Positions 1-64,000 are shown, numbered from the stretch's first letter. The stretch: 64,000 nucleotides of DNA from an uncultured Spirochaetaceae bacterium (GCA_964524755.1 CAZGDR010000001.1:39708-103707), one strand, 5' to 3'. The notes: generated from the letters alone by a model not told the origin. Numbers and translations: made by a program.

Positions 1-1422
1 CTTGGCGTTCTCCTTAAGAGATGCAATATCGAGAGCTCCACAATTGCACATGGTGGAACGGACTTTCGCTAAAGAGAGTTGAACATTTTCACGTAATGTT
101 CCCGCATACGGCACGTAGGAATCGACGCCCTCTTCAAAAGAGAGATGGCCTGTGCCACCTAAATCATACCGTTGCCAGTTGCGGGCCTTATTGGAACCCT
201 CTCCCCAATACTCTTTCATGTAAGAATTGTTCACAAAGACTCTATTGGCTGGGCTTTCATCAAAGCGTGCGAAATAACGACCAAGCATCATAAAATCGGC
301 CCCCATCGCCAAAGCTAAGGTGAGATGATGATCATACACAATGCCGCCATCGCTGCAGATTGGAACATAGATGCCGGTCTCTTGGTAGTAGAGGTCACGC
401 TCTTTAGCAACTTCAATAATAGCTGAAGCCTGCCCCCTTCCAATCCCTTTTGTTTCACGAGTAATACAGATTGAGCCACCACCAATACCAACTTTTACAA
501 AGTCTGCGCCACTTTCTACTAAAAAGCGAAACCCTTCAGCATCGACAATGTTACCTGCTCCTACGGGAACATCCGGTCCATAGGTTTTCTTAATATGTTG
601 TATCGTGAGGCGTTGCCACTCGGTAAAACCCTCAGATGAATCAATACAAAGTATATCGGCACCAGCTTCTAGAAGAGCTGGAACACGTTCAACGTAATCG
701 CGCGTATTAATACCCGCACCAACGACATACCGCTTTTCATCATCCAATAGTTCTAACGGATGTTCTTTATGGTTATCGTAATCCTTACGAAACACTAATG
801 AACACAAGTTTCCTTTTTTATCAACAATCGGCAAAGCATTAAGTTTATGATCCCAAATCATGTCATTCGCTTCAGTCAAAGTGAGATCTTCACTCCCATA
901 GACTAGTTTGTCTAATGGGGTCATAAACGAGGCTACTGGGGTGCTTAGATCCATCCTATGGACACGGTAATCACGACTAGTAACTAACCCAACCAGTTTT
1001 CCATCAGCTTTTCCATCAGCAGTGACTGCAATTGTAGAGTGGCCAGTACGCTCTTTCAAAGCTACCAAGTCGGCTAACGTTTGGCTCGGCATGATGTTCG
1101 AGTCACTGGGAACAAATCCAGCTTTATGATTTTTAACTCGCCACACCATCTCAGCTTGCTCTTCAATACCCTGGGAGCAAAAGATAAAGGAGACTCCCCC
1201 CTCTTTAGCTAATGCAATTGCCAGTTGATCATCGCTTACAGCTTGCATAATGGCTGAAACAAGTGGGATATTAGCTTGAAACTTAGGGCGTTCCCCTTTC
1301 GTAAACTTTACTAACGGTGTCTGTAGATCAACATTGTCAGGTATACAGTCGGTAGATGAGTAACTGGGAATCAGTAAATATTCATTAAACGTCCTAGACG
1401 GTTCTTCTATATAAGTAGCCAT
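1..1422 (-). CDS. guaB: IMP dehydrogenase, C-terminus cut by window edge (474 codons present)
   Basis: Absent from the ORF track because it runs off the window. Reverse complement from ATG (1422-1420), with GGAGGA RBS at 1431-1436, reads [23 protein letters not shown]...[21 protein letters not shown]...[23 protein letters not shown]...[15 protein letters not shown]. This is the long Tritrichomonas/Clostridium-type IMPDH pattern, including the catalytic Cys loop. Confidence 0.85.
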
Positions 1423-1460
1423 TAGGTAAATCCTCCGTTGCGCTATTTTGAAGCACCTAA

Positions 1461-3329
1461 CTAAAAATAACAAGTATATAAGAACATTTTACTTTGTTTC
1501 GCACCAAGTTCAATCTCTAAAGACTCATTATCCCAATTTGGTTCTTGCCCACTTTCCCATTCACCTATTTTTTTTATTCCTAAATGTTCTACATTCACCC
1601 GAATAGTTTGCTCCGTTGATCCACGGTTAAGAACCATGAAGACCCCTTCTCCTTGGTAAGTCCGTGAGAACATTACAGTTTCATGCGCAATGTACTCCGT
1701 TTGCCAATCACCATAAGCGGCCCAAGCATGAGTTTTTCGTAATTCCCCTAGCCTTTTATAGAGATCATAAAACCTTTGATTCCACTCTGTTTCATCCCAT
1801 TGCATAGGATAACGAGCCCCTTCGTTGCTCTCTATGGTACCTTTGAGGCCAACTTCATCGCCGTAATACACACTCGGGACACCGGGAAGTAGGTACAATA
1901 ACATCACCACTCCCCTATATAATTCCCAATCAAAAATACGAGTATGGTTGTGTAGTCGCATCGTATCGTGTGAATCGATAAGGTTAAATTGGAGGGGAAC
2001 TAATTGGTCAGGAATTGCATAAAGATGTTGTTTGATGGCCTCAGAGAGCGCAAAACCACTGAGCGGTCGGCCACTTTCATCAGAGTGTCCCCAATTGGCC
2101 ATTAAGAAGGTATCCTGCTGGCCATACCAGCGCCGTAGCAGACGTCCACTCCCAAAATAGTTCATTGCCGAATCCCATTGGTCACCCTGCAGGTAGGCGG
2201 CGGCATCTTCCCAAGCTTCTCCAATATAATAGGCGTCCGTATTGGTCTTTTTTATAGCTACACGTACCTCTTGCCAAATTTCATGGCAAAATTGATCCGT
2301 TTCATGTCGCCCTGTATCGGTGCCGACATCAAAACGCCACCCATCAATGGCGTAGGGCTCCTGCAGATACTTTCGAACTACCGAGTCACTCTTCCTGTAC
2401 ATACGATCGCGCAAGGCCTGGTTGCTGTAATTGAGCTGTGGCAAGGTATGGACATGTTGCCAGAAGACAAAAGTCCCATCGCTTTTACGATAATAAAATT
2501 CACTCTCTGTTGAATTTTTGTCTTTCAAAGCCTTTTTATACCAAGGATGGTCAATCCCGGTATGGTTGATAGAGACATCTAGTAGTATGTGGATATTGGC
2601 TTCGTGCAAGCTTTTGCAAAGTTGAATAAGAGCTTCATCTCCTCCTACATGTTCATCGACGGTAAAATAATCGGTACAATCATAACGGTGATTGGTCTTA
2701 GCTCGAAAGATGGGGGTAAGATATAATGCGGTAATCCCTAAGGCCTTAAAATGGGGAATAGCCTCTTCTATCCCTTTCAAATCACCATTGTAAAAATCGA
2801 GACATCGTCCCTCTTCATAGGAGAGGGGCTCTTCGTCCCAGTTAAGAGCTTTGGTTGTCCCTCCGTCAAAAGTATATTCGTGAGTCTCAAGATCAATGCT
2901 TGGATCTCCTTTTCTAAACCGGTCAGGAAAAATCTGATAAAAAGTGCTTCCAGCAACCCAACTACTCGCTTCGATTGAAGGATCAACGCTATACATCCGC
3001 GCTTCACTGGGATGATAGACCTGTAGACCAGTACGGGTTGCAAAATACCATCCCTGCTCAGTTTCAATTTGAAAAGAAAATTTCCAACAGGGTTGTACGG
3101 GTGGATGGATATGTGCTTCATAACGATCAAACACTTGGCCCTGTTGTGCACGGTGCATCGGGAAATAGCTCGAACGTCCATCCAAAAGGGCATGACAGAT
3201 GATTTTGACTACCGGTGCGTGCGTTGCTATACTGATTGCTACTGTTGTGCTAACTCCAGCCACTGGTGGAAACGGGGTGAGATACTCAGGAACAACCCCT
3301 GAGCGGATGCTTTTTTTCCAATTTACCAT
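1461..3329 (-). CDS. GH13 alpha-glycosidase (neopullulanase/cyclomaltodextrinase-like)
   Basis: 622-aa ORF with GH13 conserved regions [23 protein letters not shown] and IDSHD. An N-terminal beta domain precedes [17 protein letters not shown] lies just upstream of the ATG. Confidence 0.8.
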
Positions 3330-3377
3330 ACATACCTCTTTTCCCTTGTTGTATATAGCTCAAAACCTATTGCTAGT

Positions 3378-3403
3378 TGACCGGTTTGCTAAACCGGTTT
3401 ACT
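3378..3403. promoter_or_regulatory. Candidate LacI-family operator (TAAACCGGTTTA palindrome with duplicated ACCGGTTT arm)
   Basis: Sequence tgACCGGTTTgcTAAACCGGTTTAct. There is a perfect 12-bp palindrome at 3390-3401 with a central CG, and ACCGGTTT occurs at 3380-3387 and 3393-3400. It lies about 50 bp upstream of the GH13 start, in a divergent 294-bp intergenic region next to a LacI-family gene. Confidence 0.45.
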
Positions 3404-3623
3404 ATGTACTATGTTAGTAGGCAAAACAAGTCAAGACAATTTATGAAAAGATGTCAATCAGTTGGTAAGGTTGAGCGGGTTAGAAGTTATTCTGTATCCT
3501 CATCTCTTAATTTTTGCTAGAATAAAATTAAATACTTTCATAGGATGAGCTTTATGTATTGCAGGCTTGGTCCATACATATCTCTATTTCTCGATCAGGA
3601 AACTCTAAAGGGGTTATTATAAA

Positions 3624-5519
3624 GTGAATACAGCCCAAGAGAACATCCATCACCAAGAATTTGCTGATCGCTTTGAACATTTGGAGAAAGAATTAAAAAC
3701 CCTCTATACCTCACTCTACGGAAAACGGGGTTATAAGAGCCTTCTTGATCTGCTCCGGTTAAAATGGTCTGCACGCTCAGAGAAGATGCTCAAACTTGAT
3801 GACCAACGGTTAGCCCATCCCCTCTGGTACCAAGATTCAGCGATGACGGGCATGATGCTCTATGTCGATAATTTTGCGGGAACTTTTGCCAACATGCCGG
3901 CTCGACTCGACTATCTTGAAGAACTGGGTATTACCTATCTTCACATCATGCCGGTCTTTGAAATGCCTCAAGCCTTAAATGATGGAGGATATGCAGTCAG
4001 CGACTTTACCTCGATCGATCCCCGGTTTGGTACCAACGAGGAATTTGATGCTTTTACCCAAGCATGCCACTCTCGCGGTATCAGTATATGTCTCGACTTT
4101 GTCCTCAATCATACCTCAGATGAACACGCTTGGGCCCTTAAAGCTAAAGAGGGTGATAGTGATTGCCAAGCACGCTATTTTATCTTTGAAGATAGAGTTA
4201 TGCCTGATGCCTATGAAGAAACGGTGAATGAGGTCTTCCCTGTACAAGCACCCGGTAATTTCACCTTTAACGCTAAGATGGGGAAATGGGTCTTAACTAC
4301 TTTCAATAACTTTCAATGGGATTTGAATTATAGTAATTACGAAGTCTTTATTGAAATGGCTCGGGCGTTGCTGCAATTAGCCAACCGAGGAGTCGATGTC
4401 TTTCGGTTTGACGCCATCCCCTATATCTGGAAAGAATGGGGAACCAGCAGCCGTAACTTACCGCAAGTCCATACGCTTATTCGTATGTTTCGCCTCGTAC
4501 TAGAAATTGCAGCTCCTGCCACTATTATCAAAGGAGAAGTTGTCATGGCCCCCCATGATGTTGCTCCGTACTTTGGTACGCAAGAGGCTCCCGAATGTCA
4601 CCTTCTCTACAATGTGACTTTCATGGTTGAATTATGGAATTCTCTAGCTACCCGTGACACGCGTATGTTAGCCACCCTCATCAAGGATATTCCCCAAACC
4701 ATCCCTACTGGAGCGTGTTGGGTAAACTACGTCCGCAGCCACGATGATATTGGTTGGGGCTTTCAAGAATCAGCTGCTCGCTCTATTGGGTTTGACCCTT
4801 TTGAACATAAACAGTTTTTGATTAACTTCTACTTAGGTTCCTTCCCGGGCAGCTTTAGTCGTGGAGAGCTCTATGAATCAGATCCAAGGACCAAAGATGC
4901 CCGCAATAGTGGCACGTGTGCTTCATTGTGTGGACTGGAAAAAGGACTCTTTGAACGGGATGAATACCAACAAGAATTAGCCATAAAACGTATTAGCATG
5001 TTGCATGCCTTCTGTATGGCCGCCAACGGGATACCGGTAATATATAGTGGTGATGAAATTGGACAACTAAACGACTATTCGTATATCTACGATATGCATA
5101 AAGCTCGTGACAGCCGATTCTTACATCGCAGTAAGTTTGACTGGGCAACAGCTAGTAAACGCCAAGACCTACGCCTTCCTAGCTCACTAATTTTCAAAAA
5201 TATTCACCGGTACATTGTGCTAAGAAAAGGAGAAGAGCTCATCGGCTCAGCTAACCGTCTTACCATCAATTCGACTAATGACCACGGGGTAATTTGTATG
5301 TTGGTAACACCAAGAGATGAGATTGAAGCAACTCAAATGCTCGTAGTCATCGCAAACTTCACCGAACATCAAAAAGTAGTAGAGGTCGACACTACCACCT
5401 CCCCCTTATTGCGCGAAGAAGTGTGGACCGATCTAGCCCAAGGAAAAGAAGTTCGTTTAGAGGCTAATCCTGTAATACTCGGTCCGTATGAAATACTATT
5501 ACTGAAAGGGACAGGGTAA
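3624..5519 (+). CDS. Amylosucrase-type GH13 sucrose-utilising glucosyltransferase
   Basis: 631 aa with a GTG start. As I recall Neisseria-type amylosucrase, the match is colinear: GITYLHIMPVF, DGGYAVSDF, DFVLNHTSDEHAW, FQWDLNYSN, FRFDAIPYIWKEWGTSSRNLPQVH, WVNYVRSHDDIGW, IYSGDEIG. Confidence 0.8.
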   Translation: MNTAQENIHHQEFADRFEHLEKELKTLYTSLYGKRGYKSLLDLLRLKWSARSEKMLKLDDQRLAHPLWYQDSAMTGMMLYVDNFAGTFANMPARLDYLEELGITYLHIMPVFEMPQALNDGGYAVSDFTSIDPRFGTNEEFDAFTQACHSRGISICLDFVLNHTSDEHAWALKAKEGDSDCQARYFIFEDRVMPDAYEETVNEVFPVQAPGNFTFNAKMGKWVLTTFNNFQWDLNYSNYEVFIEMARALLQLANRGVDVFRFDAIPYIWKEWGTSSRNLPQVHTLIRMFRLVLEIAAPATIIKGEVVMAPHDVAPYFGTQEAPECHLLYNVTFMVELWNSLATRDTRMLATLIKDIPQTIPTGACWVNYVRSHDDIGWGFQESAARSIGFDPFEHKQFLINFYLGSFPGSFSRGELYESDPRTKDARNSGTCASLCGLEKGLFERDEYQQELAIKRISMLHAFCMAANGIPVIYSGDEIGQLNDYSYIYDMHKARDSRFLHRSKFDWATASKRQDLRLPSSLIFKNIHRYIVLRKGEELIGSANRLTINSTNDHGVICMLVTPRDEIEATQMLVVIANFTEHQKVVEVDTTTSPLLREEVWTDLAQGKEVRLEANPVILGPYEILLLKGTG

Positions 5520-5520
5520 T

Positions 5521-6585
5521 ATGAATGATCCTTCAGCCCCTAAAGAGAAACGCGTTACGATCAATGATATAGCCCGTGCTTCGGGATATTCAAAGACAGC
5601 GGTCTCCTTTGCTTTCAACGCCCCTTCTCGAATTTCAGAGAAAACTTGCGCAACTATCTTGCAGATAGCGAAAGAGATGGGATACTATCCCAACCCTTTA
5701 GCCCGAAATTTCGCTCTCCAATGTCATCAAAGTATTGGTTTTTTACTCCCCAAAGACATTAATTACTCCTTTCGCAATCCCTATATCATGGAAGTAGTGG
5801 GGGGAATTGGCTCTGTCTGCCAAAAATATGGGACGACACTTACTTTGATCCCTCCTCTCCATGCGAGTATGTTACAAGCTGTCCACAGAGCCGCTGTGGA
5901 TGGACTTATCACCCAAGGCATGCGTGTAGAAACGGAAATTGTTGATGCCATTATAAAACGCAACCTCCCCTTTGTTACCCTCGATGGAGTTCCTTCTACT
6001 CAGGTGCCTTCAGTCAATATTAACGACAAACAAGCTGCTTATGATATAATGCACCTTGTCCTCGCGGCGGGACACCGCCATATTGTCATCGTTGGGTTTT
6101 CAGAAGCTTCTTACGCCAAAAAAGATTTTGAGAGTATACAAAGAGTACGATTGCAGGGATATCTGGAGGCTTTAGAGGAATTCTGTCTCAATCTATCTTC
6201 CCCTACAATAGCGATTCACTTTTGTGAATGTACTTTAGAGGCGGGGCGCAATTTTGCTACTACCCTTCTCCAGAAAGAGCTTCCCACCTGTATAGTCACC
6301 ATGTGTGATATCACGGCTATGGGGATTATGGTTGCCTTCAAAGCCCACAAAATAGCGGTTCCTGCTACTATTTCTCTCGTTGGCTTTGACAATATCCCGG
6401 AGGCCACCTACCAAGAACCACCATTGACAACGGTGGATCAACCCGGTGTTGATAAAGGGAAACGAGCAGCTGAATTATTATTTTCTCTTATCAATAAAGA
6501 ACCTATTGCCGAACGTCATATCGAAATGCCCTATGCAATCATGCAACGCGGTTCACTCGGTCCCCCGCGAGACTGTAATCTTTAA
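5521..6585 (+). CDS. LacI-family transcriptional regulator
   Basis: N-terminal HTH (VTINDIARASGYSKTAVSFAF) followed by a periplasmic-binding-fold sensor domain. It starts 1 nt after the amylosucrase stop. Confidence 0.85.
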   Translation: MNDPSAPKEKRVTINDIARASGYSKTAVSFAFNAPSRISEKTCATILQIAKEMGYYPNPLARNFALQCHQSIGFLLPKDINYSFRNPYIMEVVGGIGSVCQKYGTTLTLIPPLHASMLQAVHRAAVDGLITQGMRVETEIVDAIIKRNLPFVTLDGVPSTQVPSVNINDKQAAYDIMHLVLAAGHRHIVIVGFSEASYAKKDFESIQRVRLQGYLEALEEFCLNLSSPTIAIHFCECTLEAGRNFATTLLQKELPTCIVTMCDITAMGIMVAFKAHKIAVPATISLVGFDNIPEATYQEPPLTTVDQPGVDKGKRAAELLFSLINKEPIAERHIEMPYAIMQRGSLGPPRDCNL

Positions 6586-6614
6586 AAAAAGATATATTTC
6601 CTCTAAATTCTCGC

Positions 6615-6643
6615 TTGACAGTTACCTTATATATTAATATTAT
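6615..6643 (+). promoter_or_regulatory. Sigma70-like promoter for the metal ATPase (TTGACA-17-TATTAT)
   Basis: TTGACA at 6615-6620, a 17-nt spacer, and TATTAT at 6638-6643, about 43 nt upstream of the ATG at 6686. Confidence 0.55.
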
Positions 6644-6671
6644 TCATATGAATGTTTAATCATATATGAAT
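6641..6671. promoter_or_regulatory. Candidate ArsR/SmtB-type operator (TTCATATGAA / ATATGAATGT-TTAATCATAT / TCATATATGA)
   Basis: TATTCATATGAATGTTTAATCATATATGAAT contains a perfect 10-bp palindrome TTCATATGAA (6643-6652). It also contains a 20-bp imperfect inverted repeat with ATATGA/TCATAT arms (6646-6665). Both sit at or just after the -10 element. TGAA..TCA inverted repeats are typical of SmtB/CzrA operators. Confidence 0.4.
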
Positions 6672-6685
6672 TTATAGAGGACTCA

Positions 6686-8776
6686 ATGACAATACGGAAG
6701 ACTTATACATTACATGGAATTGATTGCGCTGGATGTGCGACCCACATTGAAGAGGCGGTGGGAAAAATCGAAGGCGTCCAATCATCACGCATCAATCTCC
6801 TTAACCACAAAATTGAAATTGTTGCTCAAAACTCCGTTCAGAATGATCTTGATACACACCTTAAAGAAGCTATTCACAAGACAGATCCAACCGTAACGGC
6901 CACTTTAGATACACAAAAACCTTCCCCGTCAATCACCCCTGATTGGCCTAGGTTTGTCCGTATCCCCGCGCGTATCCTTTTATCATTAGTAGCTTTATTT
7001 TTTGCAATCACTACGAATAACCCAACCTTAAGTTCCATCTTGTTTGTGATCGCCTATCTGATCAGTGGCTACGATATTGTCTTGCGGGCTGTTAAAAACA
7101 TATTCCGAGGCAAAGTATTTGACGAGAATTTCCTCATGACGATTGCTACGATTGGAGCTTTTGCCATTGGGCAATACTCAGAAGCTGTCGCTGTGATGGC
7201 TTTTTATCAAGTTGGAGAATACTTCCAAGAGATTGCCGTACACCGCTCTCGGACTTCAATCAGCAACTTAATGGATATTAAACCTCTTAAAGCTACCGTA
7301 CTGCGTGCAGGAGTACAGGTAGATATTACTCCCGAAGAAATTGCAGTAGGTGAAACGATTATCATTCGACCTGGTGAAAAGATCCCCGTCGATGCGGTGG
7401 TCACCGCAGGATCTTCCCTTATCGATACGAAAGCCCTTACCGGCGAGTCTTTACCACAACCCGTAAATCCAGGCGACGCGCTCATCAGTGGCTCTATCAA
7501 TGGATTAGGGGTGTTACACGGTCAAGCCACGGCTAGTTATCAAGATTCAACGGTTGCTACTATTTTACGTTTAGTTGAAGAGTCCGGATTACGCAAAACA
7601 CAATCCGAACGTTTTATTACCCAGTTCGCCCGTTACTATACCCCAATTGTGGTTCTCTTAGCCGCTCTTATAGCTTTCATTCCTCCTCTTTTTTCCCCTT
7701 TGCCCTTCTCAGACTGGCTCTACCGAGCGCTTGTTTTCTTAGTAATTTCATGTCCCTGTGCTTTAGTTATCTCAGTGCCCCTAGGCTTTTTTGCCGGTAT
7801 TGGAGGATTAGCTAAAATGGGAGTTCTTGTTAAGGGGAGTAACTATGTGCAAACCTTAGCCAAGACAAAGACCATCGTATTCGATAAAACTGGAACCCTT
7901 ACAGAAGGTCAGTTTGCCTATGTTGGCATGGAGGTATTAGCAGAATCACCTTTGCCAGAAGAGACTCTTCTCGCCTACGCTGCCAGTATTGAGTCCAACT
8001 CTACTCACCCAATTGCTAAGGCAATAACAGCAGCGTATAACGGCCCTCACCTACCAGCCTCTGACGTGACTGAAGTGCCAGGAAAAGGCATTGAGGGGAT
8101 GATAAATCAACATCGCATCCAGGTTGGCAGTGCCCACCATATCACGGGAAAGGAATCTGAATCTGAACTTGTTATAGCCGTTGACGGTGTTGTTGCGGCA
8201 AGATTGCGTGTAAGGGATACGGTGAAGCAAGAGAGCAGAGCAACGATACAACAGCTTAAAAACAGTGGTGTCAATACCATTGTTATGCTCTCAGGTGATG
8301 CTAAACGCACCGTCCAAGAAACTGCAGAAGAGATAGGAATTACCGAATACTATGCACAATTATTACCCCAGGATAAGGTTGATCACCTAGAACGGTTACT
8401 ACGGGAGAAACCTAAAAACTCTAGTTTAGTGTTCGTGGGAGATGGAATAAATGATGCTCCAGTTTTGGCTCGAGCAGATATTGGCATCTCCATGGGGTCG
8501 ATGGGTTCCGATGCTGCTATTGAGGCTTCAGATATTGTAATCATGCAGGATGATCTATCCCGCATCCCTCTCGCTATCCAAAGTGCGAAAAGAACCGTAC
8601 ATATTGTTACTCAAAACATAGTTTTTGCATTAGCTATTAAATTGATTATTATGGGGCTTGGAGCTGTAGGTCTGGCTTCTATGTGGATGGCTGTCTTTGC
8701 CGATACAGGGGTAGCGCTCTTGGCTGTATTGAATTCTCTGCGTGCTATGAAACAATATAAGACTCTACATCTTTAA
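6686..8776 (+). CDS. Heavy-metal P1B-type ATPase, Zn/Cd/Pb (P1B-2) signature
   Basis: HMA domain GIDCAGCATHIE, TM6 CPC (SCPCALV), DKTGTLT, STHPIAKAI and GDGINDAP. Lys in TM7 (AIKL) and DTG in TM8 fit the ZntA/CadA class rather than the Cu class. Confidence 0.85.
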   Translation: MTIRKTYTLHGIDCAGCATHIEEAVGKIEGVQSSRINLLNHKIEIVAQNSVQNDLDTHLKEAIHKTDPTVTATLDTQKPSPSITPDWPRFVRIPARILLSLVALFFAITTNNPTLSSILFVIAYLISGYDIVLRAVKNIFRGKVFDENFLMTIATIGAFAIGQYSEAVAVMAFYQVGEYFQEIAVHRSRTSISNLMDIKPLKATVLRAGVQVDITPEEIAVGETIIIRPGEKIPVDAVVTAGSSLIDTKALTGESLPQPVNPGDALISGSINGLGVLHGQATASYQDSTVATILRLVEESGLRKTQSERFITQFARYYTPIVVLLAALIAFIPPLFSPLPFSDWLYRALVFLVISCPCALVISVPLGFFAGIGGLAKMGVLVKGSNYVQTLAKTKTIVFDKTGTLTEGQFAYVGMEVLAESPLPEETLLAYAASIESNSTHPIAKAITAAYNGPHLPASDVTEVPGKGIEGMINQHRIQVGSAHHITGKESESELVIAVDGVVAARLRVRDTVKQESRATIQQLKNSGVNTIVMLSGDAKRTVQETAEEIGITEYYAQLLPQDKVDHLERLLREKPKNSSLVFVGDGINDAPVLARADIGISMGSMGSDAAIEASDIVIMQDDLSRIPLAIQSAKRTVHIVTQNIVFALAIKLIIMGLGAVGLASMWMAVFADTGVALLAVLNSLRAMKQYKTLHL

Positions 8777-8840
8777 GCGAGCCCATTTTTATGATACATT
8801 GTATCCTTGAAATGATGTTAACAATACGAGGTTTAAACTA

Positions 8841-10871
8841 ATGGATGACACGTGTATACGCAATATTGGAATCATGGCTCATATCGATGCTGGCAAAACG
8901 ACCACCACTGAACGGATTCTTTTCTATACTGGGGAAAATCACCGTATAGGAGAGGTTGATGATGGTGAAGCCTCCATGGATTTTATGGAGCAAGAGCAGG
9001 ATCGGGGAATTACCATCTCCTCAGCCGCAACCACGTGCTTCTGGAAGGATCACAAGATTAATATTATTGATACCCCTGGACATGTAGACTTTACCGCTGA
9101 GGTCGAGCGCTCTCTACGGGTTCTCGATAGCGCTGTAGCAGTAATCTGTGGAGTAAGTGGTGTAGAGCCCCAAACCGAAACAGTCTGGCGCCAAGCAGAT
9201 AATTACAAAGTTCCAAGAATTATTTTTATTAATAAAATGGATCGCTTGGGAGCTAACTTTTATCAGGTTATGCAAGATTTAGAAGATAAATTTAAGATTC
9301 ATGCGGTCCCCCTCTACCTCCCTGTAGGTTCAGAGTCTGATTTTAATGGAATTATAGATGTGTTGGCTAATACGTGGATTACATTTGAAGAGACCAGTTT
9401 TGGTAGCACCATGTCTACACACCCTGTCCCAGAAGATTTGGTAAAGATAACCGCAGAATGGAATGAAAAACTTATCGATGCAGTGGCTTCATATTCAGAT
9501 AAAATTACTGAACTCTATTTTTCAGGAGAGGAAATTCCCCGAGACCTCATCATTGAAACCTTACGTAAATGTACCATTGATCGCACATTGGTTCCTGTTT
9601 TTGTGGGGGCAGCATTAAAGAATATCGGGGTACAACCACTGCTGGATGGAATTGTGGAATTGCTTCCTTCGCCTTTGGATGTTCCACCCATGAAAGGTAT
9701 CTCAGTGAAACAAGGAACAGAGATTATGGTCAAACATGATCCTGAAGGACCTCCTCTCGCCCTTATTTTTAAAATTACCCACGACCGTGAAACTGGACCA
9801 CTCAGTTTTATTCGTGTCTACTCGGGAGTTATTAAAAAAGGGACAGCGATACTGAACATCACCAAGAAGAAACGGGAACGGATAAACCGCTTGTTTCGGA
9901 TGCATGCAGGTCGCCCAGAACCTGTTGACCTATTAGCCGCGGGTGATATTGGGGTGATTATTGGTTTTAAAAATGCCCAAACAGGAGATACTATAGGGAG
10001 TGAAGGTGTACAGATTCTTCTTGAAGAGATGCATTTCCCTGAACCTGTTATCTCAGTGGCAATTGAGCCAAAAACATTAAGTGATCAAGAAAAATTGAAA
10101 AGCTCTCTACAAATTCTAATGCAGGAAGATCCCACTTTTTCTTGGAAAGAAAACAGTGATACTGGGCAGTTGATTATCTCAGGCATGGGAGAATTGCATC
10201 TGGATGTTCTCGTTACGCGCTTAACCAAAGAGATGAAAGTAGACGCACGGGTTGGAGCACCTCAAGTAACCTATCGAGAATCAATCTCACAAGAAGTCAC
10301 TGAAACTGAACAGTTTAGCAAAATATTAGCGGGCAAAGAAAATACCGCTACGGTTACACTGACTATCAAACCATTGCCGACTGGTAGCGGAGTGAAATTC
10401 ACTTCTAAAGTTTCCCCCAAAAACATCCCTTCTGAAATGTTTGAAGCTATTGAGCGTGGTGTTGATAACTCGATCCGTGGTGGAATTAGATTTGGGTATG
10501 AAATAGTTGATATAGAGACAGTATTGGAGTCAGTTACTTATAACGAATTCTCTTCTACTACCTTTGCCTTTGAAGCAGCGACTGCTTTATGTTTTGAAGC
10601 TGCCTGTAGGGATGCGATGCCGATCTTGCTGGAACCAATTATGAAGGTCGATATCACTGTCCCCTCTCAGTATGTTGGGGAGGTTATGGGAAGTCTCACT
10701 GCTCGAGGTGGGTTGATTAACAGCTTAGAAAGCCGTGCCACAGCCGATTATATAAAGGCTAAAGCTCCGTTAGCACAATTATTCGGGTATTCCACCGTAT
10801 TACGCTCTTCTACCCAAGGAAGAGGGACTTTTACGATGGAATTCTCCCATTTTGCCCAAAAAACACAGTGA
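8841..10871 (+). CDS. fusA: Elongation factor G family GTPase (complete G motifs)
   Basis: 676 aa with AHIDAGKTT, DTPGHVDF and NKMD, plus domains II-V (GELHLDV, VTYRESI). I cannot tell whether it is the main translocase or a paralogue. Confidence 0.85.
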   Translation: MDDTCIRNIGIMAHIDAGKTTTTERILFYTGENHRIGEVDDGEASMDFMEQEQDRGITISSAATTCFWKDHKINIIDTPGHVDFTAEVERSLRVLDSAVAVICGVSGVEPQTETVWRQADNYKVPRIIFINKMDRLGANFYQVMQDLEDKFKIHAVPLYLPVGSESDFNGIIDVLANTWITFEETSFGSTMSTHPVPEDLVKITAEWNEKLIDAVASYSDKITELYFSGEEIPRDLIIETLRKCTIDRTLVPVFVGAALKNIGVQPLLDGIVELLPSPLDVPPMKGISVKQGTEIMVKHDPEGPPLALIFKITHDRETGPLSFIRVYSGVIKKGTAILNITKKKRERINRLFRMHAGRPEPVDLLAAGDIGVIIGFKNAQTGDTIGSEGVQILLEEMHFPEPVISVAIEPKTLSDQEKLKSSLQILMQEDPTFSWKENSDTGQLIISGMGELHLDVLVTRLTKEMKVDARVGAPQVTYRESISQEVTETEQFSKILAGKENTATVTLTIKPLPTGSGVKFTSKVSPKNIPSEMFEAIERGVDNSIRGGIRFGYEIVDIETVLESVTYNEFSSTTFAFEAATALCFEAACRDAMPILLEPIMKVDITVPSQYVGEVMGSLTARGGLINSLESRATADYIKAKAPLAQLFGYSTVLRSSTQGRGTFTMEFSHFAQKTQ

Positions 10872-10885
10872 AATAGATAAATAGT

Positions 10886-10914
10886 TTGACAGAATGGCAG
10901 TATCGCCTTACCAT
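10886..10914 (+). promoter_or_regulatory. Possible internal promoter ahead of the second EF-G gene (TTGACA-17-TACCAT)
   Basis: TTGACA at 10886-10891, a 17-nt spacer, and TACCAT at 10909-10914, in the 83-nt gap between the two EF-G genes. Confidence 0.35.
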
Positions 10915-10954
10915 GTTCCTTGAGTATTAACCGATGCTCTCTATAGGAGGACAT

Positions 10955-13030
10955 ATGAGCGTATCCACTACTGATTTAAGGAACATTGCTATCGTAGGCC
11001 ACAACGGTACCGGGAAAACCTCATTACTGGAACAAATTCTGTTTCAATGTGGTGTGATTTCCCGGGTAGAATCAATTGATTCAGGTAAGACTGTCAGTGA
11101 CTATACTGAAGAAGAAATTTCTAAACTTATTTCTATTCATACCGCAATGGCGCAGGTTACCTGTGAAGAAAAGATGATGACTTTTCTTGACACACCTGGT
11201 ACAGCTGGCTTCATTGGTGAAGTTATCAGCGCATTTCGTTCTTGTGAAAGTGCACTGGTAACTGTTGATGCACGGGATGGAGCCCAGATTGAAACGATTA
11301 AACTATGGAAAAAGTTAAACGATCGAAATAAGCCACGTGCTGTATTTATTAATAAGATTGATCGTGACCGAGCCGATTTCTTTACGGCCTTCAATCATTT
11401 AAAAGAACAATTACTAGCCACGTATGTTCCCATCACGATTCCTATGGGTTCTGGAGAAGATTACAAGGGTATTATTAATCTTATTGATAATACTGCTCAC
11501 TTTTACGCTTCCGGTGAAAAAGAAGTTATTGGGGAGATCCCAGAAGAGTATGCCGCACTCGTTGAAGAGTATGGTTTGATGTTGATTGAAGCTGCTGCCG
11601 AAGGAGCAGATGATCTTATTGAAAAATACTTTGATGTCGGTACTTTAGAACCTGATGATATTCGTCGAGGTCTCAGAGAAGGACTCAATGAAAACCGTAT
11701 CGTCCCTGTTTTTGCCGGAAGTGCTCTATTAGGTTCCGGTATCCTCAGCCTCCTCACCTTCATTAGAAATAACTTTCCCTCACCAAAAGGGAAGGTAGAT
11801 TTCATTCTTAAAGGAGAGGAAGAGGCCGATATTGCTATCGATCTTGAAGCTACTCCTGCAGCATATGTCTTTAAAACCACTATTGATCAATTCTCGGGAA
11901 AACTTGCCTATATTAAAGTTGTCCAAGGAACTATTGCCGGGGATACTGAACTCATCAACCCTGAGTTAGGTAAAAAAGAACGCCCTGGTAAAGTGTATCG
12001 GATGCTTGGAAAGAAATTGATCGAAGTCGATGCCCTTGAAGCCGGAGACATTGGAGTCATTGCCAAAAGTAATATTACGTATACTAATGCTACATTGGTA
12101 GCAAGTGATACTGGTTTCGTATTTTCACCTTTACGGTTCCCTTCCCCCATTTATTCTTTGGCTATCTACGCCGGTGATAAAAAATCTGAAGATAAGATGA
12201 ATGAAGCTCTCAGTAAGATCACTGAAGAAGACTTAACCTTTAGAAGATTTTATAACGATGAGACGAAACAATCGACCGTTAGTGGAATGGGTGAACTCCA
12301 CCTCAACATGATTCTCGATAAAGTGAGAGATAAACAAAAAATAACCATACATACCAAATTACCTAAAATTGCCTATCGTGAAACCATCAATAAAAAATCA
12401 GGGCTTGTTGATTATGCCCACAAAAAACAATCGGGTGGACATGGGCAGTATGGTAAAGTCGTCATTGAAATCGAACCCTTAGAACGAGGTGAGCAATTTA
12501 CCTTTACCAATGCTATTAAAGGTGGTGCTGTCTCTAAAGGCTATATGCCGGGGATAGAGAAAGGGTTACAAGATGCCATGCTTGAGGGCTATCTAGCAGG
12601 TTATCCCCTTGTTGATATCGGGGTTACCTTAGTCGATGGAAAAGAACATACCGTTGACTCATCGGAAATGGCCTTCAGATTAGCTGCCAAGGGTGCTATG
12701 AAAGCAGCTATTGGAAAAGCTAATCCTCTCTTACTTGAACCGTTCATGAAGCTTGCTGTCTATATCGAAGATCAATACCTTGGAGATATTCTCAGTGATT
12801 TAAGTGGTAAACGTGGCCGTGTGCTTGGTCAGGATGATATGGGGGGTGGTATTCAGGTTGTTAAGGCTGAGGTTCCACAAGCTGAAATGCTCAACTACGC
12901 CATCGATCTTAAATCGATGACAAGTGGTACCGGCTCATTTGAAATTGAGTTTGACCATTATGAAACGATCAGTGGCCGAATTGCAGATGATGTAATTAAA
13001 GCTGCAAAAAGTGAAGACGAAGAAGATTAA
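10955..13030 (+). CDS. EF-G II subfamily (EF-G-2-like) GTPase
   Basis: Start moved to the ATG at 10955, which is preceded by AGGAGGA; the ORF-track start is 10934. G1 is GHNGTGKTS, G3 is DTPGTAGF (no His) and G4 is NKID. KKQSGGHGQYGKV and the C-terminal half resemble Thermus EF-G-2 as I recall it. Confidence 0.8.
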   Translation: MSVSTTDLRNIAIVGHNGTGKTSLLEQILFQCGVISRVESIDSGKTVSDYTEEEISKLISIHTAMAQVTCEEKMMTFLDTPGTAGFIGEVISAFRSCESALVTVDARDGAQIETIKLWKKLNDRNKPRAVFINKIDRDRADFFTAFNHLKEQLLATYVPITIPMGSGEDYKGIINLIDNTAHFYASGEKEVIGEIPEEYAALVEEYGLMLIEAAAEGADDLIEKYFDVGTLEPDDIRRGLREGLNENRIVPVFAGSALLGSGILSLLTFIRNNFPSPKGKVDFILKGEEEADIAIDLEATPAAYVFKTTIDQFSGKLAYIKVVQGTIAGDTELINPELGKKERPGKVYRMLGKKLIEVDALEAGDIGVIAKSNITYTNATLVASDTGFVFSPLRFPSPIYSLAIYAGDKKSEDKMNEALSKITEEDLTFRRFYNDETKQSTVSGMGELHLNMILDKVRDKQKITIHTKLPKIAYRETINKKSGLVDYAHKKQSGGHGQYGKVVIEIEPLERGEQFTFTNAIKGGAVSKGYMPGIEKGLQDAMLEGYLAGYPLVDIGVTLVDGKEHTVDSSEMAFRLAAKGAMKAAIGKANPLLLEPFMKLAVYIEDQYLGDILSDLSGKRGRVLGQDDMGGGIQVVKAEVPQAEMLNYAIDLKSMTSGTGSFEIEFDHYETISGRIADDVIKAAKSEDEED

Positions 13031-13036
13031 GCTAAA

Positions 13037-13062
13037 AGCCGGGGTTACTCCCGGCTTTTTTC
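13037..13062. terminator. Hairpin plus T-run after EF-G-2; overlaps the last codons of trmB
   Basis: AGCCGGGgttacTCCCGGCTTTTTT: a 7-bp GC-rich stem followed by T6. Confidence 0.6.
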
Positions 13063-13758
13063 TACCCATATCTCATTGATAATATGCTTTTTATCTAACC
13101 CTTTTCTCTCAAAATTAGTAGTTGGTCGCCACGAGTGTCTCGGTGCAAATCCTCCATGGGGATTAACAAGTGTAGAGACAGAGGCAAAGGTATCAAGCAT
13201 TTGATAAGCATACTCTTCCCAATCAGTTACACAATAGACATACCCCCCTGGAGCTAGTTTACGAGCTAACAATTGGGCAAATTCAGCTTGAATTAACCGT
13301 CGTTTGTGATGTTTCTTTTTGGGCCATGGGTCGGGAAAGAAGATATGAAAACCAGAGATGCTAGTATCTTTAATCATGGTTTGTAACACTTCAACGGCAT
13401 CAAAACGGATAAGTCTAATATTTTGAATCTCTTTTCGTCCCACTTTTGAGAGTAATTTAGTAAAACCATTGATAAATACCTCAATAGCTACAAAATTAGT
13501 CAGTGGCATCTGTGAGGCAATTCGTTCTGTAGAGTGCCCCATACCAAACCCTATTTCCATGATCACAGGGTTCTGATTACCAAAAACCTGTGAGAAATCA
13601 AGTTCCTCTTCTGAAAAGGGGAGTACATATTGATCTGAATAGAGGTCTAAAGCCTCTTTTTGCACAGGTGTGAGCCGTGAGCGTCGTAACACAAAGCTTT
13701 TAATTTTTCGTCTACCATCTTCGGATACACTATCTACCCTAGGCAATAATAAGGCCAT
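13045..13758 (-). CDS. trmB: tRNA (guanine46-N7)-methyltransferase
   Basis: 237 aa with SAM-binding EIGFGMG and FFPDPWPKKKHHKRR, which is typical of TrmB. Confidence 0.9.
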   Translation of the reverse strand: MALLLPRVDSVSEDGRRKIKSFVLRRSRLTPVQKEALDLYSDQYVLPFSEEELDFSQVFGNQNPVIMEIGFGMGHSTERIASQMPLTNFVAIEVFINGFTKLLSKVGRKEIQNIRLIRFDAVEVLQTMIKDTSISGFHIFFPDPWPKKKHHKRRLIQAEFAQLLARKLAPGGYVYCVTDWEEYAYQMLDTFASVSTLVNPHGGFAPRHSWRPTTNFERKGLDKKHIINEIWVEKSRE

Positions 13759-13770
13759 ACCAGTCTCCCC

Positions 13771-16700
13771 TTAGGCTAATCTTTGCAACGTTTCTAAAAT
13801 AAATAACGATTTGTCTTTTAAAGAAACAGCATCAGTACGTAGCGTTACCACATTCATCTGCCTTTGGTCAATTCCTACTTTTCCATTACCTAGCCGAATG
13901 AGTTCCATCAGTTTATCTATGGCAATATGTTTAACCTTAGAAAACTCAATGGTTACCAGACCGTTGCGTTCTTTTAGATGATTAATAAAGAGTTTGCGAC
14001 ATACTATTTTAAGTTCAGCTATGTATAATAAATTAACCACCACTTCGGGCATGGCTCCAAACCTATCATCCATCTCTGCTGTTAAAGCCTGTAACTCGAC
14101 ATCGGTCGTGATCGAAGCCAACTTTTTGTAAATTTCAAATTTAACTGAGGGTTCGCTAATATAAGAATCGGGGATAAATCCCGAATAATCGAGTTCCAGA
14201 AACACTTCCTGCGATTCTTCAATCGAGCCATCTTTGAGTAGTTCAGCAATAGTTTCATCTAAAATTCGCAAGTACATATCGAGACCTACGGAAGCTAATT
14301 GGCCACTTTGTTCGCGTCCTAATAAATTCCCCGTACCTCGAATTTCCATATCTTTCATCGCAATTTTAAAACCACTTCCCAATTGCGTATGCTCAGAAAT
14401 AACCTTTAACCGTTTTACAGCTAACTCACTGATAACACTCTGCGCCGGATAAAATAGATAGGCAAACGCATCTTGATCACTTCTCCCTACCCGCCCCCGC
14501 AGTTGATAGAGTTGAGATATTCCATACCGGTCCGCCCGGTCAATGATAATGGTATTCACGTTGGGGATATCAATCCCGTTTTCAATCAAAGAGGTGGAGA
14601 CTAAAACCTGAATACCCTGATGGATAAACCGACGCATCACATCTTCTATGGCAAGAGCATCCATTTGTCCATGAATTGACTCTATAAAGAGTTCTGGTAA
14701 TTCTTTAGAGAGCATTTGCACTACTTCTTCGAGCGTATTAATACGGTTATGGAGGTAGAATACCTGTCCTCCCCGCTCTATTTCAAACCTGATAGCTGAA
14801 ACAATAGTTTTAAGATCAAATTCCTTTATTACCGTTTTTATAGGTCGGCGTTGAATAGGGGGTGTTGTGAGCAAAGACATGTCACGAATTTTGAGCAACG
14901 ACATATAGAGGGTCCTTGGAATGGGGGTAGCCGAAAGAGCTAAACTATCAATATTGGATTTCAACTCTTTCACTTTCTCTTTATCTTTTACCCCAAAACG
15001 CTGTTCTTCATCGATAATAAGTAGTCCTAAATCTTTAAATACAACATCCTTTTGTAAAAGTCGATGGGTTCCCACGAGGATATCGACCTCACCCTGTTTT
15101 AAGCGTTGAATAATCGCTCTTTGCTTTTTTTTGGAAACCATGCGCGAGATAACTTCAACCTTAACGGGGAAATGACCAAGTCGTTCTATTAACGTGTCGT
15201 AATGTTGTTCAGCCAGAATCGTCGTTGGAGCTAAGAAGGCTACCTGCTTACCTGCCATGACTGCTTTAAAGGCTGCACGCAGGGCAATCTCGGTCTTACC
15301 ATATCCAACATCCCCGCATACGAGACGGTCCATGACGGTAGGACTTTCCATATCGGCTTTGATATCTTCTATGCAAGTAAGTTGGTCTTCTGTTTCATCA
15401 AAAGGAAAAGAAGCTTCAAACTCTAGCTGCCAGTCCGTGTCTTTAGGGAAGGGAAATCCTGTACTACTTTTTCGCCGCGCATAGAGATCGATAAGACGAG
15501 AGGCTAGCTGTTCAGCCGATTTACGGGCTTTTGCTTTTTTAGTTTCCCACCCTTGCCCGCCGAGTTTATCGAGGCGAGGCACTCCTCCTGCGCTACCAAT
15601 GTAGCGTTGGATGAGATTGGCTTGTTCGATCGGGACAAAGAGAATTTCTTTATCGGCATAGGCAATTTTAATGTAATCCCGTTCCCTTCCAGACATCGAG
15701 ATACGATCTATTTTAAGAAATTGGCCTACCCCGTAATTTACATGAACGACATAATCTCCCTCTTGTAAATCAACAAAGGAGTCTAATGGTGAAGATTGGA
15801 CTTTGTGGAGTGCCTTTACTACCTGTTTACGCCGTCCAAAGATTTCATGGTCACAAATGGCCACCAATTTCTGGTTGACGATTGAAAACCCACCACTAAT
15901 TTCCAAATCGAGAATACTTACCGAAGGGAACTGATTGAGCATGCTGCGCAATCGTTTCTGTTGTAAAGAAGATCCAGTATAAATCACCACTGTATAGCCG
16001 TTGCTGATAAATTGAGCTAAGGACTCTTTGAACATAATGAAATTGCCAAAGTATGAGCGTGGACCATCAATGTCGTACGAGAAAGTATTAGCTTGCTGTC
16101 CTCGTACCTCCAAGAGTACTGTTGATGCTTGCCACGTTTCAAAGAAATGAGAGTAATCAAAGAGCAGTTCACCTGGCTTGGTAGACTCTCGGTCTTTAAG
16201 GAAGGCATCCCGATAGAGCGTTTTAGCCTCTACCATGAGGGAATGAAACGAGGTCTCCAGACGTTCTTTCCCTAAGAACACCATGTAATCGTCGCTAGTG
16301 AGATAGGACTCTATAGTGGTGGTTTCAATCGTTGGTGTTTCAGGTAGTATAGTGAGCGAGATATGACCTAAGGTTTTTACCGTATCTTGTGTTAGAGGAT
16401 CAAAATAGGTAATTTTCTCGATCCTGTCCCAATCGGCATAAATTCGTACGGGGTAGCGAGAATCGTGAGGAAAAAAGTCAACAACCTCTCCATGCACTGA
16501 GAACTCTCCCACCATCGTAGTGCTGGGGGAGCGAAAATAGCCCCCATCACTTAATTCTTGAGCAATTTTGGTTGATTCAAAAGGATCCCCTACGCGCAAC
16601 TTCATCTCGGTACTGCGAAGAGAATCTAAAGAGATGACAGGAGAAACAAAGGCTCGTAAGTGGGTTACTACCATCCGTTTTGGATGCTCAATTAGGGCTG

Positions 16701-17082
16701 CTAAGGCCTTTAACTGGCTATATTCACGCTCACTTCCTCCCCATGGACTATATAATAGTTTTCCGTTGGACGGGAGATAGATAAAAGGGGTTCCTGTCGT
16801 TTGGAGATCTTTGCAGAGCTGCATGGCAGCAGTTTCAGTCGAACATAAGGTCCAAACTCGCTGGTTTAGTACACGCGCATAGAGAATCAGGGTCTCTGCC
16901 AAGGGATACCCCTCTAGACCCTCTATCCATTGACGTTTAGTACTATTGTGCCTGAATGCCTTGTATGCGTCTGTACTTTTAATATAAGATTGCACGAGTG
17001 GACCAATATGTTGTTGCATAACCGGACATACACTATCACAGAGAGGAAAGGTATTCAATGGATGTTTTTGATCGTATCGCAC
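13771..17082 (-). CDS. mfd: Transcription-repair coupling factor
   Basis: 1103 aa with a UvrB-like N-terminus, an RNAP-interacting domain, and SF2 motifs GDVGYGKTE and DEEQRFGV. The C-terminus is TRCF-type. The start may instead be the internal ATG at 17019, because 17082 overlaps the divergent gene. Confidence 0.9.
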   Translation of the reverse strand: MRYDQKHPLNTFPLCDSVCPVMQQHIGPLVQSYIKSTDAYKAFRHNSTKRQWIEGLEGYPLAETLILYARVLNQRVWTLCSTETAAMQLCKDLQTTGTPFIYLPSNGKLLYSPWGGSEREYSQLKALAALIEHPKRMVVTHLRAFVSPVISLDSLRSTEMKLRVGDPFESTKIAQELSDGGYFRSPSTTMVGEFSVHGEVVDFFPHDSRYPVRIYADWDRIEKITYFDPLTQDTVKTLGHISLTILPETPTIETTTIESYLTSDDYMVFLGKERLETSFHSLMVEAKTLYRDAFLKDRESTKPGELLFDYSHFFETWQASTVLLEVRGQQANTFSYDIDGPRSYFGNFIMFKESLAQFISNGYTVVIYTGSSLQQKRLRSMLNQFPSVSILDLEISGGFSIVNQKLVAICDHEIFGRRKQVVKALHKVQSSPLDSFVDLQEGDYVVHVNYGVGQFLKIDRISMSGRERDYIKIAYADKEILFVPIEQANLIQRYIGSAGGVPRLDKLGGQGWETKKAKARKSAEQLASRLIDLYARRKSSTGFPFPKDTDWQLEFEASFPFDETEDQLTCIEDIKADMESPTVMDRLVCGDVGYGKTEIALRAAFKAVMAGKQVAFLAPTTILAEQHYDTLIERLGHFPVKVEVISRMVSKKKQRAIIQRLKQGEVDILVGTHRLLQKDVVFKDLGLLIIDEEQRFGVKDKEKVKELKSNIDSLALSATPIPRTLYMSLLKIRDMSLLTTPPIQRRPIKTVIKEFDLKTIVSAIRFEIERGGQVFYLHNRINTLEEVVQMLSKELPELFIESIHGQMDALAIEDVMRRFIHQGIQVLVSTSLIENGIDIPNVNTIIIDRADRYGISQLYQLRGRVGRSDQDAFAYLFYPAQSVISELAVKRLKVISEHTQLGSGFKIAMKDMEIRGTGNLLGREQSGQLASVGLDMYLRILDETIAELLKDGSIEESQEVFLELDYSGFIPDSYISEPSVKFEIYKKLASITTDVELQALTAEMDDRFGAMPEVVVNLLYIAELKIVCRKLFINHLKERNGLVTIEFSKVKHIAIDKLMELIRLGNGKVGIDQRQMNVVTLRTDAVSLKDKSLFILETLQRLA

Positions 17083-17846
17083 AGTTAATTATCGAAATGG
17101 GAGATCTCGCCTGTACAAAACAAGCTACTATCTCACGTGATTATAAAGATGATGGCTCGGTACTGACTGCTACCGATACTGCCATTAACGAGCAGGTGGA
17201 GAGTGCCTTAATTCAACACTTTCCCGATGCAAATATTATTACCGAAGAGGCTCTGCGTCCTTTTAATAACGAAGCACCTCTCACTTTTATCCTCGATCCA
17301 ATCGATGGCACCGATGTCTATAGTCAAGGCTTGCCTAGTTGGTGTATATCTTTGGGTATTCTGGATGAGAATCGTCAATGTATTGGAGCTATGGTGAATG
17401 CACCTCGTTGGGGCTTGAGTCGAAGTGAGGGGCTATTCTTACGCCAAGATCCTGGAAAGCCTCTTTTATTAAACGGTAAACCATTTACCCCCCGCGTACG
17501 ATCAACTAAGATTGAACAAATCGCCATGGCCTCCTACCCTCCACGCCATATTATGCTACACGACTTTAAAGGGAAAGTTAGGTGTTACGGCTCTAATATC
17601 TTGCATATGATTTCACCGCTTATTCATCCTCATATTCAGGGAGCCATCTCAGCCCCCTGTTTCGCCTGGGATATTGCGGGAGCTCATGCCTTACTAGCTT
17701 TACAGGGGATGGTAGTTGAATATGCTGATGGTAGCCCCTTTGTCTATACGGACGCGTTGCTCGCCAAGCGCCAGCCTTTTGAGGGTGTTGTCTTGTCTGG
17801 ACCAGATAAGACTGTAAAAGAGATGGCTCTATTATATAATAATTAA
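17058..17846 (+). CDS. Inositol monophosphatase family protein
   Basis: 262 aa with IMPase-family metal motifs (EE, LDPIDGT, WDIAGA). Confidence 0.75.
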   Translation: MDVFDRIAQLIIEMGDLACTKQATISRDYKDDGSVLTATDTAINEQVESALIQHFPDANIITEEALRPFNNEAPLTFILDPIDGTDVYSQGLPSWCISLGILDENRQCIGAMVNAPRWGLSRSEGLFLRQDPGKPLLLNGKPFTPRVRSTKIEQIAMASYPPRHIMLHDFKGKVRCYGSNILHMISPLIHPHIQGAISAPCFAWDIAGAHALLALQGMVVEYADGSPFVYTDALLAKRQPFEGVVLSGPDKTVKEMALLYNN

Positions 17847-18529
17847 GGCTGAACTTTCCCTTGCGTGTACCAAGAGCGTGCCATATACATAAAAGGGGTA
17901 TCCAGAATTGAGACTACCCATTTCAGAAGGTAGGTGGTTACCATAATTTGCCAAAGTACCGACCACTCATAAACACCCCAAAATGCTATTATAGTAAACA
18001 ATAAAGTGTCGATAAGTTGACTTATCATGGTGCTGGCGTTATTACGCAGCCACAGCCATTTGGGCTCGGGACGTTTGCGACGCCAAAACTCAAAGGCATT
18101 AATATCGTGTAATTGTGAGGCTAGATAGGCCACAAGACTCCCTAAAGCAATTCTGGGCATAAGGGCAAAGATAGTAGTCATGCTCTCTTGGACGAAATCT
18201 GAAGGTGCCGGTTTGAAGTACAGGGCTACATTCATCAGGACCGTCATGACCACGAGTGAGAAAAAACCGATCCCAACTGCTTGCATAGCATCGCGTTTAC
18301 CAAAACATTCACTGAGAATGTCGGTAGCAAGGAAGCTGGTAGCATACACTACATTGCCTAAGGTAGCTTCTAAGCCAAATATTTCAACGGTTTTAGTGAC
18401 TTGAATATTAGCTAGTATGACTGAGATAGGAATCCAGATAAAAAGTCCTATTTTACCCCACAGACGAAAGGCAACCATTATCGCTACAAAATTGAGTCCC
18501 AACATAACTGCCCAGAAAAGTTCATTCAC
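17843..18529 (-). CDS. yhhQ: Queuosine-precursor transporter (YhhQ/DUF165 family)
   Basis: Polytopic membrane protein with the YhhQ-like pattern (ATSFLATDILSECFGKRDA, SQLIDTLLF). The likely start is GTG at 18529 or ATG at 18505. The ORF-track start at 18574 would overlap the upstream gene by 53 nt. Confidence 0.7.
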   Translation of the reverse strand: MNELFWAVMLGLNFVAIMVAFRLWGKIGLFIWIPISVILANIQVTKTVEIFGLEATLGNVVYATSFLATDILSECFGKRDAMQAVGIGFFSLVVMTVLMNVALYFKPAPSDFVQESMTTIFALMPRIALGSLVAYLASQLHDINAFEFWRRKRPEPKWLWLRNNASTMISQLIDTLLFTIIAFWGVYEWSVLWQIMVTTYLLKWVVSILDTPFMYMARSWYTQGKVQP

Positions 18530-19052
18530 ACACCACCACCTTTGACAACTCCTCTTCCCATGGTGCTTGCACACGCAATATTAGAGCTGCAGAGGTTGGT
18601 ATATCATAGGTGTGTAGGACTGCGTCAAGTAACGATTCGCGCACTACCGCAATAATTGTCCCCTGATACGAATTCATGGCCTCAAGGAAGGTTTGGTGGA
18701 GTGCCTCGCCTTGTAATTCGAGCGGTCCAATCTCATCAAAAGTAAGATAGTCTGTAGCATGCATGTGCTCCATAATTCGTTCATGCGCCCACCTAAAAGT
18801 AGTATGATCTATCCAAAATCGCCCGAATGTATCCCACCCATCTTGGGCTGTCGTGGTCATGAGTAAGCGAATATCGCCTGTAAACTGATCACTCAGTACC
18901 CATTCAGTTTTTTCTTGATGAGGCAAAGGTATAACTTGGATCATACCCCCGATCTTATGACCAGCAGAATCTAGGCGTGAACACAAGGAGTAAAGGAATG
19001 TTGTCTTTCCACTATCTATAGGTCCCGTAATAAATATAGGCTTGCATCGCAC
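18522..19052 (-). CDS. Small P-loop NTPase (THEP1/DUF2478-like)
   Basis: 176 aa with Walker A GPIDSGKT at the N-terminus and FDEIGPLE (Walker B-like). The GTG start overlaps the upstream TAG (TAGTG) and has GGAGGT 5 nt upstream. Confidence 0.5.
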   Translation of the reverse strand: MRCKPIFITGPIDSGKTTFLYSLCSRLDSAGHKIGGMIQVIPLPHQEKTEWVLSDQFTGDIRLLMTTTAQDGWDTFGRFWIDHTTFRWAHERIMEHMHATDYLTFDEIGPLELQGEALHQTFLEAMNSYQGTIIAVVRESLLDAVLHTYDIPTSAALILRVQAPWEEELSKVVVCE

Positions 19053-19708
19053 TACGCACCTCCTAGGAAGCTCTGTAATACGGCAAATGATGCCATTGAA
19101 TCTTCCCGACGAATTACGAAAGTCAATTCATTCATGGTGGAGATAATTTCATTTACATTTATCTCTTCCCAAGCTAACTTACGCACTGCTTCATAGACAA
19201 TCCCTGGCGTAGACATGAAATCACCGGAAAAGACTAAGGAGAGGGCTACGAGATCTCCCATTTGATGTAACACTGTCTCTCCTTCAATCAAGCTGGTGAT
19301 ACTTTCAAGATGTTTTTCGCTAATAGAGAGACTGATTTCATGGCTCCCTAAAGTAACATTGAGAAAATCTCCTGAAGCAGGACTTATCGTATTGTAGAGT
19401 TTTCCCAAGGTAGACATGACCGTTTCACTGCGTACGAGGTTGATACTATAAATATTAGTCTTCATCATGATTTCATATTGAATATCATAACTTTTTTGTT
19501 CGGTATCTTTCTTCCGTAACTCTTCAGCATACCGTCTGATAGCCATCACAATAGCTGAAGTTTTTACGGTTTTGCCGTGCAGCTCCTCTACGGTGCCCTG
19601 GATAGATGCGGCATAATTGCTGTAGCTAAGAATCCCCTGAATGAGCATCTCATAGAGGAAGGGTGTGCGATCTATAATTCGCTTGACAGAATTGCTTACA
19701 GATTCCAT
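19052..19708 (-). CDS. Hypothetical protein with C-terminal ACT-like domain(s)
   Basis: 218 aa. The C-terminal half (LVALSLVFSGDFMSTPGIVYEAVRKLAWEEINVNEIISTMNELTFVIRRED) resembles aspartokinase-type ACT repeats. I do not recognise the N-terminal part. Confidence 0.35.
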   Translation of the reverse strand: MESVSNSVKRIIDRTPFLYEMLIQGILSYSNYAASIQGTVEELHGKTVKTSAIVMAIRRYAEELRKKDTEQKSYDIQYEIMMKTNIYSINLVRSETVMSTLGKLYNTISPASGDFLNVTLGSHEISLSISEKHLESITSLIEGETVLHQMGDLVALSLVFSGDFMSTPGIVYEAVRKLAWEEINVNEIISTMNELTFVIRREDSMASFAVLQSFLGGA

Positions 19709-19860
19709 AAAAACCTCTTTATTCCCGTTCTTTTGTTATTATTAACACACTATAGCCCAAATTACAATATTTTATAACAAAATCATTCGATATATTACAA
19801 AGTATTATCGCTTAATCCAAGGAGACATTATTTCTTTAATTATTTTTTCTTCTTAACAAT

Positions 19861-19888
19861 TTGCATTAATTCAATTGTATGCTATAGT
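19861..19888 (+). promoter_or_regulatory. Sigma70-like promoter for nrdR (TTGCAT-16-TATAGT)
   Basis: TTGCAT at 19861-19866 and TATAGT at 19883-19888, about 33 nt before the nrdR ATG. Confidence 0.45.
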
Positions 19889-19920
19889 GTGAATTATCTT
19901 TTTAAAAGGAGTTTTCAAGC

Positions 19921-20385
19921 ATGTTATGCCCATATTGCGGTAAGATGGAAGACAAGGTCTTGGAGTCACGTCAGAACAGTAGTGGATCAACCATCCGACG
20001 CCGCCGAGAATGCTTGAGCTGTGGTTACCGATTCACCTCGTATGAGAGGATAGAAGAGAAACCTCTCCTCGTTGTAAAACGTGATGGACGTCGAGAACCT
20101 TTCAATAGTAGTAAATTGGAAAGAGGCCTCCGTATTACCACGCAAAAACGTAATATTAGTCAGGAAACTATTGAGCAAATATTGCAGGACATTGAGGATG
20201 AGATTGTGTTGTTAGCAGGAGCTAAACGTGAAGTTTCCTCTCAGGCCATTGGTGAAGCCGCATTACGACAATTGTATAAAATAGATACAGTAGCCTATAT
20301 ACGATTTGCCTCGGTGTACCGTGCATTCGCCAATGTAGATCAATTTGTAGAGGAGATTGAAAAAATCACCCACAATATGAAGTAA
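19921..20385 (+). CDS. nrdR: Transcriptional repressor NrdR
   Basis: MLCPYCG...CLSCGYRFTSYERIE zinc ribbon followed by an ATP-cone domain; 154 aa. Confidence 0.95.
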   Translation: MLCPYCGKMEDKVLESRQNSSGSTIRRRRECLSCGYRFTSYERIEEKPLLVVKRDGRREPFNSSKLERGLRITTQKRNISQETIEQILQDIEDEIVLLAGAKREVSSQAIGEAALRQLYKIDTVAYIRFASVYRAFANVDQFVEEIEKITHNMK

Positions 20386-20391
20386 GGCTTA

Positions 20392-21555
20392 TTACTTTAC
20401 ATCAAACCATTTCCCAGTTATTGATTGTTCAATGTGCTCGTTTAAATGATCAGGCTTAAGAATTTCATTCGCACAATCAAGACAGAAATTATCACTCATT
20501 CCAGCTACATAATCAAATACGAGTCGATTGATATTTCCATCGTGTTGAAGATAGGGTTCATACATCTCTTTGACATGTAAGAAGAAGCCAGCAGCCAACA
20601 TGTTTTTTTCTTCCAAATATGGACGTTCTTCCAACCCATAATTGTCTAACAACTTTTGCAAATAATCGATAATCAAATGCAGCAGTCGCGAGAAATAGTT
20701 GCTATATCCTTGTAATAATGGGGAGAGATAAATTGATTTGTAGTTAAACTCTTTCATTGCCAACACTGCTTCAAAAACAGCATCTGAAAAGGCTATACCT
20801 GTTTCAGGATGGGAAGAATCAATCAGATCATTAACGAGCGTGTTAATAATACTGGCATTAGTTTTACCCAATCGTTCAACAACAATAGAGGGAATGGTAG
20901 TGGGGTCAATAATCGAAAGACGACATGCATCTTCATAATCACGACCAAGATAGGCCGCTTGATCTGAGAAACGAACGACCGCAGCTTCCCACGTGGAGGG
21001 GATTGCTTCAGCTCTACTGGTGAGCGCCGATAGATCTTTCTCTTTCCCGCTAGGCATGAGCCGTTGTTCAAAGCTCTCGCCGTTATGACAGGCAATTCCA
21101 TCGCGTACGGCATAGGTTAAATTTAAGCCCTTCCCATGCTCAGTGAGGAAGTCAATAACGCGTAGTGAATTTAGTTCGTGTTCAAATCCTGCAAACCCGT
21201 TCTGTTCCATAATTGAAGCTAGGATCTCCTCTCCTACATGGCCGAATGGAGTGTGCCCTAGATCATGACCAATGCCAATGGCCCATGCCAATTCTGTATC
21301 GAGATGTAGCCCTCTACATACTGCTGTAGCAATTGAGGCAACGTGTAGAACGTGCTCCATGCGCGTGCAGATATGATCATTGCTTGGAGCAAAAAATACT
21401 TGTGTTTTATGTTTAAGTCTCCTAAATGGAGAACTATGAATAATAGCCGTAGTATCGCGATAATATTCGCCACGCACATCACTAGTGCGTGGGTATTTGC
21501 GATTTTCTAGAACTGATGATGGTAATGTATGTATAAAGCGTTTTGTTTTTGACAC
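20392..21555 (-). CDS. dGTP triphosphohydrolase-like HD-domain protein
   Basis: SSPFRRLKHKTQVF, TRMEHVLHVA and GHDLGHTPFGH. Start moved to the GTG at 21555, which has GGAGGT 6 nt upstream. The ORF-track start at 21603 adds 16 unlikely residues. Confidence 0.8.
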   Translation of the reverse strand: MSKTKRFIHTLPSSVLENRKYPRTSDVRGEYYRDTTAIIHSSPFRRLKHKTQVFFAPSNDHICTRMEHVLHVASIATAVCRGLHLDTELAWAIGIGHDLGHTPFGHVGEEILASIMEQNGFAGFEHELNSLRVIDFLTEHGKGLNLTYAVRDGIACHNGESFEQRLMPSGKEKDLSALTSRAEAIPSTWEAAVVRFSDQAAYLGRDYEDACRLSIIDPTTIPSIVVERLGKTNASIINTLVNDLIDSSHPETGIAFSDAVFEAVLAMKEFNYKSIYLSPLLQGYSNYFSRLLHLIIDYLQKLLDNYGLEERPYLEEKNMLAAGFFLHVKEMYEPYLQHDGNINRLVFDYVAGMSDNFCLDCANEILKPDHLNEHIEQSITGKWFDVK

Positions 21556-21601
21556 AGAGTTACCTCCCCTATACTTCCCAAGGCTGACCCTGCATGGTAT
21601 C

Positions 21602-22099
21602 ATGGTTATTATGTTGATGCTACTGGTAGCTATAGGTACAACTCTCCTCTGCTTTTTGTCAGCTGCTGCTACATTGCGGTTTATCCTCTCTCGGCAGGGT
21701 TGGTTTTGGGTCTTACCGTTAGTCCTCTCTCTCTCTTTTCTCTATTTAAGTATAAGCCCATTGTATCAGGTTGCCTCGGGCATGATCAGTGGTTCGTATG
21801 TTGTGGAGATTAGCCCTAACCGTAGTGTGCGTGAGATTATTCCGCTTATTATTGTATTGCTCTGGTACCTTATGATTATCACCTTCCGCAGTGCTTTAAA
21901 ACTTGTGGTTCCAGACAATAAACATCTTTTAGATACCAAGAAGAACCTCAACGAAGCTCGCTATATGCAACGCATAGAATTAAGAAAATATTATAAATTA
22001 GCACGCCGTAAAAGGCGTAAAGAGATTAGAATCAAACGCGAACATGCTGGTACACGCTATCCTCGAAAATGGGTAGCTCTATTCGATGAACATGAATAA
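21602..22099 (+). CDS. Hypothetical small membrane protein with basic C-terminal tail
   Basis: Three predicted TM helices, then KLARRKRRKEIRIKREH. I chose the ATG at 21602 because the ORF-track start at 21485 lies inside the divergent dGTPase gene. No family recognised. Confidence 0.35.
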   Translation: MVIMLMLLVAIGTTLLCFLSAAATLRFILSRQGWFWVLPLVLSLSFLYLSISPLYQVASGMISGSYVVEISPNRSVREIIPLIIVLLWYLMIITFRSALKLVVPDNKHLLDTKKNLNEARYMQRIELRKYYKLARRKRRKEIRIKREHAGTRYPRKWVALFDEHE

Positions 22100-22673
22100 G
22101 GATAGTAGCATGTGTATCGTCTACCTCGTTGGTATTAAACACTCAGGTAAAAGTTCTGTAGGACGCCAAGCCGTTGAATTGTTACACAAGACAAGGGCCG
22201 TTGAATTCACTGATACGGATAATTTGATCCATTCACTGCTACCCTCTCCCTACTTTTCTATCCGTGAATTTTATCGTCATGCAGGGGCGGCGGCTTTTAG
22301 GGAATTAGAATTGAGAGCTTTACAAACATGGCTTGATCAAGTGAGTCCCTCTCTGCACGTTGTGGCGCTAGGAGGTGGAGCTTGTGACAATGAACCACTG
22401 ATCCAGGTAATGCAATCTAGTGGTATAATTATCTATCTTGCTGTTGAAGAGTCAGTCTTACTGCAGAGAATTCTGCAACATGGCATTCCCCCTTTCCTTT
22501 CAGCAGAAGATCCTAGACAATCTTTTCACACCCTTTACGAACGGCGAAACAGCCGATATAGGCAGTTTTCCGATTATGTGCTACAATTATACGATTGCCG
22601 GTCTATACCTGAGAATGCTGAAATACTCGCAAAAACTATCCAAAAAATAGCCGGAAAGAGGGGTCATGTCTAA
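22086..22673 (+). CDS. aroK: Shikimate kinase
   Basis: P-loop LVGIKHSGKSSVGR, the DTD substrate motif and small size. It overlaps the upstream ORF by 14 nt and aroC by 8 nt. Confidence 0.8.
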   Translation: MNMNKDSSMCIVYLVGIKHSGKSSVGRQAVELLHKTRAVEFTDTDNLIHSLLPSPYFSIREFYRHAGAAAFRELELRALQTWLDQVSPSLHVVALGGGACDNEPLIQVMQSSGIIIYLAVEESVLLQRILQHGIPPFLSAEDPRQSFHTLYERRNSRYRQFSDYVLQLYDCRSIPENAEILAKTIQKIAGKRGHV

Positions 22674-23715
22674 GAACACATTTGGAACTACTATAAAAAT
22701 CACCACTTTTGGCGAATCACATGGGGCGGCATTAGGGGTCGTCATCGATGGATTGGAAAGTGGTTTTACCATCGACATAGAGCAATTAGAATACCAAATG
22801 AGCCGGCGTAGACCTGGTGGAAACCCGTTAGGAACGAAGCGACAGGAACGAGATTCGATTGAAATCCTTTCGGGGCTATTTCAAGGTAAAACTACGGGAA
22901 CCCCTGTAGCGATTATGATTCGCAATACGAATCAACGTTCTGAAGATTATGATACTATCGCTACCCTGTATAGACCTGGACACGCAGATCTCACGTGGCA
23001 ACAGAAATTTGGAATACGTGATTGGCGTGGCGGTGGGAGATCTAGTGGTCGAGAGACTGCAGCTCGCTTAGCCGCCGGTGCAATTGCAATGCAGATATTA
23101 GAATCAAAAGGAATTAATATTTTAGCGTATGCTATCCAAATTGGTTCCATCGTGGCAAAAAAACGGGATTATACCCAAATACATAAAAACAAGGTTAGTA
23201 CAGTTGATGCTGCTGCAGCTCAACAGATGGAACAACTTATTGAGCGCATGCGTGAAGAGAAAGATAGTGTCGGTGGAATTATTGAATGCAGGACAACTGG
23301 CCTACCCGCTGGTTTAGGCGAACCGGTTTTTGATAAGGCTGATGCCTTACTAGCCCATGCCATCCTATCGATTGGAGCCATTAAAGGAATTGAATTTGGT
23401 GACGGCTTTGCAGTTGCCTCAGCGCATGGTTCTGAAAATAACGATCAGATGGATGCGAACGGATTCCTCAGCAATCATGCTGGTGGAGTAAATGGTGGGA
23501 TTACCAATGGAGCACCATTAATTTTCCGTACAGTGGTTAAGCCCACTGCTTCGATTGGGAAACCGCAGAAAACGGTCGATATCAATGGTAAAGAGCAAAC
23601 TATTGTTGTCGAGGGAAGACACGACCCTTGTATTTGTGTTCGCATTATTCCGGTAATTGAGGCAATGACTGCAATTACCTTGTTATCATTATGGTATGAA
23701 CAATATGGACGATAA
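22666..23715 (+). CDS. aroC: Chorismate synthase
   Basis: TTFGESHG, RPGHAD, GGGRSSGRETA and GRHDPC signatures. Confidence 0.95.
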   Translation: MSKNTFGTTIKITTFGESHGAALGVVIDGLESGFTIDIEQLEYQMSRRRPGGNPLGTKRQERDSIEILSGLFQGKTTGTPVAIMIRNTNQRSEDYDTIATLYRPGHADLTWQQKFGIRDWRGGGRSSGRETAARLAAGAIAMQILESKGINILAYAIQIGSIVAKKRDYTQIHKNKVSTVDAAAAQQMEQLIERMREEKDSVGGIIECRTTGLPAGLGEPVFDKADALLAHAILSIGAIKGIEFGDGFAVASAHGSENNDQMDANGFLSNHAGGVNGGITNGAPLIFRTVVKPTASIGKPQKTVDINGKEQTIVVEGRHDPCICVRIIPVIEAMTAITLLSLWYEQYGR

Positions 23716-25357
23716 ACCTCTCATTATTCAAAGTGACTTAAGCCTTATGCTGGACGTACATTCACCATCAGCAGAGCAAGCACGTAACGACTTAATAGCA
23801 TTTGCCGAATTGGTAAAATCACCTGAACACGTACACACCTATGCAATTTCTGCCATTAGTTTGTGGAATGCTGCATCGGCGGGTATTAGTGTAGATGAAG
23901 TTCTCAACCGTTTACAAAAATGGTCCCGCTACACCCTGCCTGAAACTGTGGTTTTTCATATCACAGAGATTGGTGGAAGATTTGGAAGTATTCAGTTATT
24001 ACCCTACGATGATGAACATTATCTATTAACTGTTTCCCAACAAAGGTTTACGAGAGAAATGTTAGCCCGTAAACAAATTGCATCTATGCTCATTCAATCT
24101 CCTGATGGATTTCTGGTACCGAAATATCAGCGGGGTGAATTAAAGTTACAACTCATCAAGCTCAATTTTCCAGTTGATGACCGCATCCCATTAACGAAAG
24201 GGGAACCGGTGCCCATGACGTTCCGTTCTGTTTCATCACGTGGCGTCCCTTTTGTGTTACGTGATTATCAACAACTGGCAGCCAACTCGGTGCTAGGCAA
24301 TGGGGGCCCTGGCACGGGCTATGGTACAATTGTACTCCCCTGTGGATCAGGAAAAACAATTGTAGGCATGGAGATAATGACCCGTCTAGCGACACGTACC
24401 CTCATATTAACCACTAACGTAGCCGCAATTCACCAATGGATTGCAGAAATTACCGATAAATTAACCATTGATGCAGATTCTATAGGAGAATATTCAGGTT
24501 CTAGAAAAGAAGTTAAACCGATAACGGTTGGTACCTATCAGGTATTAACTTGGCGACCAGACAAAGAATCTGACTTTCCCCATATGCGCATTCTGAAAGA
24601 GGGCAACTGGGGTCTCATCATTTACGATGAAGTCCATATGTTGCCGGCTCCTGTTTTTAAAATCACGGCTGAATTACAAGCAATACACCGGGTAGGATTA
24701 ACAGCTACCTTAATTCGAGAAGACAATCGTGAAGATGAGGTCTTTTCGTTAGTGGGCCCTAAACGGTATGACGTGCCATGGAGCGAACTAGAAAACCAAG
24801 GCTGGATTGCTGAAGCTGTCTGTACTGAAATTCGAGTATCTCTCCCACAAACATTGGAGATCCCCTATGCTATCGGCACTAAACGGGAAAAATATCGAAT
24901 TGCCAGTGAAAATCCGGCTAAAATACAGATCGTGAAAGACCTCATCGCCAACCATAGTGATGATTTTATTTTAGTAATCGGACAGTATTTGGACCAGTTA
25001 AAAACTATTGCAAAAGAGCTTGGCGCGCCTTTGATTACCGGATCTACCCCTAATCCAAAGCGTGATGAACTCTATAACAGTTTCAGGGAAGGCAAACAAA
25101 GAATTTTAGTTGTTTCAAAAGTGGCAAACTTTGCCATAGACCTTCCTGATGCATCTGTTGCTATTCAAGTCTCGGGAACATTTGGCTCACGGCAAGAGGA
25201 GGCCCAAAGACTTGGACGGATCTTGAGACCGAAACGCAAAAGCTCTCATTTTTATTCATTAGTTACCCGTTACTCTTCCGAAGAAGAATTTAGTGCAAAT
25301 CGACAAAAATTCTTAACAGAGCAAGGGTATAGTTACCATGTGGAGGTTTGGGAATGA
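23696..25357 (+). CDS. XPB/ERCC3/Ssl2-type SF2 DNA helicase-translocase with XPB N-terminal domain
   Basis: The N-terminal domain (PLIIQSDLSLMLDVHSP..AFAELVKSPEHVHTYAISAISLWNAASAGISVDEVLNRLQKWSRYTLPE) is colinear with the human XPB NTD as I recall it. Helicase motifs present: LPCGSGKT, DEVH, GLTATLIREDNRE, QEEAQRLGRILR. Confidence 0.85.
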   Translation: MNNMDDKPLIIQSDLSLMLDVHSPSAEQARNDLIAFAELVKSPEHVHTYAISAISLWNAASAGISVDEVLNRLQKWSRYTLPETVVFHITEIGGRFGSIQLLPYDDEHYLLTVSQQRFTREMLARKQIASMLIQSPDGFLVPKYQRGELKLQLIKLNFPVDDRIPLTKGEPVPMTFRSVSSRGVPFVLRDYQQLAANSVLGNGGPGTGYGTIVLPCGSGKTIVGMEIMTRLATRTLILTTNVAAIHQWIAEITDKLTIDADSIGEYSGSRKEVKPITVGTYQVLTWRPDKESDFPHMRILKEGNWGLIIYDEVHMLPAPVFKITAELQAIHRVGLTATLIREDNREDEVFSLVGPKRYDVPWSELENQGWIAEAVCTEIRVSLPQTLEIPYAIGTKREKYRIASENPAKIQIVKDLIANHSDDFILVIGQYLDQLKTIAKELGAPLITGSTPNPKRDELYNSFREGKQRILVVSKVANFAIDLPDASVAIQVSGTFGSRQEEAQRLGRILRPKRKSSHFYSLVTRYSSEEEFSANRQKFLTEQGYSYHVEVWE

Positions 25358-27363
25358 CTTTACGTACACAATTAGAGGCATGGGAACATGCCCTCGCATT
25401 ATTAGCAGATGATATCTATCTTGATATCGTGCGAAATTTTATAGGAAGGGTCCCTACCCCTTTTCACAAACCAATCCTCACCAAACGATTGACAACTCTT
25501 TTTTCAACTGAAGAGTTTATTCAACGGATTGAAGCTAGTTTTTCAGACCTTGATCGGAGATTGTTAGTTGGAGCTTATGTATTAGGAACCCCAACTCAAG
25601 CTGAGTTGTGCTCCTTATTTGATGAGACGATTCCTTATGCCACCGTCCAACAAAATGTAGTGAATTTAGAAGAACGTCTTTTATTGGTACCGAATCCAAA
25701 TGCTCTTGAGCAACGTGGTGAACTGATGCTGAACCCACTACTTCGAGAGCGATTACTCGCTTCATCTCTTTCCACAAAAGATCTCTTTCCCCCCTCTGCG
25801 GACCATCAGGAACGATATCGTTTTGCTGAAGGTGATCCCAAGATTATTCGAGCATTATTGAGTCTACATATTCATGCTTCTTTAGGTACCAAAGAACGTA
25901 GTGAAAGACAATTACGTAATAAGTTTATTAAGGCAGTGTTTGGTAAAGAGGAGGACGAAGCGGTAGAGCTTATTATCCAATATAATCGGCTACTCTTTCA
26001 CACACAAGCTGTTTGTGAAAAAGGGAAAATCACCCATGTGCCTGCTAAACGAGCCCAGGCTCTACTGAATGCTAAACCGTCAGAGATCCAACAGCTTTTA
26101 TTCAAGACCGCTTGGCAAACAGATCCTGCATTAAATGAAAAACCAATTGAACCCACAATCCTAACCTCTTTCTTTACTATTCTGTCCCAATTATTAGAGA
26201 CGTGTGCTATCTATGAGGAAGAACACCTGTTAATTGCTATCCGTATTGCGGCTTTAAAGAGTGCTCTACCAGTCGGAGATTTTTCTCAATTACTCACTAC
26301 TCTGACGGCAGTGGGACTGACTACACAGAGTGCAGATTTCGAGAATGAAGAGGATGATTCACGTCTTGAACCAACCATTGATAGTGACTTAACTATCTCT
26401 TTTACGCAAAACCTTCCCAGTTTCGAGGGGAACGTAGATATCTATCGTCTCGCTTTAGTGAAGAAGGTCGATGTCGTTAGTTCGTATGAGATTAACAAGG
26501 CCACTATTTTGAAGGCGTTTGATGTGGGGATATCGGTGGATGAGATTTTGGCATATCTAAAAAGACTTACTAAAAATATCCCACAAAGTTTAAAAGACTT
26601 ACTCGGACACTGGAAACAGGAGTATGCAGCCATTACTATCTATGATGGAATCGTAGTGAAAGCTGATGAACGACTCAGTAGAATCATCGATGCCTTGCCG
26701 ACGTTACAACACCATATCATCGCTCAAGTTGGACCGGGTTTGTATCTCTTTTCACGAGATGAAGAGCTCCAATGGCGCGAGATATTAACTTCAACCGGTA
26801 TTGGGTTACTTCCTAGCAGTATCAGTGAAACGCCTAAAGATCCATCACCTGAACTCTCTCCACTACAGGAGACTCAACAACCATCGGCCACCTTTGCAGA
26901 GGTTTTGCAACAATTACCTGCAGAGCGACCTCCAATGGAAGCTCTACCAGATTTCCAAACTGAGTTACTTACTCTTGCCAGAAAGAAAGCTGCTAATAAG
27001 GGTGATAAAGAAGAACTTGAAGCTAGAATTGAACGTAAACTTTTATTAGTTCCTTCCCAAGTTGTTACTTTAGAAGGGCATACAAAAACTATGCAAGCGA
27101 GTGGATTTGATTTCCAAGGCAAGGTGAATCTGTGTAAATCGACCATAAACTCTAAAGTAGACTTACTTGAATTGCAAATGCTCGATGACGACGGGAACTC
27201 TCATATTCTCCTCACCGAAGCCAAGGAACTCATTAGTAGCACTACTGCAAACGAAGCTTCTATTCGAGTTTCTATCTTGCCGCAAGAAGAGGAAAAGGTA
27301 ATCCCTATAGCTAAGGTCTTTCGGGTAAGAAAACTCCGACGATCAATATTCTTCGAGTCCTAA
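25348..27363 (+). CDS. XPB-associated protein with p52/Tfb2-like domain
   Basis: 671 aa, overlapping the XPB stop by 10 nt. The central segment VDVVSSYEINKATILKAFDVGISVDEILAYLKRLTKNIPQSLKDLLGHWKQEYAAITIYDG parallels the p52 segment [41 protein letters not shown]. I do not recognise the flanking ~370 N-terminal and ~200 C-terminal residues. Confidence 0.6.
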   Translation: MGMTLRTQLEAWEHALALLADDIYLDIVRNFIGRVPTPFHKPILTKRLTTLFSTEEFIQRIEASFSDLDRRLLVGAYVLGTPTQAELCSLFDETIPYATVQQNVVNLEERLLLVPNPNALEQRGELMLNPLLRERLLASSLSTKDLFPPSADHQERYRFAEGDPKIIRALLSLHIHASLGTKERSERQLRNKFIKAVFGKEEDEAVELIIQYNRLLFHTQAVCEKGKITHVPAKRAQALLNAKPSEIQQLLFKTAWQTDPALNEKPIEPTILTSFFTILSQLLETCAIYEEEHLLIAIRIAALKSALPVGDFSQLLTTLTAVGLTTQSADFENEEDDSRLEPTIDSDLTISFTQNLPSFEGNVDIYRLALVKKVDVVSSYEINKATILKAFDVGISVDEILAYLKRLTKNIPQSLKDLLGHWKQEYAAITIYDGIVVKADERLSRIIDALPTLQHHIIAQVGPGLYLFSRDEELQWREILTSTGIGLLPSSISETPKDPSPELSPLQETQQPSATFAEVLQQLPAERPPMEALPDFQTELLTLARKKAANKGDKEELEARIERKLLLVPSQVVTLEGHTKTMQASGFDFQGKVNLCKSTINSKVDLLELQMLDDDGNSHILLTEAKELISSTTANEASIRVSILPQEEEKVIPIAKVFRVRKLRRSIFFES

Positions 27364-28800
27364 ATCCTGTTCTAACCGTTTGGGATAATGGTATCCGGAA
27401 AAAGATTCAAATTGGAGTTTTCCTTGGCGGATCAACATGTCTATGCCAAAAAGTATGCGGCATCCCGCTTGCTGGGCTCTCTTTACAAGTGCCGTCTGTT
27501 TTGGCCTATAGATTAACTCATAGACTGTTTGCTTGCTTTTAAATGTATAGTGAGGAATAGGATCGGCTTCATCGTTAGGAGACATACCCACCGATGTCGT
27601 TTGCACGATCAGATCGACATCTTTGTACTTACCAGCATGCTCTAATGAATCAAAGCTCGCCATAGTCTCTTCAGCTAAACCCTGGGCTCGTTTTATGTCT
27701 CGATTTACAATGATTACTTTACACCCATGATTGCGTAAGGCCCATACCACGGCTCGAGCAGCACCGCCGGCTCCAACTACCAAAGCACTCTGCATCGTCC
27801 GAGAATCAATTTCGGTCACTAGAGGTTCTATAAAGCCATAGTAATCGGTATTAGTCCCCTTCCACAAGTTTTTAGCACGCACCACGGTATTACAACTTCC
27901 TATCTGTTTTACTTCCCGCGTAATCTTTCCTAAATAGGGTAATACGTGCTGTTTATGAGGCACGGTAACCGATACTCCCGATATCTTTAACATCTCGGCT
28001 AGAATAAAAAAGGAACGGACTGTATCGACAAGAAAGGGGAGATAGATGGCATTAAAGTTTATTTCATGGAATCCTGGATTTTGAATAAGCGGAGAAAATG
28101 AGTGGAGCACTGGGTTCCCTATTACACCAAATATTTTAGTGCGGTCATCAACTTTATCTGCCCGATAGAGTTCTTTCATTTTCTGAGCTGAAATCTGCCC
28201 TGGAGCTATTTCATTATCACTGCAGTAGGTTAGTATGGATCCTACTTTTTTGTAAAGAATACGGGAAGGTAATCCAAAATCACCCATCCCCAATACAATT
28301 TTATTAGGGACGCTCTCAAGCTCAGTTTTAACCCGGAAAAGAGTAATTAGATCGATCACTGAGTTGGGGGTGACCGCCATTTTAGGAATTTCTCCTCGAC
28401 TCGCGATCTTAGCTATCCTATGAAATATATCGGAGGGGATCCCCGTAAAATCGTGTACCGAACGAATGATGGAGATGCCTCTAGAACGTGCTTTTTGTTC
28501 TATAATAGAACGTTTGACATCATTTTCAATATCTACATAGGCAAAATTACCATCCAGGCACTCCTGCATGAGGATTGCCCTCACCCGCTCCGAGGCCGTA
28601 AAAGCCCCTCCATCGACTTTCCTGCGACACGTTAAGATAACTGGAACTTCTACCAATTCGGGAAATTTGGGGGCTTCTTTACGAGCACTCTCCTCTAAGA
28701 GGTCGAGACGTAGTTCAACTACATCGATATACGAACGGTTGCGCTCATATTGGGATATATTCTCTTCGATTGTACTACCAGTAAGAACCAAACAAATCAT
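27343..28800 (-). CDS. aroDE: Bifunctional 3-dehydroquinate dehydratase (type I) / shikimate 5-dehydrogenase
   Basis: The N-terminal half is AroD-like (MICLVLTG..VVELRLDLL..ILTCRR). The C-terminal half is AroE-like (FGVIGNPVLHSFSP, NTD, VVGAGGAARA). Start moved to the ATG at 28800, which has GGAGGA 6 nt upstream; the ORF-track start at 28941 overlaps the divergent gene. Confidence 0.85.
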   Translation of the reverse strand: MICLVLTGSTIEENISQYERNRSYIDVVELRLDLLEESARKEAPKFPELVEVPVILTCRRKVDGGAFTASERVRAILMQECLDGNFAYVDIENDVKRSIIEQKARSRGISIIRSVHDFTGIPSDIFHRIAKIASRGEIPKMAVTPNSVIDLITLFRVKTELESVPNKIVLGMGDFGLPSRILYKKVGSILTYCSDNEIAPGQISAQKMKELYRADKVDDRTKIFGVIGNPVLHSFSPLIQNPGFHEINFNAIYLPFLVDTVRSFFILAEMLKISGVSVTVPHKQHVLPYLGKITREVKQIGSCNTVVRAKNLWKGTNTDYYGFIEPLVTEIDSRTMQSALVVGAGGAARAVVWALRNHGCKVIIVNRDIKRAQGLAEETMASFDSLEHAGKYKDVDLIVQTTSVGMSPNDEADPIPHYTFKSKQTVYELIYRPKQTALVKRAQQAGCRILFGIDMLIRQGKLQFESFSGYHYPKRLEQDLGLEEY

Positions 28801-28933
28801 CAAAGATCCTCCATAGCCCATATGTAGTGCAGACACATGGGAGGACTCCTTGCATCCCGAGGCACCGTTATGGTACCTTTTATAATACTCGTTACAACAC
28901 GAATCTGCAACACCTTCCAAAATAGAGGAGCAC

Positions 28934-30892
28934 ATGGGCACATTACAAATTCAGAATATCAGCCTCGCCTATGGAGATCGAGATCTTCTTAGTGATATCA
29001 GTTTCACCCTCTCTGGGCGTGCAAGAGCGGCCCTCACGGGGGGTAATGGGTCAGGAAAGTCAACCTTGTTGCGCATCATCAGTGGCGAAATTGATAGTGA
29101 CCATGGTCTCATTGCTACCACAAAGGGGATGCGCATCGCCTACCTTCCCCAATCTGACATCGTCCATGCCGGCACAACTCTCGTTGCAGAAGTAGAAAAA
29201 GCCTACTCACGGTTTGCGCCCCTGTTGGAGAGGCAGACCGTAATTGGGCACGAATTAGCTCAAATAGAGGCCAACCAGCATCATGGTCATTTGACTGAAG
29301 AGTTACACCAGATTCAAGAAACACTATTTTCGAGCTCGTATTTCAGACGGGAAGCTCATATTGAACAGGTTCTCAAAGGACTCGGTTTCTCCCCCATCGA
29401 TTTTTCACGTCGCTGTGAAGAATTCAGCGGTGGCTGGCAAATGCGAATAGCCCTTGCCAAGGTGTTGGTGGAAGATCCAGAAGTGATGTTGCTGGATGAA
29501 CCTACCAACTACCTCGATATAGAAGCTCGTATCTGGTTGCGTAACTATATCCATCAATATAAGGGTGCGGTGATGATGGTTTCTCACGATCAAGATTTCT
29601 TAGACGAGACTATCAATGAGGTGTATGAACTGTTTAATGGAACGCTTACACGGTACAATGGTAATTACACGGCTTATCAGAGACAACGTGAAATGGAATT
29701 AGATCAAATAGAAAAAGCCTATAAAACACAACGTAAAGAGGTTGAAAAAACCGAACAATTCATTGAACGATTCCGCTATAAAGCTTCTAAAGCGAAACAA
29801 GTTCAGAGTCGTGAAAAACAATTAGAGAAATTACAAATTGTTGAAATACCCCCCCATCTTCGCACCCTCTCCTTCTCATTTCCTGACCCTCCCCACAGTG
29901 GTAAAGATGTTATCATGATTGAAGAGCTATCTAAAAGTTATGGAGATTTACACATCTTTGACAGCTTATCGCTAGTGGTAAATAAGGGCGATCGTTTAGC
30001 AGTCACTGGGCGTAATGGAGCCGGTAAGTCAACGTTATTGCGTATGTTAGCCCAGGAGGATAGTGACTATCGAGGAATGTTAGAACTGGGTGCTGGAGTA
30101 ACGCTGGGCTATTTCGCCCAAGACATTGAACATACTCTCAATCCATCCAACACTATTTTACAAGAAGTTGAAACTGTTGCCAACACTTTTGACATTCCCA
30201 GACTCCGTTCATTATTGGGTTCTTTCTTGTTCAGCGACGATGATGTCGATAAGCGTGTCAGTATTCTGAGCGGTGGTGAAAGAAGTCGTTTAGCGTTGGC
30301 CAAGATTCTGTTGCATCCAGCTAATCTTCTTTTACTGGATGAACCTACCAGCCATCTCGATATTAACGCTAAAAACATGCTTCTTGAAGCTTTAAAAGCT
30401 TATCAAGGGACGGTGGTGTTTGTTTCCCATGACACACACTTCATAAAGAATATTGCTAATAGGATCCTCTACCTCAGTGAAGGTCCTCCCGAGTTGTTTG
30501 AAGGAGACTATGATTACTTTGCTTGGAAGTTGGAACAAAAAGAGGCGATTGAACAATCTGAAGCAGAGCAGGTTTCTCCTGTCATATCTGCAAGTAAAGA
30601 GATCGCCAATCTAAACTGGAAAGAGACTAATCGCCTCAAGAACCGCTACCGCAATTTACACAAAGAGGCTGAGGATCTTTTAGTGGCCATTGAAACTAAA
30701 CAAGAAACCATAGCCAAAGTACTGGAAGAGATGGCATTAGAAAAAAACTATTCAGATAGTGAGCGTATAACCACCCTCATTTCAAAAAAAGAGCATTTAG
30801 AGAAAGAACACACGAAGATGGAAGAACTATGGTTTGCAATGCACGAAGAGATGCAAGAGATGGAGGAGAGCGTTGGCTTATCAAATTCCTAA
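28934..30892 (+). CDS. ABC-F family ATPase (tandem ABC domains, no TMD, C-terminal coiled coil)
   Basis: Two Walker A motifs (GGNGSGKST, GRNGAGKST), two signature motifs (FSGGWQMR, LSGGERSR), an interdomain linker, and a charged C-terminal extension. Confidence 0.9.
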   Translation: MGTLQIQNISLAYGDRDLLSDISFTLSGRARAALTGGNGSGKSTLLRIISGEIDSDHGLIATTKGMRIAYLPQSDIVHAGTTLVAEVEKAYSRFAPLLERQTVIGHELAQIEANQHHGHLTEELHQIQETLFSSSYFRREAHIEQVLKGLGFSPIDFSRRCEEFSGGWQMRIALAKVLVEDPEVMLLDEPTNYLDIEARIWLRNYIHQYKGAVMMVSHDQDFLDETINEVYELFNGTLTRYNGNYTAYQRQREMELDQIEKAYKTQRKEVEKTEQFIERFRYKASKAKQVQSREKQLEKLQIVEIPPHLRTLSFSFPDPPHSGKDVIMIEELSKSYGDLHIFDSLSLVVNKGDRLAVTGRNGAGKSTLLRMLAQEDSDYRGMLELGAGVTLGYFAQDIEHTLNPSNTILQEVETVANTFDIPRLRSLLGSFLFSDDDVDKRVSILSGGERSRLALAKILLHPANLLLLDEPTSHLDINAKNMLLEALKAYQGTVVFVSHDTHFIKNIANRILYLSEGPPELFEGDYDYFAWKLEQKEAIEQSEAEQVSPVISASKEIANLNWKETNRLKNRYRNLHKEAEDLLVAIETKQETIAKVLEEMALEKNYSDSERITTLISKKEHLEKEHTKMEELWFAMHEEMQEMEESVGLSNS

Positions 30893-30914
30893 CATTGACC
30901 TTTCCTTTTCCAGA

Positions 30915-31535
30915 TTGCTCCCCCGTCTGATTCTAGCTTCAAAGTCTCCGGCAAGAAAAGCTCTCTTAGAAGCTAGTGGCTGTTCTGTAGTTGCCATCCC
31001 GACCAATAGTGATGAATACCATGGTCTCATCGCAGGTAAAGAAGTTGTACACTATTTAGCCCAGAAGAAATTAGACGCATTCCTGCAGACCTACGGGCCG
31101 GCCAAAATTCCGATTCTGGCTGCCGACACACTAGTTGGTTATAATGGGAAACTCATCGGTAAGGCCAAAAGCGAAGCAGAAGCCAAAGAGCATATTTCTC
31201 TCTTAGCTGGTCAAACACACTCTGTATTTTCTGGGTTTTCTTTATGGTTTCCCCCTTCAGCTCATCGTGAAGCGCAACATATGAGTGGAAGCGATGAAAC
31301 CTTGGTAACTTTTCGAAATATTGATGCTGAAGAACTAATTACCTATATTGCAAGCAATGATTGGCTAGGTGCAGCTGGTTCTTATCGTATTCAAGGTTTA
31401 GCTAATTCATTTATTATTGATGTTAAAGGGGATTATGCTACGGTAGTGGGGTTGCCTATCCGAGCAATTTCTGCCATATTATCTGCACCGGGTTGTCTTT
31501 ACAACACGGAATATCCACCCGAGGGTGAGAAATAG
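30915..31535 (+). CDS. maf: Maf-like nucleoside triphosphate pyrophosphatase
   Basis: [21 protein letters not shown] and AGSYRIQG motifs. The start is uncertain: TTG at 30915 or ATT at 30894. The ORF-track ATG at 30834 overlaps the ABC-F gene by 59 nt and adds a non-Maf leader. Confidence 0.75.
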
Positions 31536-31590
31536 CGAAGGAGATGGTTCATTACCTTATAAGGTAGTTCAAACCGTCACAGGAGGAATT

Positions 31591-32523
31591 GTGTCCGTAG
31601 TCACTATGAAAAGCCTGCTTGAATCAGGCGTACATTTTGGTCACCAAACCAAAAGATGGAATCCAAAGATGGCCCGCTTCATTTTTTCAGAACGAAATGG
31701 GATTCACATCATTGACCTGCAGAAAACGAGTGCATGTATTGTGGAAGCATATGATGCAGTCCGTTCTCAAGTAAAGCAGGGAAAATCGATTTTGTTCGTC
31801 GGAACAAAAAAACAAGCCCAACAGACAATTGAGAATGAAGCTAAACGTTGTGGTATGCCGTACGTCAACAACCGTTGGCTTGGTGGTATGCTTACCAACT
31901 TTACCACTATTAAAAAGTCGATCAATCGCCTTAAGAAACTTGAAAAAGAGGAGACTGATGGAACTTTTGAAAGTTATACCAAGAAAGAGATTGCTTTAAA
32001 CCTTAAGGAAAAAGCAAAACTTGAGAAAAACCTTGGCGGTATCAAAGAGATGAAAGATCTCCCCGGCGCAATTTTTGTAATTGACACTAAAAAGGAAGCC
32101 ATCGCCGTAGCAGAAGCTACCCGATTAGGTATTCCAGTTATTGCTGTTGTCGATACAAACTGTGACCCCACTCATATCACCTATCCTATTCCCGGTAACG
32201 ATGATGCAATCCGAGCTATCTCCTTATTTGTCGAAATTATTGCTAATGCAGTACTCGATGCGGACAAGGAAGTTGGAATTGAGATTATTGAAACCTTACC
32301 TGAGCTAGAACCGGAACCAGTTGCGGAAGAAGAAGTTCTTGAAGAGACTGAAGTTAAAGAAGAGGTAGTGTTTGCTACCGATGATGAAAACACCGACTAC
32401 ACCAAGTTCGAAGCAACGGATGAAGAGCCTGAAGATGCTGAAGAAAATGTTTCTAAAGTAAAAGCTGTAAAAGTAACTGAAGGCGGAATTGAGGTCGATG
32501 AGGAAATCCTTTATAAGGACTAA
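31591..32523 (+). CDS. rpsB: 30S ribosomal protein S2 with acidic C-terminal extension
   Basis: GTG at 31591 follows [37 protein letters not shown] is a canonical S2 N-terminus. The last ~75 aa are E/D-rich. Confidence 0.92.
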
Positions 32524-32546
32524 TTTAGGTAAACAAGGAGAATGAT

Positions 32547-33389
32547 GTGGAAATTACCGCAGCAATTGTAAAAAAACTACGTGATGCTACCAATGCTGGT
32601 ATGATGGATTGTAAAAAAGCCTTGGTCAAAGCTGAAGGAGACTTCGCTAAAGCCGAAAAAATTCTAAAAGAGATGGGCCTCGCCGCAGTCGCTAAACGAG
32701 CTGGCCGAGCAACTAATAATGGGCGAGCCTTCACACTAGTGACCAACGATAAGGCTGTTATTTTAGAAATGGTGTGTGAAACTGATTTTGTAGCTCGAAA
32801 TAAAGACTTTATTGCTTTAGGTGAAAAACTTTGTCAGGATATCGTGGAACATGAATATACCGAGATCGTGCCAGAACTTGAACTTCAAGTAAAAGATTTG
32901 ATTACTAAGATTAAAGAGAACATGTCTCTAAAAAGATTCCAAGTAATTGATATAGATGACAAAACCTTAGTTGCCGATTATGTACATGGAGAGGGTTCAC
33001 TTGCCGTTCTGGTGACCTTAACAACAGATAAGCCTGAAGTATTGAAACTCGATAAGGTTAAAGAGTTTGCTTTTGACTGTGCTTTGCACGTCGCTGCATT
33101 CTCACCCCAATATCTCTCAGCCGACAAAATTGATGCTGATTATATCAAAGAACAAACTGAGATCTTCACCACACAAGCTTTAGCTTTAGGCAAACCTGAA
33201 AAAGTTGTCGCGGGCATTGTACAAGGAAAACTGGCCAAACACTTTAGTGAAATTTGCTTCCTACAACAGCCTTTTGTTAAAGATGATTCTCAATCAGTAG
33301 AAAAAGTCTTAGCAGCCCTTGCCAAAGAAGTGGATGCAAAACTTACTATTAGTGACTATACGAATTATCGTGTAGGCGTAGAGGAATAG
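32547..33389 (+). CDS. tsf: Elongation factor Ts
   Basis: ITAAIVKKLRDATNAGMMDCKKAL UBA-like N-terminus; GTG start after AAGGAG. Confidence 0.95.
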   Translation: MEITAAIVKKLRDATNAGMMDCKKALVKAEGDFAKAEKILKEMGLAAVAKRAGRATNNGRAFTLVTNDKAVILEMVCETDFVARNKDFIALGEKLCQDIVEHEYTEIVPELELQVKDLITKIKENMSLKRFQVIDIDDKTLVADYVHGEGSLAVLVTLTTDKPEVLKLDKVKEFAFDCALHVAAFSPQYLSADKIDADYIKEQTEIFTTQALALGKPEKVVAGIVQGKLAKHFSEICFLQQPFVKDDSQSVEKVLAALAKEVDAKLTISDYTNYRVGVEE

Positions 33390-33400
33390 AATTTGAATTA

Positions 33401-33430
33401 CAAACCGCCTTCGAAGGCGGTTTGTTTCTG
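33401..33430 (+). terminator. Rho-independent terminator after tsf
   Basis: CAAACCGCCttcgaaGGCGGTTTGTTTCTG: a 9-bp stem followed by a T-rich tail. Confidence 0.75.
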
Positions 33431-33440
33431 GAGGTAGATT

Positions 33441-33995
33441 ATGCAATCGGTATTGGATACCTGTGAATCCAAAATGAAAAAGAGTGTCAGTGCTTTAAGT
33501 CAAGAGTTTAATCTCTTACGGACTGGACGTGCCTCAGCGGCATTGTTTGATAAAATCAAAGTCGAGTATTATGGCCAGGAAACTCCCCTATCCCAGGTAG
33601 CTAGTATTTCTGTCCCAGAAGCACGTCTTGTGGTTATTCAGCCATGGGACAAAACATTGCTAGCTCCTATTGAAAGAGCTATTCTGAAATCTGAGCTATC
33701 GTTAAATCCAAATAATGATGGAAAGTTATTACGTATCAACTTCCCTCCATTAACCGAGGATAGACGTAAAGATTTGGCCAGAAATGCTAAAAATATCGCG
33801 GAACAAAGCCGTGTAGCCATCCGTAACATACGGCGTGAAGGTATCGATGATATCAAAAAGATGGAAAAAGCTAGTGATATTTCTGAAGATGAACAAAAAG
33901 ATGGTGAAAATAGAATTCAGAAATTAACCGACACTTATATCGCTCAAATTAATGATCTTGCAGCCGATAAAGAAAAAGAGATATTGGAAATTTAA
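33441..33995 (+). CDS. frr: Ribosome recycling factor
   Basis: 184 aa with typical RRF sequence (LRTGRASAALFDKIKVEYYG, RRKDLA..IRNIRR). Confidence 0.95.
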   Translation: MQSVLDTCESKMKKSVSALSQEFNLLRTGRASAALFDKIKVEYYGQETPLSQVASISVPEARLVVIQPWDKTLLAPIERAILKSELSLNPNNDGKLLRINFPPLTEDRRKDLARNAKNIAEQSRVAIRNIRREGIDDIKKMEKASDISEDEQKDGENRIQKLTDTYIAQINDLAADKEKEILEI

Positions 33996-33997
33996 AA

Positions 33998-34723
33998 GTG
34001 GAAACAGAACCTCGTACTAAGGCATCACCGCTGTATCCAGACCATGTGGGCATTATTATGGACGGGAACGGACGATGGGCGACTAAACGCTCTCTCGTGC
34101 GTACAGCGGGCCATTATGAGGGGGTTAAAGCGGCTAAGCGTGTCTCGTCAGAGGCCTCCCGCTTAGGCATCCCTTTTCTGACCTATTATGTGTTCTCAAC
34201 CGAAAACTGGTCTCGGCCAAAAAAAGAGATCACGTACCTTATGAATTTGTTGGCCACCCGCCTCTATAGCGAAATTGACTTCTATAAGCGTATTGGGGCT
34301 CGTGTTCTCTTGCGGGGAGATCACTCTAAATTAACGGCTAAAGCCTACAAGGCAGTTCAAGCAACTCAAGAAGCTACGTCCCACTTAAATCATCTGACTA
34401 TCTCTCTAGCTATCAATCATGGCGGTCATGATGAAATTGTCCGATCAGTTAATAGATGGTTAGCAGATAAAGGTTCAGGGGTTCCCATTACGGCAGCAGA
34501 AATTCGAGCTAACCTGGATCTCTCTTTTATCCCCCCAGTCGATTTTATTGTGCGTTCAGGTGGTGAAAAACGATTGAGTAATTTCATGCTCTGGGATGCA
34601 GCTTATGCAGAATTAGCTTTTTATGATACATTATGGCCAGATTGGGGAGCCGATGAGTTTAAAGCTGCATGTGATGATTTTGCACGTCGCACAAGACGGT
34701 TCGGAGGAGTTTTAGATGAGTAG
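33998..34723 (+). CDS. uppS: Undecaprenyl diphosphate synthase
   Basis: HVGIIMDGNGRWA, FSTENWSRP and RSGGEKRLSNFMLWD. Confidence 0.93.
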   Translation: METEPRTKASPLYPDHVGIIMDGNGRWATKRSLVRTAGHYEGVKAAKRVSSEASRLGIPFLTYYVFSTENWSRPKKEITYLMNLLATRLYSEIDFYKRIGARVLLRGDHSKLTAKAYKAVQATQEATSHLNHLTISLAINHGGHDEIVRSVNRWLADKGSGVPITAAEIRANLDLSFIPPVDFIVRSGGEKRLSNFMLWDAAYAELAFYDTLWPDWGADEFKAACDDFARRTRRFGGVLDE

Positions 34724-35555
34724 TTTTGGCAAACGTCTGTTACTAACGTGCACTAGCATTCCACTTCTCTTCAGTCTTATTTATTTCCTACCCCATTATA
34801 ATCATCTAGGATTTGTCATATTATTACTTCTCGCTGTACTATGCGGCAGTTATGAGATGAAAAACATGTTGTTTACCAAGGATGAAAAACCGATGTTGCC
34901 CACCTGGATTCCTATTCTTCTCCCTGCTACACAGTATATAGAGTTTGTCTTTGTCCCTCACCTCCCCCTTTTTGATATTATGCTAACGTTTCTCGTGTTA
35001 TTGGGATTTTCAAAAGAGATATTCATAGGGGGGGAAAATGATTTTACGGCGACATTCAACCGAGTAAGCCGCAGTCTCTTATTGTTATTCTACCCTGGAT
35101 TCCTTTCAATATTTTTAGTTCGTATCCTTTTCTTTGAACAGAGCACGTTGTTGTTACTTATGGTATTCTTTCTTGTGTTTGGTAATGATACATTTGCCTA
35201 TATCTTTGGCATGCTGTTTGGGAAGAACAATCGCAATATTTTAGCAGTCAGTCCAAACAAAAGCATTGCAGGCTTCATTGGCGGTTTGGTAACCACAGTT
35301 CTCATCAGTCTCCTTTGGGTACGTTTCGTTCCACCCATGCAAGCCATATTTACTACGCTTGAGGCTATCCTGATTGGATTCACCATTGCCATTATCAGTA
35401 ATGTGGGCGACTTGATTGAATCTGTATTTAAACGGGCCGCTAAAGTCAAAGACTCGGGTACTATTATTCTCGGTCGAGGCGGGATCCTCGATTCAATTGA
35501 CTCTCTTTTAGCCAGTGTTCCATTCTTCACCCTTTTTGTTGTACTATGCTCCTAA
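34716..35555 (+). CDS. cdsA: Phosphatidate cytidylyltransferase (divergent signature)
   Basis: Polytopic protein. The C-terminal SVFKRAAKVKDSGTIILGRGGILDSID aligns with the CDS signature but carries substitutions. Its position after uppS is conserved synteny. Confidence 0.8.
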   Translation: MSSFGKRLLLTCTSIPLLFSLIYFLPHYNHLGFVILLLLAVLCGSYEMKNMLFTKDEKPMLPTWIPILLPATQYIEFVFVPHLPLFDIMLTFLVLLGFSKEIFIGGENDFTATFNRVSRSLLLLFYPGFLSIFLVRILFFEQSTLLLLMVFFLVFGNDTFAYIFGMLFGKNNRNILAVSPNKSIAGFIGGLVTTVLISLLWVRFVPPMQAIFTTLEAILIGFTIAIISNVGDLIESVFKRAAKVKDSGTIILGRGGILDSIDSLLASVPFFTLFVVLCS

Positions 35556-35570
35556 TAGGACGGAGAAGTT

Positions 35571-36740
35571 ATGCAGGCCAAATCAAAAAGATCTGTTATT
35601 ATTCTGGGTTGTACGGGTAGTATCGGTACTACAGCACTTCAAGCCCTAGCCCCATTACAAGATCAATTCACGATTGTGGGTCTGAGTGCCCACAGCTCAA
35701 TCGATACACTCGCCACTCTCGCCCAGCAATGGGATTGTCATTCTGTCTGTATCTCAGGGGATGATGTACCTGTTCCAGATTCACAACTATTTACCACTGC
35801 AACACAACTCTTTACTGGTGCAGCAGGACTTTTGGCCATGATTAGAGAAACTGAGGCCGATATTGTCTTAAATGCGATTGCCGGTGCCAGTGGCTTAGCT
35901 CCGACCTTAGCTGCAATTGAAAGTCATAAAGATGTTGCTTTAGCTAATAAAGAGAGTATCGTGATGGCGGGAAGTCTTCTCTTCTCACTTGCTCGGGAGA
36001 ATGGGGTTACCATCATTCCGGTTGATAGTGAACATAGCACCCTCCATGCGCTTCTTCAGGCCCATGGCCGGTCACAGACGGCCTCATTAGTGATTACTGC
36101 ATCAGGAGGTCCCTTCCGTACTTTCCCTATTGAACGCATGGCAGAGATAACAGTAGAGATGGCTCTGGCCCATCCAACTTGGCAGATGGGGGCTAAAATC
36201 TCGATTGATAGTGCCACGTTAGCTAATAAAGGGCTGGAAGTGATTGAAGCAGCCTATCTATTTGATTTTCCTTCTTCAGCTATAGAGGTCGTAATCCATC
36301 CTCAAAGTGTTGTCCACTCCCTTATTCGTCTTTACAACGGTGCTCTGTATGCCCAACTTTCACCACCAGATATGGCTTTACCTATTATGGCAGCTCTTGG
36401 TGATGGTTATATAGACTTAGAAGCTGTAGTTGCTCCTCTTGATTTTACCGATTTATCACTTACCTTTGAGAAACCTGATCTACAAAAATTCCCGTTACTC
36501 GCTAGTGCCTTTACGTGCTCCAATCTCCAGGGAGGGTACCCAATTGCTTTCAATGCTGCTAATGAGGTGGCAGTACATGCTTTTTTGCAACATAAACTCT
36601 CTTTTTTGGATGTCGCAACAGTGGTGCAAGAGACATTAACCCATGATTGGAGTCAAGCATATCATGCTTATGAAGAGATCATCGAAATTGATGGGAGAGC
36701 TCGTGCCTTTGCCCAACACATCCGTAAAGGTCTTTCGTAA
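35571..36740 (+). CDS. dxr: 1-deoxy-D-xylulose 5-phosphate reductoisomerase
   Basis: ILGCTGSIGTTAL NADPH motif, LANKESIV, DSEHS and NAANEVAV. Confidence 0.95.
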   Translation: MQAKSKRSVIILGCTGSIGTTALQALAPLQDQFTIVGLSAHSSIDTLATLAQQWDCHSVCISGDDVPVPDSQLFTTATQLFTGAAGLLAMIRETEADIVLNAIAGASGLAPTLAAIESHKDVALANKESIVMAGSLLFSLARENGVTIIPVDSEHSTLHALLQAHGRSQTASLVITASGGPFRTFPIERMAEITVEMALAHPTWQMGAKISIDSATLANKGLEVIEAAYLFDFPSSAIEVVIHPQSVVHSLIRLYNGALYAQLSPPDMALPIMAALGDGYIDLEAVVAPLDFTDLSLTFEKPDLQKFPLLASAFTCSNLQGGYPIAFNAANEVAVHAFLQHKLSFLDVATVVQETLTHDWSQAYHAYEEIIEIDGRARAFAQHIRKGLS

Positions 36741-38110
36741 TGCCTACTATCATTTCTATCCTAATTGGATTTCTGAGTATCGCTCTTATGATAACCGTCC
36801 ATGAAGCGGGGCACTTTTTCATCGCACGAGCAGTGGGAATCAATGTCGAGGTCTTTGCGATAGGTTGGGGAAAAGCAGTTAAACGGTGGCATGTAGGCGA
36901 AACGGAGATTCGTATCAATATATTTCCGTTGGGTGGTTATTGTAAATTACAAGGGACTGAAGATTTGCGTCGCTCTTTGGATAGAGGGGAAAAAACCTTT
37001 CAGAAGGCTGAAAAAGGTTCTCTTTTTGCAGCCCATCCTATAAAACGGATCTTGACCTATATAGGGGGGCCACTTTTCAACCTTCTCTTCGCTGCTCTTA
37101 TCTTTATTCCCTTTTTCTTACTCTCTTATGATAGTTATGCCGATCCAAATCAGATTATCGTTACCAGTGACTACCCACGAGCTTTCAATCTCACTGAAGC
37201 ATCTCAAAATGCCGCTCAGCAGTCTGGAATAGTTACTGGTGATATTATTTTAAAAATTGATCAAACGAAAGTGACTGACTTCTTTGATATTCAAAACCAG
37301 TTATCTCAAAAAAAAGCTGGAGAGCCTACCCTCTTCACTATCTTGCGAGATGGCCAGACTTTCACCAAAGAAGTTATCGGCTTATATGATAAAGAGGCCC
37401 AAAAACCTTTATTCGGGATTAGCGCCTATATGCCAACGGTAATAGGATCAATCCAGACTCTCTCCCCAGAATCTATGACAGATTTACGTCGTGGTGACCG
37501 CGTGATTGGTGCACAGGGGCAACCTGTGGCCCACACACTCGATCTCATTGAAGTTCTCTCTGATAACCCCTCGTTGATAACTCTTACGGTCTTACACGCC
37601 GATGGGGAACAACAAGAAATTACTTACAGCCCACAGCGAGGGGAAAAAGGACATATTTCTTTAGGCTTTACTTTTGAGCGAGAAATTAAAAGAAGGAAGG
37701 GTTTACCTTTTAGTAAAGCACTACCAACTGCTTTCACACAAACACTTCGAACAGCTACCGACACGTTACTTTTTATTCCTCAGATGTTTAGTGGGATGTT
37801 TGCCTTTGATGATGTGGTGGCGGGGCCTCTTCGAATCTCTTATATTATTGGTGAGACGCGCAGTGCCGGCTTACGGGCAATTCTGCATCTCCTCGCTATG
37901 GTGAGCACTTCGTTAGCTGTAGCCAACTTATTACCCATTCCAGGCTTAGATGGTGGCGCAATTGTGTTAAGTCTTTTAGAGATTGTGCGCAGAAAAAGTG
38001 TATCACCTCAAACGTATGTGAAATTCCAGTCCGTGGGACTTATTTTCCTTCTGTTACTGATGATTTTTGTAGTAGCTGGAGATGTAAGGTTCTTATTCTC
38101 AGGGTCCTGA
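36740..38110 (+). CDS. rseP: RIP metalloprotease RseP (site-2 protease, M50)
   Basis: HEAGHF zinc motif, PDZ domain(s) and a C-terminal NLLPIPGLDGG motif. Confidence 0.9.
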   Translation: MPTIISILIGFLSIALMITVHEAGHFFIARAVGINVEVFAIGWGKAVKRWHVGETEIRINIFPLGGYCKLQGTEDLRRSLDRGEKTFQKAEKGSLFAAHPIKRILTYIGGPLFNLLFAALIFIPFFLLSYDSYADPNQIIVTSDYPRAFNLTEASQNAAQQSGIVTGDIILKIDQTKVTDFFDIQNQLSQKKAGEPTLFTILRDGQTFTKEVIGLYDKEAQKPLFGISAYMPTVIGSIQTLSPESMTDLRRGDRVIGAQGQPVAHTLDLIEVLSDNPSLITLTVLHADGEQQEITYSPQRGEKGHISLGFTFEREIKRRKGLPFSKALPTAFTQTLRTATDTLLFIPQMFSGMFAFDDVVAGPLRISYIIGETRSAGLRAILHLLAMVSTSLAVANLLPIPGLDGGAIVLSLLEIVRRKSVSPQTYVKFQSVGLIFLLLLMIFVVAGDVRFLFSGS

Positions 38111-39493
38111 CCCCCGTTCGACCTCCACAAAGCGGACTAACTGATTCTGGAAACCTATATTGATAATCCCAGTTTCGCCATTTCTCTGCTTGGCTAATAT
38201 TATTTTAGTGTCCTGAACCGGAAAGCCCTGCACAATCTGCGGTGTGGCTCCATTTTGGTGTTTATTGGTGTGGTCGGTCATATCTGCCAAGCGATCACGG
38301 TGTAACAAGATAACTACGTCTGCATCCTGCTCGACTGAGCCTGAATCACGGAGGTTGGCAAGGTTCGGTTCTTTCCCTTCAGCATCTCGGGAAACCTGAG
38401 AGAGGGCCACAATTGGAATTTGCAATTCTCGCGATAAGGCTTTCAGAGAGCGGGAGATTTCAGCAACTTGCTCGTGACGTGGTACGTTTGGATTAGCTTC
38501 TGGATTAATAAGCCCAATATAATCGATAAAGAGAATCTTTATATCCTGTTCCCGCTTCATCCGTCGGGCTTGGCTACGTAAATCTAGTAATTTAATATTA
38601 GGGGTATCTTGGATATATAATTTACCTTCATAAATACGACTGGCGGCATCAACAATACTCACCATATCCTGACTACGCAAAACAGCTGAACGAATACGTT
38701 TAGAATCGACTCGCGCTTCAGCAGACAAAATCCTCTCCATAATCGCCATGCTGGTCATTTCTGCAGAGAAGAAGCCAGTCGGAACTTTCTGGTGGATGGC
38801 TATATTAATCGCCATAGAGATAGCAAAAGCAGTTTTCCCAACTGAAGGGCGAGCCCCAATAACTACAAATTCAGAGGGTTGAAAACCTCCTGTCATTTCG
38901 TCTAGTTGATGAAATCCAGTTTTGACGCCATCTTTATTCCCATGTTTCACCCGATGCATGAGGCGTTCCACGGTATCATTAACTAAGACTGAACTCTCTC
39001 GATATTTGTCGGTAAACGTTCCGCTGGATGATTGTAGCTCACTCATTTTGCGTTCATTTTCATCCATAACGGAGGCAATGTCTTGAGATTCATCAAAGAC
39101 ATCTTCCCTCATCTTACCGCTCAATTCTAAGAGTGCTCTCCGCATACTATGAGAGCGCACAATCTTAGCATAATAGACAGCATTGGCGGTGGTAGGGACA
39201 TCACTTGTGAGGGAGACAACATAGGCCATACCACCACAGAGATCTAGGAGGTTTTTCGACCGCAAGTGTTCTGTGATGGTTATAAGATCAATTGTTTGAG
39301 AGCTGTGTTCCTGATGGAAAGAGAGAATGGCATCAAACAAAACCTGATGACCTGGTTTATAGAAGTCCTCCTTACGTAAGACCTCTGTAACCACGCTGAA
39401 GGCATTTTGGCTCAGCATAACTGCCCCCAAAACTGCCCTTTCAGCATCATCATTATGTGGAGGGACTCGTCCACCCGATAAAGCAGATGCCAT
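38099..39493 (-). CDS. dnaB: Replicative DNA helicase
   Basis: PPHNDDAERAVLGA N-terminus, Walker A GARPSVGKTAF, IDYIGLI and LSQVSR. Confidence 0.95.
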   Translation of the reverse strand: MASALSGGRVPPHNDDAERAVLGAVMLSQNAFSVVTEVLRKEDFYKPGHQVLFDAILSFHQEHSSQTIDLITITEHLRSKNLLDLCGGMAYVVSLTSDVPTTANAVYYAKIVRSHSMRRALLELSGKMREDVFDESQDIASVMDENERKMSELQSSSGTFTDKYRESSVLVNDTVERLMHRVKHGNKDGVKTGFHQLDEMTGGFQPSEFVVIGARPSVGKTAFAISMAINIAIHQKVPTGFFSAEMTSMAIMERILSAEARVDSKRIRSAVLRSQDMVSIVDAASRIYEGKLYIQDTPNIKLLDLRSQARRMKREQDIKILFIDYIGLINPEANPNVPRHEQVAEISRSLKALSRELQIPIVALSQVSRDAEGKEPNLANLRDSGSVEQDADVVILLHRDRLADMTDHTNKHQNGATPQIVQGFPVQDTKIILAKQRNGETGIINIGFQNQLVRFVEVERGSGP

Positions 39494-39501
39494 ATCTGAA
39501 A

Positions 39502-40131
39502 CTACTCCTTGTCGTCTTCGTCAAGTTCATCCTCTTCAACGCCTTCGGCGCCGTAGACTTCTTCCTCGATCTCCTCGACAACTTCCTCTTCTTCAACAAC
39601 CGCTTCTTTTTTCTTTTCAGCCGCTGCTTTACGAGCAGCAACTTTTTCTGCAGCAGCCTTTTCAGCTTCCTGCTTTTTAACAGCTGTCTCACTAACTACT
39701 TCAACAGTGACTTGTGCATTCTCACCTTCATACAAGCGGATATTAACCTCATACGTACCAACCATTTTAATGGTATGAGAAAGTACTTCAATCCGTTTGC
39801 GCTCTATTTCAATGCCTTGTTTCATCAATGCATCCTGTACCATAGAGTTGGTGACTGAGCCAAACAATTTACCCGATTCTCCAGCAGAGACTGTCAAAGT
39901 AATCGTCATAGCATCAAGTCTGTCTTTCAGACTAGCAGCAGCTAGGCGTTTCTCTTCTTTTCGTTTTTCAATTATGGCTGCCTTGCTCACAAAAATAGCT
40001 TGGTTAGCCTTATTGAACAATACAGCTTGACCTCTGGGAAGCAGGAAGTTACGGGCGTACCCTCTTTTTACCTCTACGACATCCCCTTCTTCTCCGAGGT
40101 TAAAAACATCCTGATTCAATATAACTTTCAT
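39502..40131 (-). CDS. rplI: 50S ribosomal protein L9 with ~60-aa charged C-terminal extension
   Basis: MKVILNQDVFNLGEEGDVVEVKRGYARNFLLP is canonical L9. The tail is A/K/E-rich and then strongly acidic. Confidence 0.92.
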   Translation of the reverse strand: MKVILNQDVFNLGEEGDVVEVKRGYARNFLLPRGQAVLFNKANQAIFVSKAAIIEKRKEEKRLAAASLKDRLDAMTITLTVSAGESGKLFGSVTNSMVQDALMKQGIEIERKRIEVLSHTIKMVGTYEVNIRLYEGENAQVTVEVVSETAVKKQEAEKAAAEKVAARKAAAEKKKEAVVEEEEVVEEIEEEVYGAEGVEEDELDEDDKE

Positions 40132-40144
40132 AGAATGTATCTCC

Positions 40145-41095
40145 TTATCTATTCTTTCTATAATCGATCCACGTCTCTGATACTCCTAATAATGGGAGGC
40201 CCACCAACGGAATCAAGTTCACCCCTGGCAGTACTGCCAAAAGGAACGATAGGACAAAAATCCTTGTTGAGTTAATTCCAGGAAACTTCCTGCGAATTAC
40301 TGCTGCGAGAATCGAAACACCCTGCACCATAAAGAGCAGAGATACGGTTAACGCAATGTTCCACCCAACGCTTTCTAAAAATGGTATATCGCCTACCAGA
40401 GTCACTAATACTATAGTCCAACTTCCAAGAAAAATCCAAACACTACTCTCTGGAAGCTTCCACCGGGTCATCCTTTCTTGGTAAGTCGGATCAGACCGAT
40501 GAATCAGAAGTTCACTTAACAAAATTGAAAAGCCAAACTGTCCAAAAAATATCGGTAAAAATCCTATTTTCAGTATAGCTACCACTGCATCAAACAATGT
40601 GTGAGCAGTCATACCTAAGGGTAATCCTTCGCCAAAAGCCGCCGGAATTAGCGCTTCTACCATTTGCTGGTAGATTGCAGCTGTAGCAAGAGCTGACGGT
40701 GATCCATTGGAAAACCATAATACAAGACTAAAGCCTGCGATAGCAGCGAACGCAGAAGAGGCCATTAATTTCTTAAGCATCTTCATCTTGTCCAGCCTAA
40801 TCCAAATTCCGGTTCCAATCAGCAATGAAGTCGGTAAGTATAATCCGACCAGCACTGCTCCCATCCCCGAAACTTCACGCATAAATTCTTTAAGCAAAAC
40901 CATTTGGTAACCAAGTAATAATACAAATACCACACCTACCGGTGCAAGGGCCCAATAACTTGGTTTAAACCTAGGAGCAAAGAACAGCAAGGGGACAATA
41001 AATAGTGTTGAGGCAGCTGCTATACGATACAAAACCAAAGAAAGTACTACCGCTAAAACACCCACCCGCACCATTGTCATGGTTTGCCGTTCCAT
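40145..41095 (-). CDS. Polytopic membrane protein, YybS/DUF2232-like
   Basis: 316 aa with ~8 TM helices. The position between rpsR and rplI mirrors the Firmicute rpsR-yybS-(gdpP)-rplI-dnaC synteny. Confidence 0.5.
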   Translation of the reverse strand: MERQTMTMVRVGVLAVVLSLVLYRIAAASTLFIVPLLFFAPRFKPSYWALAPVGVVFVLLLGYQMVLLKEFMREVSGMGAVLVGLYLPTSLLIGTGIWIRLDKMKMLKKLMASSAFAAIAGFSLVLWFSNGSPSALATAAIYQQMVEALIPAAFGEGLPLGMTAHTLFDAVVAILKIGFLPIFFGQFGFSILLSELLIHRSDPTYQERMTRWKLPESSVWIFLGSWTIVLVTLVGDIPFLESVGWNIALTVSLLFMVQGVSILAAVIRRKFPGINSTRIFVLSFLLAVLPGVNLIPLVGLPLLGVSETWIDYRKNR

Positions 41096-41106
41096 ATCAT
41101 CCCCAA

Positions 41107-41406
41107 CTATTTGCGATCAAACGGTAAGTAAGCCAATACTCTTGCCCGCTTAATCTCAGTTGTCAAAGCTCGCTGATGTTTTGCGCAGTTACCGGTAATC
41201 CGGCTGGGTAATATCTTGCCTCTTTCAGTCACATACCGACGTAGTAAATCGGGGTTTTTATAATCAGCTACTAAATTTTGGGTGCAAAACTTACAAACTT
41301 TCTTTCTGAAGGGACCACCCCGTCTTCCTCCAAAACGTCGGTCTCGGGAATAACCTCCCCGTCCACCGCTCGAATCGCTGCTACTCGTATCTCTATCATC
41401 ACGCAT
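41107..41406 (-). CDS. rpsR: 30S ribosomal protein S18
   Basis: [36 protein letters not shown], preceded by an R/G-rich N-terminal extension. Confidence 0.95.
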
Positions 41407-41433
41407 ATTTTTTTACTCCTCTATTTCTTATGA

Positions 41434-41907
41434 TTAAAACGGAATATCATCATCGAATTGTTCCGGTCCTGGGAATCCACTCGGTGCCACTGGCGCTCGA
41501 TTGGTTTCCTGTGGCCTATAGCTTTCCTGGGTCTTATTACTCTGCCTACTTGTTGAGCCAGAATCAGATGAAGCGGAAGATCCGCCTCCCAGCAACTGAA
41601 TGTTGTTAGCTACGACCTCAATTCGACTACGACTCTGTCCGTCCTGTTCCCATCGGTTCTGACGCAATTCACCTTCGACGCTGACTTGTTTCCCTTTTGT
41701 TAAGTAAGGATTCAGCACCTCAGCAAATTTGCCCCAAACAACGATATCGAAAAAACTCACCTCTTCCTCGCGCTGATCTCCAGACCTCTTCATACGGTTC
41801 ACAGCTATGGAAAATTTGCTTACAGCAGTACCACTGCTGGTGAATCTTAACTCGCTATCGCGCGTAAGACGGCCGATGAGCACTACAATATTGGTGTCAT
41901 TTGCCAT
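41434..41907 (-). CDS. ssb: Single-stranded DNA-binding protein
   Basis: OB fold (NIVVLIGRLTRDSELRF), a G/S/Q-rich linker and the acidic tip DDDIPF. Confidence 0.95.
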   Translation of the reverse strand: MANDTNIVVLIGRLTRDSELRFTSSGTAVSKFSIAVNRMKRSGDQREEEVSFFDIVVWGKFAEVLNPYLTKGKQVSVEGELRQNRWEQDGQSRSRIEVVANNIQLLGGGSSASSDSGSTSRQSNKTQESYRPQETNRAPVAPSGFPGPEQFDDDIPF

Positions 41908-41930
41908 AAATTCTACTCCAGTTGTTAGAC

Positions 41931-42212
41931 TTAATTGTCTTTTAGTACGAACAAAAATTTCAATACAGGGTTCATTAATTTAAAAGAATTATTGAAATTG
42001 TTGATGACGGAAGGATCGGCATTTATTTCCAAGTAGAAATAATGACCTTTGTCGTGTTTCTGAATAGGATAGGCTAAATTCCGGATTCCCATATCATCTT
42101 GCTTGGCTATCTCGACCTGAGCGGCTTTGAATTCCGCGAGAATCAGTTCAAGACCTTTGGCCGTCACTTCTTCATTTGCATCGAAGATGACGGTAAATTC
42201 ATATTTACGCAT
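41931..42212 (-). CDS. rpsF: 30S ribosomal protein S6
   Basis: MRKYEFTVIF N-terminus, 93 aa, first gene of the rpsF-ssb-rpsR cluster. Confidence 0.9.
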   Translation of the reverse strand: MRKYEFTVIFDANEEVTAKGLELILAEFKAAQVEIAKQDDMGIRNLAYPIQKHDKGHYFYLEINADPSVINNFNNSFKLMNPVLKFLFVLKDN

Positions 42213-42266
42213 AGTTCCTCCTTACGGACTATATGATCCACGTAGTGTGGATAAAGAGGTCAAAGT

Positions 42267-42296
42267 ACCCTATCACAACATTTTCTAGTGTGTCAA
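42267..42296 (-). promoter_or_regulatory. Possible rpsF promoter (TTGACA-18-TAGGGT with TGn extension)
   Basis: The minus strand reads TTGACAcactagaaaatgttgTGaTAGGGT. The -35 is perfect and the -10 is weak but has an extended TG. Confidence 0.35.
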
Positions 42297-42319
42297 GATA
42301 ACTAGGGTACAGAATACGA

Positions 42320-42342
42320 AACCGCCGGAGAAGCCGGCGGTT
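42320..42342 (-). terminator. Hairpin terminator after the bS22-like micro-ORF
   Basis: AACCGCCGGcttctCCGGCGGTT on the minus strand: a 9-bp GC-rich stem followed by TCGTATTCT. It lies 26 nt past the stop codon. Confidence 0.6.
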
Positions 42343-42368
42343 CTACTTTAAAGATTGCAAGACAGCAA

Positions 42369-42461
42369 CTATTTCTTATTCTTGTGTCTATTCTTTCTGA
42401 GTTTTTTCTTTCTCTTATGTGTAGCAATCTTATGTCTTTTCTTTTTTCTTCCACAAGGCAT
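42369..42461 (-). CDS. 30-aa highly basic peptide, bS22 (mS38/AURKAIP1-like) ribosomal protein candidate
   Basis: Not in the ORF track (<60 aa). Minus-strand ATG at 42461 to TAG at 42369-42371 encodes MPCGRKKKRHKIATHKRKKKLRKNRHKNKK. AAGGAG lies 7 nt upstream. It has its own promoter and terminator. Confidence 0.7.
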   Translation of the reverse strand: MPCGRKKKRHKIATHKRKKKLRKNRHKNKK

Positions 42462-42513
42462 AATTGGACTCCTTATCTAATAAATTATTTCATTCAAACT
42501 ACATCACCGCGTT

Positions 42514-42542
42514 ATTATGAGCTGTATGAGTGGTTACGTCAA
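42514..42542 (-). promoter_or_regulatory. Sigma70-like promoter for the micro-ORF (TTGACG-17-CATAAT)
   Basis: Minus-strand TTGACG (42542-42537), a 17-nt spacer, and CATAAT (42519-42514), about 50 nt upstream of the ATG. Confidence 0.55.
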
Positions 42543-42758
42543 GGGGGGTGAGTAATTAAACAATCCTTCTTGTAAATTAATGTAGGCACACGCCAAAAGA
42601 ATCACTAGTAGAACCAATTTTAACATAGCTTTTAGTACACGGTAAAAATAAATACAGATGTCTTTCTTTTTATGTTTTGTATACCTATGCAGCTTTTATT
42701 AAATATACATCACCTTTAGTATTTTGAAACTCTCTCATTATAGTAGTTTATGTTTTTT

Positions 42759-43778
42759 CTATAATAGATAATCGCCATCTTGTATCCACCTTTTTTTTCT
42801 CATAATTTGAGAGATTAAAAAAGACAGGAGGGCAGGAAGCATAAAATGGAGTAACACTATTTTCCACCAAGATTCTATTTTCATAACTGCAATAGTATTT
42901 ATTTGTCCCACTAATCCGCTTGTTCCCATCCCAGCACCGGGAGCATTATTTTTCATTTGAAAGATGGTGGTTGCAAATGGACCAAGCACTGCCGCCGTAA
43001 GTGTTGGAGGTATCCAAATACGCCAATTTTTAACAATATTGGGCATCTGAATCATAGAAGTTCCCAGTCCTTGACTGATAAGACCACCCACCCCATTTTC
43101 TTTATACCCAGAACAAGCAAAGCCTATCATCTGAGAACAACATCCAACTGTAGCAGCTCCAGCAGCGAGTCCACTTATACCAAGTGAAATACAAATAGCA
43201 GCGCTGCTTATGGGAAGAGTAAGTACCATTCCCACAACTACGGAAACCATAATCCCCATAGGAATTGGATAGAGAGTCGTAAGGTGGTTAATCAGAGCAC
43301 CAACAGCATTCATGAGCGCCGCCACCACTGGTGATAAAAAGAACCCGGTAATAGAACCCGCCACAATAACGAAGAGAGGAATAAGAATGATGTCGACCTT
43401 TGTCTTATTCGCAATTCTTTTTCCTACTTCAGCACCGACAAGGGAAGCTATCAACGCTCCTACCGGTTCTCCTATGATGACTTTAGAAAAAAGAGACGTC
43501 TCGAAAACAAAGGTACCTGCTCCAACCGCTCCAACGATCGCTGAAGCAAATATAGCCAAAGGAGGAGCTCCCACCGAAAGGGCGACGCCAACCCCAATGG
43601 CTGGACCCATCATGTATTGAGCAATTTGGCCTAATTGAATGATTATTGATACATCGAGATAGAGTCCTACTTGCTTAATGATTAATCCTATAATCAAGCT
43701 AGCAAAGAGACCTTGTGCCATACCATTTAAAACTTTTACAACGTATGCAGATATGCTATTAGCTGGTTGTTCCCTCAC
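42759..43778 (-). CDS. PTS EIIC-like membrane permease (PTS_EIIC_2-type), orphan
   Basis: 339 aa, ~10 TM helices, Gly/Ala-rich. The N-terminus VLNGMAQGLFASLIIGLIIKQ resembles stand-alone EIIC_2 proteins. GTG start after AAGGAGGA. No EIIA, EIIB, HPr or EI gene is nearby. Confidence 0.5.
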   Translation of the reverse strand: MREQPANSISAYVVKVLNGMAQGLFASLIIGLIIKQVGLYLDVSIIIQLGQIAQYMMGPAIGVGVALSVGAPPLAIFASAIVGAVGAGTFVFETSLFSKVIIGEPVGALIASLVGAEVGKRIANKTKVDIILIPLFVIVAGSITGFFLSPVVAALMNAVGALINHLTTLYPIPMGIMVSVVVGMVLTLPISSAAICISLGISGLAAGAATVGCCSQMIGFACSGYKENGVGGLISQGLGTSMIQMPNIVKNWRIWIPPTLTAAVLGPFATTIFQMKNNAPGAGMGTSGLVGQINTIAVMKIESWWKIVLLHFMLPALLSFLISQIMRKKRWIQDGDYLL

Positions 43779-44043
43779 CCTCTCCTCCTTGTTTTTCGTA
43801 TGTAGGACATCAGGATGGCTCCAACCATCTTAACCTGCAGCCCCTCTCCTTGCCTGAAACAAACATAGTAAAATCGGGATAATTTGTACAGAGGAGTTAT
43901 CAAGTTATATTCTCGACGGTATAACATATTTATCAGATACAGCTAGTAACGAGAAGAGACGTATGACAAGGGGAGAGAGATTTTAGATAATTAGTTGCAA
44001 CAATCTTGCCCTAGTTCGTTGCAAATAGTACACTATACACACG

Positions 44044-45351
44044 ATGCGCGTATTAATATTTGGATTAGGTATACTAGGTGGTGGATTCGCAGCTGCAAGC
44101 TATTTCCTCGATCGAGGACATGAACTGCGTATCACTGACTTACGTTCCGAAAAAGAACTCGGAGAACCTCTGGAACTTTTAAAAAAACGGGGAGCGACAG
44201 CTATTTGCCAAACTCATCGAGAAGAAGATTTTGAGTGGGCAGATCTTGTAATAAAGAACCCTGCGATACCTCCAGATCACCCCCTTTTAGCCTCAGCTAA
44301 AGAGATTGCAACCGATATCTCTTGTCTACTCACCTCCCCGCTCATTCGCTCAATACCTATTGTTGTAGTTACTGGCACTAAAGGAAAAACAACCACAGTC
44401 GCAGCCGTTACCCATGCCCTAAACTCTCTAGACCGAGAAGCTATTCAGTTTGGTAATATGGGAATTAGTGGATTTTCAGTGCTCTCTGAACTAGAAAAAA
44501 GGAAAGAAAAAAAACAGAAATTACCAAAGTACCTAATTTGTGAGTTATCTTCTTGGCAAATACGGGACTTTTATGGCATTTCAGGCAACCCTTTACCCCG
44601 CTTCAAAACTGTCGTCCTGACCTCCCTATTCCCTGATCACCTGAATAAGTACAACGATTTTAAAGCTTATAAAGAAGATAAATGGCTCCTCTTTAATACC
44701 GTTGCAGCGAGAATGATAGTTCCTGAAAAAGTGTATGAAGAGGTGAAAACTAGCGTTTCAATTAAGCCGCGAAATATTAGATCCATAGAGAGCTTTGTTG
44801 GAGTCGAAAAACAGACTCCACGCTTACAGCCAGCATGGGCAGTGTGCCGCAATCTGGGATTGGGAACTAAACAAATCACACATGCTTTTAACACCTTTCG
44901 AGGCGTCCCTCATCGTCAAGAGCCTTTAGGAATTAAAAATGATATTTTATTTATCAATGATTCAGCAGCTACAATTCCTGAAGCAGTAAACTTCACGTGT
45001 ACCAATTCGCCTTGGAATTTCCATCTTATTGGAGGGGGTACTGATAAGAATTTACAAGCCGAGGGGATGTTAGCAGCCCTGCATGTAGCAGTGAGCATTC
45101 ATCTCCTTGCTGGCAGCTTCACCACCAACAAACTCATTCCACTGCTTGAAAAAGAGGGAATTCCCTATTCTGGGCCTTTTTCTTCGATGCAAGATGCTGT
45201 TAATTCTGCTTATGAGCAAGCTACATTAGATGTAACGGCAAAGAAAACTGTGGCTGTGATACTTTCCCCTGGAGCGGCTTCTTTTGGTATGTTCAAACAT
45301 GAATTTGATCGCGGTGATCAGTTCCGAGATAGTGTCAATAACTTGAAATAG
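44044..45351 (+). CDS. murD: UDP-N-acetylmuramoylalanine--D-glutamate ligase (Mur ligase family)
   Basis: Rossmann N-terminus VLIFGLGILGG, Mur ligase P-loop VTGTKGKTTT and a C-terminal Mur domain. No Shine-Dalgarno sequence; TATACA lies 5 nt before the ATG. Confidence 0.8.
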   Translation: MRVLIFGLGILGGGFAAASYFLDRGHELRITDLRSEKELGEPLELLKKRGATAICQTHREEDFEWADLVIKNPAIPPDHPLLASAKEIATDISCLLTSPLIRSIPIVVVTGTKGKTTTVAAVTHALNSLDREAIQFGNMGISGFSVLSELEKRKEKKQKLPKYLICELSSWQIRDFYGISGNPLPRFKTVVLTSLFPDHLNKYNDFKAYKEDKWLLFNTVAARMIVPEKVYEEVKTSVSIKPRNIRSIESFVGVEKQTPRLQPAWAVCRNLGLGTKQITHAFNTFRGVPHRQEPLGIKNDILFINDSAATIPEAVNFTCTNSPWNFHLIGGGTDKNLQAEGMLAALHVAVSIHLLAGSFTTNKLIPLLEKEGIPYSGPFSSMQDAVNSAYEQATLDVTAKKTVAVILSPGAASFGMFKHEFDRGDQFRDSVNNLK

Positions 45352-46431
45352 TTATTCGTCTTTCGAGACGGAATACTGTTGTGACATGCGTAGTGGATAC
45401 CTGCGCCGTTGAAGTGTAAACCGTTTGTGCTCCACCCACGCATAGAGCAGTCTGAAAAGAGGTTTATAGATGTAATCTAGAGAACGATGGCGATAGGAAA
45501 CATATCCCCCAAAGGCTCGTTTAAACAATCGTAGTCCCTCTAAGTGGGATCCACGTTGTTCTGGACCACTGATACCATAGAAATCATAGATCTGGCAACC
45601 ATGGTCACAAGCCTTTTCAATAGCATAATCTTGCAAGAGATAAGAGGGAGAACACCCATCTATGCGTAGAGAGGCTCCATATAAATAGGTAGAAACGGCA
45701 GAACTTTCTATAATCAGCGCTCCACCTAGAACTGATTGGTCAAGATAGGCCAGATATAAATAGGAGGCGATATCGGGAGCATCGATGGTGAGAAACTTCT
45801 TTATGTAGGCTGCAGGACGAGCTGTAAAACCATCCCTTTTAGCGGTTTCAATATAGACAGAATACCAAGCCTGAAAGGTTTCTTGTTTTCCATCCCAAGG
45901 TTTTATCACGATATCTTTTGATTTTGCTTTTCTCACGTTGCGCCGAGCCCGCTCTCGGTACCGCAACCTAACGGCATCATAGCCTGGTGTTAAATCGATG
46001 CGTGCAGTTCCTTCTGGCTGTACAGATTCGCGACACATGCGTATATTACGGCCTACTATAGGGTCAACCTGTTCTTCATCAGGCGGTCCCCAAGGTAAAT
46101 CAAAACGGATAAAAGCGACCCCTTTAGGGAGTAGTGGACGAATAGCACGGGAGAAGTCTCGGATTAACTGAGCGGGTTCTCCACTGTATGCATCAATTTC
46201 GGGGCCAAAAGGGATGTAGGCTAGCCGTGCGCCCAAAAATAGACGGCGCACTAGCACTAACACCACTGACGCATAGTCTTGGTCCCCTTCAGCCGCTAAA
46301 GCTGTAAAGCGAAAAGCGAAAGGATGCCAGTTGGAAGCCCGTTTTGCTTGTGCCCATAATTGGCTTTGGAACGGATTCCAGGTTGCATCGAGTTGATCTA
46401 GACCCACCCTTTCGACTTTTAGATTACTCAT
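45352..46431 (-). CDS. FemAB-family peptidoglycan cross-bridge peptidyltransferase
   Basis: 359 aa with FQSQLWAQAK, LYLAYLD..GGALI and YLYGAS, typical of FemX/FemAB GNAT-like tandem folds. It sits 5 nt downstream of metG. Confidence 0.65.
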   Translation of the reverse strand: MSNLKVERVGLDQLDATWNPFQSQLWAQAKRASNWHPFAFRFTALAAEGDQDYASVVLVLVRRLFLGARLAYIPFGPEIDAYSGEPAQLIRDFSRAIRPLLPKGVAFIRFDLPWGPPDEEQVDPIVGRNIRMCRESVQPEGTARIDLTPGYDAVRLRYRERARRNVRKAKSKDIVIKPWDGKQETFQAWYSVYIETAKRDGFTARPAAYIKKFLTIDAPDIASYLYLAYLDQSVLGGALIIESSAVSTYLYGASLRIDGCSPSYLLQDYAIEKACDHGCQIYDFYGISGPEQRGSHLEGLRLFKRAFGGYVSYRHRSLDYIYKPLFRLLYAWVEHKRFTLQRRRYPLRMSQQYSVSKDE

Positions 46432-46436
46432 ATAAA

Positions 46437-48638
46437 TCAGCCAACTTCTCCATTTTTATAATGCGTTACAGATAACGTCGTTCCTTGTGCATGCAAAGAT
46501 CGCCCTTCAATCTTAACAATCCCATTTTCTGTATAAAGAGGCAAGGCAAAAAACTGGTCAGCCTTTACTTGGCTACGTGATTCGGATGGAGATTCAAACC
46601 CTTCTGGAAGTATTTCAGTGCCAACAGCAAACTGATCAGCAAAAATCACTTCACACGTTGAATGAGGTTCAGCATTTGGATCACTGGCAGCTAACAACAT
46701 ACCTCGACTTTTTACCCCACGAAAATTGGCCGGTTTTAGGTTTTGCACCAATACGATATTACGATTCAACAACTCATCCTTAGTGTAGAAAGGGACAATA
46801 CTCGAAACAATGGTCGTTGGCTCGGCGGCCCCCGTATCAACTTGTATAATATAGAGTTTATCACCTTTAGGATGTTGCTCAACATCAACAATCTTACTTA
46901 CCCGTAAGGTAACTTTCTTTGCAAATATTTCAGCAACAGATTCTTGCGGTGTTAACTTTTCATTTTCCATCTGTTTTTTCTCCTCGATTCGTGACTCCTG
47001 ACTGCCCGCATAACGAGCTCGCATAGTCTCTATAATTTCATCTTCTATTTTTTTAAAAAGATAATCTGGTTTATTAATAACCTCAATTCCTGTCCATGTA
47101 CCCAATTGCTCCCACGTGGCACCGTCACTATTCAGATAGCCCAATAATTGGGTAGAGGCCGAAGGGATGTAGGGAGCAAGTAACACTCCGAGGTCTCGTA
47201 TGAGATAAATCAGTGTTTTGAGCAATGAAGCGGTAGCCTCAGGATTTTCTGTTCGTTGTTTCCATGGCTCTCCATCCTGAAAAGCTTTATTACCAATTGA
47301 AGAGAGGGCACAAATTTGTCGCAGAGCTTCTCTGAGTTCGGCCCGCTCCAACAACCCATCTATAACGGCCTCTTTTTTCAATATATTTTCAACCAAAGCA
47401 GCATCAATTTCCCCTTGGGGAACTTTTCCATCGTAAAAACGGTAGATGAAAGTAAGTGTGCGGTGTACTAGATTAGAGAGATTTCCAATTAGTTCTCCGT
47501 TTACCTTCTCCTGAAAATCCTTCCAGGTGAAAAGTACATCAGCTTTCTCGGGCCGATTATAAAACATATAAAACCGCCACATGTCAGCTGGAATACCGGT
47601 TTCTTGTACATCGTTGCCAAAAATACCGAGGCCTTTACTCTTGGAGAACTTCCCCCCTTCGTAATTGAGGTATTCACTCGAAGACATATGGTGCAACATA
47701 GTCCAAGGCTCTCCAGTCGCCAGTAATGTGGTAGGGAAAATAACAGTATGGAATGGGATATTATCCTTCCCTATAAATTGGAATAGTTCTACTTCTTCAG
47801 GATTTTGCCACCATGTACGCCACTCGGGAGTATGTGAAGCCGTGATAGAGATGTATCCGATGGGAGCATCAAACCAAACATAGAAAACCTTGTCCTCAAA
47901 TCCCTTTTTAGGGACAGGAATCCCCCATTTGAGGTCTCTGGTTATGGCCCGTTCTTTTAACCCATCCCGAATCCATGACTTAGTTGTCTGGATTGCATTC
48001 TTCGCCCAGAACCCTTCAACTGAAGCTGTATGAAGCCACTCTTCAAGGAGGGGCAATGCCTTTGGAAGATCAATATATAGATGTTTGGTTTTACGCAAAA
48101 TTGGTGTTGAATGACACACTCCACACCGAGGGTCAATCAGTTCAGTTGGATCTAGCAATGTACCACAACTATCACATTGGTCTCCCCGGGCACCGGTGGA
48201 CCCACACTTAGGACAAGTCCCTTCAACAAAACGGTCGGCTAAAAATCGCTGATCATGTTCACAATAGAGTTGTTCTATCTCTGCCTCTCGAATATATCCG
48301 GCGTCATCTACCTTTTTAAAGATATCCTGAACGATAGCGGTTTGTGTTGGAGTACTGGTTCGTCCAAAGGAATCGAACTCAATTTCAAACCATGTATAAA
48401 TATCGCGATGGATTATAAAGTAGCGATCACACAACTCACGAGGCGTGAGGCCCTCTTGTAAAGCGCGAGTTTCACTAGCCGTACCATATTCATCGGTACC
48501 GCAGATATACAAAGTTTCATATCCTTTTGAACGACAAAACCGTGCAAAACAATCGGCCGAGAGGACTTGGATGAGATTCCCTAAGTGAGGAATATTGTTA
48601 ACATATGGTAAAGCGGAGGTTATCAATCTTTTTTTCAT
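46437..48638 (-). CDS. metG: Methionine--tRNA ligase with EMAPII-like C-terminal tRNA-binding domain
   Basis: Start moved to MKKRLITSALPYVNNIPHLGN (HIGH-type motif). Zinc knuckles CPKCGS..CDSCG, KFSKSKG (KMSKS), and a C-terminal OB domain plus ~55 extra residues. Confidence 0.92.
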   Translation of the reverse strand: MKKRLITSALPYVNNIPHLGNLIQVLSADCFARFCRSKGYETLYICGTDEYGTASETRALQEGLTPRELCDRYFIIHRDIYTWFEIEFDSFGRTSTPTQTAIVQDIFKKVDDAGYIREAEIEQLYCEHDQRFLADRFVEGTCPKCGSTGARGDQCDSCGTLLDPTELIDPRCGVCHSTPILRKTKHLYIDLPKALPLLEEWLHTASVEGFWAKNAIQTTKSWIRDGLKERAITRDLKWGIPVPKKGFEDKVFYVWFDAPIGYISITASHTPEWRTWWQNPEEVELFQFIGKDNIPFHTVIFPTTLLATGEPWTMLHHMSSSEYLNYEGGKFSKSKGLGIFGNDVQETGIPADMWRFYMFYNRPEKADVLFTWKDFQEKVNGELIGNLSNLVHRTLTFIYRFYDGKVPQGEIDAALVENILKKEAVIDGLLERAELREALRQICALSSIGNKAFQDGEPWKQRTENPEATASLLKTLIYLIRDLGVLLAPYIPSASTQLLGYLNSDGATWEQLGTWTGIEVINKPDYLFKKIEDEIIETMRARYAGSQESRIEEKKQMENEKLTPQESVAEIFAKKVTLRVSKIVDVEQHPKGDKLYIIQVDTGAAEPTTIVSSIVPFYTKDELLNRNIVLVQNLKPANFRGVKSRGMLLAASDPNAEPHSTCEVIFADQFAVGTEILPEGFESPSESRSQVKADQFFALPLYTENGIVKIEGRSLHAQGTTLSVTHYKNGEVG

Positions 48639-48784
48639 GATGAACACTATACTCTTGACTGACTCTTTTTTCAATCGGATAAGCAAAACTCCTAGCATAA
48701 GGTTGCGTTTGATTGACGATATAGTCTATCTAGGCTACATTTAGAGTGTACCGGCAGAGAGCCGGTTCACAAGGAGGATCGTAA

Positions 48785-49780
48785 ATGAGTAATTCGGGCA
48801 CATCGTCCCGTAATCCATTTAACCTCAGTCCAAAGCTTATTATTGCCGCTATTGCCATAGTAGTCTTATTCATATTGATTATGAGTAGTGTATTTGTGGT
48901 AGATCAGACAGAAGAATCTGTTATATTGCGCTTCGGTAAGTTTCATAGGACTGTAGGACCTGGACTACAAGCAAAACTTCCACTGGGTATTGATAGAAAT
49001 TTTAATATCCCTACCCGTGTCGTTCAAACCATGACCTTTGGACAAGCTTCAGCTTCTCAAGATTTCAGTTCAAGATTTATGTCACAACCTTCCGGCTCGT
49101 CAGTCGGGGAGTCAATTATGTTGACCGGTGACTTGAACATCGTGGATGTCCAATGGATTATTCAGTATCGAATTGAAGATCCAGCTAAATGGTTATTTAA
49201 TGTGCAAGAGAGAGATAAAACTATTCGTGATATCAGCCAAAGTATAATTAATCAGTTGGTTGGCGATCTCCCTATCTTGGCCATTATGTCGGGCGAAAGA
49301 ACTTCAATTGAAGTTGAATCACAAGCGAAAATGCAGGCAATATTCGATTCCTATAACTTAGGAGTTCGGGTAGTCACCGTCAAATTACAGAACACGGTTC
49401 CCCCAGTGGGAGAGGTGCAGGATGCCTTTGAAGATGTTAACAAAGCTATTCAGGATATGAATCGCTTGATTAATGAAGGTAAAGAGTCCTATAACCGAGA
49501 AATTCCTCGAGCTCAAGGTGAAGCCTCACAGCTAATCCAAATTGCTGAAGGATATTCTGCAGAACGTGTCAATAATGCTAGAGGAGATGTCGCACGCTTC
49601 GCATCTGTCCTAGAACAATATGCTGTGAGTCAAGATATTACAGCACGTCGTCTCTATATCGAAACGATGGAAGATATCCTCTCACAAGCTGATGCTGGTA
49701 CCTTAACACTCATTGATAAGGAGTTAGATAACTTCCTCCCAATCAGTGATCTTACCACCATTCCAGGAGGTAAAAAATGA
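48785..49780 (+). CDS. hflK: FtsH protease modulator HflK
   Basis: N-terminal TM helix plus an SPFH/band-7 domain (VDQTEESVILRFGKFHRTVGPGL). Paired with hflC. Confidence 0.85.
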   Translation: MSNSGTSSRNPFNLSPKLIIAAIAIVVLFILIMSSVFVVDQTEESVILRFGKFHRTVGPGLQAKLPLGIDRNFNIPTRVVQTMTFGQASASQDFSSRFMSQPSGSSVGESIMLTGDLNIVDVQWIIQYRIEDPAKWLFNVQERDKTIRDISQSIINQLVGDLPILAIMSGERTSIEVESQAKMQAIFDSYNLGVRVVTVKLQNTVPPVGEVQDAFEDVNKAIQDMNRLINEGKESYNREIPRAQGEASQLIQIAEGYSAERVNNARGDVARFASVLEQYAVSQDITARRLYIETMEDILSQADAGTLTLIDKELDNFLPISDLTTIPGGKK

Positions 49781-50763
49781 AAAAACTTATTACCACATTA
49801 GTCGTCATAGTTGTTCTTTTGGTAGTTTTTCTACTCCTAGGACCTTTCTTCATCTTACAAGAAGGAGAAGTGGCGGTTGTTACCCGTTTCGGAAAAATCA
49901 TGAGTACCCACCAAGATGCGGGACTTAAGATTAAAATTCCTCTCGTCGATACCGTTGTAAAATACCCCAAGAAAATTATGTCGTGGGATGGTGATGCGCA
50001 GCGCATACCGACCAAAGAGAATCAGTTTATTTGGGTCGACACAACTGCTCGGTGGAGAATTACCGATCCAGCGCTGTTCTATCAGTCAGTTACTAGCTTA
50101 CCAAATGCTATCCTGCGTTTAAATGATGTTATCAACTCGACTATCCGAACTGTTATAAGTGAGAACTTCTTAAATGAGGCTGTCCGTAATACAAACCGGA
50201 TTAATAATATGCGCGTTGAAGAACAAGTCCAGAGTGTTGAAAGCGTTGAAGATGCTGAACAACTCAGGAATCTTACCAAAACCGAGATTGAACAGGAATC
50301 AATTGCGATTGGACGTGAAGGCTTAAGTCAGAAAATATTGAACACAACACGTAGATTTACCGTTGAGTTTGGTATAGAAGTAATCGATATTGTCATTAGA
50401 CAGATTCGATACAGTGATGACCTCACCCAAAGTGTATACCAGCGCATGATCAAAGAACGAAATCAGATTGCTGAAGCTTATCGCTCGTATGGGCAAGGAC
50501 AGCAGGCTCGTTGGGTAGGTAAAACTGAAAATGACAAGAAGAGTATTTTGAGCCAAGCTTATGCAACATCTGAAGAAATTAAGGGTGTGGCTGATGCAAC
50601 TGCAACCAAGATTTATGCAGAAGCCTACGAAGAAGATCCTGAATTCTTTACGTTATGGAGAACTCTCGAATCGTATCGCAAGACGATTAAGAATTTGAAT
50701 AAAGTGTTCTCAACTGAAATGGAATATTTCGATATCCTATATGGACCGAAAAAATTAAACTAG
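49777..50763 (+). CDS. hflC: FtsH protease modulator HflC
   Basis: TM helix plus an SPFH domain (LQEGEVAVVTRFGK). Overlaps hflK by 4 nt. Confidence 0.85.
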   Translation: MKKLITTLVVIVVLLVVFLLLGPFFILQEGEVAVVTRFGKIMSTHQDAGLKIKIPLVDTVVKYPKKIMSWDGDAQRIPTKENQFIWVDTTARWRITDPALFYQSVTSLPNAILRLNDVINSTIRTVISENFLNEAVRNTNRINNMRVEEQVQSVESVEDAEQLRNLTKTEIEQESIAIGREGLSQKILNTTRRFTVEFGIEVIDIVIRQIRYSDDLTQSVYQRMIKERNQIAEAYRSYGQGQQARWVGKTENDKKSILSQAYATSEEIKGVADATATKIYAEAYEEDPEFFTLWRTLESYRKTIKNLNKVFSTEMEYFDILYGPKKLN

Positions 50764-50781
50764 TTTAATAGAATAGTAGAT

Positions 50782-50815
50782 AGCCATCATCATAGTATTG
50801 GTGATGGCTTTTTTA
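50782..50815 (+). terminator. Rho-independent terminator after hflC
   Basis: AGCCATCAtcatagtattggTGATGGCTTTTTT: an 8-bp stem followed by T6. Confidence 0.75.
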
Positions 50816-51008
50816 TGTGCTGAACATGGTGCTATAAGAGCTCTGCGGGGGGTACTGAGCCTACCTTTAGCTGCATTATCTAAAGGAAGTCGGAGGCCTC
50901 GTTCAGGATACTATAAGGTAGTAATGACGTGTTAAGAAACCTTGGGGATTTCTTCTTCAGTGATTTGCATGGGAAATTAGATTGAAGGGTCTTTCTAGTT
51001 TTCAAACC

Positions 51009-51056
51009 GCCCGGTATACTAGGTGAGAGATTACTCTCTAGATCCTCCTACCCGGC
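51009..51056 (-). terminator. Long imperfect hairpin directly after the fur-family stop codon
   Basis: On the minus strand: GCCGGGTA..CTAGAGAGtaatCTCTC..TACCGGGC, then GGTTTGAAAA. The outer stem pairs 7/8 and there is an inner 5-bp stem. The U-tract is weak. Confidence 0.35.
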
Positions 51057-51479
51057 TTATGCGGAGCAGGTAGGACATTCTCCGGTAATGTTAATTTGTA
51101 CATCATGCATATGGTAGCCGCCTGGCACCTGGATATATGGAAAATTAACACTATGTAAATCATTTACATGACCACACGCAGTACATTTGAAGTGGATATG
51201 ATTATTCATGTTGGCATCGTAGCGCATTTCATTTTTCTCGATGGCTATCCGTTGCACAATATCTTTACTACATAATAAATGTAATACGTTGTAGACTGTC
51301 GTCCTTGAGATTGAAGACATGGTATCTTTCAGGTCTCCGTAAATTTCATCGGCTGTAGGGTGGACTGGATTGTCTAAAAGATAGCGATACACTGCTACTC
51401 GGTGAGTAAGCGGCCGTACACCATGCTTTAACAAAATCTCTTTTTCATCGCTACGCTCAATTTTATCCATTCTTACCAT
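51057..51479 (-). CDS. Fur-family metalloregulator
   Basis: 140 aa with a winged-helix N-terminus (RPLTHRVAVYRYL) and two CxxC pairs (CTAC, CPTC) for structural Zn. Fur, Zur or PerR specificity cannot be assigned. Confidence 0.8.
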   Translation of the reverse strand: MVRMDKIERSDEKEILLKHGVRPLTHRVAVYRYLLDNPVHPTADEIYGDLKDTMSSISRTTVYNVLHLLCSKDIVQRIAIEKNEMRYDANMNNHIHFKCTACGHVNDLHSVNFPYIQVPGGYHMHDVQINITGECPTCSA

Positions 51480-51696
51480 GATTACACACTCCCCCTGTTA
51501 TATAGTTGTTATAGTAGCCATATTCTCTAAAGTGTCAACCTATTCCATTCAGTCGTATTATTCTATATTAGCGTTGAAGAATACCACGATTCCTGCACTT
51601 AAACAAACTAGTATATCTGAGATTGCTCAGTTCCTTCGCCAAACACCTTCTCTGTTTACCTCGAGTATACTATAGTGGAATCTAAAGGAGGTAGAT

Positions 51697-52146
51697 GTGC
51701 GAAAATTTAATTGCTATGTGTTTGCCCTATTTTTGCTCATGAACGGTATTATCCTCACCTCCTGTGTTTCCAATCGTGTTGCCGAGCAGTCACAAACAAT
51801 CCTTTATCAGGTTATCTCTGGAACAGTCATGTACCCAAATAATCTCTATTTCCCTACCCGCGTACGAATGGAAATCAACCTTACTGCTGAAAATCTTTCC
51901 ACGCAAGAACAAATCCAGCTGGTAAGCCAAAGTATACGCAATCCGCAAAGATTTCCGGTCAATTTTATCCTCCGTTATGATCCCAATGATATCATTCACT
52001 CTTTTGAATACTCTATAATCGTAAAGTTATATCGAGAACTGGAAGAAGACCCCTATCTGGTCAGTCCGGCGATTGTGCTACCAGCCCTCACCGGTGATGA
52101 AAACCTCATCATCGAATTGCACCCGTTTATGAATACTATTAGATAA
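51697..52146 (+). CDS. Lipoprotein, YbaY/YscW-like
   Basis: GTG start after GGAGG. Signal peptide with lipobox LTSC. The mature domain pattern (ISGTV..P..V..L.D.S.., RYDPNDI..YSI.V) resembles YbaY-type lipoproteins. Confidence 0.4.
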   Translation: MRKFNCYVFALFLLMNGIILTSCVSNRVAEQSQTILYQVISGTVMYPNNLYFPTRVRMEINLTAENLSTQEQIQLVSQSIRNPQRFPVNFILRYDPNDIIHSFEYSIIVKLYRELEEDPYLVSPAIVLPALTGDENLIIELHPFMNTIR

Positions 52147-52165
52147 TCAAAGAAACTCCCCTTTT

Positions 52166-52214
52166 GGTGCATAAATATACAGCAAAGGGTTGCATTTATT
52201 TTATCTTTATGCAA
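52166..52214. promoter_or_regulatory. ARG-box-like repeats upstream of argG
   Basis: TGCATAAATATACA (52168-52181) matches 11 of 14 positions of TGAATAAAAATTCA. TTGCAT-N13-ATGCAA is an inverted repeat at 52190-52214. Confidence 0.3.
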
Positions 52215-52266
52215 TATTCCCCCTATTAGGTGAGTATATATACGAAGAATAGAGTGAGGTAACACT

Positions 52267-53511
52267 ATGGGAAAAGAAAAAGTAATTTTAGCATATAGTG
52301 GTGGGCTGGACACTTCCGTCATTTTAAAATGGCTGGTAAACAAAGGATTTGATGTCGTTGCTTATGTGGCTAATGTAGGACAGGATGAAGATTTTATAGC
52401 TATCGAAAAGAAGGCCTACGCCACAGGTGCCTCTAAGGTCTATGTGGAAGACCTCCGTGAAGAACTCGTTACAGACTACATTTTCCATGCTTTGAAAGCT
52501 AATGCTGTCTATGAAGGTAAATACTTGCTTGGTACTTCTATCGCCCGCCCCATCATTGCCAAAAGACATATTGAAATAGCCCAGCAAGAAGGGACGCTCT
52601 ATGTTGCCCATGGTGCTACCGGGAAAGGCAACGACCAAGTACGCTTTGAATTTGGCTATTACGCTCTGATGCCTGAGGTGAAAATCATTTCACCTTGGAA
52701 AGATCCTGAATGGTTGAGCCAATTTGAAGGCCGATCAGATATGATTGCCTATGCGAAAAAATATGATATCCCCATAAAAGCATCGACCAAGAAACCCTAC
52801 AGTGAAGATGAAAATGTGCTACACATCAGTCATGAAGCTGGTATCTTAGAAGATCCTGCTCTACGCTGTCCTCCTGAAGTTTTTTCACATACCCTTTCAC
52901 CAAAGGATGCTCCAGATGAAGAGACTGTCTTAGCCATAGATTTTGAGGATGGTATCCCCGTAAAAGTAACTAATGAAAATGATGGAACTGTAGTTTCTGA
53001 TCCTCTAGAAATGTTCCTCTATCTAAATAAGATTGGTCATGATAATGCGGTAGGTCGAGTCGATATGGTGGAAAACAGATATATCGGCATCAAAAGCCGC
53101 GGTGTTTATGAGACCCCTGGTGGTACGATCCTCTGGTTTGCTCACCGAGATCTTGAAGGTATTTGTATGGATAAAGAGGTGATGCACCTCAGAGATATGC
53201 TGATGCCTAAATTTGCTGAGCTCATCTATAATGGATATTGGTTTAGCCCAGAGTTTGACTTTCTCTCAGCCGCTTTCAATAAGAGTCAGGAACTTATTAC
53301 TGGGACGGCTAAGGTAGCCATCTATAAGGGGAATCTTATAGGTGCGGGCGTAACAAGTCCCTATTCGCTCTATAATGAAGCCTTAGGCAGCATGGAGGTG
53401 GCAGGAGGCTACCAGCCGGTAGATTGTAAAGGATTTATCAACATTAACAGTATTCGACTACAGGCACACCATTATTGGCTGAAGGCTAAGGCTTTAGACT
53501 CAGCGACCTGA
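52267..53511 (+). CDS. argG: Argininosuccinate synthase
   Basis: [10 protein letters not shown]-loop, [13 protein letters not shown] and [18 protein letters not shown]. Confidence 0.95.
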
Positions 53512-53835
53512 GAAAGATTCCTCATAGTGCTCAACCCCCATCGAAAGGATGCGAGCAATATGATTGTCGTTTAGACTATAATATATACTACGGCCTTCCT
53601 TGCGGTGTCGCACGAGGCGAGAGGCGCGTAATAATTTTAACTGTTGACTGATAGTTGATTGGTTCATATGCAGGGTTTCTGCAATTTTATTGACAGGAAG
53701 TTCCCCCTGTTCGAGGAGAAACAATATTTTCAATCGAGTAGAATCACCAAAGACTTTGAAAAAATCTGCAATATCTGCAACTTCTTCATCCAAAGGAATT
53801 GTGGCTGAAAGATTGTTCATATCCTGTGTACCCAT
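53500..53835 (-). CDS. ArsR/SmtB-family metalloregulator with alpha5 (DxHx10Hx2E) site
   Basis: HTH ([26 protein letters not shown]). C-terminal [19 protein letters not shown] gives D90, H92, H103 and E106, the SmtB/CzrA alpha5 ligand spacing. There is no alpha3 Cys motif. Confidence 0.8.
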
Positions 53836-53942
53836 GCGACAAATCTACCATATCGGTAAGGGATAAGCAATAAAGTTATTATGTTCTCAAAATTGAAAAA
53901 TTAGGCTACCATACTAGCATAACAATACTGAGGAGGATTCAG

Positions 53943-54839
53943 ATGGATAATACAAGTAATAAGCCAGTTGTTGGCTGGGTAGGAACCGGTGTAATGGGAC
54001 GCTGGATGTGCCAACACATCTTACCACTAGCCTCTCAGATGTATGTGTGTAATCGCACTAAGGCTAAAACCAAAGAGTTAGTTGCTCAAGGTGCAATTGC
54101 AGTTGACACCCCTCAGGAAGTTGCCCAGCATGCTTCAATTATATTTACCATTGTGGGACACCCTTCTGATGTAGAAGAGGTCTATTTTGGTCCTCAAGGG
54201 TTATTAAACCACGCTCAAGAAGGGTCTACTTTCGTTGATATGACTACCACAAAGCCCTCTTTGGCGCTCCGTATTTATGAGGCTGCCCAAGCAAAAGGGT
54301 GTTATAGTATTGACGCCCCTGTCTCAGGTGGTGATGTGGGCGCACGTTTAGCAAAACTCTCAATCATGGCTGGTGGAGATCAAGCAACCTACACAGCAAT
54401 GACCCCCTTCTTTGAAAAAATGAGCGCATCAAGTCGGTTACAAGGGCCTCCTGGTGCAGGACAACATACCAAAATGTGCAACCAGATTGTTATTGCCGGA
54501 ACCATGATTGGGGTCTGTGAATCTCTCCTCTACGCCCAAAAAGCGGGATTAGATGGAGAAACCCTTGTAGAAACTATCAGTAAAGGGGCAGCCGGTTGCT
54601 GGACGCTGGACAATCTTGCTCCGCGTATGCTAAAAGGTGATTTCAATCCAGGGTTTATGATTGACCATTTTATAAAAGATATGGGAATTGCTCTGGAAGA
54701 GAGTAAGCAGATGGGAATTGCCCTCCCTGGCCTCGCTTTAGTAGAACAATTATATATTTCGTTACAAGGCGCAGGTAAGGGTAAACTAGGAACCCAGGCA
54801 TTACTGCAAGCGCTTAGTAAGTTAAACGCCGTCGAATGA
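53943..54839 (+). CDS. NAD(P)-dependent beta-hydroxyacid dehydrogenase (3-hydroxyisobutyrate/tartronate-semialdehyde reductase family)
   Basis: GWVGTGVMG Rossmann motif, the DAPVSGG motif and a catalytic Lys region (GAGQHTKMCNQ). Confidence 0.75.
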   Translation: MDNTSNKPVVGWVGTGVMGRWMCQHILPLASQMYVCNRTKAKTKELVAQGAIAVDTPQEVAQHASIIFTIVGHPSDVEEVYFGPQGLLNHAQEGSTFVDMTTTKPSLALRIYEAAQAKGCYSIDAPVSGGDVGARLAKLSIMAGGDQATYTAMTPFFEKMSASSRLQGPPGAGQHTKMCNQIVIAGTMIGVCESLLYAQKAGLDGETLVETISKGAAGCWTLDNLAPRMLKGDFNPGFMIDHFIKDMGIALEESKQMGIALPGLALVEQLYISLQGAGKGKLGTQALLQALSKLNAVE

Positions 54840-54864
54840 AAAGCATCTAGAGCGAGGAGGAGTT

Positions 54865-56163
54865 ATGGAAATAAACAAAGAATTTGCGACATTGAGTCTT
54901 CCTGATATGGACCCCATCCAGGTTCCAGTAATAACCGATAGTATGGGAGAGAAATCGATTGATGTGCGTGGATTGCGTAAACAAACTGGTTATATTACCT
55001 ATGACCCCGGATTCGTGAATACGGGGAGTTGTACCAGTTCTATTTGTTATATAAACGGAGAAGAAGGTGTCCTCCGTTACCGCGGATATGATATCGAAGA
55101 TTTGGTTGAAAACTGTGACTTTGTAGAAGTGGCCTATTTGTTGATCAAGGGAGAGTTGCCTAACCCCATAGAACGTAAACGCTATGCTGAGCTGCTCAAT
55201 AAGGAATCGATGCTCCATTTTGACATGCAAAGTTTTTTCCGAGGATATCCTTTTGATGCCCACCCTATGTCGATACTCGCCGCCATGTCGGTCTCACTAT
55301 CAGCTTTTTATCCCGAAATGGACGATATAGATCCCGAAAAACAAGTTGACTTCGCTGTCACACGTTTAGTATCAAAACTGCGAACTATTACCGCATTCAC
55401 CTACCGACAAATGCAGGGTGAAGACTTTGTGAACCCCTCCTATAAATATAGTTATGGTGAAAACTTTCTCAATATGATGTTTAAGACTCCGGTCAATGAT
55501 TACCAAATTAATCCATTACATGTGAAAGCTCTTAACCAATTACTTATTCTGCACGCCGACCATGAACAGAACTGTTCAACTACAGCAGTTCGGCTCATTG
55601 CTAGCAGCGGAGCAAACTTGTATGCCTCAATATCGGCAGGAATCTGTGCTTTGTGGGGTCACAAACATGGAGGCGCTAATCAAGCCGTCATCGAAATGCT
55701 TGAGACTGCAATTGCCAATGGATGGAGTGCACAAGATATTGTAGAAATGGCTAAACAGAAAGAAAATCATTTCCTTCTCATGGGTTTTGGACACCGTGTC
55801 TATAAAACTTATGATCCTCGCTCTAAAATAGCCAAGCGGCTATCCCAGGAAGTTATGGCTCAAAACGGTAAGCCTGACCCTCTCCTCGAATTAGCTTTAG
55901 AACTGGAAGAGGTTGCTGTTAAGGATGAATATTTTCTAGAACGCAGTCTGTATCCGAATGTCGACTTTTATACTGGACTTATTTTTAGGAGAATTGGTAT
56001 CCCCACCAACATGTTTACCTGTATGTTCGCCATGGGAAGACTCCCTGGATGGATCGCCCACTGGTTGGAGTGGACCCAAGATCCATATGGTAAAATTGGC
56101 CGCCCCAGACAAGTCTATGACGGCCCTAATGCTCGTAAAGTCAAACATATAGATAAGCGTTAA
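54865..56163 (+). CDS. gltA: Citrate synthase
   Basis: LRYRGYDIEDL, ILHADHEQNCST, GFGHRVYKTYDPR and VDFYTG signatures. Confidence 0.93.
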   Translation: MEINKEFATLSLPDMDPIQVPVITDSMGEKSIDVRGLRKQTGYITYDPGFVNTGSCTSSICYINGEEGVLRYRGYDIEDLVENCDFVEVAYLLIKGELPNPIERKRYAELLNKESMLHFDMQSFFRGYPFDAHPMSILAAMSVSLSAFYPEMDDIDPEKQVDFAVTRLVSKLRTITAFTYRQMQGEDFVNPSYKYSYGENFLNMMFKTPVNDYQINPLHVKALNQLLILHADHEQNCSTTAVRLIASSGANLYASISAGICALWGHKHGGANQAVIEMLETAIANGWSAQDIVEMAKQKENHFLLMGFGHRVYKTYDPRSKIAKRLSQEVMAQNGKPDPLLELALELEEVAVKDEYFLERSLYPNVDFYTGLIFRRIGIPTNMFTCMFAMGRLPGWIAHWLEWTQDPYGKIGRPRQVYDGPNARKVKHIDKR

Positions 56164-56171
56164 CACTTACA

Positions 56172-56198
56172 GAACCCCACATACTCGATGTGGGGTTC
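56172..56198. terminator. Shared hairpin between convergent gltA and aconitase
   Basis: GAACCCCACATactcgATGTGGGGTTC: an 11-bp perfect stem in a 40-nt gap. Confidence 0.7.
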
Positions 56199-56203
56199 AT
56201 ACG

Positions 56204-58156
56204 TTAAAGAGTTCGTTTTGTGTAATTTAACAGGCCACCAGCAAGTAAGATATCTACCTGCCGGGCACTGATGTTGGCCCTAGTCTTAATCTCCTTCTGC
56301 TGCGTCTTATTAACTAGTACAATAGGTTTTTGACTCTCTACCATAGCTTTCAGTTGTGTATGGAGTGCCTCTATGTACAGAGAATCACCTTGTGCAACCT
56401 GTTCATAATCAGCTTCAGAAATAAACTCCAGAGGGAGAATGCCAAAATTGCAGAGATTCGCCTGATGGATCCTTTCAAATGAGATTGCTAAAACTACTCG
56501 TACCCCTAAGTACATAGGACAAATTGCCGCATGCTCACGACTCGACCCCTGCCCATATGATTCTCCAGCCACCACCATATTAGCCAACTCTTTCTTTTGG
56601 TTCTCTTGGGCTCTATCATGGAAGGTAGGATCTACTCCTTCAAACGTATACCGTGCATAGGCGGGAATATTTGAACGATATTTCAAGCGAGCACCAGCCG
56701 GCATAATATGGTCTGTTGTAATTTTATCACCAACTTTTAAGGTACAAACACCTTCAATGGAGGTGGGCAAAGGAGTATTTTTAGGAGGATCCCCAATATT
56801 GGGTCCTCGCAGTACCTCAACGGCAGCACCATTTTCAGGTGGAAAAATAAGCATTCGATCGTCAACGATAAACTGACGTACTTCGATAGGTTTGGGGTAT
56901 GCTATACCATGTTTGCTTAGTGGGTCGGTAAAAGTTCCAGTAATGGCACTGAGAGCTGCCGTTTCGGGGCTGACCAAATAAACTTGAGCACTCTTTGTAC
57001 CGCTACGTCCCTCAAAGTTTCTATTATTGGTCCGTAAAGAAACTGCATCTGTCTCTGGGCTCTGATGGTTTCCTATACAAAAGCCACAGGCGCTCTCAAG
57101 TATTCGAGCACCGGCAAGTATCATCTTTTCTAAAGAACCGTCTTTAGCGAGCATCATCATGACTTCCCGTGATCCAGGAGCGATACCTAAACTCACTGTA
57201 GGGGCAACACTATGCCCATCCAAGACCTCAGCTACCCGATGTAACTCAGCGTATGAGCTGTTGGTACAACTACCAATAAGCACCTGCTGAATAGGCATCC
57301 CAGCAACCTGTTCTACATTCACAACATTACCTGGTGAGTGGGGAGCAGCAGTTTTAGGAACTACTTTTCCTAGATCTATCGTAAAAGTACTATCGTAGAC
57401 AGCATCTTTGTCAGGCGCTAAAGGTCGGTACGTTTGAGAACGGTTTTGGGCTGTTAAAAACTGTTTGGTCACTTCATCGGAGGGAAAGAGTGAAGTCGTT
57501 ACACCACATTCTGCACCCATGTTACACATGGTAGCTCGTTCAGGGACACTCAGTGAAGCAACGCCCTCGCCGGTATACTCAAATACAGAGTTCACATTCC
57601 CTTTCACTCCAAAGTGCTCCAAGACGGTCAGGATAACATCTTTAGCAGTTACCCAAGGGCGCAACTTTCCAGTAAGGTGAATCTCAATCACTTTAGGGGC
57701 AATGAGGTGGAAAGCCCCCCCTCCCATCGCTACAGCGATATCTAACCCACCGGCACCAATAGCTATCATTCCCAAGCCTCCTCCGGTAGGAGTGTGGGAA
57801 TCAGAACCTAGGAGTGTTTTGCCAGGTTCTCCGAACCGTTCTAAATGCACCTGATGGCATATACCGTTTCCAGGACGTGAATAGATTATCCCATAACGGG
57901 CAGCTACACTTTGCAGGTAGCGATGATCATCTGCATTTTCAAAGCCCACTTGGATGGTGTTGTGGTCTACATAACTCACAGCTAGTTCATTTTTCACCTG
58001 ATCGAGTCCCATGGCTTCAAATTGCAAATAGGCCATAGTCCCCGTAGCATCCTGCGTAAGGGTTTGATCAATACGAATTGCAATCTCGTTTCCGGCTGCA
58101 AGAGTTCCTTCAACGATGTGTTCTTGCAATATCTTGTATGTTAAGGAAGAGCTCAT
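56204..58156 (-). CDS. Aconitate hydratase (short ~650-aa form)
   Basis: Aconitase-family Fe-S ligand regions (GSDSHT, IGSCTNSS, CGFCIGN) and a C-terminal swivel domain (GESYGQGSSREHAA). Confidence 0.88.
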   Translation of the reverse strand: MSSSLTYKILQEHIVEGTLAAGNEIAIRIDQTLTQDATGTMAYLQFEAMGLDQVKNELAVSYVDHNTIQVGFENADDHRYLQSVAARYGIIYSRPGNGICHQVHLERFGEPGKTLLGSDSHTPTGGGLGMIAIGAGGLDIAVAMGGGAFHLIAPKVIEIHLTGKLRPWVTAKDVILTVLEHFGVKGNVNSVFEYTGEGVASLSVPERATMCNMGAECGVTTSLFPSDEVTKQFLTAQNRSQTYRPLAPDKDAVYDSTFTIDLGKVVPKTAAPHSPGNVVNVEQVAGMPIQQVLIGSCTNSSYAELHRVAEVLDGHSVAPTVSLGIAPGSREVMMMLAKDGSLEKMILAGARILESACGFCIGNHQSPETDAVSLRTNNRNFEGRSGTKSAQVYLVSPETAALSAITGTFTDPLSKHGIAYPKPIEVRQFIVDDRMLIFPPENGAAVEVLRGPNIGDPPKNTPLPTSIEGVCTLKVGDKITTDHIMPAGARLKYRSNIPAYARYTFEGVDPTFHDRAQENQKKELANMVVAGESYGQGSSREHAAICPMYLGVRVVLAISFERIHQANLCNFGILPLEFISEADYEQVAQGDSLYIEALHTQLKAMVESQKPIVLVNKTQQKEIKTRANISARQVDILLAGGLLNYTKRTL

Positions 58157-58206
58157 ACATAACTCCTTGTAATGGTATAGTAACTATCATGCATAAAAGA
58201 CAATTA

Positions 58207-59433
58207 TTAGTATAGAGCTGAGCGTTGACCAATTTTAAATATATGCGTCACTACACCTACCATGAAAGGAACGGCAACTAACAAGGAGCATCCATATAAT
58301 ACACTGGGAAAATTGAGGTTTTGGTAGATAGTACCCCCTAAGATTGATCCAACGATGGTCCCTACTGTCAATAACATTTCATGAATCATCATCCGTTTTG
58401 AGCGGTGTAGGCTGCCAGATGCTCCATGGAAAATACTAAAAGCATAGGTCATCGCAAATACTATTCCAAAGGCGACAAAGAAGAGGGAATAATGGAAAAA
58501 AGAGGTAGCTAACGTCCCCAAAAGACAAATTCCCACAACAAGTAATTGGACAACAAGAACTAGCGGCCGATTAAAGTGCCACCAACTCGTTTTACCCATC
58601 ACCACAAACATTCCTACGGTACTAACGCCTCGAATCAGGAGTAAGGCCCCTACCGCAGCCTCTGAGAAGGGAAGATTATCCATTGCATGCAACGGATAGA
58701 TGGTTAAGATAACTGCTAAGGCAGCATACACAGTGAGTACTCCCGCCCAAGAAAGAAACCGTAAAGGGGTACTTTGATCTTCTCCCTCTGACTGCTGTAT
58801 ATTCTGAAATTCCGAGACCACAGCTCGTATGGATGGAATGGCCAAGGTCGAAATAGCCAGTAGCAAAAAAACAAGGGCAAAGAGAATTATTGAAGCTACA
58901 AGGGGAGCTCGGGTAGCAGTTCCCACTAACACCCCAGTGAGTAGTGGAGAGGTTGCAGCTCCAAGACTCCAAGAGACATTAAAAGAACTAGTGGCTTTGT
59001 TTAATGCCCTTCCCTCTTTACCCCGAGTAATCCAAGCGGCTAGTTGTGGCCACAGAAAAGACATAGCTGCGCCATACCCCACTAAAGCTATAAAAGCGAT
59101 AGTAATTGAATTGGTATACATCACCATGCCAATTGAAACAGCCATGCCGAGCATGGAGAAGTTTACACTCTGGCGCGGTTTTAAGCGTGAGGCAAGGGGG
59201 CCTAAGGCTAAACAGCAAATAAAATAGGTAAAGGTATAGATGGCAGCTGAAACTCCAACCATCTGCGCCGAGAGGTTAAATTGTAAGCGCATATGATAAA
59301 CTAAAGCCAAGTTTGCCATTGATATAGCGAACTGGGCCAGGAAAGAGGCTGAGCTAAGAATTCTTGATTGCAACTGTACACTTTTATGGAATGCCATAAG
59401 CCTAGTTGTACAGAGAATTTTCAACTCAGACAA
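58207..59433 (-). CDS. MFS transporter
   Basis: 408 aa, ~12 TM helices, 6+6 layout with a central loop. Substrate unknown. Confidence 0.7.
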   Translation of the reverse strand: MSELKILCTTRLMAFHKSVQLQSRILSSASFLAQFAISMANLALVYHMRLQFNLSAQMVGVSAAIYTFTYFICCLALGPLASRLKPRQSVNFSMLGMAVSIGMVMYTNSITIAFIALVGYGAAMSFLWPQLAAWITRGKEGRALNKATSSFNVSWSLGAATSPLLTGVLVGTATRAPLVASIILFALVFLLLAISTLAIPSIRAVVSEFQNIQQSEGEDQSTPLRFLSWAGVLTVYAALAVILTIYPLHAMDNLPFSEAAVGALLLIRGVSTVGMFVVMGKTSWWHFNRPLVLVVQLLVVGICLLGTLATSFFHYSLFFVAFGIVFAMTYAFSIFHGASGSLHRSKRMMIHEMLLTVGTIVGSILGGTIYQNLNFPSVLYGCSLLVAVPFMVGVVTHIFKIGQRSALY

Positions 59434-59496
59434 GAGTAAAACCCATTAAGGCATAACTGTATTGCAGAAATCATGGTAAAACAGTAAAGTACAGAT

Positions 59497-59946
59497 ATGG
59501 AGATACTTCTTTCAAATAGACCGTTACTTGCGGCTTTAGCAGCTGCTTTTATTACTCAATTTCTAAAACCATTCTTACTGTGGCCAATTGAAAGAAAATT
59601 TCATGCGGAACTTTTTGTAAGTACCGGAGGTATGCCCTCTTCCCATACCTCGATGGTGGTAGCACTCTGCACGAGTATTCTTATTACAGAAGGGGTCCAG
59701 AGTCTCGCCTTTGCCATATCGTTAACCTTTAGTTTGATTACTATGCATGATGCTATGGGAATCCGTAGAGCCGCTGGTAAACAAGCCAAAGTAATTAATG
59801 ATTGGAGCCGCATCTTGACCCAAATCCATGAAGATGGCCAATTCACCCCCGAAAACCTTAAAACTATGCTTGGTCATAGTTTCATGCAAGTTTTAGGGGG
59901 GACCGTAATAGGACTTCTCGCCGGATTTATTATCACTCTGGCTTAG
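59497..59946 (+). CDS. Divergent PAP2 family membrane protein (DUF212, YuiD-like)
   Basis: GGMPSSHTS, ITMHDAMGIRRAAGKQA and LGHSFMQVLGG are colinear with B. subtilis YuiD as I recall it. Confidence 0.8.
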   Translation: MEILLSNRPLLAALAAAFITQFLKPFLLWPIERKFHAELFVSTGGMPSSHTSMVVALCTSILITEGVQSLAFAISLTFSLITMHDAMGIRRAAGKQAKVINDWSRILTQIHEDGQFTPENLKTMLGHSFMQVLGGTVIGLLAGFIITLA

Positions 59947-60028
59947 TGAATAATTATACAAACATTGTTGACATTCTTTGCATAATTATGTAAATTCTAG
60001 CAATCTGTTCTATACCTTGGAGGTTGCT

Positions 60029-60781
60029 ATGAAAAAAACTATAGTTTTAACTATTGTATGTCTCATTTTAGGATTTACTCTCTTTGCTGGTGGGGCCAAA
60101 GAAGAGGTGGATTATACTTTTGCTGCCGACTGCACTTGGCCACCATTAGAATTTGTTGATGAAAGTGGTGCCATTGTTGGCTTTGAAATAGATCTTATCG
60201 CTGCGATTGGTGAAAAATCAGGTTATGCCATGGTTACCCGTAACGTAGCTTGGGAAGGTATTTTTGCGGGCTTAGATAATGGTGCTTACGACGGAGTAGC
60301 CTCCGGTGTGACCGTTACCGAAGAACGTAAAGGAACTATGGATTTCACTACCCCTATTTTAGAAGTAACGCAATCAATTATTGTCCATAAGGGAAACTCT
60401 GCAATTACAAGCGAGAAAGATCTTGCTGGTAAAAAAGTTGGTGTCCAGATTGGCACAACTGGTCATTTTGCAGCTGAAAAGATTGATGGCGTCACGGTTA
60501 AAGCCTATGACGATATTGGATTGGCTATTGAAGATCTGTTAAATAAGAATCTTGACGCCGCCGTGGCTGATTCACTTATTGCAGCTGAGTTTGTTTTAGA
60601 TAATGCAAACTATGCTGACAAATTACAGATCAATGGTAATATCAGTGGCGATAAAGAGCAAATCGCTATTGCTGTTAAAAAAGGCAACACTGAGTTGCTT
60701 ACTATTTTGAATGATACATTAGCAGCTTTAAAAGCGGATGGGACTCTAGACGACCTTAAAAAACAATGGAATATACTCTAA
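60029..60781 (+). CDS. Polar amino acid ABC transporter substrate-binding protein
   Basis: Start moved to MKKTIVLTIV, which has GGAGG 5 nt upstream. Signal peptide plus a type-3 SBP fold (GFEIDLI, GLDNGAYD, TEERK). Confidence 0.85.
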   Translation: MKKTIVLTIVCLILGFTLFAGGAKEEVDYTFAADCTWPPLEFVDESGAIVGFEIDLIAAIGEKSGYAMVTRNVAWEGIFAGLDNGAYDGVASGVTVTEERKGTMDFTTPILEVTQSIIVHKGNSAITSEKDLAGKKVGVQIGTTGHFAAEKIDGVTVKAYDDIGLAIEDLLNKNLDAAVADSLIAAEFVLDNANYADKLQINGNISGDKEQIAIAVKKGNTELLTILNDTLAALKADGTLDDLKKQWNIL

Positions 60782-60799
60782 AAAGATGATGAACTTATA

Positions 60800-60830
60800 A
60801 GAGCCGAAGCTCATACGCTCCGGCTCTTTG
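60800..60830 (+). terminator. Intercistronic hairpin (partial terminator or mRNA stabiliser) between the SBP and permease genes
   Basis: AGAGCCGaAGCtcatacGCTcCGGCTCTTTG: a 10-bp interrupted stem followed by TTTG. Confidence 0.4.
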
Positions 60831-60845
60831 TAGTGCAGAGGAAAC

Positions 60846-61700
60846 ATGCAAAAGAATACTAAAAATGAATATAAAGAGCACTCTTCGTTAGTGAAACAAT
60901 TGGTTTCTAAAGTTCACGAGGATCATAAACCTCTGCCAAAAATCCAAATGACGGATGGGGTGCTTATCCCTAACAGAAATGACCACCATGTCTTTAATTC
61001 ATGGAGGCTTACTTTTTTATTGGCTGTAGTACTCCTCAGTTCCCTAGTTATTTTTGTTAAAGATCCTTATAGATCTATATTTTTAGTAGTCATTCAGGGA
61101 GCTCCTACTACATTCCAAGTCACTATTTTATCTATCACAGGAGCTATCATCATTGGTCTTTTTTGTGGTCTCGGTGCTGTTTCAAAAAGCCGTATCATAA
61201 ATATGATTAGCGGTGTGTATGTAGAGTTTATACGAGGCATTCCCCTCCTCGTGCAACTTATATTTATCTATTACGCCATGGGTCGGCTCTTTAGAATTGA
61301 AGGTATGATTGCTGCCGTAGCAGCTCTTTCAATCTGTTTTGGAGCCTATATGGGAGAGATTGTGCGGGCAGGGATTCAGGCTATACCAAAGGGGCAGATG
61401 GAAGCTGCTATAGCTCTAGGGCTCTCACGTGGGCAAGCTTTCCGCTATGTAATTCTTCCTCAGACTATCAGGGTCATACTACCTGCTATCGGCAATGAGT
61501 TTATCTCTATGTTAAAAGATTCGTCTTTAGTTTCAACGATTGCTCTAACCGATATTTTACGTAAAGGACGAGAATATATTTCTCGGACGTTCCTTTCCCT
61601 TGAAACCATGTTGATTGTTGCTCTCGTATATCTAGTTATTACCTTAGTGTTATCTCGCATGGTTGGACTCCTTGAAGAGAGGTTACATAAAAATGGTTAG
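60846..61700 (+). CDS. Amino acid ABC transporter permease
   Basis: EAA-loop region ([21 protein letters not shown]) typical of HisM/GlnP-type permeases, with an unusually long (~60 aa) N-terminal cytoplasmic extension. Confidence 0.85.
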
Positions 61701-62436
61701 AATACGAATAGAAAACTTAGATAAAGATTTTACCACGCCCAACAATGAATCACTGCATGCAGTAAAAAACGCTTCGCTATCTGTTGAACAAGGTGAAGTA
61801 GTGGTAATCATTGGTCCCTCTGGAAGTGGTAAGAGCACGCTTTTACGAAGCATAAATAAACTAGAAATCCCTACTGCGGGGAGAATCTTCATCGATGAAG
61901 ATGAGGTCACCGGTAACGCAGATATTCGCAAGATACGAGAAGAAGTAGGCATGGTCTTTCAAAGCTTCAACCTCTTCCCTCACCTATCGGTACTGGAAAA
62001 TATTACCCTTGGTCCAATCAAAGTGAAACGGATGGAAAAAAGTGCGGCTAATACATTGGGGATGGAACTTTTAGCTCGGGTAGGATTATCCGAAAAAGCT
62101 GATAGTCATCCTAATCAACTCTCAGGAGGACAACAACAGCGGGTTGCAATTGCCAGAGCTTTAGCAATGAGTCCAAAAGTTATGCTTTTTGATGAACCTA
62201 CCAGTGCCCTCGACCCCGAGATGATTAAAGAGGTCCTCGATGTGATGCTCTCCTTAGCCAAATCGGGGATGACGATGTTGATCGTCAGTCATGAAATGGG
62301 GTTTGCCTCAGCGGCAGCTGATCGTGTGGTATTCATGGATGCTGGAGAAATTATTGAAGTGGACACACCTCAAAATCTATTCAACAATCCACAATCAGAG
62401 AGGACAAAACAGTTTCTTAAACATATTCTCAAATAA
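61693..62436 (+). CDS. Amino acid ABC transporter ATP-binding protein
   Basis: Start at MVRIRIENL, overlapping the permease stop. [24 protein letters not shown] and [10 protein letters not shown]. Confidence 0.92.
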
Positions 62437-62596
62437 AGTTGTGAACCCATGAGCTCCTTCATTAGGTCTCAGCTTATCATACTGCTCAATCACGTTGATT
62501 TGCTATTTTTTAATTTTACAAGAGCTTATATTCTCTTCTCATTATATAAGACGACCTAACATTGTCATCTTTTTCATATTCCTCTACTATGCATCC

Positions 62597-63265
62597 ATGA
62601 AAAAAGAACAATCTTGGATTTCTAGACATATTACGTTACACGACCACGCTGATGAGAAGGCTGAACGAGAAAACATGATCACTCATGCTATTGGTATTGT
62701 CCTGGCCATTATCTTCTCTTTCATCGTCATCTTTAAAAAGAGTGCCTATGTTTATACCAGAACATGGGTTGGGATGCTTATATATGCTGCTACACTGGTG
62801 TTACTCTATACCTCTTCAACGCTCTACCATCATCTCCCTAAAGGTGATTTAAAACGAGTATTCCGTCTTTTAGATCATGCCAATATTTACCTTTTAATAG
62901 CTGGGACCTACTCCCCAATTTTATTATTTATAGGTAATGAGGCCGCTATACGGGTCTTATACATTGTATGGGGTGTTGCACTATTGGGGATTCTCTTTAG
63001 TCTTATTTTCTGGGGTAAACTAAAGATCCTCCATGTTCTATTTTATCTTGCTATGGGCTGGATGATTGTCTTCTTCTGGAAAGACATTGTCCCTTTTATC
63101 CCCACCAATCTCTTATTTTGGATCATCGCGGCGGGGTTGACCTATACGGTGGGTGTTATCTTCTATTCTAAAAAACACTTACCCCATAGCCATATGATTT
63201 GGCACCTGTTTTGTGTAGTTGCCAGCTCTCTTTTTTGTATTGGCTTTTTGCTCCATCTCCATTGA
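62597..63265 (+). CDS. Hemolysin III / PAQR family membrane protein
   Basis: Start moved to MKKEQSW. Seven TM helices, SSTLYH, DHANIYLLIAGTYSP and a terminal HMIWHLF motif. Confidence 0.85.
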   Translation: MKKEQSWISRHITLHDHADEKAERENMITHAIGIVLAIIFSFIVIFKKSAYVYTRTWVGMLIYAATLVLLYTSSTLYHHLPKGDLKRVFRLLDHANIYLLIAGTYSPILLFIGNEAAIRVLYIVWGVALLGILFSLIFWGKLKILHVLFYLAMGWMIVFFWKDIVPFIPTNLLFWIIAAGLTYTVGVIFYSKKHLPHSHMIWHLFCVVASSLFCIGFLLHLH

Positions 63266-63282
63266 GACGGTTCTGGACAGAG

Positions 63283-64000
63283 ATGCTCAGTCACGTTACA
63301 GTAGCTTACATGGAACCATCTACTAGTCCTCTAGACCGTTTTAACACTTTCTACTCAACGCACTACCTGCAACGTTGGCCTGCGCTACGAGAGGCTCTTT
63401 TAGCCCCTTCAACGCCAGTGGCGCTAGCAGAAGGTTTAGAGAAAACCTATTATTTAGATGAAGGCTCAATCATTGCTACCAAGATGCTTCCTATCCAGGC
63501 TGAGGACACGGTGCTAGATATGTGTGCTGCACCTGGAGGAAAAAGTTTAATTCTTGCTACAGCCCTGAACGGCTCTGGATCTCTGGTGTGTAATGATCGT
63601 TCTAGCCAACGACGGCAACGTTTAAGGAGAGTGATCGAAGAACATCTTAGCAAGGAACTGCAGGCACCTATAACTTTCACTAGTCATGATGCCACCCGGT
63701 GGGGGTTGTATGAACAGTCACTCTACGATGCTATTTTACTCGATGCCCCCTGTTCGTCCGAAAGACATGTGCTGCAAGACCCTAAATTTCTGGCACAGTG
63801 GAGTCCTTCTCGTACCAAGCGACTCGCAATTCAACAATTTGCGATGTTGGCCGCGGCCTTAGAAGCCGTAAAACCACAGGGATATGTGCTTTACAGCACG
63901 TGTTCGATCAGTCCGCTAGAAAATGAAGAAGTCATTGCAAAACTAGAGAAAAAGCGTAAAGGACGCTATGAAGAGATCAAGCTTGAATCTCCCTATGCTG
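63283..64000 (+). CDS. NOL1/NOP2/Sun-family RNA (cytosine-C5)-methyltransferase, 3'-truncated by window edge
   Basis: Not in the ORF track (runs off the window). The frame from ATG 63283 (or 63310) reads ...YYLDEGSIIATKMLPIQAEDTVLDMCAAPGGKSLIL..NDRS..ILLDAPCSSERH..YSTCSISPLENEEV: the SAM motif plus both catalytic Cys motifs. Confidence 0.8.
   Translation, partial: MLSHVTVAYMEPSTSPLDRFNTFYSTHYLQRWPALREALLAPSTPVALAEGLEKTYYLDEGSIIATKMLPIQAEDTVLDMCAAPGGKSLILATALNGSGSLVCNDRSSQRRQRLRRVIEEHLSKELQAPITFTSHDATRWGLYEQSLYDAILLDAPCSSERHVLQDPKFLAQWSPSRTKRLAIQQFAMLAAALEAVKPQGYVLYSTCSISPLENEEVIAKLEKKRKGRYEEIKLESPYA

Follow-up and report, generated by a model that had tools for sequence, protein, structure and literature searches.

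The present analysis points to a bacterial counterpart of a part of TFIIH. Two overlapping genes in a stretch of 64,000 nucleotides from an uncultured Spirochaetaceae bacterium (the window) probably encode, at a likelihood which we put at about 0.7, a bacterial equivalent of the sub-module that XPB and p52 form in TFIIH. The first gene codes for an XPB helicase. The second codes for a partner protein whose alignment to p52/Tfb2 keeps the order of the domains, starting close to the N-terminus and passing through the clutch domain into a DRD/CTD-like unit. To our knowledge, earlier work on bacterial XPB has dealt only with the isolated enzyme, whose activity is rather weak. A 2012 paper on bacterial XPB stated that no bacterial p52 homologue and no XPB complex were known (PMC3353954), and in the literature outside subscription-only journals no paper describing a bacterial p52/Tfb2 homologue or partner was found.

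The gene for the XPB (ERCC3/Rad25-type) SF2 helicase/translocase lies at 23696-25357 on the plus strand, as do all the features described below, and its ORF codes for 553 amino acids. If translation began instead at the in-frame ATG 23705, the product would have 550 amino acids, which is the length of the database protein P0039. The protein scores 810.1 bits against the NCBIfam model NF045503 (repair_heli_XPB, cut-off 610), with residues 8-549 matching positions 1-547 of the 548 in the profile. Pfam places Helicase_C_3 at residues 9-134, ResIII at 187-340 and ERCC3_RAD25_C at 365-549. The first-pass annotation, which was made from the sequence alone, had described a 553-aa helicase with an XPB-type NTD and an SF2 core, and the profile matches agree with it; the ORF is at the stated coordinates. 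The N-terminal module (23705-24175, residues 4-160 approximately) was delimited by Helicase_C_3 and hhalign and contains the NTD followed by a DRD-like beta-beta-alpha-beta-beta-alpha unit. The motor core (24254-25342, residues 187-549), covered by ResIII and ERCC3_RAD25_C, comprises RecA1 and RecA2 with the Walker A motif GSGKT, the DEVH box and the RED motif. G217, G219, K220 and T221, the residues D311-H314, and R341, E342 and D343 are invariant in an XPB alignment of 12 family members. Judged by these profiles and motifs, the first gene encodes a bona fide XPB motor with its ATPase and RED motifs intact.

The partner gene extends from 25354 to 27363 and codes for 669 amino acids, as defined by its ORF and by profile and structure matches. 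At the junction (25342-25357), a Shine-Dalgarno sequence GGAGG at 25342-25346 is placed 7 nt upstream of the ATG at 25354-25356, which overlaps the TGA of XPB at 25355-25357 as ATGA. By this layout the partner is translationally coupled to XPB. It had been proposed earlier that a 671-aa ORF overlaps the XPB stop codon; an ORF at 25348-27363 is present and the overlap is real, but the start has been revised. TTG at 25348 was dropped in favour of ATG 25354, which is almost certainly the start codon, on the basis of the GGAGG spacing, the ATGA overlap and the length of the database protein P0001, which is 99% identical to the partner and has 669 amino acids. A promoter and terminator scan of 21400-27700 gave no excess over shuffled sequences. 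The family of the partner is large and, clustered at 50% identity, amounts to 2211 sequence clusters. Its relatives bear the NCBI name 'helicase-associated domain-containing protein', and Pfam PF27388 is recorded on them.

Co-occurrence of the two genes in other genomes had been suggested as a check, and they were found to be linked well beyond the window. In 70 of the 77 Spirochaetota loci, XPB is followed directly by the partner gene, with a median start-to-stop offset of -3 nt (70 related loci); in the other seven, Treponema vincentii included, the partner is missing from the sequenced flanks or located elsewhere. The linkage was also seen in Paenibacillus, in two Deinococcus species and in Actinomyces and Tsukamurella, that is, in Bacillota, Deinococcota and Actinomycetota. 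Support is weaker in Cyanobacteriota, where Gloeocapsopsis has an ORF upstream which the partner profile matches with an E-value of 0.002 and Acaryochloris has a similar ORF without a score. The tight translational coupling together with the linkage across phyla suggests a stoichiometric complex.

The surroundings of the pair are also conserved, with nrdR, aroK, aroC, aroDE, ABC-F and maf as neighbours across Sphaerochaetaceae. This bears on another reading of the pair, in which an SF2 helicase would form the basis of an anti-phage or mobile-element defence module. Some XPB copies are indeed carried by large plasmids or by chromids, some copies are near toxin-antitoxin genes or IS elements, and the XPB of the window resembles the PbeA models of PADLOC, as a generic SF2 helicase only. 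On the other hand, PADLOC gave no match at all to the partner, and spirochaete XPBs in the alignment have 64-89% identity to that of the window, consistent with vertical inheritance. No match to the partner was found among phages and plasmids by tblastn, although BLAST is a poor guide for a protein that diverges this quickly; an HMM search does recover relatives borne on plasmids or chromids. Effector domains, of the nuclease type or any other, are absent from the pair. As PADLOC has no defence family for the partner, the defence reading was rejected, and it is considered extremely improbable. The pair serves a chromosomal housekeeping function rather than a mobile element.

The partner carries a copy of the XPB NTD. 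This clutch domain (26356-26625), equivalent to MD2 of p52, was recognised by Helicase_C_3, PDB profiles and hhalign. Its Helicase_C_3 match scores 37.3 bits against a cut-off of 34.2 (E 3e-9), and a helix within it, IPQSLKDLLGHWKQE, aligns with p52. Fragments of eukaryotic Tfb2 are annotated with this Pfam family too. An almost verbatim motif repeat between the two proteins had been pointed out before, namely GISVDEVL in XPB (residues 63-70, 23882-23905) and GISVDEIL in the partner (26527-26550). Both positions, recomputed from the BLASTP alignment, are correct and the likeness goes beyond chance, as the N-terminus of XPB matches partner residues 335-501 by BLASTP with 35% identity over 68 amino acids (E 1e-7), and the two family profiles align by hhalign with a probability of 95.5% and an E-value of 1.3e-8 over 149 columns (XPB 4-160 with partner 335-485). 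The clutch region against p52 gave 96.3% and an E-value of 1.5e-9. The clutch is therefore about as similar to the NTD of its own XPB as it is to p52.

This near equality is an argument for a different reading, in which the partner merely shares a duplicated XPB NTD and is neither a p52 homologue nor an XPB-binding subunit. The same DNA or ligand would then be bound by two proteins acting separately, and the long alignments to p52 would be helical noise. Other observations fit with it as well. A full Pfam scan of the window partner returned Helicase_C_3 as the sole family and NCBIfam returned nothing meaningful; Tfb2 (PF03849) and Tfb2_C (PF18307) in particular had no match in it at E<=1. Among 70 relatives, 17 do match Tfb2 at E<=1, with 2.6e-7 as the best value, which speaks for p52; in P0038, the one relative in which the match was located, it consists of the clutch only (profile positions 285-353). 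The N-terminal region of the partner, when compared alone with the N-terminus of p52 by hhalign, gave an E-value of 0.005 and a probability of 7%, and for this reason no sequence-proven homology is claimed for it.

Against the reading of a bare duplication, a profile of 83 partner sequences searched against the PDB ranked three p52 orthologues (yeast Tfb2 at 9.7e-6, Chaetomium p52 at 2.9e-5 and human p52 at 9e-5) above human XPB (2.5e-4). When the full length of p52/Tfb2 was aligned by hhalign, the probability was 97.4% with an E-value of 1.4e-11 over 368 columns, and partner 26-436 corresponded to p52 1-410. With the p52 N-terminus added, the hhalign score rose from 70.9 to 94.3 while the alignment grew to these 368 columns, and the domain order was unchanged. 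The human p52 query is identical to PDB chain 28jm_D at 462 of 462 positions. The yeast Tfb2 query was pieced together from alignments and lacks about 28 residues, and a homologue search seeded by a Tfb2 fragment returned exon-sized fragments only.

Structural comparison gave the same ranking. The AlphaFold2 model of the partner has a pLDDT of 86.1 and a pTM of 0.83, and its 13 best Foldseek matches in the PDB are p52/Tfb2 chains only, with E-values from 7e-6 to 3.5e-3 over 347-532 columns. These alignments take in nearly the whole target at 11-15% identity, with TM-scores which are low, at about 0.2, and which count in favour of the bare duplication. XPB chains follow with 115-181 columns and E-values of about 1e-2 or weaker. 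The order of the PDB profile search, the gain from the p52 N-terminus, the structural matches and the stoichiometric complex suggested by coupling and linkage make it unlikely that the partner is a duplicated NTD and nothing else. The p52/Tfb2-like character assigned to the partner at the outset thus stands, on a Helicase_C_3 score above the cut-off, the three p52 orthologues ranked above XPB, the full-length hhalign result and the 13 structural matches. The profile searches that had been recommended did find an XPB-NTD/p52-clutch domain in it.

About 370 N-terminal and 200 C-terminal residues of the partner had earlier been left unplaced. They can now be assigned to an array, a module and a barrel, with the array remaining weak by sequence. 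The array (25360-26310) is, in the AlphaFold2 model, rich in helices with short beta-hairpins and aligns to the NTD and MD1 of p52 in Foldseek and hhalign comparisons. Within the full hhalign alignment partner 26-330 corresponds to p52 1-300, and the conserved NLEERLL...NPLL of the array aligns with LLPGG..LILNPIF of p52. The region is probably a p52-like array, a homology drawn mostly from the Foldseek matches with TM-scores of about 0.2, the sequence support being weak. Behind the clutch there is a beta-beta-alpha-beta-beta-alpha module (26632-26808), defined by AlphaFold2 and hhalign, which has the topology of the DRD-like unit of XPB and the position of the p8-binding CTD of p52. In the model its strands are residues 429-432, 436-439, 457-462 and 465-468 and its helices are 441-454 and 473-485. 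The hhalign alignment to XPB runs through this module, whereas that to p52 ends at its first strand. A poorly conserved linker of low confidence (26809-26883; residues 495-504 and 507-512 have a pLDDT of less than 50) leads to the C-terminal module.

The C-terminal module (26884-27339) was described with AlphaFold2 and Foldseek and has no p52 counterpart; about 160 C-terminal residues of the partner are without a p52 equivalent. It comprises helices at residues 513-562, a conserved motif EAxGxDYxGK and a five-stranded WYL/Sm-like barrel at residues 583-664. Residues 505-671, modelled separately, reached a pLDDT of 86.6. The best fold matches of the barrel are the WYL domains of the sensors PafBC (5.2e-4), BrxR (rmsd 2.9 A over 76 columns), CapW and DriD, and the N-domain of Pelota scores similarly. 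The WYL-type fold in PafBC, DriD and CapW binds single-stranded DNA. The main role of the partner could then be that of a WYL-type sensor or transcription regulator resembling these proteins, one which senses single-stranded DNA and controls xpb or a damage regulon, and its N-terminal domains, being helix-rich and possibly winged-helix, would suit such a protein. However, a Pfam WYL match is absent from the full partner (E<=1) and from 27 C-terminal segments of the family (E<=10), in which nothing consistent appeared, nor was an HTH match found in either. The partner differs from the WYL sensors in its domain order too, and single-stranded DNA binding by it is putative. The WYL-like assignment is at the level of the fold only. 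In the partners from Paenibacillus and Deinococcus the HMM match stops before the barrel, so that the barrel may be missing there, and the best structural match at full length is p52 and not a regulator. A 1:1 operon partner coupled through ATGA and copying the docking domain of the helicase suits a subunit better, and a primary role as regulator is quite unlikely. No nuclease domain was detected in the partner by Pfam or NCBIfam or among the structural matches from Foldseek, in agreement with the first-pass annotation, which had recognised no nuclease motif.

Taken as an XPB with a p52-like subunit, the pair can be set beside known systems. TFIIH with its XPB-p52(-p8) unit (human GTF2H4/p52, yeast Tfb2) has the same XPB motor with NTD, RecA1/2 and RED, and the partner aligns with p52 in the order NTD, MD1 and clutch (MD2), then has a unit at the position of the CTD. 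As in TFIIH (PMC6422496), its clutch copies the NTD of XPB. In contrast to TFIIH, the two genes form an operon without the context of p34, p44, p62, XPD and CAK; no homologues of p34, p44 or p62 occur among the neighbouring genes and no separate p8 gene in the window. The spirochaete partner is longer than p52 by about 200 amino acids, with an extra helical and WYL/Sm-like module. Archaeal XPB likewise stands beside a dedicated partner, Bax1, which modulates its ATPase (PMC7672443, PMC13024598). However, Bax1 is an XPG-related nuclease on the ThM and HD2 of XPB, whereas the spirochaete partner carries no nuclease and has an XPB-NTD-like domain, so that the XPB NTD is the implied docking site. 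XPB of Mycobacterium tuberculosis (Rv0861c/ercc3) belongs to the same NF045503 family, and actinobacterial XPB genes have a 'helicase-associated domain' gene close by. When studied alone, the M. tuberculosis enzyme required a large molar excess to unwind DNA, perhaps because its activator was missing.

In TFIIH the p52 clutch and the XPB NTD form a pseudo-symmetric dimer (PMC6422496), and the ATPase of XPB is both stimulated and limited by p52 and p8 (PMC7708078). By analogy we infer binding of the partner to XPB, stimulation of the ATPase, translocase activity and a cellular role for the pair. The partner clutch would pair with the XPB NTD through beta-sheets as a pseudo-symmetric heterodimer, and the beta-beta-alpha-beta-beta-alpha unit of the partner would sit against RecA2. 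Both contacts together would determine how XPB hydrolyses ATP and translocates on double-stranded DNA, the task of p52 with p8 in TFIIH. More tentatively, the N-terminal array and the WYL/Sm-like barrel could target the motor to DNA structures, and the pair might in that way open or remodel DNA where it is damaged or where complexes have stalled. A translocase made of two proteins is not guaranteed, since XPB with p52/p34/p8 and XPA had no translocase activity without the full TFIIH core complex (PMC7708078).

In Deinococcus, a small ORF located between the genes for XPB and the partner matches the beta-beta-alpha-beta-beta-alpha unit of the partner (hhalign E 1.1e-4) and is a candidate p8-like subunit. 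It is possible, though doubtful, that prokaryotes invented the XPB-p52 core of TFIIH and that bacteria still use it as a self-contained machine for opening DNA, with a p8-like third subunit in some lineages. The machine would act at junctions of single- and double-stranded DNA sensed by the WYL-like domain, possibly with RNA polymerase. Mutants of M. tuberculosis in ercc3 are hypersusceptible to rifampicin (PMC10534295).

A conserved, operon-encoded p52-like partner is a candidate reason for the weak activity of XPB alone. The XPB-p52 unit of TFIIH, including the duplication of the N-terminal module of XPB into its regulator, may not be restricted to eukaryotes, and the added WYL-like domain hints that the pair may be recruited through single-stranded DNA. 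If the idea of a prokaryotic invention were true, the pair would offer a tractable bacterial model of how TFIIH opens promoters and lesions, and would account for the origin of p52 and p8.

The helicase gene (23696-25357, + strand, 553 aa in the ORF listing) and an ORF overlapping its 3' end are both present where the first-pass annotation had placed them. The helicase matches NCBIfam NF045503 end to end with 810 bits (cut-off 610), and Pfam assigns to it the XPB N-terminal domain (Helicase_C_3, aa 9-134), ResIII and ERCC3_RAD25_C, in agreement with the earlier description of an XPB-specific N-terminal domain (NTD) and an SF2 core. The GSGKT, DEVH and RED motifs are invariant across the XPB family. 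The nearest relatives belong to Sphaerochaetaceae (Spirochaetota), and the aligned spirochaete XPBs are 64-89% identical, a slow drift as compared to the fast-drifting downstream protein (about 19-71% among the relatives compared). The protein is a true bacterial XPB with an intact motor. The downstream p52/Tfb2-like gene, hereafter the partner, was first listed as an ORF of 671 aa (25348-27363, + strand) which opens before the XPB stop. That ORF exists, but its start has to be moved. An ATG start codon at 25354 follows GGAGG (25342-25346) at a distance of 7 nt and runs into the XPB stop TGA (25355-25357), giving the overlap ATGA. TTG at 25348, rejected as the start, would stand essentially without a spacer to GGAGG, and a database protein 99% identical to the partner has 669 aa. 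The partner gene is therefore placed at 25354-27363 (+), coding for 669 aa and translationally coupled to XPB.

The partner carries a copy of the XPB N-terminal module. The near-identical octapeptides pointed out earlier, GISVDEVL in XPB (23882-23905) and GISVDEIL in the partner (26527-26550), were recovered at the same nucleotides when positions were recomputed from the BLASTP alignment. The XPB N-terminus aligns with partner residues 335-501 at 35% identity over 68 residues (E 1e-7), and an alignment of the two family profiles spans 149 columns (95.5% probability, E 1.3e-8); this resemblance is not due to chance. The single significant Pfam match in the partner was again Helicase_C_3 (aa 346-440, 37.3 bits against a cut-off of 34.2, E 3e-9). 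The same scan gave no Tfb2, Tfb2_C, WYL or nuclease family, which agrees with the earlier failure to recognise a nuclease motif. The partner family is large: a whole-library profile search gathered 2211 cluster representatives with E<=1e-3, of which 736 reach E<=1e-30. Its members are full-length proteins of about 620-780 aa named 'helicase-associated domain-containing protein' at NCBI, and almost all of the database relatives of the partner (P0001-P0038) bear a very recent Pfam family, PF27388.1, which may already describe the N-terminal region.

Searches with profiles of the partner family favour p52. A 29-sequence partner profile placed yeast Tfb2 (1.5e-3) narrowly before XPB among all PDB sequences. 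With 83 sequences, yeast Tfb2 (9.7e-6), Chaetomium p52 (2.9e-5) and human p52 (9e-5; partner 297-449 to p52 240-408) all ranked above human XPB (2.5e-4). Pfam Tfb2 was matched by 17 of 70 partner relatives (best 2.6e-7) and Helicase_C_3 by all 70; in the one relative in which it was located, the Tfb2 match sits at the end of the model that corresponds to the clutch, the XPB-NTD-like domain (MD2) of p52. Since eukaryotic Tfb2 database fragments bear both annotations, the two models describe one domain superfamily. In hhalign, the partner family was compared with full-length human p52 (462/462 identical to PDB chain 28jm_D), most of yeast Tfb2 and fungal fragments, giving 97.4% probability and E 1.4e-11 over 368 columns. 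The domain order is the same, partner residues 26-436 standing opposite p52 1-410, and the most conserved N-terminal motif of the partner, NLEERLL...NPLL, falls opposite LLPGG..LILNPIF of p52. The score was 70.9 against clutch-only fragments and 94.3 once the p52 N-terminus was added. However, the N-terminal 328 residues alone match the p52 N-terminus weakly (E 0.005, probability 7%), and homology of this region is not proven from sequence alone.

The AlphaFold2 model of the partner (29-sequence alignment, pLDDT 86.1, pTM 0.83) consists of a helix-rich array with short hairpins (aa 5-321), an alpha/beta domain (345-426), a beta-beta-alpha-beta-beta-alpha unit (429-485), a low-confidence linker (486-512), helices (513-562) and a five-stranded barrel (583-664). 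In Foldseek, each of the 13 best PDB matches was a p52/Tfb2 chain taken from a TFIIH structure of yeast, human or Chaetomium, with E values of 7e-6 to 3.5e-3 over 347-532 columns and targets of 289-449 residues. XPB chains aligned over 115-181 columns at E about 1e-2 or weaker, sharing only the NTD and the DRD, the XPB module after it. TM-scores against p52/Tfb2 were about 0.2, as expected of flexible multidomain chains. The predicted structure argues well for a domain order common to the partner and p52, and lends moderate support to N-terminal homology. On the published p52 scheme of NTD, MD1, MD2 (clutch) and p8-binding CTD (PMC7708078), the partner reads as an NTD-like and MD1-like array, a clutch, a unit in the CTD position and an extension. 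The unit at aa 429-485 aligns along its whole length with XPB residues 97-160 and with p52 at its first strand only; it is called DRD/CTD-like. About 370 N-terminal and 200 C-terminal residues, unplaced in the first-pass annotation, can now be assigned to the p52-like array, which is supported by structure and weakly by sequence, to the beta-beta-alpha-beta-beta-alpha unit and to a C-terminal barrel that p52 lacks.

Residues 505-671, modelled separately (pLDDT 86.6), found their best PDB structure matches in WYL-domain proteins, namely PafBC (5.2e-4), BrxR (rmsd 2.9 A over 76 columns), CapW and DriD, including the ssDNA-bound C-domain of the last. The same regulators had matched weakly in the full-length search, and those matches therefore stem from this module. 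The Pelota Sm-like N-domain scores similarly, and Pfam at E<=10 matched no family to the module in 27 relatives. At the level of fold the module points to a sensor of nucleic acids or ligands, and it is not a demonstrated WYL domain. Immediately ahead of the barrel lies the motif EAxGxDYxGK (27085-27120, partner aa ~580-592), strongly conserved among 83 relatives, with A, G, D, G and K invariant or nearly so. It matched no known family and could be a ligand- or nucleic-acid-binding site.

The two genes co-occur widely, as the earlier reading would predict. An XPB-seeded scan with one genome per GTDB species gave 80 loci; these are the closest relatives, and almost every one bears a spirochaete label. 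The partner lies directly downstream of XPB on the same strand in 70 of the 77 loci with at least 300 nt beyond XPB, at a median start-to-stop offset of -3 nt. The exceptions are seven loci (L014, L015, L020, L025, L066, L067, L071); L066 is Treponema vincentii, and L025 has its partner on the opposite strand, about 5 kb upstream. Sphaerochaetaceae conserve the order nrdR, HD-phosphohydrolase, aroK, aroC, XPB, partner, aroDE (convergent), ABC-F, maf, and the XPB-partner-aroDE core reaches other spirochaetes (42/80 loci). This is housekeeping synteny and not an island. As aroK (22086-22673) overlaps aroC (22666-23715) by 8 nt and aroC overlaps the XPB start (23696 or 23705), XPB and the partner appear to stand at the distal end of a shikimate-pathway operon. 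The convergent aroDE (27343-28941, - strand) shares 21 nt with the 3' end of the partner (27343-27363). Contigs L023, L029 and L068 are labelled Bacteroidaceae, Selenomonadaceae and Flexilinea, yet have Sphaerochaetaceae-type synteny; L051, labelled Lentisphaeria, shows no more than a spirochaete-like XPB (59% identical) and the partner. All four are probably mis-binned metagenome-assembled genomes. Membership of the partner in a defence system was rejected (no PADLOC match), and the phages and plasmids searched gave no BLAST-level match to it.

The linkage extends to other phyla, where XPBs of 46-49% identity were found by tblastn on large plasmids or chromids and their neighbours were judged by annotation and HMM scoring. 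The partner is downstream in Paenibacillus, where it overlaps XPB, and in two Deinococcus species, where a conserved ORF of about 110 aa intervenes; in Actinomyces it is the divergently transcribed neighbour of XPB, and in Tsukamurella it lies about 3.5 kb upstream. In the Paenibacillus and Deinococcus partners the HMM match stops before the C-terminal module. In two cyanobacteria an unannotated ORF of about 620 aa ('hypothetical protein') lies immediately upstream of XPB (Gloeocapsopsis, L082 3125-4999; Acaryochloris, L086 2629-4497). The Gloeocapsopsis ORF, the only one of the two scored, matches the partner HMM weakly (E 0.002) and has a clutch-like C-terminus with GRSVDELRNFL; it may represent a divergent partner class without the barrel. 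The small Deinococcus ORFs (D. aquaticus pDATS01, L083 6737-7084; D. taeanensis, L087 6241-6570) are 55% identical to each other. The C-terminal 60 residues of the small ORF align with the partner beta-beta-alpha-beta-beta-alpha unit (hhalign E 1.1e-4, probability 57%), and it could be a free-standing p8/Tfb5-like third subunit. A sigma-70 family sigma factor (L085 1003-2214) separates the partner gene from XPB in Tsukamurella, and rifampicin hypersusceptibility is reported for Mtb ercc3 mutants (PMC10534295); both point loosely towards a connection with transcription.

Among known systems, the XPB-p52(-p8) part of TFIIH comes closest. The archaeal XPB-Bax1 pair is comparable only in that XPB has a dedicated partner; Bax1 is a nuclease which docks elsewhere on XPB (PMC7672443, PMC13024598). 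We consider the partner to be an XPB-binding p52 homologue with a probability of about 0.7. By homology with TFIIH structures and biochemistry (PMC6422496, PMC7708078), its clutch would pair with the XPB NTD through beta-sheets in a pseudo-symmetric dimer and the unit after the clutch would contact RecA2; the XPB ATPase would thereby be stimulated and tuned. Fungal XPB with p52, p34, p8 and XPA hydrolyses ATP but fails to translocate unless the full core is present (PMC7708078). The searched passages of a 2026 XPB review do not mention a bacterial p52 homologue. No description of the partner was found in the searchable literature, in line with the earlier remark that the function of such pairs in bacteria is not established; the PF27388 description or other literature could mention one. 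The shared domain is already flagged generically in databases, and the link is therefore discoverable. The first-pass observation is confirmed, and its interpretation of the partner as p52-like is supported and extended. The spirochaete genes are described here as an operon-encoded bacterial XPB-p52-like pair with an added sensor-like domain.
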